Below are positions 1 through 51,707 of a stretch of 51,707 bases of DNA, piece after piece. Position numbers and translations under genes: made by a program. Within the stretch, counting starts at the first letter, position 1. Each line of letters opens with the position of its first letter. The notes beneath the pieces were generated by a model. The model was not told where the DNA came from. It worked only from the letters and a program-made list of their open reading frames with translations, and did no database searches. Source of the DNA: Perkinsus chesapeaki ATCC PRA-425 (lineage: Eukaryota; Protista; Perkinsozoa); assembly GCA_013115145.1 (NCBI GenBank), contig JAAPAO010000216.1, positions 1-51,707 on the forward strand, in the 5' to 3' direction.

Positions 1-1065
1 CAACTTCATAGCAAACTCGCGGCCAAGTCCTTTAGAGGCTCCGGTTACAACAGCATACTCCTTACGAGTTGCCCTAACTGGCTTGAGGTTGTAAGGATAA
101 CCCATATTGAATATAGGTCCCTGTAGTTTCTGTACAATCCAGCATAGTGTCATACCCACAAGGATGATAGGTGCACACAACAACATAATCACTATGATAC
201 TAATCCATTCTATTAGATTGAATGGATAGGCACCCATAGATAATATCACTGGCAAACTTTGCTTCTCAGCCATAAACAAAATGAAAACAAAACTATTGGA
301 CACAGTATGCTCGGTAAGTACGCACTAGGGATACCAGATACGGTAGTCATGAATGCGATAGGTGAGTACTAGACCCGTGCACTAGCGACTTAGCTCTCAC
401 ACAACCAGCGCTCAGCGCTGTGTCGTGCTTGGATACTCGGCAAAAGCAATCCTCTCTGGCTACCTAGCACCGGCCGTCTCCAAGTTATTCGCGCGTTGGT
501 GTCGGATTTAGTATTCCGCTTCATATGTGCGCAAATCGTTTGGTCAATCAGTTCCACCCGAAAAGGAGTTGATATGCGGCAAGTGATCAATAGTTAACAT
601 AGGATGATAAGATAGCACTCTAGATATACCAAACCATGATTTCGCATGAGAGGCTGATTGTCTCATGATGGGACAATCAAAGTCCAATGAAGAAGGCACA
701 ATAATGTTTATCTCACCAAACCCTCTCTATCGACCTCAAGAAGTTTCACGAAAGCCAGAGGCAGCCTCGGTGAGGCTCCCTTCACTGGCTGGCGGCGAAT
801 AGATCGTCTACACTAGGTCCAGTAAGCTGTAGATGCACAGCATTCATCAGTAGGAGGATAAACAAAGATAACTCAACTGGAGAGCGCTAACCAGAGGGGC
901 CGGAGGATAGTTCCACGGCGGTGGCGTGGCGCCCAGTGCCATAACGCGGATCAACTCAGTGTGAATCCCATCCACATTGTATTTCAGAGCGCGTGACGCC
1001 ATAGCGATGGCAAAAATTGTGACACCAAAGCGCAGCCGACTTCTTGCATAAGTCATCTGCTGTAA

Positions 1066-1138
1066 GCCTCGGTAGCTCAGTCGGTAGAGCGCGTGCCTTT
1101 TAAGCCCGTGGTCGTGGGTTCGAGCCCCGCCCGAGGTG
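1066..1138 (+). tRNA. tRNA-Lys(TTT)
   Basis: Folds as a 73-nt cloverleaf: acceptor GCCTCGG/CCGAGGT, D arm GCTC-AGTCGGTA-GAGC, anticodon loop CT-TTT-AA, T loop TTCGAGC. There is one T-C mismatch in the anticodon stem. Confidence 0.88.
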
Positions 1139-1558
1139 TTTCGTAGATTAGTTTCGTGCTCGTAAGCAGTCCGCATGTTTAACTGGAATGGAGTGGCTTC
1201 ATCAGGGCCAGATATGATCAACTCTGAAGCTCAACGTTGGTTTATTGAGCAGGGGATGTGCGCGGAGACCAATTTTTTGGGGGGGAGTCAGATTATTTCA
1301 GTCAGCAAAAAATAAATCTTCGAGTAAAAGCCAAGACCCGAGCCCCCGCTTAAGAATCGCAATCGAGCCCGATTTTTGGAATCTCACACGCTGTCTCGGA
1401 ACCAACAATGGATTTTCTCCGCAATTATTACTCTGACTAACTAATCTGCGCTCAGGGGTGGGAATCAGTGACACAGTATTTTGGTTCAGTTTAAATAGCC
1501 AACATTATTTTAAATGGCCATATATTATAATTTAGTTTCTAGTTGATCCTTGAACTCG

Positions 1559-1858
1559 ATGTCCAGCACAGAAGATCCTCTAGTGCTATCGATGGGCGGG
1601 TTCCCGTTCACTGTTCCAGAAACCTTACTCATCGCCATTCTCATGGTGTTGGCCGCGCCCTTCATTATTATCGGGATTATCGCCTCGGCAATTGTACACA
1701 TGTTGCAGTATCCTGTAATGATTGGGTATACCATTCAAACTATCACAAATCAATCTTCAGTTACGAAATCTCGGCTACACTCAAAAGCTCGCCCCAGTAC
1801 GGCCCTCTCGCTCTCAGTGAGGCTTCCCTACATAGACTGCAATACGGAGCTTGTTTAG
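1559..1858 (+). CDS. Possible small membrane protein (hypothetical)
   Basis: ATG follows a TTTCTAG acceptor-like site. One long hydrophobic stretch (LLIAILMVLAAPFIIIGIIASAIV). No family recognised. Confidence 0.3.
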   Translation: MSSTEDPLVLSMGGFPFTVPETLLIAILMVLAAPFIIIGIIASAIVHMLQYPVMIGYTIQTITNQSSVTKSRLHSKARPSTALSLSVRLPYIDCNTELV

Positions 1859-2340
1859 GTTCGCAGTAATCACTGGCGCCTCGAAGGGCTTGGGACGTGA
1901 AGTGGCTCTGAAGCTGGCTCGAGACGGTTGGAGCCTGGTCATTGCCGCTAGAGACTTGGAGCTGCTTAACAGCCTAAAGGGCCGAATACAGGCAGAATTC
2001 GGGGAACAGTGCAAGGTGATATAAATACCGGCAGGGAAATCTGCGAGGGAATTAGGCTCATCTCGTTGGTTAGTATGACGCCACGTGTTTTTGCAATGGT
2101 AACAAGAACTGAATAAAGATATTGCAATGTTCTTACATGGCACATGCACTATATATCCAAATGCCCCTAGATGATCTGCAGAGGAACAACCTGTTGATTG
2201 GCGACGATTTATATCGACACAACTGTTCGTACTCCAACCAACTCATAGTGCTTACTTCCAACCACTTTAGACGCTTGACAGAACGTTTACCTCTCCACAT
2301 TAGGTAATCGTTGTTGCTTGTGACCTCTCGACCGACAAAG

Positions 2341-2509
2341 GGCGTTCTGCATTGGAGAATGCCGTTAACGATCTGCCAGTGACATTGGCTGTATTAAACG
2401 CTGGTGGGGCTTACACTCGTGACCTCGTAAACGTTACCGAGCAAAAGATCCACAGCATGCTAGGTGCGATCCCTCCTTCCGCAGAGGTCTACGACTTTGC
2501 TGTTATCAG
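2341..2509 (+). CDS. Isolated coding exon, possibly an N-terminal exon of the downstream helicase
   Basis: AG...GT-bounded open frame RSALENAVNDLPVTLAVLNAGGAYTRDLVNVTEQKIHSMLGAIPPSAEVYDFAVI. I could not chain it to the downstream exons. Confidence 0.3.
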
Positions 2510-5500
2510 GTATTAACGTGGAGCAACAGACTTATCTTTCACAGTAAGAGGGAGGGGTGGCGTCTCATGGCTTCGTGGCCGAGCGGGTTAGTATCTCTAT
2601 GCTTCCAGGATGGATTGAAGGAGTTTCGAAGCAACTTATCTTTTTTCCAGTTACTTTCTAAAACATCATTTCGTTCCTAAAGGCCAAGGTCGCATATGTA
2701 TTACCAGCTCGATAGTGGCTTACTCTTTAGGGAGCGGAAACTCATTGTAGGTCTCATACCGACATCTTCTCGCATATGCTTTAACTGTAGGTATTTCAGT
2801 GCTAAATCTTATCTCAGTCAGTTTGGTCGAAGCCTAACACATGAATGCCGTTCTTTAGGGTGTGGAGTCCTTACTATTCAACCTGGTACTAAGATGTAGA
2901 GGGCGGGGTGCAACTGTACAGATCCTTACCTATAATCAGGAGATAATTATTAGCTCTGATAACACCCTGTTCTCCGTTTTTTGTACCTTTTGTGTTCCCT
3001 GTATATTTTCCCTTTTGCATGGCTTTATATGGCCACCTTTTCATCACTCCCTTGGGAGATTATTTCCGTTCTCGCGGGACCGATATTTCTTGTACAACTT
3101 AGCTTATTGTATACAATTGCTCAGGATTCAATGGCCCATTATATCCTTCTTTTAGGTGGTATGAACGATACTAACTTCAGCACCGCAGGAGACTGTAATG
3201 ACTCTATAATTTTCAAGGTAGTGCCTTCCTATCAAATAAGGAGCATCATCATTATCATACCAGTTCCCCGGCGCCAGTATGAGAGCGACCGAAGTGGCAG
3301 AGGAGATGGTTAGGCGTTTGCAGTCTGATGGTAGTAGTGGGGCGCGGATAGAAAAGATTCATTACGGGTTTGCTCGGGAAAGGTCGTAGTTTATAGCAGA
3401 TGAGATGCGGCTATCATTTGCATGTCCCTCACCGAAGGCCCATCTAGCTTCGCGTATACTTCTTGAGGGTCAGTTGGTAGTGCTGAGATACCACTAGCAT
3501 CTTCGAAGGAGAACGTGTCAGAAACATTCCTTCGCGGAACGTCTGCAGTAGTTCCGGAATGTTATTCGATAAAATGTATTTGATAGAGGTGGGTGCTTAC
3601 CAGTTGTCATCATTTCAGATCCCAACCAAGCCACCGGTTGCCACACGGTTGGCCTGCTAAATAAGCTGCTGGTAGCCGCTGGACCGTACCTCAGTGATAA
3701 TCTGGCGGGTTTTGTTGCGAGGGTAGTAAAGGGAGGTGATACCATACACTTCGGGGAAGCGCCGTATTTATTGAGGGGCCTCCAAATCTCGAAACTTGTG
3801 TTGTCTTTTTTCCGTTTACTTTTTAATGTACGCTGTACTAGAGCGTCGTTGTGGCGCAGTATAGGACGTCCTCTTCGAAAAGATAGTGAAAAGATTTCGT
3901 TGTTAAATGGCTGGGTGAAGGGGTTATTGTAGTGCTAGTAATAATAAGATACCATTCACCAGTATGGCAATTAGCCACGTCTTGCTGGTCGTACAGTTCA
4001 AAATGCGTACATATAAATAAAAATGGTATCTCGTGGGGTTCGAGCTCGGATTGGAGGGATGACAATCTGAGAACTTAACGTATTGAACTATGGGAGAGAG
4101 ATACGCGTGACAATGACGGAGCGGAGGAACTGTATTTCATACAACATTTGAGGGCATTGCATAACTCTTGACGCTTGTGCAGTAGTAAGCGTTCATTGTA
4201 TCGATTGTTTCCGTCGCTATTCAGTCAAGATATAATTATATGGCCGTTGATACTTAAACACCTTCAAACCATATATAGCGGTTTGAATCAGGGAATCACT
4301 GCGGCTTGGTGTGAATAATGTTACGACATTCTCAGTTCGTTCTGTTTGGACCGGAAACTAAATATATCAGAGACTTCACTGCAAGGGAGAGTAAGGTTGT
4401 TAAGCACGAGGATTAGACTGCTATTTGCCACTAACAGTTTTGGGTTGCTTCGCAGCCAGGTTGGAGGTATTTGTGTTTCGAAGTGCTTTAATAGGAGAGG
4501 GACACTCGAAATTTGGCGGCATGTCTACTTGTTGAGAGGGCTATGATGATATGGTGGAACTTACTCTTCGATGAATAATTATCTCCACAAAGTACTAGGT
4601 CGTCGTTTTTTCACTTCCCTTCCTCTGTCATGTTGAAGCTCGAGGAGTTCGATATGAGAAGCTAGAGTTACATTTCGGCCCGATCGTGAATTGGCGTATT
4701 GCGGGTACCTAGAGTCATCGAGCCTACCATAAATGTTCCTAGGGTAGGAGAAAGTAGTAATCCGAGTAGGATTTAACCGGGCCGAAAGGTAACTCCTTCT
4801 GAGCTCGGCATTAATGGCCCTCTTCTGTGATGCACTGTGTGATAATTGTACTTTTTTACTACTGTGATAGATTATTTCAATTCGGGTGGTTTATGGGCAA
4901 ACGTAGGGGGAATTGAGTACTATCGAGAATCATTTCTCCCGTTTTCTTCTACGTCCACTGTAGCTTTTTGGGTTGCCCTATGGCCGATAAGTCATCATCA
5001 TCGTCATCGAGTCATAAACGGAGGAGAGAGGATAAGGATGATGATGGTAAACAGCAACACTCTGGGCAGTCTGATGAGATGCGAGCGGTAGTAGGGGTGC
5101 TCGGGGAGAGGTGGATAGGAGGGGAAGGTGATGAGTATTTCAACAGTTGGCATCAGCTACTGTGAACTGTGTAAATTCAGTGTTTAGAACATTTTGCGTT
5201 GAAGCACATGATGAAGGTGAATCTCTTCATTCTTGTTTATCTGAAATCGTACACAATACGCAACATCTGGAATGCGCGAACTGGTCGGGCACAACTATCG
5301 ATAGGGAGCACGAACCTTGAGCTGTTTTCTTGTTTACTGAATTCGCCATCCTCGCTTGCCTATGAATCTAGTTTCCCGCAATTGCAATCCAATTGCCCTC
5401 ACCGTGCTGCAGTTATTCACATTTTCATAGTACAACGCTTCTCCTTTGGCCAGGCAGGCGAGTGCCAGTATAGGAGTAGGGCTGAGCTGCCGTAAACGGC

Positions 5501-5556
5501 CCAGCCCTGGTATATTCATTGTTCACGTTTATATTACATTATTTCATATCCCTCAG

Positions 5557-13149
<7,593 letters not shown>

Positions 13150-13756
13150 CTCTACTGCCTTTAACGTACATAAGTGTCTGATACTATTGGCTTCCTTAAC
13201 CACTATGATTTGTATTTAGTATCTGAGTTAAGTTAAAAGCGCCTGTTGAAGTGGGATGAGCGGCCCCTGCTGAAGTGGGATGAGTGGCGCCTCCTGTTGT
13301 GTCGGAGCATCCCACCACGTAAACTTCCCTCATTGATATTCCTTTCTCTGTCCTCATTCCAAGAATTGCTTGCTTACTTGTAAAGGACATGGAATGGAGA
13401 AGGGTGATCATTTCACAAGTAGTTGCCTGCTAGTCATTGAGTAAAGTTCCTATTGTGGGCGTTAAGGTATTAGACATGGCGCTGGCGCCGCATGGCGAAA
13501 CGTGGCGCGTTCCATGGGCCGTAACATCTCACAGTGAGATCCTCAGTATATGTGCAAGTTGTAAACTCTAGTACTTCTGTGGTATCACTCGCTCTTCCCA
13601 ATATTATGCATGCTACTTTAAACTAGTGGAGCTGCATTAATCACTCCTTGCGGTACACTGATCGTTACGAGGTGCGCGTGGCGCGTGGCGCTGTTCGGCG
13701 ACGGAAAAGGCGTTACGAAGGTATTCGCTCCCGTTCGGCGATTGTAGTTCGACTTT

Positions 13757-16700
13757 ATGACACAAACTCCGAAGGTATCTAACAAGCAGCTTCTGCGTGC
13801 TACACCTGCTCGACTGAGGGTAGACTTTGCCATCGCCTTGCTTTGCATTTTTACGGATTTCCTCGGCGATAATTTGTTGGCTCCTTCTTACGAGCTCTTC
13901 ATTCGAGAGCACGGAGTGCCTGGTGAGCAATCACACAATCAGCCTCCTGTTTAGTATGATATTCATCAGGTATGGGATTCGGTCTCTCAACCTCGATTAT
14001 CACTATGTCGTTTATACTGGGAAGATGCTTCGCTTCGTCCGTGATGGGTCCTATTTCTGATCACACTGGTCGGTGGAATACAATAATGGTTTGCACTTTC
14101 CTCATGTCCGTAGGCTTCTTATTGCAGGTAGGTCGCTTGCCTTCATTTCTCTTATTCTGTTTTATCCTGGCAGGCACTGTCGTGGAACTTTTGGTCTCTT
14201 GTGGGTTTCCGACTATTTACAGGCTTTGTCGGCGGCACAAGAGTTGTTATCATTGTGTGAGTTAGATTAGACAACCGTCTCTACTTCAAATATCGACTAT
14301 TTTCTATTCAGGTACATTACCGACTGGATATCTGAGCGTAACATGCTCACATTCTGGATGTCATTCATTCCAATTGTGTCGAGTGTCTCGTCCTTTGTTG
14401 GCCCTTTTCTCGGAGGGATAGTAGCCGAAGTGAAACTGATCATCCATCCTGTTCTTCAATTCCCTTTCTTCAGGCCGATCCCTCTCAACCGTTGAACCCA
14501 GCATATGCAGGTCTCGCATTAAATGCCTGTAGTTTTTTACTCGTACTTTTCTTCATGAGGAGATCTCCTCACGATGGAGGTTTCCGTTTATTCAAAAAGA
14601 ATGTTGGAAACAAGAAATCGAGCTCGGCGGCAAAACCACTCAATTCGGTCGGTCCTCTAGTGGAATGGTAAACACACATTTTCAATATAATTATACTTGT
14701 ACACTTTCTTCAGGAATGCTGTCTTATTATGGTTCATCGTTTGTGGTATATCTAGCGCTGGCACTCAGGGTTGGTCAGTTCTCATTGTGACCATTCAAAA
14801 AGAGCTCGGCCTATCCAGTCTAGTCATTGGATCTATCAGTGGTTGGTGCGGTATCATGATTATAAGTAAAGTTGCGAATGATAAATCTTTCTTTAAATCT
14901 TAATCTTCTCAGTTGGTCAACTAGTTGTCCTTCCCATTCTCTTCCATCGTCTGAAGCTATCTGAAGGAGCGGTGGTTGTCTTTGGTTTTTCACTTTCTTT
15001 ATTTATAATCATTCTCGGTTTCGTCTCCAATGTGTGGGTTACAATAATCATCGGATCTTTTTTCTCTTTGGGAATTCCACTCGTAATGACAATGGGATTC
15101 TCGGTAAGTGTTTGATTGATAGTGAACCTTGAGGGTACTATATGCTCAGATATTCTCGAGGCTCTGTGACCCGTCGAAGAAGAGCTTAGTGGTGGGCCTT
15201 ATGGCTCTCGATCTGAATGCATTCAAAATCCTTTCTATTTTGCTCAGTGGATTATTATATGACATGAGCAAATGGACGCCCTACTTCTTTGTAAGGAGTG
15301 TCTGTATCACTTCAGTTCCGCCTGCGCCCGTTTCTTTTGAATCACGTGCTTGATAGTCCTGGCGTGCTGCATCATTCCTCTTTCTACTCTTTCAAATTAG
15401 AATAGTCGATGCTCCAAACGCTCACTCCTAAACCCCATGGGCTAAAGGCTGTATAGAATGTACTTGTTAATCTACGAGGCATTTCAAGACTTATCCGACG
15501 GCCGGTTTGAGTCATCACTAGATATATCACGTACACCATCTTTATCTCTGTTTAGTTGTTCTGTCTGGTTACTATCGGCCTTGTGACCGGATTCATCCTC
15601 ATTAGAGTGATGCCATCTGCTCTGAGGAGGAGGAGCAAAGTCAAAGTCCTATTGGCTGCAACTGAAATTAGCAGGTCTCGATGTGATATCAACTTTGAGA
15701 AAAGAGTAAGCACAGTCCAGTTCTGCGATTGGATTTGTAAACTCTTTCATGCCATTTACGGAAATTTTTCGATGAAATCGTCGGGCCGACCTATATTCTC
15801 CGATTAGAGTCTTCGGATGTTTCGGCGGGTATCTACCGAACGAGTCTGCGTTCCTCTTTTCATATGGTTGCTTTATAAGGCTTTTTTATCCTCTTAGCGA
15901 TCCCTCCACACACGGCTAGCATTTGCCAACGAGGAGACTCAGGGCAACGTTCTTGCATTGCCGTATGGACGGGCGACCGAGGATGAGCTCGAGTCTGTTA
16001 TGGCATGGCTTAAAGCTTGTGTATTCCTACCGCCGAGAACGGTGTCGCATAGCAAAGGGGTGAGTAGAATATAACTGACCATATCTTCTTATTAGCCGAT
16101 TCAGGACCTAGTTCCGGATTTGTTGAAGTCACTATTGGGGAGGTGGACAACGAGAATGCTAGAGCATCACGGTTATGTTAATTGGTATGAATGTGATGGT
16201 GAAATAGAGATGTTATTGAATGCAGGTGAGTTGAATGACATAACATAGATTCCCAATCTAATTTTATAGGATTTCCTCCACTTCGTTTGGAACCAGAACA
16301 CCAACGACTCATGCGTCTCCAAGATCATTATTACTCCCTGGAGCGTCACTTGGCAGCTTGTCGCGCCTTCTCGTCCAAGAATCCTGCTGTCGATGGTGAG
16401 CCCGTGTTTAATGGCTCGACTGTATCTCGATTTGTCTCAGTTTCTGAGCGGCTAATGAGAGCCGTTTCCAAATTAAGATCTCCTCCTCACCAAAAACCGA
16501 CTCTCGCAATGCGTATCAACTTTGGTCGCTGGTTGGCTCGATTTCTGAATGAAAGAGGATACCAATCGTGGCCCAGCTGGTTCTCTGACGGCCGAGTAAT
16601 CCCGACTCTCCTGCGGAGCACTTTTCCACCTATTAAGTCCAAGAAGGATTCTGCTTTACGGAGTCTAGCAGTTCTCTCCCCTCCACTCAAAGCAAGCTTA

Positions 16701-16757
16701 GATAGCCAATCCACGACTGCAAGCGGTGGCCTTCGATCTAGAAAGCGCGTGCCTTAA
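13757..16757 (+). CDS. MFS transporter copy 1 (DHA1/TetA-like) with C-terminal extension, multi-exon
   Basis: DFLGDNLLAPSY in TM1, motif A-like GPISDHTGRW, FRLFTGFVGG, antiporter-type GPFLGG and multiple hydrophobic exons. The last exon ends at the stop of ORF 16287-16757. Confidence 0.88.
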
Positions 16758-17048
16758 GATACCGCTATCGGCCTCTCACACATCGGCATTTGTTTGTTAC
16801 CACGAGTCTATATTATTCACTTATCACGATGATCGTATGGCCTACTACCACCATTCTTAGTTTAGTCTTCCCATTTTCTCTTTGTCGTAACAGCTTTGCA
16901 TCTCGCCACTCATCCTTGTACTGTTGTGTTGCTACATATTACTGTTATGATACTAGAGCGGTTGAACTACTGGGGATTAGCGTAGGCAATGCTACGGAGA
17001 ATGACGTGTTCTCTGTTGATCGATCAGCATTTCGAAAAGCGAGGGTAG

Positions 17049-17120
17049 AGGTCCTATCGGGATTCGAACCCGAGTCGCTGGATTCAAAGTCCAGAGTGCT
17101 AACCGCTACACTATAGGACC
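17049..17120 (-). tRNA. tRNA-Gln(TTG)
   Basis: Near-identical to the tRNA at 12852-12923; full cloverleaf. Confidence 0.95.
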
Positions 17121-17176
17121 TGGTTAATTGTATTTGCTGTCCTGCTCCTGGAGTCTTAAGACCGGATCCTTACAAC

Positions 17177-17279
17177 GTGTTTACCACAAGGACGTTCCAG
17201 TGCAACGCCATCCTAGTTCCCTACTATCCGACAATCATGATGCCCGAAACTTGGGAGAGCAGGAGAATATGAAGAGCAT
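17177..17279 (+). pseudogene. Decayed relic of the DHX16 last exon
   Basis: 17177-17217 matches 12988-13028 at about 29/41 nt, and 17250-17279 matches 13080-13109 at about 24/30 nt. Same offset from the adjacent tRNA-Gln. The acceptor AG has become AC. Confidence 0.7.
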
Positions 17280-17872
17280 CTGAGCGGGATGGGTCTGGCC
17301 TTTCGTTCTGTCGAAGGGAATCCTGACTGCTTGTCCACGGACTAGGCATACACTGTAAACAAGAGTGCATATCACTGAAAGAAACAGGACAGGGAAACGG
17401 TATAGCAAACGGTTCTAGAAGTGAATTTGTCTCCTTGTTGGGGAGTCCTATTCTTCAAATGCAGACCCCCCTTGAAACCGGCCTCGTTTTTACCACTCTC
17501 CCCAATTCTCTTATGTACCTCCACTTTGTAAAGACCGAGCATCGAGATAATTTCCAAGAAAGATTAGTATCGCTGATATCATTCTCGGATAGATGGGGAG
17601 ACATGGCGCATACTTCACGTCACGGAGCGGAACATGGCGCGATGCATGGACTTGCACATACCATTTTGTTCAGAATATTTTCCTCTCGACCGCAATTGAG
17701 AGTGTTGATCTGCAGTTGATTAGCCACCGCTAGCTGGCCAAGCTCGTCTCGCTATTCCTCGCCGCACATTGTTGAGATCGCTGCGAGTTCCGCGCCCCGC
17801 GTGGCGCACTTTGGTGACGTAAAGGGCGTTACGAAGGTATTCGCTCCCGTTCGGCGATTGTAGTTCAACTTT

Positions 17873-20800
17873 ATGACACAAACTCCGAAGGTATCTAACA
17901 AGCAGCTTCTGCGTGCTACACCTGCTCGGCTGAGGGTAGACTTTGCCATCGCCTTGCTTTGCATTTTTACGGACTTCCTCGGCGATAATTTGTTGGCTCC
18001 TTCTTACGAGCTCTTCATTCGAGAGCACGGAGTGCCTGGTGAGCAACTACTAATCAGCTTTCTGTTTAGTATGATATTTATCAGGTATGGGATTCGGTCT
18101 CTCTACCTCGATTATCACTATGTCGTTTATACTGGGAAGATGCTTCGCTTCGTCCGTGATGGGTCCTATTTCTGATTATACTGGTCGGTGGAATACAATA
18201 ATGGTCTGCACTTTCCTCATATCGATAGGCTTCTTATTGCAGGTAGGTCGCTTGCCTTCATTTCTCTTACTCTGTTTTATCCTGGCAGGCACTGTCGTGG
18301 AACTTTTGGTCTCTTGTGGGTTTCCGACTATTTACAGGCTTTGTCGGCGGCACAAGAGTTGTTATCATTGTGTGAGTTAGATTAGACAACCGTCTCTACT
18401 TCAAATATCGACTTTTTTCTATTCAGGTACATTACCGACTGGATATCTGAGCGTAACATGCTCACATTCTGGATGTCATTCATTCCAATTGTGTCGAGTG
18501 TCTCGTCCTTTGTTGGCCCTTTTCTCGGAGGGATAGTAGCCGAAGTGAAACTGATCATCCATCCTGATCTTCAATTCCATCTCTTCAGGCCGATCCCTCT
18601 CAACCGTTAAACCCAGCATATGCAGGTCTCGCATTAAATGCCTGTAGTTTTTTACTCGTACTTTTCTTCATGAGGAGATCTCCTCACGATGGAGGTTTCC
18701 GTTTATTCAAAAAGAATGTTGGAAACAAGAAATCGAGCTCGGCGGCAAAACCACTCAATTCGGTCGGTCCTCTAGTGGAATGGTAAACACACATTTTCAA
18801 TATAATTATACTTGTACACTTTCTTCAGGAATGCTGTCTTATTATGGTTCATCGTTTGTGGTATATCTAGCGCTGGCACTCAGGGTTGGTCAGTTCTCAT
18901 TGTGACCATTCAAAAAGAGCTCGGCCTATCCAGTCTAGTCATTGGATCTATCAGTGGTTGGTGCGGTATCATGATTATAAGTAAAGTTGCAAATGATAAA
19001 TCTTTCTTTAAATCTTAATCTTCTCAGTTGGTCAACTAGTTGTCCTTCCCGTTCTCTTCCATCGTCTGAAGCTATCTGAAGGAGCGGTGGTTGTCTTTGG
19101 TTTTTCACTTTCTTTATTTATAATCATTCTCGGTTTCGTCTCCAATGTGTGGGTTACAATAATCATCGGATCTCTTTTCTCTTTGGGAATTCCACTCGTA
19201 ATGACAATGGGGTTCTCGGTAAGTGTTTGATTGATAATGAATCTCGATAGCGTTATCCGCCCAGATATTCTCGAGGCTCTGCGACCCGTCGAAGAAGACC
19301 ATCGTTTTGGGCCTTCTGGCTTTGGAAGCAAATTCCTTCAAAGTCATGTCTATTATTCTCAGTGGAGTATTATATGACATGAGCAAGTGGACGCCCTACT
19401 TCCTGGTAGGCAATTCTCCACAGAAGTTTACCTCTTGAAACTTCCTGCTCTCACGTTCATATCCGATGGGGTTACTGAGTCGCGGCACCCCGTGTGTGGA
19501 TCTGTGCTCTGCCTCCTGACCACGTGCTATGTGTTATTGTATGGTATGCAATATGAGAGCTCGATATAATGCCTATCAGATCGGCGCCAACCACATTGAA
19601 ACCGCAACAGGGTTACTATGGCTTATTGTTATATCACGTACACCATCTTTATCTCTGTTTAGTTGTTCTGTCTGGTTACTATCGGCCTTGTGACCGGATT
19701 CATCCTCATTAGAGTGATGCCATCTGCTTTGAGGAGAAGGAGCAAAGTCAAGGTCCTATTGGCTGCAACTGAAATTAGCAGGTCTCGATGTGATATTAAC
19801 TACGAGAAAAGAGTAAGCAACCCCTACGTAGAGTTCCTGGCCTTCTCGGTCCAAAAAAGTGAGGCCCTTAAAGTGGGCTCGTAAGCACATTAAGCCTTTA
19901 TCGGACAAGGATACGCAGATTTTCTCATGGCAGCGTGCATGCCTCCCAATTGAAACGTTTTTTAACGGGAATTGACTTGCATTCTAGTCTCTCCTTCTCG
20001 GTAGTGCGGTCTATCTACTATATTCTGCATCCTCAGCGGTTGCTCCACATCCGTCTAGCGTTTGGAAACGAGGAGACTCAGGGAGATACGCTCGCCCTGC
20101 CATATGGACGAGCGACAGAGGAGGAGCTTGAGTCCATCATAACGTGGTTGAAGGAATGCGTCTTACTGCCGCCGAAGACGGCACCTCCTGGCCGAGGAGT
20201 GAGTGTCTCTATGATTAGTACTCGAACTGCGTAGCTTTAGGACCTTGTTCCGGATTTGTTGAAGTCACTGTTGGGGAGGTGGACAACGAGAATGCTAGAG
20301 CATCACGGTTATGTTAATTGGTATGAATGTGATGGTGAAATAGAGATGTTATTGAATGCAGGTGAGTTGCATGACATAGCATAGATTCCCAATCGAATTT
20401 CATAGGATTTCCTCCACTTCGTCTGGAACCAGAACACCAACGACTCATGCGTCTCCAAGATCATTATTATTCCCTGGAGCGTCATTTAGCAGCTTGTCGC
20501 GCCTTCTCGTCCAAGAATCCAGCTGTCGATGGTGAGCCCGTGTTCAATGGCTTGACTGTATCTCGATTTGTCTCAGTTTCTGAGCGGCTAATGAGAGCCG
20601 TTTCCAAATTAAGATCTCCTCCCCGCCAAACACCGACTCTCGCAATGCGTATCAACTTTGGTCGCTGGTTGGCTCGATTTCTGAATGAAAGAGGATATCA
20701 ATCGTGGCCCAGCTGGTTCTCTGACGGCCGAGTAATCCCGACTCTCCTGCGGAGCACTTTTCCACCCATCAAACGCAAGAAGAGCTCCGCTTTACGGAGC

Positions 20801-20893
20801 CTAGCAATTCTTTGTCCTTCATATACGAAGAGCACGGTAGACCCTAGTATAGGTCCTACGGGCGGCTTACGGTTCAGAAAGCCGGCCGCTTAG
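17873..20893 (+). CDS. MFS transporter copy 2, close duplicate of copy 1
   Basis: Same exon structure at an offset of about 4116 nt. Large tracts, including introns, are nearly identical to copy 1. Confidence 0.88.
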
Positions 20894-21154
20894 CTCTATC
20901 TGGTCTCGTGGCTTCCTCACGGGCCTCATAATTTTCTTGAGTCAATTCTGATCATTTCTGAGCAGATCACTTCGGCTCCCCATAAGATTTCTTCTGCCAT
21001 TTTCCACATCTCCTAGTCGATACTTCTCTCATTAAACTTAATAATGTTGAGTTGGTATAGGCACTAGGCTTTGATTCTCGCGTGCAAATGCGAGTTACAC
21101 GTATGCTGAGAACTGCACGTCGCTCGTGCCACCAACGAGCATGTTAGAGGTGAA

Positions 21155-21226
21155 AGGTCCTATCGGGATTCGAACCCGAGTCGCTGGATTCAAAGTCCAG
21201 AGTGCTAACCACTACACTATAGGACC
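21155..21226 (-). tRNA. tRNA-Gln(TTG)
   Basis: Third near-identical copy; full cloverleaf. Confidence 0.95.
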
Positions 21227-21488
21227 GTCGGGAATCGCGGCTCCAGTTCTTAGAAGGTCACTATTTGACACGCATGAATTCAGTTTATGTTACTGTAGCG
21301 GCTGCAGTGTAGCCCATTTAGCACTTTTCAGGTTGTGCGATTGGGTTCTAGTGACCAGCGAGGCTCCATTATGTCAGGCAACTGCGAACATAAAATGACG
21401 ACTGTCGTCTCTTGCAAATGTGATGTGCAAGAGGGCATATCAATTTTGGGGGGGGGGGCTAAACTTCCTCATCTCAGCCTTTATACCC

Positions 21489-24400
21489 ATGGTAGTTGCC
21501 GACCAAGGCACCGATGAGAGGCATCCATTCCTGCGGACTCCTTTGCGTATCCGAGTAGATTTTTTGATCGGGCTACTGTGTGTCTTTGGGGACTTTCTCG
21601 GTGACAACTTACTTGCTCCTTCGTACGAGGTCTTCATCCAGCAGCACGGGCCGCCAGGTGAGCTTCTACATTATCAGAGGGCAACGCAATCGATTAACAA
21701 GATATCCCGACGGCGCCGAGCCGGTCTCGGAAAAAAGTGTTTGTCTATCTGAATTCGTCCCCATAAAGAGACTTTTTACGATTGATATACCTCTCAGTGC
21801 ATTTGTGAGTTCTACTTGGAATTCACACACCTTGCCAGCGAGGAGGCGACCACGGTCATGTGATTTAATGGCTTCAGGCCTGGAGTTTGGATTTGCCACT
21901 TCGCTCATCACAGCTGCTTATCTCGGTGGGAGGGGCGTTGCTGCCTCCTGCTCCGGCACCGCCACAGACTTCCTCGGCAGATGGAACGTCTTGCTGTTCT
22001 GCACCATCGCGACAGCCACTGGTTTTCTCTTGCAAGTAGGTTCTTTTTTCAACCCCAGACGAGCCCGGGCCTCTCCTCAGGCATTGGCATGGGACTTTTG
22101 GTCATTGGTGGGCTTCCGGTTGCTTACCGGTTTTGTTAGCGGGACACGAGCAGTCGTAGTTGTGTAGGTGGCCGCGAAGATTTCGTCTGGATGACAACGC
22201 CGGCAGATACATTTGTGATTGGGTTTCCCAGCCAAGTCTCCTCAACTTCTGGATGTCTCTCATCCCAGTGGTCTCTAGCACATCCTCGTTCATCGGCCCA
22301 CTCGTAGGAGGGATTGTTGCGCAAGTAAGATACTCCAACACGGAGTCTGAATCCCCCCCGGCAGGCCGATGAAAGCAACCCGCTGAATCCTGCGTATGTC
22401 GGGTTCGCTCTAAACGCCATGGCATCTCTCCTGGTCATCCTGGCTATGCGGAAGTCGCCTCTGGACAAGGACAAGCGTCTCGGTGGAATCTTCAAATCGT
22501 CGCCCAGACCATCTACGTCTAGTGTGTCCGAGCGGTCGATAAACTCCTCTGGATCCCTCGTTGAGTGGTGGGTTAACTTAGGGAAACACGCATCGTAACA
22601 GCATCGAGCCGCTCCGTTCGAACATATAGGAATGGTCAAGGCTTCCTATTTAGCTCTTAGTTTTCTCTATAAGTTTTGCTGCAAATTGAGGCTCTATGGA
22701 ATATCGACTCCTGTTGCCTATTTTCTTCCCCAATAAGCTGCACTATTCAGGTACGCCATCCTCCTTCTTATAGTTTGCACCGCTGCATCTAATGCAGGGA
22801 CGCAAGGATGGTCGGTGCTACTGATCACCATTCAAAAAGAGCTCCACTTGTCCAGTCTGATGATTGGTCTCGTCAGTGGGGGATGCGGCATCATGGTTAT
22901 TGGTAAGCACCCTAAGATGTCTCTTCTATTCCTTGTGCTCAGTCGGTCAGCTATTGGCTCTACCCTTCATGATGGGCAAATTGAGATGGTCCGAAGCCCA
23001 AGTCATGCTGTTTGGTTTCACCATTTCACTATCTATAATCGTTGCTGGTTTCGTCACCAGCCTCTGGGTCACTCTGATCATCGGCGCAGTCATTTCTCTC
23101 GGACTGCCGCTGGCCATGACCGTCGTCTTCGCGGTGAGTGCCCCGAATAGAGATAGTTTTTTTCCAATCACCATCTCTGCTAATGTTTCTCGAACTCCTT
23201 GGCGAATTTAGGTCTTCTTGCTAGCCCCCCCATCCTTAGGAAGCGAGATTGTCATAACTTATAACAATATATGACTTATAAGGTGTTCAACCCACCTTCC
23301 TTCTCTGACATTGAGCATCCATCATTGAGCATCTCTCTTCCAGATGTTTTCGAGACTATGTGATGAATCGGTGAAGGGGAGAGTGGTGGGGATCGTAGCG
23401 CTAATGTCCAATTTGACCAAGGTTGTTGCGGTTTTGCTCACAGGATTCCTGTATGACATTGCCAAGTGGATCCCTTATGTTATGGTGAGTGGATTTCCAT
23501 CGGCTTGTACGCTCTTTGAGGGGACAGAAGTTGTGTCACGTACTGTGTTTTCGAATCCACGATGGCCTCATTGAGCCTGGCAAGTATTTGCGTCGTTCGC
23601 GTGATAATCTTTTTGGGCATTCCGTAATAGTATGGTTGGATTCGTCCGATTCAGTGACACTGAATCAGTGTAATTCTCTCAGTTATTTTTCGCCGCCCTT
23701 TGTGGCATAGCTGCCAGCGTTGCCCTTCTCAAAGAGCTTCCTCGGGCGTTGGCCAGTCGAAGGAGCAAAAAGCTTCTGATATCTGCAACAAGGCCTTCTG
23801 CGAAATCATCCCTCTCTGAGAGTGATATTGTTTACGATGAACGCGTAAGTCGAAGACAGTGATTTGCGCATGTACTCGTCGAGTACAGAGGATAACGTTA
23901 AAAATAGAATAACAAGTATAGAGTGTCTGTTAAGCTGGTTCGTCCTGCTAGACTTCGGGGCCCGGAGTTCGGGTGCATCACTCGTACAGTATAAGCAGCC
24001 ATTAACGAAAGCTAGTTCAGCTAAAACAGCGAAAGACGTTTGTCAACACTCTTAACGTTGCAAGGATTCCATCACTCGTTCCGTACTGCGTAGTATGCAG
24101 TTGGCACCCTTGCATAACTCGGACCGTTTTTCCTGGAATAGTCGCACAGGAGACAATATACAAATACACATAATGCGGCACAGAATCGCTTAGGCTCGGC
24201 TTTCTCGGTATCGGCTCGCCTCAATTTCCTATTGCGTTAGGGTCGGGGTCTGCATCATCGTCTTGGTTTTGATTATCAAGATGAACGGCAGAGTACATTG
24301 GGCATGCCGTTCGGCCGAGCCAGTGTTGATGAAATTGAAGAGATCATGAATTGGGTGAAGGCCGGACTTGATAGAAGACCGAGGCTGCCATTCGAGAGCA

Positions 24401-25388
24401 AGGCGGTGAGTTTTGACTTCGGTTTGCCGAGTGTCACCCCAGTGTAGGGGTTTAATACATTAACTGGCATTTGACATCAACTGCTCTATATGACTTCCAA
24501 AAAGTGAGCAATAAACTCTACTTAATCGATACTGGGTATACTGATATGAGGTATACTATATAACTTCAATTCTGAGCTACATTCTTTGCATGTTAAGGGC
24601 CTTTGAGATATGCTTCGGAGTTAACCTTTTAGAGGGCTTGCAAATCCGGGAATAACATTTCGGCTCCTTCGGGGTTGAAGCCTGCTATCGTAGGATTGGC
24701 TATGAATCGCGATAATACTATTTCCGTTATTTGAAGCCTAACACACTTGTACAGCGGCGAATTCCGACTCAGGTCATCATACCGGATCTGGTGAAGGCTC
24801 TCCTTGGTCGCTGGACTACAAGAATGTTGGACGCACATGGCTATCGCAATTGGTTGCAATGCATTGATGACGTTTACGCGCTACTCGGAAATGGTATGCG
24901 TTTCAGCAGCTTTCTCGCGCTAGTTTCTCGACCAGGATTTCCCAACTTACGAGCAAGTGATGGTGCGACTCCGTCGGTTGACCGCAGATTGTTCATCTTC
25001 TATATGACCTTGATGAAGCACTTAGCCGCCTGCCGGGGGCCGGAGAACAGGGGGGCTTTGAGGCGAGAGAAGAGTAAGGGATAGCTTCGAAGAAGCATGA
25101 CGCATTGTGCAATCAGTTCCTATAAGCGTCCTAGCAGTGGTGTCCCGGCTGACCGCGCGCCCTAAAAATACTGCCACTGAGACTCAGCGAATCATTTTTG
25201 GTCGAAGGCTCAGCGACTTCCTCATTTCCCGAGGATACATGAGTTGGCCAGGATGGTTTGCAGATGGCGAGAATCTACATATTCTTTTACGCAGTACATT
25301 CCCCCCGTTGGGCTCTAAACCTAAGTACTCCCTCTACAGTTTGAGTGTACTGGCTAAAGCCTATGCGAGGGAGACCAAAGTCTATTGA
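21489..25388 (+). CDS. MFS transporter copy 3 (divergent paralog) with C-terminal extension
   Basis: MVVADQGTDERHPFLRTPLRIRVDF..., GDNLLAPSY, GTATDFLGRW, GPLVGG and PLVEW at intron positions equivalent to copies 1 and 2. Last exon ends ...AYARETKVY*. Confidence 0.85.
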
Positions 25389-25631
25389 TACGGTTGGTTG
25401 GGTAGCTCTGTTAAGTCGTCTTTCTGCGGTCTTGAGGTCCCCAGTTCGTTTGCGTTCCGGTATCCATAGCAGCTGACGCTCGCCAGAATTCTTGATGATA
25501 TTGTATTCTTGTATGTGTTAATGACTACCCATTTTTTGCCATGTATTGTTGAACATTTTCACGGTCACCGAGCTCAACTACGGATCACGTTTCACTGATG
25601 TTCTTGTGGTGTTGCTGTGGGAATGATAGAA

Positions 25632-25668
25632 CACCTTTGCCGGGGGTCGAACTCGCGACTTATAGGTT
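25632..25668 (-). pseudogene. tRNA-like 3' half remnant (degenerate)
   Basis: Reverse complement AACCTATAAGTCGCGAGTTCGACCCCCGGCAAAGGTG has tRNA-like variable loop, T-loop and acceptor spacing. The T stem pairs poorly and no 5' half was found. Confidence 0.3.
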
Positions 25669-26677
25669 GAGTTCCAGGGAGACACGTTGTGTTACGACAG
25701 CTCCTCCGTCTGTCCCGCTGTTGATTTGGTAGCGGTGAATAAAAAATACGTTTTTTTCGAATTGTATTAGCTCCTAAAGTGAAAACATTGTATTTCGAAT
25801 TTTACGAAATCATGCTTTTTTCATCTTGAAGTCGTCAGAGCTACTGCGCGTCGAATTTATGTGTAGGTTTCTAAGCCCTCGTTGTGGTGTAGATATATAA
25901 ACCCAATCGTCTCTTCCGCTCCACAGCCATAGGGTATCGGCCATGATGTATTTATAATCGGTAGCGAACGGTAGATCTCTCGTGGATCCACTGATTACCA
26001 AAAAGTAGAATGATGTGAAATATCTCATGCCTGTTGTACAGCTCGTTTGAATGAGTTCAACTGGGGGAGGTGGGATGAATTGGGACAAGTGTCGACCATT
26101 CTTGTGCAAAATTTCAAGGAACTGGCTCGCTCCTCGGAACGGGATGTTCATGCTGGCATGCTGACTTACCGTGGTTAGACGGCTCCCGGCTTCTTTGTTG
26201 CCACCTAATAGAGCCCGCTGTTGGGTAACGCACGCATGCGCATCACAGACGTCGCTTTATGATAATACGATACTATTAGAACCAGCAAATTCGTCTTGGC
26301 TCCCATGAAGGAAGAAAGGGAAGAATAGTCTAGATAGATCAATTCCTCACGATCGATTAAAATTCACCGTTTTGCTCGGTTCCTCCAGCACTCGGTGATT
26401 CTCGAAAGGGTACCGAAAGCATAGCTATCCTGATTTGGCTTGTTGATCGCCGTGCAAGTTCCCCAGTGCAACATCTGAGATGTTTATTGGTTAGTTTCGC
26501 CGCTTCCCCATGGTGAGGTGAATTCGCTACGAAAGTTCGTGCAAATCAATGGGACAAATGAGCCCCCATTGCGACAATTTAATGCATTAGTTTCTGCAAC
26601 AGACAATCTCCCAACGAGCTTGAGCCATTGGAGATCGATAACCCAGTGGCATCAGTTCTATTGTTTCTCGTTCCTCT

Positions 26678-29600
26678 ATGGCCGCTGAGATTGATGAGGC
26701 CAAAAAGCACCCATTCTGGCGCACTCCCTTGAAGGTCCGAGTCGACCTATTAGTTTGTCTTGGATGCGTCTTCGCTGACTATCTTGGAGACAATCTGTTA
26801 TCACCATCATACGACGATTTCATAACTGAAGAAGGCCCCTCTGGTGAGTGCTAGGTCTGGCGCTGCGTCCTCTCCCGGAGGCAACCAAACAGCACACTCT
26901 TGAAGTCTGCTGTTTGGAAATTGCCAGCTGAGCCACATCCCGCAAGGTTAGGTCACTGACAACAGCATCCTACGTTTTCCGCATAGACCGCTTTAAGATA
27001 GCTCCTATGGTTCAGGTATGGACTTCGGTTTGGCCACGTCAGTCATAACATTATCGTATATTTTGGGAAGAGCGGTATCGGCCTCAATGCTCGGCACAAT
27101 TTGTGATTTTGCCGGCAGATGGAATGTTATTGTTGTTTGCACTTTCCTTACTTCCTTAGGCTTTCTCCTACAAGTAAGTCCTACCACTCGTCACTTCATT
27201 ATTCCTCCTTGTTAGGCTCTAGCTTGGAACTATTGGTCCCTTGTTGGCTTCCGTTTATTCACAGGCTTGGTGGGCGGCACTCGTCCGGTCGTTATTGTGT
27301 AAGCTCTCATTGCTTTGCTATGATGCCCCTTCTCCATAGTTCAGCCACTCGCCCCGTCTTATTCATTCGCTTCTCCGCTCGTAATTTAATTTCAAGGAAT
27401 TTCATCGGAGCCGTTGCAGTTTCGAATTGCAAATATCTTATTCCTTGTTGAAACTTTTTGTTTATAAGCCCTCGGGAGACTTTATGATGATGTTATATAC
27501 AGTCTTTCTTATTGTAGATATATATCAGACTGGATAAAAACCCCTGACATGCTTACCTTCTGGATGTCACTTATGCCGGTTGCCTCAAGCGTCGCTTCGT
27601 TTGTAGGGCCACTTCTAGGTGGTATAGTTGTCGAGGTAAGCGCCGCCGCTTTAATGACGTTTCTGGGATTCGGGAATCCTTAGTGAACGGGTTTCCACTC
27701 AACGCAATTGATCGATCTTACTGCTCATCACAAGCGTGTTGTGGACGAGGCGTGTCACCATCGCGCGTATTGCCCAATGCATTCGAATTTATAACTCGAA
27801 GCACTCCTCTCTACTAAGATAATCCTCTACCCACATCTCTTCTGTCGTCCGGGGATTCTATCTGATTCCAGGATGGATCAATTTTGATGGAGGCGAAGGA
27901 GTAGACGATCACCTACGGATGTTCTCAGGCCGATCCGACAAGTCCGTTGAATTCAGCCTATGTTGGCTTCGCCCTCAACTTCACTGGTTTCCTGTTGGTC
28001 CTATTCTGCGTGGATAAGTCGCCCGGAGATATCAGCGAGAAGCTGAGCCCGTACAAGTTGTGGAATATGATCATGCAGGAGGTTCATAAGTTGACCTCAT
28101 CGAAATCGAAGAGTCCCGAAGATGTACCATTGTTCAGGTCACCCGGTCCACTAGTCGAGTGGTAAGTATCTTCCTCCAGTAGTGCGGTTTGCGTACTCGA
28201 TCACAGGGCGTTATAAGGCCTAGGTCTTGTGGGAGTCCAGTGTATAGGTGATGCTTGTATAAACAGTAGAGCAATAAAGGACTCTTATAAGAGCAACGCC
28301 TTCCGACAAGTGCGTCTGACCCCCGACGACAAATCTGTGAGATGGAGTGTCTAAAAAGGAAATAGTGATCTACCGACCCTATACGATGGAGAATTTAACG
28401 GAGATCGAATGTTCTGAGCTCAAAAACTTGAAAAGAGATTATAAGCGACAATAAAACAGTTAAATTGAAATTCAACATTGAGCAATAGTTATTTCTGAAC
28501 CTATAACAGGCAATTGCTTCTTATTTCTCCCGTGTCCTCCAGAAATAGCTCCAGTGAGGTGGAGGTTCTTCATCGATGTCACCACCTTCAGGTCAGCTAT
28601 AATACCCTTTATGCTAGCCTGTGGTTTATCAAACGCTGGCACCCAGGGCTGGTCTGTCCTCCTTGTTACCTTACAACAAGATCTTGGATTCTCAAGTCTT
28701 GTTATGGGCCTAATAAGTGGTTGGTGTGGTGTGTGGATAATAGGTGAGCCTGCCAGTTATCAGAGATATCCAGCATGAGCTGTGTCGCACCGTGGCTGCG
28801 TTATTCTCAATTCCATATTGTGGATTACAATACTTTTCTCCTCTCTTCAGTGGGCCAACTACTGTTCCTTCCATTTGTATTGAAGCACCTTCACTGGACA
28901 ATGGCCACTCTTATGATATTTGGTTTCGCTGTGTCGACGTGTATAATCGTACCGGCCTTCGTCAACAACATATGGATCATCTGCGTCGTTGCCGCCATTT
29001 TCTCCGCGGGGCTCCCTCTTGCCAAGACCGGCGTATTCACTGTAGGGCATAGGAGTTAGTCGAATTAGCACTCGGTTGCTCAGATGTTCCCCCTTCTATG
29101 CGATGTTACTGTTAAGGGCCGAGTGATGGGCCTGACTACGGTCGTTTCCAATGTGTCCAGGTGTATATCGAGTATCCTGTGCGGTGTACTCTATGATATT
29201 AAGAGATGGATCCCCTATACTATGGTAGGCTACCTTACGTTGGAGCTGTCACTGAAGCTGTTGATAATGTTACCAGTGGATGGGGACAGTTAAAATCATA
29301 CTAGTCGTCTCACCGGGTCCCCTTTACCCTCTGGCTCTCTGTTGTAAAACATCTAAGCTACGGTCCCTATCGCGTTTATTCGACATGGTTAAACGAAAAG
29401 CGATAGCATCTTCCATCATGGAAGATAGAAGTCCCATGTAGGGGCAGCTCTTTCGACACTACTAACGCGTTCGACTGATGGCGTCATTAGTCTGTACTCC
29501 TTGGCAGCCTTCATTGAACCTTCTTTTTAGTTACTGGGTTTTATGTTCGTCGGTATCGGTGTTGGTATATTCCTCATCTACTCACTCCCCAAGGCACTGG

Positions 29601-31530
29601 ACCATCGTCGCCGGATGAACCTGGCCATGGCCGCCGCTCGAACAAGTAGGGATAAGTCTGAGAGCAATCAACTATGGAAAAAGGTGAGCCGAACACATTC
29701 GATTGTTGCTGAGTCGTGCTATCCGCGAATAGGGAAGGACTAAACCTTCCCGGAGCAAAGCTGTGAATTCTCATTGAGCTTTTGCCTCTTAGAATGGACA
29801 TAGTATAGCGAGTAAGGCGTGGACCACTCCCACCGATACCGTTGTGCCATTTTAATGCCAGGGATATCATTCATTGAGCCCCTTCGATTGGTATGTGTCA
29901 CACTATCAAACTCGCCGAATACGAAAAGCTACGAGGGATGGGCCCATATTTTTAATACATCATGTATATTGTGCGTCCAAATTTGTTAGGCAAATTCGGA
30001 AAATCTTTGGACGGTAACAAAGCGTGCCATTTGACTTTTCGCTCGCCCTAGAGCGATGAAACGGTGATCGATTTGGTTAGTCATGACAATAATATATGTC
30101 CCTGACGTCTACGCAACAAATATTGATTTCGTATCGGAACTCGTTTTATTCGTCAAGTTATAGAGATTTTTCGAATTTGCCCAACAAATTTGGACGCACA
30201 GTAGTGAATTATGCGTACTTTTCGCCCGTCACGGGAGGATCTCTTTATGACAGTGTTGTTCCCTTTCAGCGCAGCCTCGTCGATCGGTTCGCATTCGATG
30301 CCCTCGAGGAGCAGCACTACTACTATTTAGCACCGTTCGGGGCAGTCACTGAGAAGGAGGTTGACAGTTTGTTGGAAATGTCCAAGCAGGGGGCAAGAAG
30401 AATGCCCAGACTATGCTTTCAAAGCAAAGCGGTGAGTCTAGTATAGAGTCCTTCCGTACAGTGTCATTTCCTTCTGAAAAATTCACGTTGTTGTTATTTG
30501 AGGAAGTCCATCATTATGCCATCAAGTTGGTGTCGCCAAAACCAGATCTCATGACCAACCTACTATAAGCTTATCGCACATGCGTTCAATCCACGTGTGT
30601 GGTATTATTTGAAGCATGAGGTGTTTTCACTTAATACATATTCCTATCCTCTTCACTCGGGCCTCTAGCTAGTTGCCTTTCATTTGCTGATAATGACTAG
30701 ACTCATACAGGTAATCATTCCGGATATAATGAAGTTGCATCTGGGGCGCTGGACAAGTAAAATGCTCGAGGCCCACGGCTATCGCAACTGGGATGCCTGC
30801 CCACAAGACTTACAGCTCCTCCTTGAAAATGGTAAAGGGTTCGATTGGGAATAAGACATAAACGTTGTTCTTCCAGGCTTCCCGACCTTGCGTGGTGGAG
30901 CAGGATCGACCTCCAGCGAGCGATTGATAGCCTTCTATAATACACTGCTAGCCCACAAGGCAGCGTGTGTGGCCTATCACCAGGAGGAGCCAGACCATCA
31001 ACTTATGGGTGAGCAACTATTCCTGGTGTCGGGGCTACTGGCACTTGTAGACGAGCCCCTTAGTTGTGCGCAGAAAAAAACATGTTCTTGGTTATCTAGT
31101 AGCTCGATATCTCAAACTAGCTATGCGTTTATGGTAGACGGCTTATAAAATTAGTCGGCAGCAGTTTGGGATGGAACCCGAACGGTACAAGTTACATTTT
31201 CAGCAAGTGTGATTCTATTGACTAGTAACCATTTCCAGTTTGATGGCATTGTCTTTCCGTTTAGTACCACTACGTATTTCGGAAGCTGTCTCGAGGCTGC
31301 GGCAAAAGCCTGCCAGCGAGCCGCTACCTTGTCGCCGATTGGACTTCGGTCGCCGCTTGAGCAACTTCCTTGTCGAGCACGGTCATCTGAATTGGCCGGG
31401 ACTATTCGAAGACGGTCAGTTCTATCACATAATGCTGCGGAATACTTTCCCACCATTGAAGCCAAATTACCAGAAGGCTCTCCAAAGCATAGCGACTCTG
31501 GCGGCGCATAACAATACCAACAGCTACTGA
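26678..31530 (+). CDS. MFS transporter copy 4 (divergent paralog) with C-terminal extension
   Basis: MAAEIDEAKKHPFWRTPLKVRVDL..., GDNLLSPSY, GTICDFAGRW, GPLLGG and PLVEW. Last exon ends ...AAHNNTNSY*. Confidence 0.85.
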
Positions 31531-31665
31531 GTGTTCAACTGCTTTTGGCCTGTCGTCATCGTCGCTTATCCGGCTAAGTGACACACTTTAGTTTCTCTCG
31601 ATGTCTTGAGTCCCATTGTATCTTGTTGTCAATTACTTTGGTGTAGAGGTTTTGGGATCTTCCCT

Positions 31666-31868
31666 ATGCCCACGGAACTTCCGGAGCATCTTAGCGCTAT
31701 AGAAGATTCACAGGAGGTCGATCGGCGCCTACTTGCGAGGCATGCTCTCGTGAGGGTTATTTCATGGATCTTCTCACCAGGTCTTCATCAGGTTGATGGA
31801 CTGATAGCCGGCTTCGTCCAAGGCTTTGAGAGGAAGTTTTTGAATAGTATGGAGGCAGATTTCCGCAG
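31666..31868 (+). CDS. Hypothetical coding fragment starting MPTELPEH
   Basis: Open frame within ORF 31606-31905 with internal GT/AG signals. Weak similarity to the start at 32539. Confidence 0.25.
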
Positions 31869-32538
31869 GTGGGCGGTCAATATTTGGTCTCAATGTCTGC
31901 TGTGAAAAGTCTCCAAAGTTTTCGACAATAATATCTTCATCGGCGTCATGTGGTTAGCCAGTAGGGGCGCTGAAATTAGACTCCGTTTCCCACTGTGCGT
32001 TGTGCAAGTTGGAGCCTTCGATGCCAACTGTACATATTCAGAACCCGAGCAGGGAATCCCTGCCAGGGACGCATGCAAATAGCGGGTTGCCTCCGGATTT
32101 ACATAAAATGGTCCTTCAGGCTGTCTGCTGCTAAGAATTACGGTATTCACCGTGATGGGTGGTCTATCGCAGTTGAAGAGCTGGAGCAGGTAGGTTACAG
32201 TACGCTGTGTGTATCTAACTATTTTGCCGGGTGGCTCGTAATACAGCCAATGGGACCATTACTGATCATTTAGTTATTCTTCATTATAGTATCGTCATTG
32301 TCGTCTATATTGTGATATTACATATAGTTGTTAACAGTATTAGGCAGTTTCATATTATAGAACTGTATAAAATATATACACAACGCACATAAAGTGGAGT
32401 CCGTATAGGCAAACAAATGACTTGATAATTTGGAAGCTAGACAAGGGCATAGATTGGCCCAAAAACTGAAGGTGCCAAGCAGGCATTCTCTTACGTTAGC
32501 TCATCCACCCTCTACTAAGCATTGACGAAGATATTCAC

Positions 32539-35500
32539 ATGCCCACGGAGGACATCGAGATCGCTAGGAACCTCGCAGCAAGAAGATTGGTCGAAGTACG
32601 CGGGGAAATAATTTGATCTTCAACCTTGTTTCCTAAAGGGCGCTGATGCAGCTAGTTCAGGAAGAGTTCGATGGAGCAGGTTTCTGGATTATATCATAGC
32701 CACCGAAGAGGTAGCTCCCGTGATCCCTGGTCATTGTGGCCAGCTCAACTTTAAAACGATGTTCGTCTGTGTCCCTTGCAGCTCTTAAGGAACCAGCCCA
32801 TCGTGTGCTCACGGGTCCATGAGTTTAACCCGTCCCCTCTGAACCAGGCCACTGCAGGGTGAGCTGCTTCCCACAGTTATCGTTTCGCCGATGGCATTTT
32901 CGTCGGTCCTTTAGTTACAAGCCTGTGGATGTGAAAGCCTTCTTTCATGCCATTATCGTTCACCCTGGCTCATCGGTGCTTCCACGCAAACGCTTGATTC
33001 TGCTGGAAGAGAACTCTAGTGTGTTCCATATTTCTGGAGAGCAAATTGACACCATCAGGAATCTTCCATGTGCATTCAGCGAGTACCGGTGTACGCGACA
33101 AACGTCTCGAAAGAATAATCACTGGACAGAGCCAAAATAAAGAGGTAGAGGCAGTTCTCCGTATGTGGCAGAAAGCCCGACTTGCAATGCTTCTATTGCA
33201 TTGCCTGATATAGCATGTATGCTTCCGGTTCCGCAGAGCACTCTTGGTGACAGAAAAACTGATCTGATAGCTCGTCTCGAGTCCTTGTTTTTTGCGTCAC
33301 TAAGTCAGCTCTCAATGTTGTCAGATCTTGGCCGCCTGCCTGATCAATCTGCCGGGTGAGGAAGAGCGTATGTTGCTAGTCACCAGCAGTCTGGACAAGA
33401 CCCTGAGTTAAGGCTTTCTTTTATACCTTTCAGAACATGAATCTTCAATAGCAGGTTCTGGGATGAAAATTTCATCAGCACCAAGACGTGGGAATTCGCG
33501 AAGACGTACATTGGCTCGTTGTGCTGGGCTACGAAAATCAGGGTGCTTTTCGGTGCGGACCACTTTAGCGGCTTCGTATATCAGTGGACGATCTCCTCTC
33601 TTTCGAATGTAAAGTTCCGTCATCTCAATTATGTTGTCATTTCTTCATCACTTCTCATAGCTACGTCTGGAGGAACCTCCTACGAAACTACGTCGAATCC
33701 ACACGGACATTGCAGGACACGCCATGAGGGTGAATAGAATCCTTTGGATCGAGCGCATGGAAGCCATCATAACCGCTGGGATGGACAAGTACCAAGTTGG
33801 ACAAGTTGAGGGAGGACAAGGAGCTGTGTTATTCAGGAAGATTGTCTTCTGGGACACAATCCAGTCACGAACTATGTTCGAGCTGAATGCCGCGCATACT
33901 AAAGCGGTGACCAATCTGGCGTATAACGGCGTTTCGTGTAAGGGTCGTGTAGGGCATCTGGTAGAGTCTGCTAAACTACGTATTGGAAGTAGTTCAGTAT
34001 AAGTACCCGATGCAGGATTCGAACCTACGACCATCTGCTCCGTAGGCAGACATTCTATCCAGCTGAACTAATCGGGCTATATCTAAATGTTTACATCCTG
34101 GTTGCGATTCAAGGAGAAGAAATCATCTTTTCTCTTAGGCACTGTGTTGAGCGCTGGCTACGACAGCACAATCAATATATGGGATGCGTACAGCGGTGTG
34201 AAGTAAGCCATCTTCCGCCAGCAGTACTGAGTTGCTGCTCCTGATCAGAGTGGGTGCGCTCGAAGGCCACACCTCTGCCGTGACCTCCCTTGAAGTCCTG
34301 AACAAGTGCTTTGCTCGCATGTCATGACCACTGCAGGTCCTCGAACGAATCGGGAGCTGTTTAGAGCTCAGTGTTGATGCCAGCGACTCCACACAGTGCA
34401 TGAGTGCCGATATGGGAGGCACTGTAAACTCTATAGGCCTTGTTTCCTGATACTCCCATCTCGCCAGATTAGACTGTGGCACATTGGCCGCCGGGAATGT
34501 ATCCAAGTCTTCAACTCAGCACATGGCTTGCCTAAAGGGATCGAGGATGGAAGTGTAGACCCGCGGTGTCTGGCGTTCGTCACCAATGATGTTGTGGCCA
34601 TGGTGGGATCTCTCGACCCTCCTTGCTCAATTGAGGCTCTGCTCAGGCCGGTAAACGATTCCTTTATTTTAGTCGAGATGAAACCAGGCCACAGTCCACG
34701 AGTGATGGTCCAATCTTGCCAGAGGTATGCCGATGCGACTGGCGTGTGGTGCAACTTCGGCGTCTCAGACGATTGCATTCAATGGGCGAGTGGGCCACAT
34801 CGTCACCACAGCCAACACTGATGTCGTTTTATGGAATGCGCTCACAGGGAAAAGGTTTCTGGTGACAGCTGCTCTCGCTAACTGGTTTAACTTGGGTTAA
34901 CTTGGGTCAGGTTTGTAGCAAAGTGGCTTCATCTAGCATCACAGCAATCTGTATTGAGAACTGTGACGAGAGGATCATCATCATTGGAACAGAGAAGGGG
35001 ACCCTAGCTGCTCATAACTACTCGACGATGACCAAGGTGTGCCTTTGCCAACGGAAGTGGGCCGCCCCCAGAAATACGTGCCGTATGTCTCTACATTGCT
35101 GCTGTAGCTGTTCACCGCCTATAACACAAGCATAGTTCGCCTCTGAAGCGGATCCTGTCGGAGCCCTCGACTCAGATAAGGGCCTTCAAAGGGCACACCA
35201 GGAAGATAGCATCGGTGGCCTGGCGAGAGCATAGAATTTTCTCCCTTTGTGCCGGCAACCAACTGATGATCCATGATGGGAGCCACATTGTCGCCGAAGA
35301 GAACCATCCACCCCCCGTGCTCAAGGTGGGCAGCCCTGCTGTCGCCCTACCTCCTGTTACACTTGAATCAGACTTTGGACCTCACTGCTTCTGGCACAGT
35401 TGTCATAGACTACTTCATCCAGGGCCGTCAAGTGGCTCATGGAAGCGAGGATGGGACTGTGTCTTGGTATGGCCCGGTATGACTGACTGCGGCATTCTTC

Positions 35501-37312
35501 CGACAAGAGATGCAATTTCAAACGAGGCTTGAGGATACGTTTGACAGAGCCAGTGAAAAACTGATGAATTTTCACTGGATAACAATGACTTAAAGACTGC
35601 CGGTTTCTTGTAACTTCACTTTACGATCATGCAGGAAGGCGACACTTCTCGTCTCCTCGTAACCGGACACTATCTCGTACTCCTGGCAGACTTAGTGATA
35701 CTATGTAGCAATATGGTATTGTAGGTACCGCATCGACTCTGGCAAGTTAGAGAGTTCACGACTTGCTCCACAAACGTCAACTGCCAGTAGGCCTCACTCT
35801 CGCAACAGTGTAGCTTTATCAGTGAATTCTTACCAGTCCGAGCCAGTGGTACATCGCTCGTTGCTTATCTCACTGTCCCCACAGCAAACTCGAAGCCGAA
35901 CGCTTCAGCCACCCTGAGCCTGAGCTCTTCTGGTGCTGTCACTCTCTTTGGTCTGCAACCAATGGAAAGATTTGAGCCTCTCATCTCCTGGAGGCTCGCA
36001 TGGAGCTCCCAAGAAGGAACTCAACGGCCGATGATAGTCACTCTTGATGACACTGTAAGTTCAGACAGGTTTAAGGAATCTCTATCAAGTCTACTTCCAG
36101 AACACTATCTATTGCAGGAACTGCCCCCAGCCTCTTACGGACTTCAGTACCTCAATAAACCTTAGCAATATCACATGCCAAGCCCTACTTTGTCTTCTCG
36201 TAAATGCCTCGCTGTCCATCGCTGCATATGGGTACACCGTCATGGTTCGTCTTACACTGCATCAGCGCGTCGAATTTTTCTCATGAACTGCCCATTATCT
36301 CTCAGGCACAGCCCATGGTGGTATCAGCATCTTTAGTGGTCGATGAGTCTCAGCAGCACGCTCCCGCTCTACAGAGAGCTGACACCAAGTACTATGCTGT
36401 CGCCGCTGAGAACCATAGAAGAGCCGTTCGCAGGGAGGAAGTGACAGTGGCGGCTTCGCCGACGTACAGCATGCGAAGTACGATAGTTCCGGCCCCCACA
36501 GAGCCTGCTCGGTGGTTCTTGTATGTTGCTACCGAGTGTGGTGTGATAATGAAATGGGACTTGAGCCAAGCCTCGGAAGTAGGCTATCCGACCATCTGAC
36601 CTGGATCCTCCTTCAGCTGGTCGTCCAACCTCGATCGGCATCCTCACTAGAGGTCCAGGAAGGCATCTTGCAGGTTACCTTAGTGTATTCTGCTAGCCTG
36701 TCAATTCTCTAGTAGGAGCTCCACCTTGAATGGTGCTCGGTCAGTCCCAAGAGAGCTACAGTACATTGTATTGTCGACCATCCTAATAAGGATGTATCCT
36801 TAGTGAGCCTAACCCCGTCCATTTGCTTTGTCTACTATGCGGCCAGCTACTATCCTTGAGCAACATCGATTACACAGTACGTTTGTGGAACTCGTCAAGT
36901 GGTGAGCTCATAGGTGGTTTACAGCAGGCAGGCCCTGGATGGCCCATGCCCGACACTTTAGCCAGTGCGGCCCTCAAGGAGGTGAGCGAGGCGTCGACGT
37001 TTTTTGGCAGCACCGATCTATTCCAGGAAGCCAGTGTTGGATCGTCTACTCAGGAGCCTGGAGGGCTGACAACTGGCCCTGTGCCTGCACGAGCTCTCTC
37101 TGGCGTGCAGCCTAATATGGAACGTGATTTTGTTGTCAATTTTGTATAGCGAAATCTTGGTGGTAGGTACTCATCACAGCGACGATCGGTCCGGGAAGGG
37201 CTACCGCGGCAAGGAGCAGAGGATATCAGTATGCCAGTTGATAACCGATGGAGACGCAGCACCACTGGAAAGTGGATTCGTTCGATCTGAAAGGCAAGTC
37301 TGTCGTCCGTAA
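32539..37312 (+). CDS. Large multi-exon WD40-repeat protein (both ends approximate)
   Basis: Spliced WD40 repeats: GHAMRVNRILWIERMEAIITAGMDKKIVFWD and AHTKAVTNLAYNGVSCTVLSAGYDSTINIWD. Also IRLWH, VLWNA, HGSEDGTVSWY, TECGVIMKWD and IDYTVRLWN. Confidence 0.75.
34004..34077 (-). tRNA. tRNA-Arg(ACG), inside WD40 intron 33938-34138, antisense
   Basis: Reverse complement GCCCGATTAGTTCAGCTGGATAGAATGTCTGCCTACGGAGCAGATGGTCGTAGGTTCGAATCCTGCATCGGGTA; anticodon arm TCTGC-CTACGGA-GCAGA. Confidence 0.93.
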
Positions 37313-38131
37313 TGTGTTAGATAAGCAAAGGCTCATCGTACACCAAGCTCTCAAACTTCGTGCCACATCATTCGCGCTATCGGTGGTAGCCTAACTAGAC
37401 ACTCTCTAAGATATCCAACTGACTCTTTCTTTGCTAGTTTTCATATAGTGTGTGCACACAATGTAGTATCCTTCCTGTGTTTTTTGAACATGCACATGGA
37501 AGATTATCAAAGTCGTGACCATTTGTTTCCCGTTCATTGGGGTCCGACGAACGGCCGCGTCGACAGCGCTCCCGAGCTCACAAGCCCTGTCGTTACGGTA
37601 TAGCACAGCCTACTGTAGTGGCTTGCCGGGACTGTTGCTTATCAGATTTGACTCATCGGTAACAAAGGCTGCTGAGCGGCTCGCGTCTGCCCTGAACTCG
37701 ATGAAAGGCATGTGACTGTATCATTTGTGAGGTCTCGTTGCTAACCATAGAGTTGCGTTGATAAAGTGAACCACCAAAGCTGAGCGTTGTATAATGACAG
37801 AATTCACTCCCGAAGGTGCAGACTCTTCATTAGGGGCCTGTAAGGATAATCTCTCTATCAATCAGTAGCCATTCATTTCAGCTACTCTTCCCGGAGATGA
37901 GTGTATGCCACTAGAAAAGGTATCTTATCTCCAGCATCGACCGTCTATCTATTGTTGATCAGAGCCTGCTGAGCAACTTGGCCGCGGGCCATGCCAGAGC
38001 CAGGTCGCCAGTGCCCCCGTTGAAAATTCCAGCATCAGTCGCAATGCAAATGTGAACTGTGCCGTGCCCTCCAAGAAGCGTCGGGTATGCTCGTCAGGTA
38101 TGGAAGCCACCGTCCGCTCTCCTCTGACCGG

Positions 38132-38713
38132 ATGCTTGCCTCCCCTACGAACCCACCGTTTTGTGGCAACTCCTCGGCTCGTGAAATGTATACAGAGCTC
38201 TTCAGAAGGGCGGATGAGAAAATAGAAGAGCAGGCAGAGATGATAAGAAAACAACGAGAAGAGCTGGAAGAAGCCAACGAACGACTCCGACGCGTAACGG
38301 GCTTGAGTGCCCTTCCATTGGTTATTGCATCCATTCTGCAGTCATCGCGTACAGTACCGAGGCTCGAGCTAGCTGAGCGGGTGGCTGAAGAGTGCGATGA
38401 AGCCCACGAAAGGCTACATATGGCGACCGATCGCATCAGAGAGTTAGAGTCGCTGAACCGGCGGCTGGCGGAGGATCTTGCTAGTCGACGGAAGGACGGA
38501 ACAAATGGACCGACTCTCGACGTCCGGCGAGGAATGTGTTGCTTTTCAAGGGACTTTTGCAGACCACCTCGTTGTCAAGCTCGTGGTGCTCGTCTATTAT
38601 TTTCGAAAGGTTGGATGCAACACCGTATGCTATTATCATACAGAGGTCACATCCGCTTGGTATTGTCGCACTTGTGTCATCTCCGTCAGGTTCTGGAGGG
38701 GAAGGCGAGATAG
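38132..38713 (+). CDS. Hypothetical coiled-coil protein (probably spliced; ends uncertain)
   Basis: Heptad-like E/K/R-rich segments ADEKIEEQAEMIRKQREELEEANERLRR and ERLHMATDRIRELESLNRRLAEDL, separated by a likely GT-AG intron. Confidence 0.45.
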   Translation: MLASPTNPPFCGNSSAREMYTELFRRADEKIEEQAEMIRKQREELEEANERLRRVTGLSALPLVIASILQSSRTVPRLELAERVAEECDEAHERLHMATDRIRELESLNRRLAEDLASRRKDGTNGPTLDVRRGMCCFSRDFCRPPRCQARGARLLFSKGWMQHRMLLSYRGHIRLVLSHLCHLRQVLEGKAR

Positions 38714-39679
38714 ACGTGCGAGCCGATGCTGCCAACTTTGGGGAAGACTAACCCACCGAGCCCTTGCACGATCCCATCGTCGAGCTGCCTCTAATGTGTG
38801 CCCTTCTACTCAGAAAGCACAACACTACAGCAGCTTCACCGCCAATTGTGCTCTGGAAGCAACCTCCGTCCCTGCCGACCTTCCCCTGGTCAAAGGCTGC
38901 CGGCCCACTGACGGAACGCAACGACCTTTTCGGTCTGTGCATGCCTATAGGAAGGCTTTTCAAGAGCCGCTAGTGCCCAGTGGCATACCTTCGACAAGAT
39001 TGCCCGATTTGCATACAGTGGAGACTGAGGCCAGGAATCCTCATACGGTCTTCGCTACGCCTAGGACAATCACAAATAGGAAGCCTGATGGAGGATGGAG
39101 TGGCATCAGCACAAGACCATCACCAGGAATGTGTATTGCGCATTCCGAGGGCTCCGCGACGCAAAGGTCTCCTCAGGCGTGGTGCAGTCAGGTGGCGATG
39201 TTACTGAACGAGCTTCTCAAGACCGGCAACACGTGGCGGTTACACCACGGCGCGTCTATTCAGAGTGGCCCATGACAAGCCGAACTGATGTCTCCCGTAT
39301 GGCCTGGGACCGAGGCCAACTGGGCTTGTTGCCGCCCCAGTTGATGGATGTACCAGTTGCGAACCGCACTATCTGACCTCATGGCAGGGTTAGGTACGGC
39401 GAAAGCCGCGAAGTGCTCGTGCTGGAAACGCTGGTACCATTGTATCGATGAGAAGCCTCAAATTGGAGAGATGATATTTTTGCATGCTGGTGAATAATTA
39501 ATGTTTCTCTCAGACCCTGGGTCTGGCTTTCCCTACACATCTTTTCCTTTTAATTAATCAACTCAAGATGAACAAGTAATGGCCTGAACAATTTTGTTCA
39601 GTGAAATTGTCTAGTATTTTGAGAATAATAGATATGTTAAAGTGATAAATGCGTTTAGTATCTTTTGAGGCAACAAAAT

Positions 39680-40765
39680 TTACGCAGAAGCCTGCTTGGC
39701 ATTAGTCTTCTCAGACTTAGTAGTAGCAGTCTTCTTCTGACTGTTGCTCCTCTTTAGGATGCTTTGAGAGATCTTATCGAGATCCTGCTCAGCCTCCATA
39801 AGAGAGCCAACTAGCTCCTTAGCCGCATCACGGTTCTGTACCAAACCAAGGTTATCGAGAATGTCCACGAACTCTCTGGCGACGTCGTCACTGTCGGTCT
39901 TGCTCAGCTGCTTCTGAGCTTCCTTCGAGGGGACTTCGTCTTTAGCTTCGTCAATTCCCAGAATGTGGTCGGTAACACGCTGTAGATCCTCACCAGACTT
40001 CACGAGCCTTCTGACAAACCTCTCAGCATCCTCCTTCTTCTGGACGAAACCCATCTGGGTGAGAAGATCGACCATAGTGTCTTCGGCTTCCTTCTCGGAC
40101 TTCACTTCCTTCTCGATATGAACCTCCTTCGGTTTGGCAACCTGAGCTTGCTGCTTCTGCTGAACCGGCTGGACCACCTTCTTCTCTCTGGGCTTGCCAG
40201 CCTTCTGCGAGGAGGCACGCTCGGCCTGCTCTTGTGCTTGAATCTCTTGGGTCAGAACTGCAAGATCTTGACCAGCATTCAGGAGAGTGTCCACCAAACG
40301 GTAGGCGCCATCCATAGTGCTCATGAACTCAAGGTCGGTGAGGAGCTGGGCAAGAGTATCAGCAACAGTATCCTCAACGGCTTCCTCATCAGCCTTCTGC
40401 TCGGGCTGGGCTTGCTCCTTCTGCTCGGGCTGGGCTTGCTCCTTCTGCTCGGGCTGGGCTTGCTCCTTAGAAGCAGTTGTAGTGGTAGCAGGAGCATCGG
40501 TCTTAATGAAGAGGTCGAGGGTAGGAGAAGATGGCTTGCGCTCGGAAGCGAGAACCAGTGCATCACCAATAGACAAGTCGTTCAAAAGGCACATCTCATC
40601 ATCGTCATCGATATAGTAGACGCGATAGTCGGTACCTTTCAACTCGGGCCAGGCTTGCTCGATATAGTCGTGGATTTGACACAAGTCTTGGCAAGCGTCA
40701 ATGGTGGTGCGGACACGTAGAGTCTGCAATGTAGTACGGAGCTTGAGAATAAGATCACTAGCCAT
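39680..40765 (-). CDS. PB1-like + 3x UBA-like repeat protein, paralog 1 (361 aa, intronless)
   Basis: Clean single ORF. N-terminal LILKL...YYIDDDDEMCLLND...TLDLFIK fits PB1 (basic Lys plus OPCA-like acidic loop). Three ~40-aa repeats, one with MGF. Confidence 0.88.
   Translation of the reverse strand: MASDLILKLRTTLQTLRVRTTIDACQDLCQIHDYIEQAWPELKGTDYRVYYIDDDDEMCLLNDLSIGDALVLASERKPSSPTLDLFIKTDAPATTTTASKEQAQPEQKEQAQPEQKEQAQPEQKADEEAVEDTVADTLAQLLTDLEFMSTMDGAYRLVDTLLNAGQDLAVLTQEIQAQEQAERASSQKAGKPREKKVVQPVQQKQQAQVAKPKEVHIEKEVKSEKEAEDTMVDLLTQMGFVQKKEDAERFVRRLVKSGEDLQRVTDHILGIDEAKDEVPSKEAQKQLSKTDSDDVAREFVDILDNLGLVQNRDAAKELVGSLMEAEQDLDKISQSILKRSNSQKKTATTKSEKTNAKQASA
40393..40468 (-). repeat. 24-bp in-frame tandem repeat x3 (KEQAQPEQ)
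   Basis: CCTTCTGCTCGGGCTGGGCTTGCT repeated three times in the linker of paralog 1. Confidence 0.9.
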
Positions 40766-41522
40766 AGTGTATTAGTAACGATTAAGAAAAATCTAATTTG
40801 GAGTTGAGTGAGTCTTTTCAGCCAGTCGGCCAAGTTTCAGCGCAACACAATGTCGCTACGAAGCGCTACAAATTGCGCAAAGGTCGTACTTCATGTTTTT
40901 CAGTAAAACACGATTCAGGCTAGAAAGTTAATCGTAAGCGATTGTCAGGGATCTTATGAAGCTCATCAGGAAGCCTTAGGGGGCGTAAGAAGACTAGCAA
41001 TCTGCTTCATGATTGGTGAATTGGTTTATCTGTGGAGGGGACAAGTTGTGTGCCAAGGGACATTTTTTGTGTCGAGGGTTTGTCACCTCAAGCTGCAATT
41101 TGTAAGGAAGATGTATCCTGATCTGGGTCCCTTCAGAACTTGATCCGTTACTACATCGCTCTCTTATCGCAGCTCAACTGCAAAGCGCTGCTCGATGCCA
41201 TCCAAGATACAATGGCGAGTTGTCCACATTGTCGCCGACCATATTGTCACAACATTATTGTGACCGTGCCTTCTTTTCCCTTTCTCAAACCCTGCCGGTC
41301 TCGAAGCCACTACACCTGTTTGATTGAATAGTTCTCAACTACACCATGGGTGTTCTCTCATTATCCACCAGTTAAACAATCAGTGATTGAAGTGTTGATT
41401 GCCACAAGCGTTAGTAACCACGCAACACTTTCCTGACCCTTTCGATTCAAAAGTATTTGAAATCTAGACAATGAGTTTCTCATAATTAAATTATATTGGT
41501 ATTATATCTACTATAGTCAAGT

Positions 41523-42572
41523 TCACTGCGACAAGCTCTTCTGAACAGTCGAACTATTTGACAGTCTTTTAGAGAGATCATCAAGATCAGCCTGAGTAGC
41601 CATTAGAGCACTGACGAGTTCTCTTGCAGCGGCCTTGTTCTGAATGAATCCGAAATCACTGAGCATGTCGACGAAGTTTCTTGCTAGTGGATCAGCTTGA
41701 ACATTCTGAAGCTCCTTCGTCTCATCCTCAACTTCCTTAGTATCCTTCTTGGCATCAGCCTTCTCGTAACCCATCAGGCGATCAGCAACCTTCTGCATGC
41801 TTGACAAGTTGTCGAACATGTTGTTGACAAGCTCCTCGCCGCTCTTCTTGTCACTGACAAATCCAGACTTGTTCAAGAAGTCGGCCATTGCATCTTTAGC
41901 CTCCTTCTCGGAAGACACTCCCTTCTCCATATGCATCACCTTGGGCTCAGAGCCTGATTGCTGGACAGCCTTCTCACAGCTAACGCTGACCTCAGGCTTT
42001 TCCTGCGAAGTAGCAACCTCCTTTTGAGCAGCGTCGTTCTCCTTTTCAACAGAGGGCTCTTCTTTCTTGTCGACGACGGCCTCCCCTTCTTTCTTCTCGA
42101 CCTTCTGCTCCTTCTTAGCCTTCAATGAATCGGCAACCTTGGCCATATCCTGATCAGCAGCCGCCAAACTGTCAACCAAACGCAATGCGGCGAAAGGATC
42201 AGTGACATAGTCCAAATCGTCGAGCAAATCAGCAACCATGAGAGCAGTGGGGTCCAATGGAGTAAAGCTAGGCTGTTCACCTCCCTTAACGTCCACGTAG
42301 ATATCCAATACAGGGACAGTATTAGAGATCCTGCCCCTAGCATCAGCAACTGCCAAAGCATCAGGGAGAGAGAGGTCGTTCAGTAGACACATCTCACCTA
42401 CGTTGTCCAAGTAGAAGAGGCGATAGTCGCGGAACTGAAGTTCACGCCAGGCCTTTTCCACAAAACCACAGAGCTGCTCGTAGGTCTGGCACTGTTCGGG
42501 ATCGACTCTAACACGGATTGTCTCCGAATCAGAGTGCAACTTAAGGCATAGAACACTTGCGATAGATGACAT
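41523..42572 (-). CDS. PB1-like + 3x UBA-like repeat protein, paralog 2 (349 aa)
   Basis: LCLKL...FYLDNVGEMCLLND...PVLDIYVD followed by three helical repeats. Intronless. Confidence 0.88.
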   Translation of the reverse strand: MSSIASVLCLKLHSDSETIRVRVDPEQCQTYEQLCGFVEKAWRELQFRDYRLFYLDNVGEMCLLNDLSLPDALAVADARGRISNTVPVLDIYVDVKGGEQPSFTPLDPTALMVADLLDDLDYVTDPFAALRLVDSLAAADQDMAKVADSLKAKKEQKVEKKEGEAVVDKKEEPSVEKENDAAQKEVATSQEKPEVSVSCEKAVQQSGSEPKVMHMEKGVSSEKEAKDAMADFLNKSGFVSDKKSGEELVNNMFDNLSSMQKVADRLMGYEKADAKKDTKEVEDETKELQNVQADPLARNFVDMLSDFGFIQNKAAARELVSALMATQADLDDLSKRLSNSSTVQKSLSQ

Positions 42573-43018
42573 ATTTAAACGATCAATGAATTCAATAAAC
42601 TGAACAGACCAGTTAATCGTATCACACTCTTCCCCAAAACGATATCAGAATGTTTGCGTCTAATCTGATTCAACCCGCATTAGCGGTGCTTCGTTGCTGG
42701 CTGATATGGGGTGAGAATAGCTCTTAGCGGTCTGACCCGCGCTTTAACACAACATCACACAAGTCGTAGCACAACAACCTGTCCCCTCTCGATGTTCTGG
42801 ATAGGTGCTGTTCACAAAGTCGTGGAGAAGGGTCACCCTTTGTAAGCCCCGTTACACTGATGGGAAGATCACGCTCATTTAGAATGAGAATGCCGTAGTG
42901 AGTATTCTGGCATTGTAGACTCCTGTTGGTTCTAAATTGGCTTCCTCTTCGACACCAGGGTTGAGATTTAGTGGTAACACTTTCTTTTTAGACGTTCTTC
43001 GTGTGAATATGGTGTAAC

Positions 43019-43074
43019 ACTCAACTCTTTTGACGATTCGTCAAAAGAGTTGAGTCTTCGTCAATGACGAAGAC
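43019..43074. repeat. Two abutting near-perfect palindromes
   Basis: 18-bp arms at 43019-43036 and 43038-43055; 10-bp arms at 43054-43063 and 43065-43074. Each has a 1-nt centre. Confidence 0.9.
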
Positions 43075-43521
43075 AGGCTGTTTTAAACAAGAGTTCGTAT
43101 AGAAAGGCACGCATGTAGCTAGACGCTACCAAGGACACGTTATGTGGTGTGGTAATGCGCATCGAGGACGAAATTACTCTGACGGATGAGCTACAGAAGC
43201 GTCAATCGGGCCTATTAGCAGTCGTAATCATCCAATACTTGCCCGCGGCCGGATGTCTGTGTGCCTCTTTCGATGCACTTCGCGTGAGTTTAGTAAGTGT
43301 GTGTCCGAGTCTTCTCTAACCAAGTTTACACAGTTTTACAGGCTACTGCACATTGCTAATATTTGAGACAAGAAGTATGCTCACCTACAATAGCCCACTC
43401 CAATCCCCACTACAAGCTGCGCAACACTTGCCCGGTTATTTCGATTCAAAAGTATTTGAAATCTAGACAATGAGTTTCTCACAATTAAATTATATTGGTA
43501 TTATATCTACTATAGTCAAGT

Positions 43522-44571
43522 TCACTGCGACAAGCTCTTCTGAACAGTCGAACTACTTGACAGTCTTTTAGAGAGATCATCCAGATCAGCCTGAGTAGCC
43601 ATTAGAGCACTGACGAGTTCTCTTGCAGCGGCCTTGTTCTGAATGAATCCGAAATCACTGAGCATGTCGACGAAGTTTCTTGCTAGTGGATCAGCTTGAA
43701 CATTCTGAAGCTCCTTCGTCTCATCCTCAACTTCCTTAGTATCCTTCTTTGCATCAGCCTTCTCGTAACCCATCAGGCGATCAGCAACCTTCTGCATGCT
43801 TGACAAGTTGTCGAACATGTTGTTGACAAGCTCCTCGCCGCTCTTCTTGTCACTGACAAATCCAGACTTGTTCAAGAAGTCGGCCATTGCATCTTTAGCC
43901 TCCTTCTCGGAAGACACTTCCTTCTCCATATGCATCACCTTGGGCTCAGAGCCTGATTGCTGGACAGCCTTCTCGCAGCTAACGCTGACCTCAGGCTTTT
44001 CCTGCGAAGTAGCAACCTGCTTTTGAGCAGCATCGTTCTCCTTTTCAACAGAGGGCTCTTCTTTCTTGTCGACGACGGCCTTCTCTTCTTTCTTCTCAGC
44101 CTTCTGCTCCTTCTTAGCCTTCAATGAATCGGCAACCTTGGCCATATCCTGATCAGCAGCCGCTAAACTGTCAACCAAACGCAATGCTGCGAAAGGATCA
44201 GTGACATAGTCCAAGTCGTCGAGCAAATCAGCAACCATGAGAGCAGTGGGGTCCAATGGAGTAAAGCTAGGCTGTTCACCTCCCTTAACGTCCACGTAGA
44301 TATCCAATACAGGGACAGTATTAGAGATCTTGCCCCTAGCATCAGCAACTGCCAACGCATCAGGGAGAGAGAGGTCGTTCAGTAGACACATCTCACCGAC
44401 GTTGTCCAAGTAGAAGAGGCGATAGTCGCGGAACTGAAGTTCACGCCAGGCCTTTTCCACAAAACCACAGAGTTGCTCGTAGGTCTGGCACTGTTCGGGA
44501 TCGACTCTAACACGGATTGTCTCCGAATCAGAGTGCAACTTAAGGCATAGAACACTTGCGATAGATGACAT
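43522..44571 (-). CDS. PB1-like + 3x UBA-like repeat protein, paralog 3 (349 aa), recent duplicate of paralog 2
   Basis: Seven amino-acid differences from paralog 2; offset 1999 nt. Confidence 0.88.
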   Translation of the reverse strand: MSSIASVLCLKLHSDSETIRVRVDPEQCQTYEQLCGFVEKAWRELQFRDYRLFYLDNVGEMCLLNDLSLPDALAVADARGKISNTVPVLDIYVDVKGGEQPSFTPLDPTALMVADLLDDLDYVTDPFAALRLVDSLAAADQDMAKVADSLKAKKEQKAEKKEEKAVVDKKEEPSVEKENDAAQKQVATSQEKPEVSVSCEKAVQQSGSEPKVMHMEKEVSSEKEAKDAMADFLNKSGFVSDKKSGEELVNNMFDNLSSMQKVADRLMGYEKADAKKDTKEVEDETKELQNVQADPLARNFVDMLSDFGFIQNKAAARELVSALMATQADLDDLSKRLSSSSTVQKSLSQ

Positions 44572-45131
44572 ATTTAAACGATTAATGAATTCAATAAACT
44601 GAACAAAATGACGCGTGCCAATGATACTCTTACTTCTAGACTAACTCCTCATCAACAAACCCACAGTTACTAATAGAATGACAGTAACTGACAGCTTTAA
44701 CGAGAATAGCTTGTAGCGTTTTGATTCCCGCTTAGATACACAACGTCACACAATTATCTGTCTCCTCGGGAGAATCCCTGCGGGGATACCGCCTGAAGTC
44801 CATCTGACGGAGTTTGCCGAACGTGGCTCCTAACTAACGTAGTCTTGTTGGGTGATAAGCAAGTACACTCCTGCGATTCCAGCTCACGGAGTGGCAAGGC
44901 ATGTAGAGATAATAGCCTTACCAGTTCCACAACTGTCTCCACGTACGAGTATCTTGCGCGTCGTCGTGTTAATGTCCCCGTTTTCAGCTACAATACAGCT
45001 AGAACCCACGTGAACACGCCGAGTTTATTGTTCTACCTCTAGGTGGTGTTGTAGTAACTAGTTCTCATTGAGAGACTTCGATAGCTGTTTTACAGTCTCA
45101 ATTGAATTTTCTTTCATAAATACTAATAATA

Positions 45132-46238
45132 ATGTCAAGTGATCTTATTCTAAAGCTTCGTACAAGAACACAAACTATGAGGGTCAGAGTTGCCTCTGAG
45201 AAGTTGACTGATATGTGTCAAATCAAAGACTTCATTGAGAAGGCCTGGACTCAGTTGCAGGGCAAGCAGTATCGCGTGTACTATGTCGATGAGTTCGGCG
45301 AGATGTGCGTCTTGAACGACTTGTCTCTTGGTGATGCTATCGCAACTGTTAGAGAACAGGCTGCTGCTCTCGACATTACTCCTGTGTTGGACTTATACAT
45401 TCAAGACGAGGGTGAGGAAGTTCCACTATCATCTACCGCTCCTGAGGAAAACATCGCTCAAGAGGTTGATGTAGCTGATACTCTTGCACAGTTGTTGGAT
45501 GACATGGACTTCATGGACAGTATCGATGCCGCTGAGCAATTCGTTGATGGTTTGGTGGCAGCTAACTCCGACTTGGATGCCATACTCGGCCACTTGCGAG
45601 GTGAAAACAGCCCTATACAACGGAGGGCTGTTCCCGCTAGTGCTCCTGCTAAGTCTCTTGCGGCTCCTGAGAAGAAGTCCACGAAAGCCGTGCAGAAGGC
45701 TGCCAAGCCCTCTAAGGAGCCATCTACTACTGGCGAGATAGAAGCCAGCGGGTACGAGCAAGTTGGTGACAAGGCACCCAAGCAGTTCCATGTTGAGAGA
45801 CAGGTGTCTTCTGCGAAGGAGGCGTCTGATATGATGGTTGACCTTCTCTCGAAGATGGGCTTTGTCAATAGCAAGAAGGACGCCCAGGACCTCGTTGCCC
45901 AGCTCACTAGTGGTCCGGAGGATCTACAGAGAGTTGCGGATCATATTGAGGACTTGGTAGAAGGCAGAGAGCCTACTGTTATGGATGGTACTGCCAAACA
46001 GTTCATCGATATGCTGAACGACACTGGTGCGGTTCAGGACAGGGATGCTGCCGAGGACCTTGTGGGTGCATTGGTGGACGCTGAGCAAGATGTAGACAAG
46101 GTCTTCAACAACTTCTTGGAAAGAACCAATTCCAAGCAAGAACAGAAGGCTATTCAGCAGCCTCGGAAGTCTACGAGGAGGTCACATCGCAGTCGCCGTT
46201 CTTCCAGAAAGCAACAGGCCGCTCAAACCTCCGCGTAA
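45132..46238 (+). CDS. PB1-like + 3x UBA-like repeat protein, paralog 4 (368 aa)
   Basis: LILKL...YYVDEFGEMCVLND...PVLDLYIQ, repeats including LLSKMGFV, and an Arg/Ser-rich tail. Confidence 0.88.
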   Translation: MSSDLILKLRTRTQTMRVRVASEKLTDMCQIKDFIEKAWTQLQGKQYRVYYVDEFGEMCVLNDLSLGDAIATVREQAAALDITPVLDLYIQDEGEEVPLSSTAPEENIAQEVDVADTLAQLLDDMDFMDSIDAAEQFVDGLVAANSDLDAILGHLRGENSPIQRRAVPASAPAKSLAAPEKKSTKAVQKAAKPSKEPSTTGEIEASGYEQVGDKAPKQFHVERQVSSAKEASDMMVDLLSKMGFVNSKKDAQDLVAQLTSGPEDLQRVADHIEDLVEGREPTVMDGTAKQFIDMLNDTGAVQDRDAAEDLVGALVDAEQDVDKVFNNFLERTNSKQEQKAIQQPRKSTRRSHRSRRSSRKQQAAQTSA

Positions 46239-46853
46239 GTGCGTAGTTCCTTTATTTTTATACTCCAACTTATAAAATACTCATTCGGTGATATGACTTT
46301 GATTGCGGGATATATATTCCCATGAATTCCCATGTAATTGTTGTGTTGATAGCTATTAACTTGATACAAATCTAATAGTATTGGACTTTAAGAAGCCCTT
46401 CCCTGGGAGGGTATCGGAATGCGCTTCGAAAGTTGGCGGTGGCCTATGCGGTGTATGTTAACTATCCTGTTCTGATAACTCCGATAATTCAAAACATCCG
46501 ATAATTCCAGTATCTGGTATGAGAGATGTTCCCGTTCCCGAGAGCAACCCTCGGTAAGCTAGTGACAGTAGCACGTGCTCCACTTCCTGAGTCTAGGCAC
46601 TTACCTCCGGAGGATTATCTAGTGTAAACTGTTTAGGCATGAGAACCGGTCAATCGATCGTTGGCACCCGTAACTGGCCCATCCGGCCCCAGCGCGCCTA
46701 ATATAGCAAGCTGAAATGCGTGCGCAATTAGCACCGGATTCCTTCTTCTTGGGTCTGGAATCTATGAAGTGTATCAGTAGGACAGCTATTTGCTCTATCC
46801 TGCATTTACACCGCAATGTATCATCTCTACAGGAATTATCAAATTAGTTGTAA

Positions 46854-46874
46854 GTCGCTATCGTCTAGCGGTTA
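46854..46874 (+). pseudogene. Truncated tRNA-His 5' fragment
   Basis: GTCGCTATCGTCTAGCGGTTA matches 47538-47558 except one base, then diverges. The upstream flanks are also homologous. Confidence 0.65.
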
Positions 46875-47201
46875 TGGTTAAAGCCTGAGACAATCGCTAG
46901 CTCCGTATGTGCAGATATCAGGAAGAATGAGTCTCGGGCTAGGCCTTTCCGCTTTGGACTGGCGATGGCCTACTCAATGAGGTACTGTAGACTGATTGAA
47001 CTTCTATGCATCAAACCTTTGGCCACGCAGGGTAATGATTAGTGGATTCCCATACTACTAGATAGGCGGGCGGAGAGTTTAGTAGATCACTTCTACCGGG
47101 TAAACTTTTTGGGGCGACGAACTTGCTGGCGTGCGGCATCGTGTCACGCTGCGTCGCTGACATGGAGCGGACGAGCTGTACATACTAAGTAATCACATAT
47201 A

Positions 47202-47274
47202 GCCCAGATAGCTCAGTTGGGAGAGCGCCAGACTGAAGATCTGGAGGTCCTCAGTTCGATCCTGGGTCTGGGCA
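47202..47274 (+). tRNA. tRNA-Phe(GAA)
   Basis: GCCCAGATAGCTCAGTTGGGAGAGCGCCAGACTGAAGATCTGGAGGTCCTCAGTTCGATCCTGGGTCTGGGCA; intact cloverleaf. Confidence 0.96.
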
Positions 47275-47537
47275 TCTTCCTATGCCTGTCGTATGGTTGT
47301 CTGGTTCAAATTGTTCAGGCATGGAAAGCTGTCAATCGATTGGCGGAGCCCGTGACTGTCTTTCAACCCCAGCGCGCCAGAAACGAAAAATTCGTGCGCA
47401 CATCGCACTAGCTTGGTTCTTCATGTGTCTGGCGTTGAGGGTGCTACTTGTGTTAGTGGGACAGCTATATTCTCCACCATGTATGCATTGTATACGGCTA
47501 TGTATCGTCTTCACAAGATTTCTAAAACTAGTAGCAA

Positions 47538-47609
47538 GTCGCTATCGTCTAGTGGTTAGGACGTCACGTTGTGGCCGTGACAACCCCGGTTCAAATCCGG
47601 GTAGTGACT
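47538..47609 (+). tRNA. tRNA-His(GTG)
   Basis: Acceptor GTCGCTA/TAGTGAC, anticodon arm TCACG-TTGTGGC-CGTGA, T arm CCCGG-TTCAAAT-CCGGG. Confidence 0.95.
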
Positions 47610-48023
47610 TTATTTCCAAATTTATGTATAGTTCCAGACATAACCTGAAGGCTGGGTAGAAAACAGCAGTCTGATATATCTACAATTATCGTGGAAACTA
47701 AAACAACCACCAGCTCTGTGCATGCAGACATCTGAAAGAGGGAGTCTTTCGCGATGCATTTCCGCTCAGACCGGCGATCGTGCGCCCGATGAATTATACT
47801 AACTGACCTACGTAGATGCATTAGACCTTTGGCTCTGCGGGTTTTTGATCAATGAGACTCCATACTACTAGATAGGCGGGTGGAGGGTTGGTTATTTTGC
47901 TTTTACCGGGCGGACTTTTCGGAGCAACGAAATTGGTGGCGTGCGGCATTGAGTGTAACCATTTGTCACACTGCGTCTCAGACACGGAGCGCGCGAGTAG
48001 TACACACCGAACTAGTAGATGTA

Positions 48024-48096
48024 TCCCAGATAGCTCAGGCGGGAGAGCGCCGGACTGAAGATCTGTAGGTCCTGAGTTCGTTCTTGGATCTAGGCA
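48024..48096 (+). pseudogene. tRNA-Phe(GAA) pseudogene
   Basis: Full-length copy of 47202-47274 with mismatches in the acceptor stem (T-C, C-A), a disrupted T stem and an altered T loop (TTCGTTC). Confidence 0.8.
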
Positions 48097-48706
48097 TTTC
48101 ACATTGAGAGTTGTTATTTGGACCTCCCGGAGGGTTCATATGCGGTAGCTCCACTCATGCATTCTAACTAGCGGGGTGGTGAATCGAGCGCTACGAATGA
48201 ATGCTCAGCTCGCATCCCAAACTGTGATTTTAGGTGCATAGCCGCCGGCTGCGGCCAACCAACTTCACCTGCTCCATAATGTTCTTATATTCGAGCTGAT
48301 TATGCTCTAAAGTGCTCTGCCGGAAGGGACGGGCAAGGAAGTCGTAACCTGTTAATTGCACAGACATGCCGCATGCACGCAGCACGCCTCCTGGCACATA
48401 ACCTTTAACCTATACTTATGTGTCAACCTCTATGAAAAAAACGTACTAAAGCTTAACCTATTCTATTGGAATATGGTAGTCATGCACTCATAAACACTTC
48501 CGAACACTCCCTGGCTTGTTAATCACTTCCACAAGAACAACCTCATCTTAACGCAACATATGTTTTTTAAACGCTGAGGCTACTCAGACATTATGACACT
48601 GACGATAGCTTGGCTTAGAGAATAAAATTCATCACGGCAGTAGTGTTTCATAACTATGAATGGTATATTAAACTATGAATGTAAAAACATAAAATGGTCG
48701 AATAGC

Positions 48707-49864
48707 TTAGTCAAGCAAATCAACATGATCGGCCTTAGGATCGCGCGGATGCTTCGGTGCAGCCCAACCCCAACGAGGTTCTGTGGCCTGCATCGTGCGT
48801 CCAGACTTCCTCTGCTTCCTTTCATATCTCTTCACCTGCTTAGCAATGCATCTCTTAGCTCCTGCATCTTGCTGAGCTTGCTGCTCTTCGGGAGTAAGCA
48901 ATGGCTTCCTGTAGATGGGCTTGGAAGGACCGTGAATGAAGTGGTAGAGGATACTATCCAAATCCTGACCAGTAGCTTCAAGAGCATCAACCAGCTCATC
49001 AGCGCTCTTCTTGTTGGAAACGAAACCGTAGTCGTTGAGGAGCTTAGCAAGTCGTTTGCCGCTCTTTTCATTCTCCTCTCCACCTTCGGCCTTCTTCATA
49101 TCCATCGCGTCTTCTGACTCTGCCTTCTCCGCGCGGTGCTGCTCGTCGGCCCATCTCTTGATATGATCAGTAACCTGGTCTAGAGCACCAGTAGAAGGAA
49201 CGAGCTTCTTCACAAGCTCACGAGCGGCCTTCTTGCTATCAACAAAGCCGAGACCGGTAAGAAGATCTACCATGGTATCGATGGCTTCTTGCTCGTCAGA
49301 GACCTCTCTCTGAATCTTCAGTGGCTTGGTCTGCTTCTTGGCGGCCTTATGGGCAATGGCCTTGGTGGGCTTCTTCGCAGCAATCTTCTTGGCAGGTTGC
49401 TTCTTCGAGACTGGCTTTTCAGCCTTAGTCTTCATAAGCTCATCAGCGACCGCGTCCAAATCCTGACCAGCAGACTGGAGAACTTCTGCAAGCTCCTGTG
49501 CCATGGCAAAGCTTGGTATCATATCAAGATCAACAAGCTCATCCACAACACGGGACAAAGGATCCTCCACGATGACATCAGTCTCCTCCTCATCTTCGTC
49601 AACGGGTTGTACGTAGATGTTGAGAGTAGGCACTACAGACTCCTCGGCTAGAAGCAGAGCGTCCGCCAACGACACCTGGTTAAGAACGCATGCGTCGTCC
49701 AAGTCATCGATGTAGTAGAGCTGGTAAGGTATCTCCTTCAGATCGGGCCAGGCCATCTCTACATAACTGCAGATCTCTTCCATCTTCTCACATTTCTCAA
49801 ACGGGGCTCTCACTCGGAGGATGTCCGAATCGAGATGGAGTTTCAAACAGATTTCACTTGACAT
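48707..49864 (-). CDS. PB1-like + 3x UBA-like repeat protein, paralog 5 (385 aa)
   Basis: ICLKL...YYIDDLDDACVLNQ...PTLNIYVQ, repeats including LLTGLGFV and LLNDYGFV, and a unique basic C-terminal tail. Confidence 0.88.
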   Translation of the reverse strand: MSSEICLKLHLDSDILRVRAPFEKCEKMEEICSYVEMAWPDLKEIPYQLYYIDDLDDACVLNQVSLADALLLAEESVVPTLNIYVQPVDEDEEETDVIVEDPLSRVVDELVDLDMIPSFAMAQELAEVLQSAGQDLDAVADELMKTKAEKPVSKKQPAKKIAAKKPTKAIAHKAAKKQTKPLKIQREVSDEQEAIDTMVDLLTGLGFVDSKKAARELVKKLVPSTGALDQVTDHIKRWADEQHRAEKAESEDAMDMKKAEGGEENEKSGKRLAKLLNDYGFVSNKKSADELVDALEATGQDLDSILYHFIHGPSKPIYRKPLLTPEEQQAQQDAGAKRCIAKQVKRYERKQRKSGRTMQATEPRWGWAAPKHPRDPKADHVDLLD

Positions 49865-50412
49865 ATTAGTATTTAAAAAAAGAACGATTCAATATCTAAA
49901 ATACAATACAAACAAAAAATCTCTGACAATAGATTCATTATCATCGTCCTTTATTTAAGTTCCGAATGTAGAGTAGCAATGAGAATCTTCACCAGCACAG
50001 CCACAGCGTGCAGATGCACGCTTGTGACGCGCTGTCCCCCTGCCTACCATCGGAACGGAGAAAGGTGTAATCATCCCAAAGCTCCGAGCTTCTGGTATGC
50101 ACTAGTGCTCTTTCATCACTACTCTTGCTTTAAGTTAGGACTAGCTTGACGCTTGCGTCGGAGCGATCAGACTGAGGAACGATACGGCTTGGTAGACGCC
50201 AAAACGTATCCTGCGCCGCTTTGTTGCGCATCTTCAGCTTTGCGTCGGCTGGAGTTGTCCCGAAAAGATCGCTCTTCAACGAAATCATTAACAAACTGAA
50301 CAAGCTTCGTGGCGGGCTCATATAACGATAATCATTCTATTGTTTAAATATTATCTATTAATGCTTATGCTTCCAGTTATTTTGTTTTTAAATACTTTAT
50401 TCGTTATCGATT

Positions 50413-51447
50413 ATGTCCAGTGAGTTATGCCTCAAGTTCCATTTGGGCTATCAGGTCCTTCGTGTGCGTGTCAACCCTTCTGATTGCCAAACAGCATCTC
50501 AGTTGAGTGAGTACATTGAAAAGGCCTGGCCTCAGCTGCAGGGTGCGGTCTATCGTCTATTCTATACCGATGAGTCCGGCGAGATGTGTGTCTTGAACGA
50601 TCTCTCAATCGGAGATGCTATGAGCACCGCCGAGGAGGCCGCCAAGAAGTCAAACACCACACCGGTGTTGGATGTCTATGTGAAGGTCGATGGTGATGAG
50701 GACGAAGAGTCTGTGTCAGCTGCTCAGACTGCCACTGACTTGTTGAATGATTTGGATCTGATGACTGATCCTTATTATGCTCAACAGTTGGTGGACAGTT
50801 TAGTAGAGACTGGTCAGGACGTTGACAAGTTTGCTGATACATTGCAGACTAAGAAGGATCAACAGCAGAAGGTCGCTGCTAAGAAGCCATCTCTTGCACA
50901 GCGTATTGCTAACAAGTTCCATCCTGCTAAGAAGGAGGAAGCTGCTACTAAGGATTCCTCCAAGCCGCAGATGCAAGTCAGCTTTGATCAGACTGTTGAT
51001 AATGGTTCCGGTGCACCGAAGACTTCTCACTTTGAGAAGAATGTTTCCTCGGAAAAGGAGGCTAAGGATGCTATGGCTGATTTCTTAAAGAAGTCTGGTT
51101 ATACCAGCAACGAGAAGACTGCTGAGGACTTGGTTAACAGACTTTTTGGTCCCAGATCTGATTATTCTGGTTTCGAGAAGTTTGCCGACAATCTTCTAGA
51201 CTACGGTGATGCAAGCAAAGATGAGAAGAAGGCCGCTAAGAAGTCCTCCGATCTTCGTGCTTTGGATACCGATCAGTCAGCTAAGCAGTTTGCTGATATG
51301 CTTAATGACTTTGGCTTCGTCGACAACAGCACTGCTGCTCGTGAACTGACTAGCGCATTGATGGCCGCCCAGCAAGATCTCGATCAGATCGAGAAGAACT
51401 TCGCGGTTGAAACTGCTGCTGAGAAGGCTCAGAACAAGAGCAACTAA
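50413..51447 (+). CDS. PB1-like + 3x UBA-like repeat protein, paralog 6 (344 aa)
   Basis: LCLKF...FYTDESGEMCVLND...PVLDVYVK followed by three repeats. Closest to paralogs 2 and 3. Confidence 0.88.
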   Translation: MSSELCLKFHLGYQVLRVRVNPSDCQTASQLSEYIEKAWPQLQGAVYRLFYTDESGEMCVLNDLSIGDAMSTAEEAAKKSNTTPVLDVYVKVDGDEDEESVSAAQTATDLLNDLDLMTDPYYAQQLVDSLVETGQDVDKFADTLQTKKDQQQKVAAKKPSLAQRIANKFHPAKKEEAATKDSSKPQMQVSFDQTVDNGSGAPKTSHFEKNVSSEKEAKDAMADFLKKSGYTSNEKTAEDLVNRLFGPRSDYSGFEKFADNLLDYGDASKDEKKAAKKSSDLRALDTDQSAKQFADMLNDFGFVDNSTAARELTSALMAAQQDLDQIEKNFAVETAAEKAQNKSN

Positions 51448-51707
51448 AAACTATTCTCAAGACAGTTCAATGTACGGTAAAGCTGTATTGAGCTATCCTC
51501 CTTTACTATACACAATATCAATATAATGATACTCAATCTTATCTTTGACAATCAGTTCATTTTGTGTTACTAGTAGTTCCAATGGTACGATAATTAGGCG
51601 CTTATCGCAAACCTCTGACAATTCTAAGAACAGTATTTGACTCGACCTCCGTACGGCGGGCGTTTCGGGCTATAATATCCTTATTGTCTGTCCTCGTCTT
51701 TTTGCAC

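Follow-up and report, generated by a model that had tools for sequence, protein, structure and literature searches.

The window analyzed here, the whole 51,707 nucleotides of contig JAAPAO010000216.1 from Perkinsus chesapeaki, a mollusc parasite, contains an array of six paralogous genes whose products combine an N-terminal PB1 domain with three small helical modules. We tentatively interpret these proteins as Perkinsus-specific p62-like PB1 adaptors that are soluble, strongly acidic, organized like beads on a string, and equipped with divergent UBA-like modules.

Gene Array and Conservation

All six ORFs are intact and intronless, and they encode proteins of 344-385 residues, each comprising one N-terminal domain of ~90 residues followed by three repeats of about 44-45 residues. 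This is the layout described in the initial annotation, and the repeat sequences that it quoted for the first paralogue (W1) were all found verbatim. When the entire window was scanned in all six frames, six N-terminal domains and 18 repeats were recovered, with no further copies, a regularity that is far beyond chance. The local amplification proposed earlier is upheld. The paralogues can be aligned end to end with 35-44% identity to W1, the fastest-evolving of the six, and Lys8, Arg17, Val18, Arg19, Tyr51, Asp53, Cys59, Leu61, and Asn62 are invariant. W3 is a recent duplicate of W2 (97.8% nucleotide identity across 1186 nt). The coordinates of all features are listed in Table 1.

The six ORFs are real genes: contigs of P. 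chesapeaki and of the P. marinus type contain their orthologues and preserve the gene order, and dN/dS values of 0.10-0.22 reflect purifying selection. W2 has 89% amino acid identity with its P. chesapeaki orthologue, and W4 is 90% identical to P. chesapeaki FOL47_004984. The public gene model P0014 excises repeat 2 of W5 as a 96-nt predicted intron. None of the six proteins contains a transmembrane segment (the highest Kyte-Doolittle value for a 19-residue stretch is 1.19) and, because the PB1 domain begins at about residue 4, there is no signal peptide, in agreement with the initial annotation. A profile of the six proteins matched just 35 proteins among 1.84 billion representatives, including true NBR1 homologues (P0035 and P0038, PB1-ZZ-NBR1_Ig-UBA) as well as Pfam-positive PB1 proteins. 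On the basis of this profile survey, the family with a PB1 domain and three repeats is restricted to the genus Perkinsus, where it is syntenic across species, and the architecture is not that of a described family, as had been suspected.

Table 1. Positions of the genes and their domains in the window
Feature	Position	Strand	Evidence or remark
W1 gene, 361 aa	39680..40765	-	PB1 + R1 + R2 + R3
W1 PB1	40487..40765	-	PB1 HMM E 1.5e-32; AF2 pLDDT 79-90; Foldseek NBR1 TM 0.79
W1 perfect 24-nt x3.2 tandem repeat, PB1-R1 linker	40393..40468	-	encodes KEQAQPEQ x3
W1 repeat 1	40220..40378	-	HMM E 4.4e-16; loop L-E-F, no Gly
W1 repeat 2	39941..40099	-	HMM E 3.9e-21; loop M-G-F-V; unit modelled by AF2
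W1 repeat 3	39737..39895	-	repeat HMM; loop L-G-L-V
W2 gene, 349 aa	41523..42572	-	ORF + paralogue alignment
W2 PB1	42276..42572	-	PB1 HMM
W2 repeat 1	42102..42260	-	repeat HMM
W2 repeat 2	41754..41912	-	repeat HMM
W2 repeat 3	41541..41699	-	repeat HMM
W3 gene, 349 aa	43522..44571	-	ORF; duplicate of W2
W3 PB1	44275..44571	-	PB1 HMM
W3 repeat 1	44101..44259	-	repeat HMM
W3 repeat 2	43753..43911	-	repeat HMM
W3 repeat 3	43540..43698	-	repeat HMM
W4 gene, 368 aa	45132..46238	+	ORF; basic Arg/Ser-rich tail (+10)
W4 PB1	45132..45419	+	PB1 HMM
W4 repeat 1	45459..45614	+	repeat HMM; dN/dS 0.06
W4 repeat 2	45810..45968	+	repeat HMM; dN/dS 0.03
W4 repeat 3	45978..46136	+	repeat HMM; dN/dS 0.05
W5 gene, 385 aa	48707..49864	-	ORF; long basic tail, conserved RWGWA...VDLLD end
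W5 PB1, net charge -15	49592..49864	-	PB1 HMM
W5 repeat 1	49415..49573	-	repeat HMM
W5 repeat 2	49139..49297	-	repeat HMM
W5 repeat 3	48917..49075	-	repeat HMM
W6 gene, 344 aa	50413..51447	+	ORF
W6 PB1	50413..50700	+	PB1 HMM
W6 repeat 1	50707..50865	+	repeat HMM
W6 repeat 2	51049..51216	+	repeat HMM; 3-residue insertion ahead of helix 3
W6 repeat 3	51265..51423	+	repeat HMM

The N-terminal Domain

Fold and profile together identify the N-terminal domain, almost certainly, as a divergent and cryptic PB1 domain; even with the threshold relaxed to E<=10, Pfam misses PB1 in every member of the array. Residues 1-90 of the AF2 model have the topology ββαββαβ, and the best Foldseek match is the PB1 domain of NBR1 (2bkf, rmsd 2.3 Å), with the PB1 domains of Par6, aPKC, p67phox, and p62 among the other top matches; a fold search of AFDB-SwissProt is headed by NBR1 and JOKA2. 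The PB1 assignment of the initial annotation is borne out. The PB1 profile A3 matches the PB1 domain of PKCζ (5e-4), NBR1 (1.4e-3), and AtNBR1 (1.9e-3), in alignments that place Lys8 opposite the canonical lysine and the Y-x-D-x-x-G-[DE]-x-C sequence opposite the OPCA motif. The basic face, comprising the β1 lysine that had been pointed out previously and an arginine in β2, is retained in the family. The acidic OPCA motif is complete only in W1, where the core is D-D-D-D-E; the other five lack the middle acid and keep two of the three core acids.

The Repeat Modules

The repeat HMM detects exactly three units per protein, with E values from 1e-12 to 1e-21. The AF2 model of repeat 2 of W1, obtained with a 45-sequence repeat alignment, has a pLDDT of 86.6 and helices at residues 2-15, 22-35, and 39-52, and the repeat is thus very probably a three-helix bundle, as the initial annotation predicted. 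In repeat 2 the loop is strictly conserved as [MLS]-G-[FY]-V, whereas it varies freely in repeats 1 and 3, and in repeat 1 the glycine is replaced by Asp, Glu, or Asn.

For the further proposal that the repeats are UBA-like there are several leads, but UBA identity is not established. Pfam detects no UBA in any of these proteins at thresholds up to E<=10, and the repeat profiles A2, A4, and A5 reach no UBA or CUE chain in the PDB at the same threshold. UBA and CUE domains head two independent Foldseek lists for the repeat model, in which every match has E>1 and reflects generic fold similarity, and in a second look with VIA-align ANTAR scored 4.4-4.8 versus only 2.2 for USP5 UBA2. Comparison by hhalign with a UBA profile whose performance had been confirmed on UBAs from the PDB gave 65% (P 5.9e-5). 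The alignment spans 36 columns, has the expected register, and is colinear across all three helices, and none of 300 column shuffles matched the score. Block permutation indicates, however, that an 11-column block comprising helix 1 and MGFVD supplies ~18.6 of the score of 22.8; when the comparison is restricted to the two UBAs that Pfam verifies, the score drops to 11.3 (P 0.049), and the best single template, P0053, is itself not demonstrably a UBA. The repeats resemble the UBA and CUE domains of the Pfam UBA clan in being three-helix bundles of similar order, in the hydrophobic-Gly-Phe/Tyr loop that joins the first two helices of repeat 2, and in an Asp-Leu N-cap at helix 3 that is aligned with the G-D-[MI] of UBA, but their helices, of ~14 residues, are roughly one turn longer. 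Language-model neighbours include PB1+CUE, SQSTM1 UBA_5, and UBL7-UBA clusters. Taken together, evolutionary derivation from UBA has slightly less than an even chance of being correct, and the binding of ubiquitin or a ubiquitin-like protein, which is a prediction, is somewhat more doubtful.

Circumstantial support for a UBA-like identity comes from Perkinsus proteins with a PB1-ZZ-ZZ architecture (PMAR011080 and PMAR011078 of P. marinus, FOZ60_012015 and FOZ61_002069 of P. olseni) whose sole annotation is ZZ-type domain-containing or hypothetical. Their PB1 domains are of the same subtype (profile E 9e-29, ~36% identity) and have the A-W-P-x-L and G-D-x-C-x-L motifs in common with those of the window. 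The C termini of PMAR011080, FOZ60_012015, and FOZ61_002069 match the repeat HMM at 1e-19 to 3e-21 when two of these PB1-ZZ-ZZ proteins are included in building it, and an HMM from the window repeats alone matches the PB1-ZZ-ZZ C termini at 2e-7 to 4e-9. The module is nearest to repeat 3, sharing the sequence NLGLVQNRDAA with that of W1. These relatives have two ZZ fingers and a single module, located at the position of the UBA in p62 and NBR1, in contrast to the window proteins, which have three modules and, as annotated initially, no ZZ domain by Pfam. This position, and the retrieval of NBR1 homologues by the family profile, show that the p62/NBR1-type relationship put forward earlier is real.

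In a competing interpretation, which we consider somewhat less likely than the p62-like reading, the PB1 scaffold would be the same but the modules would constitute a lineage-specific interaction domain unrelated to ubiquitin, with a convergent M-G-F-like loop. The modules might then dock particular clients or further proteins of the Perkinsus PB1 network, or regulate the PB1 domain intramolecularly, an effect reported for the contact between PB1 and UBA in Joka2. The failure of UBA and CUE sequence models, the shrinkage of the hhalign signal to a short motif, the variable loops of repeats 1 and 3, and the acidity of the modules (net charge -1 to -10 each) are in keeping with such a domain, but the location of the module in the PB1-ZZ-ZZ proteins, the order of the Foldseek lists, and the colinear register with UBA are not.

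Proposed Function

In the p62-like adaptor model, front-to-back association of the PB1 domains, both among themselves and with the many other PB1 proteins of Perkinsus, would yield homo- or hetero-oligomers in which the multiplied helical modules, three per protein, would present a binding surface of high avidity. These modules most likely represent UBA-like domains that have diverged greatly, and repeat 2, by virtue of its strict loop, would be the best candidate for binding ubiquitin or a ubiquitin-like modifier, so that the family could act as a p62-like collector or scaffold of ubiquitylated material. A direct link to ATG8 is unsupported because no conserved LIR is detectable in the six proteins.

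The charge pattern and linkers would also suit polyampholytes with no specific ligand, which would phase separate through PB1 association and charge patterning and form condensates or act as buffers in a structural or stress-protective role. Whole-protein net charge is -17 to -22, the acidic modules alternate with basic stretches (+4 to +10 in the first linker, up to +10 in the tails), and the linkers are disordered, low in complexity, and rich in Lys, Glu, and Gln, including the perfect repeat in W1. Such a role is unlikely: dN/dS is lowest in the repeats, at 0.03-0.06 as compared with 0.2-0.3 in the linkers, and their position-specific motifs are kept across species, which argues for specific binding surfaces.

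Less likely still is a monomeric shuttle like Rad23, Dsk2, or Ddi1, in which the β-grasp domain would dock the proteasome or another machine while the three modules capture substrates; the layout and length are those of Rad23, the full-length model has a pTM of only 0.30 and hence domains that behave as independent beads, and S. pombe rhp23 is aligned over residues 4-358 (E 1.3e-3, AFDB-SwissProt) with DDI1 also listed, but the TM-scores to rhp23 are just 0.18, UBX and UBL domains rank below PB1 domains, to which the β-grasp belongs by profile and rank, and both the lysine and OPCA faces of PB1 are retained.

Comparison with Known Systems

The Rad23, Dsk2, and Ddi1 proteins share with the window family an N-terminal β-grasp domain, small helical domains on flexible linkers, and a size of about 350-400 residues, but the N terminus of the latter is a PB1 rather than a UBL domain, and STI1/XPC-binding and protease domains are absent. 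Among language-model neighbours, the one closest to the repeat region is an oomycete PB1+CUE cluster (~365 residues, ESM Atlas; score 0.55), a lead without an alignment. It is similar in length and also combines PB1 with a UBA-clan domain, and it was absent from the results of the exhaustive profile search of the 1.84 billion representatives. A single NBR1 is typical of non-metazoans (PMC9582228), in contrast to the many tandem paralogues found here. The window family also differs from p62/SQSTM1 and NBR1 in having neither a ZZ nor an FW/NBR1 domain nor a detectable LIR, and in having three helical modules, none of which is recognized by any UBA model. Plant NBR1/Joka2 has two C-terminal UBA domains. 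The NBR1-like kind of N-terminal PB1 domain is the best structural and profile match of the family, AtNBR1 and p62 have PB1 domains with both the lysine and OPCA faces, and a long disordered middle region followed by small C-terminal helical domains is common to both groups. The family seems to be a new and expanded relative of the p62/NBR1-type adaptors, with putative ubiquitin binding.

Organization and Conservation of the Array

The array consists of six intact open reading frames, W1 to W6, whose products (344-385 aa) align end to end with 35-44% identity to W1 and share the invariant residues K8, R17, V18, R19, E36, A38, W39, Y51, D53, C59, L61, and N62. Three repeat units (R1, R2, and R3) are found in each protein by a repeat HMM, with E values from 1e-12 to 1e-21, and scanning all 51.7 kb of the window in six frames gave just six N-terminal domains and 18 repeats, without any degenerate extra copy. 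The six genes with three repeats apiece described in the initial annotation are therefore all present, and the repeat sequences that it quoted occur verbatim. Antisense ORFs of 120-200 aa that lie over the genes, of which the table gives examples, were rejected as genes. The rest of the window outside the array has no ORF of 200 aa or more and has scattered tRNA genes, which point to a eukaryote. The first ORF of the overlapping pair listed upstream of W1 has a coiled-coil-like stretch rich in Glu, Arg, and Leu.

Positions of the array genes and of other features in the window
Feature	Position	Strand	Remark
tRNA-Gln(TTG)	12852-12923	-	Three copies at ~4.1-4.2-kb spacing
tRNA-Gln(TTG)	17048-17120	-	
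tRNA-Gln(TTG)	21155-21226	-	
Two overlapping ORFs	38087-39275	+	208 aa and 265 aa, just upstream of array
W1 gene	39680-40765	-	Intact ORF
Antisense ORF	40118-40720	+	Low-complexity mirror frame
Tandem repeat in W1	40393-40468		Perfect, 24 nt x 3.2; KEQAQPEQ x3, linker from PB1 to repeat 1
W2 gene	41523-42572	-	Intact ORF
W3 gene	43522-44571	-	Intact ORF
W4 gene	45132-46238	+	Intact ORF
Antisense ORF	45458-45907	-	Low-complexity mirror frame
tRNA Phe-GAA	47202-47274		W4-W5 gap
tRNA His-GTG	47537-47610		W4-W5 gap
tRNA Phe-GAA	48025-48095		W4-W5 gap; ARAGORN only, below Rfam threshold
W5 gene	48707-49864	-	Intact ORF
Basic tail of W5	48707-48790		Conserved in W5 lineage
'Intron' in public model of W5	49172-49267		96 nt, in frame
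Antisense ORF	49289-49651	+	Low-complexity mirror frame
W6 gene	50413-51447	+	Intact ORF

The closest database matches of the W proteins are Perkinsus proteins, every one named 'hypothetical'; W4, for example, has 90% identity to P. chesapeaki FOL47_004984, 71% to its P. olseni counterpart, and 58-63% to those of P. marinus. The window genes differ from their orthologues in the P. chesapeaki assembly by a dS of 0.2-0.5 and so are not simply alleles of them, and dN/dS is 0.10-0.22 in comparisons with the P. chesapeaki and P. marinus-type orthologues. In W4 the constraint is strongest in the repeats, where dN/dS is 0.03-0.06 as compared with 0.2-0.3 in the linkers. The gene order of the array is conserved between species: P. 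chesapeaki contig JAAPAO010000280 has a 388-aa member (+), a W2/3 orthologue (-), and a W4 orthologue (+), and a P. marinus-type contig has W2/3 (-), W4 (+), and W5 (-). Constraint and synteny together rule out the reading that these ORFs are not genes, and the constraint suggests that they are transcribed.

A maximum-likelihood tree contains well supported orthogroups for W4, W2/3, W6, and W5, with W6 as sister to W2/3; W1 lies on a long branch weakly joined to the group of PMAR012026 and the 388-aa P. chesapeaki member, and FOZ61_003435 represents a further divergent lineage. Five to six paralogue lineages are therefore older than the split between the species sequenced. The W2-W3 pair arose by recent duplication (97.8% nucleotide identity over 1186 nt, dS 0.05).

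The 2.5-kb gap between W4 and W5 is filled by a cluster of three tRNA genes; on the P. marinus-type contig (L003) this gap is absent and ~1 kb separates W4 from W5. On JAAPAO010000280 the W4 orthologue is followed downstream (L001, 13488-18445) by a MAPEG gene and a multi-exon gene for a 442-aa protein with a weak Pfam CUE match, and the presence of the tRNAs, W5, and W6 at this place in the window marks a synteny break. The CUE-flagged protein has no repeat HMM match and is unrelated to the array. Elsewhere, the regular spacing of the tRNA-Gln(TTG) genes suggests a tandemly repeated unit of ~4 kb.

The N-terminal PB1 Domain

The Pfam PB1 model (PF00564) matches none of the six proteins at E<=10, either in full length or trimmed. 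An AF2 model built on the six-sequence alignment nevertheless has a bbabbab fold over residues 1-90, with pLDDT of 79-90, and PB1 domains head its Foldseek list from the PDB. These include NBR1 (2bkf, TM 0.79, 2.3 A), Par6-aPKC (1wmh, TM 0.78-0.82), p67phox/p40phox, and p62 (6jm4, TM 0.72); UBX, UBL, and FERM lobes rank below them. JOKA2 and NBR1 are at the top of the corresponding AFDB-SwissProt list. When a profile of the six proteins was compared with 1.84 billion representatives, only 35 proteins were matched. Those outside the family comprise further Perkinsus PB1 proteins, a single dinoflagellate PB1 protein, and two NBR1 homologues with the arrangement PB1-ZZ-NBR1_Ig-UBA (P0035 and P0038, at 1e-5 and 2e-4), and the matches include proteins that are Pfam-positive for PB1. 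A PB1 profile of 19 sequences (A3) matches solved PB1 domains, namely those of PKCzeta (5e-4), human NBR1 (1.4e-3), and AtNBR1 (1.9e-3). The fold, the exhaustive profile search, and the matches to solved structures agree, and the N-terminal domain is therefore a cryptic PB1.

Residue K8 is invariant in all 19 aligned PB1s and corresponds to the canonical beta1 Lys of PKCzeta (VRLKAHY) and AtNBR1 (LVVKVSY); human NBR1, a type-A PB1, has Asn at the equivalent position. The segment Y51-x-D53-x-x-G/D56-E/D57-x-C59 matches the OPCA motif residue for residue, the PKCzeta sequence being W-V-D-S-E-G-D-P-C. With the OPCA core defined as D-x-D/E-x-D/E (PMC7051960), the acids at D53 and position 57 are kept in all six paralogues. 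The middle acid, at position 55, is present in W1 only and is replaced by V, F, L, or S in the other five; the downstream acids D63 and D68 are mostly kept. By this pattern W1 would be of type AB, with two faces, and the other five would have a complete basic face and a weakened acidic one. The beta-grasp PB1 with its beta1 Lys proposed in the initial annotation thus holds for the whole family, and the OPCA core of the acidic face that it also proposed is full in W1 and lacks its middle acid in the other paralogues. From the established behavior of PB1 domains, front-to-back oligomerization would be expected.

Anatomy of the W Proteins

In the full-length model pTM is 0.30 and the linkers have pLDDT below 50, so that the W proteins are modeled as independent beads on a string. 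Their net charge is -17 to -22, with the acidic PB1 and modules alternating with a basic linker 1 (+4 to +10 in four lineages) and with basic tails in W4 (+10) and W5 (+8). As noted from the sequence at the outset, they have neither a signal peptide nor a TM segment. The copies of the 24-nt repeat in W1 are 100% identical, which indicates a very recent expansion.

The W5 lineage has a conserved basic tail specific to it (R-W-G-W-A...P-K-H-P-x-D-P-K-A-D-x-V-D-[LI]-L-D at the end), which also forms the C terminus of the public protein P0020. A second public protein, P0014, is W5 without residues 200-231, the annotated intron having deleted the core of repeat 2. The orthologues from P. marinus and P. 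chesapeaki keep repeat 2, so that this intron is probably an annotation artefact; less probably, it is a real alternative splice. P0020 itself (P. chesapeaki KAF4666346.1, 626 aa, 'kelch-like') has BTB-BACK, the last PB1 strand, and the three repeats of a W5 orthologue, and probably results from merged annotation, with most of the PB1 skipped; a real gene of this form would fuse a BTB like that of cullin-3 adaptors to the triple module.

Fold of the Repeat Module and Its Similarity to UBA Domains

The repeat module was modeled by AF2 from 45 non-redundant repeat units taken from all family members (alignment A2). The model is a single domain (pLDDT 86.6, pTM 0.65) with helices at 2-15, 22-35, and 39-52, and the unit is thus predicted to fold as a three-helix bundle. 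Pfam searches of the whole proteins and of the 45 isolated repeats gave nothing below E 0.02; CUE (0.046) and PUB (0.026) each reached two of the 45 repeats below threshold, and were rejected as noise together with other sub-threshold matches in the whole proteins, PB1 regions, and repeats (DUF3038, RHA1_ro05818_N, DEP, and LpxC). In the PDB, neither the profile of the full repeat set nor those restricted to repeat 2 or to repeat 3 matched a UBA or CUE chain at E<=10. The best matches, with profiles A1, A2, and the single-position profiles A4 and A5, were to EsxB, RecX (E 0.12), S100-A16, and MotA, all non-significant; RecX also has a triple three-helix repeat, yet is absent from the structural searches. 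All Foldseek matches of the repeat model have E>1, the highest ranked being the ubiquilin-1 UBA in the PDB and the Def1 CUE domain in AFDB-SwissProt, and a shape search of the ESM Atlas gave equally generic matches. Language-model neighbors of the repeat region fall in PB1+CUE, SQSTM1/UBA_5, UBL7-UBA, and XPC-binding clusters, with low scores that serve as leads only.

A further comparison was made with a small UBA profile (A6) built from the C-terminal domains of four PB1-ZZ/NBR1-type proteins. This profile recovers the UBAs of NBR1 (6e-7), Dsk2, ubiquilins 1, 2, and 4, UBL7, Ddi1, and p62, and is valid as a UBA profile on that account. The repeat profile aligns to it in hhalign over 36 columns with 65.4% probability (P 5.9e-5) and in the register expected, the M-G-F loop falling on the M-G-F loop and the Q-D-L start of helix 3 on G-D-[MI], with a four-residue gap that accounts for the longer helix 2 of the repeat. 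The score is attained by none of 300 column-shuffled templates (mean 7.5, maximum 18.0), and reversed templates and the PB1 profile give 6.5 and 8.7. Permutation of helix blocks, which keeps the helical periodicity, leaves 18-19 of the 22.8 score, and the 11-column block of helix 1 and MGFVD by itself gives 18.6; a template limited to the two UBAs verified by Pfam scores 11.3 (P 0.049). The best single template was the C-terminal domain of P0053, which was set aside as a bridge to UBA because its own UBA identity is not demonstrable. The similarity between repeat and UBA thus appears genuine as far as the hallmark loop motif goes, and is insufficient as proof of homology. Of the UBA-like bundles originally proposed, the three helices stand in the model and a recognizable UBA or CUE match does not.

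The three positions differ in the loop between helices 1 and 2. In repeat 2 it is [MLS]-G-[FY]-V in nine of nine sequences, and in repeat 3 x-G-x-V in seven of nine; in repeat 1 it is hydrophobic-[DEN]-aromatic, Asp, Glu, or Asn replacing the Gly in eight of nine. If any unit binds ubiquitin in the manner of a UBA, repeat 2 would be the prime candidate, and repeat 1 has probably diverged in function.

Relationship to PB1-ZZ-ZZ Proteins of Perkinsus

Through its PB1, the family profile matches Perkinsus PB1-ZZ-ZZ proteins (P. marinus PMAR011080 and PMAR011078; P. olseni FOZ60_012015 and FOZ61_002069) at E 9e-29. Their C-terminal region is matched in turn by a repeat HMM made from the window alone (2e-7 to 4e-9) and by a later repeat model (1e-19 to 3e-21). 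The ZZ fingers and a disordered stretch precede the single module, which occupies the position of the UBA in p62 and NBR1. It is nearest to repeat 3 (mean identity 25-27% as compared with 18-22% for repeats 1 and 2), and NLGLVQNRDAA is common to it and to repeat 3 of W1. This module is the strongest circumstantial tie of the family to p62/NBR1. Among the repeats of the family, identity is higher within a position (0.33-0.45) than between positions (0.24-0.27), and triplication therefore predates the radiation of the paralogues. The simplest history would start from an ancestor of NBR1/p62 type with the layout PB1-(ZZ)-module, which lost the ZZ, triplicated the module, and was then multiplied in tandem.

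Homology searches found PB1-ZZ-ZZ, PB1-Cys-rich, and PB1-OB proteins in other Perkinsus genomes, which fits a genus-wide expansion of one PB1 subtype. In P. olseni a PB1-ZZ-ZZ gene adjoins another PB1 gene of this subtype (FOZ60_012015/FOZ60_012016); in P. marinus two PB1-ZZ-ZZ copies (PMAR011078/PMAR011080) are two genes apart, and one contig carries both a PB1 gene of the Cys-rich type and a triple-module member (PMAR012011/PMAR012026). In three P. olseni proteins, P0027, P0047, and P0029, an OB-fold (tRNA_anti-codon-like) domain accompanies a PB1 of this subtype; the name '60S acidic ribosomal protein P1' given to two of them seems to reflect a mis-annotation or a merged gene model.

Possible Function

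The reading that we tentatively favor is that the W proteins are adaptors in which the PB1 domains polymerize and each subunit presents three divergent UBA-like modules, so that ubiquitin or UBL conjugates would be captured with high avidity within an expanded Perkinsus PB1 network. A direct link to ATG8 is not supported: no linker contains a LIR of the form acidic-[WFY]-x-x-[LIV], the only matches to this pattern being inside the repeat helices of W2 and W3.

The main alternative, possible if somewhat doubtful, is that the same PB1 scaffold carries a lineage-specific interaction domain unrelated to ubiquitin. On this question the absence of UBA and CUE matches in Pfam and the PDB stands beside the loop motif aligned by hhalign, and the module would in that case be a new interaction domain on a polymerizing scaffold. 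If the module binds ubiquitin, as in the adaptor reading, it would be a new type of ubiquitin-binding domain in an independently expanded, combinatorial adaptor system.

Unlikely, on our assessment, is a broader proposal in which the module is an unrecognized ubiquitin/UBL-binding family, whether an extreme offshoot of UBA or invented independently, and Perkinsus has an independent p62-like system. More than 12 PB1 proteins (the triple-module family and the PB1-ZZ-ZZ-module, PB1-OB, and PB1-Cys-rich proteins) would co-polymerize through two-faced PB1s into mixed filaments or condensates, and subunit composition would set cargo selectivity. If true, a protist would have its own analogue of p62 bodies, outside Metazoa. 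That the W proteins are ligand-less polyampholytes or condensate proteins is improbable.

Comparison with Known Adaptors

A search of the literature library found nothing on the P. marinus locus tags or on Perkinsus PB1, PB1+CUE, or PB1+UBA proteins, and the database members of the triple-module family, all unnamed, come only from Perkinsus marinus, P. olseni, and P. chesapeaki. A PB1 followed by three unclassified three-helix modules is therefore an undescribed architecture, as the initial annotation had supposed, and the taxonomic survey that it proposed confines the family to these three species in the databases. In a eukaryote-wide survey of PB1 domains, SAR has only the Kinase, NBR1, and CBS families (PMC7051960); p62 is confined to metazoans, and most non-metazoans have a single NBR1 (PMC9582228).

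A genus of mollusc parasites thus has a conserved, selected multi-gene PB1 family that is invisible to standard domain models. The arrangement is new in having three modules and no ZZ, and the module also takes the place of the UBA in Perkinsus PB1-ZZ proteins. Whether or not the module binds ubiquitin, these results provide an annotation for dozens of 'hypothetical' Perkinsus proteins and a testable entry into the proteostasis of a commercially important shellfish pathogen.

A monomeric shuttle like Rad23 is very improbable: rhp23 aligns weakly over the whole length, but Rad23 and Dsk2 have an N-terminal UBL, whereas the W proteins are PB1-type by profile and by structural rank. PB1-UBA adaptors, p62 and NBR1 among them, are the archetype for the collection of ubiquitylated cargo. 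The W proteins, judged by the features of p62/NBR1 receptors (PMC9582228), share the PB1 domain, carry C-terminal modules that are candidate ubiquitin-binding domains, and are without LIR, ZZ, and FW; Pfam gave no match to ZZ or N_BRCA1_IG (the FW/NBR1 domain) in the six proteins at E<=10, and each has only 2-5 Cys, which agrees with the ZZ-less architecture first described. The undescribed architecture is still built from a known kind of part, and it resembles the known adaptors.
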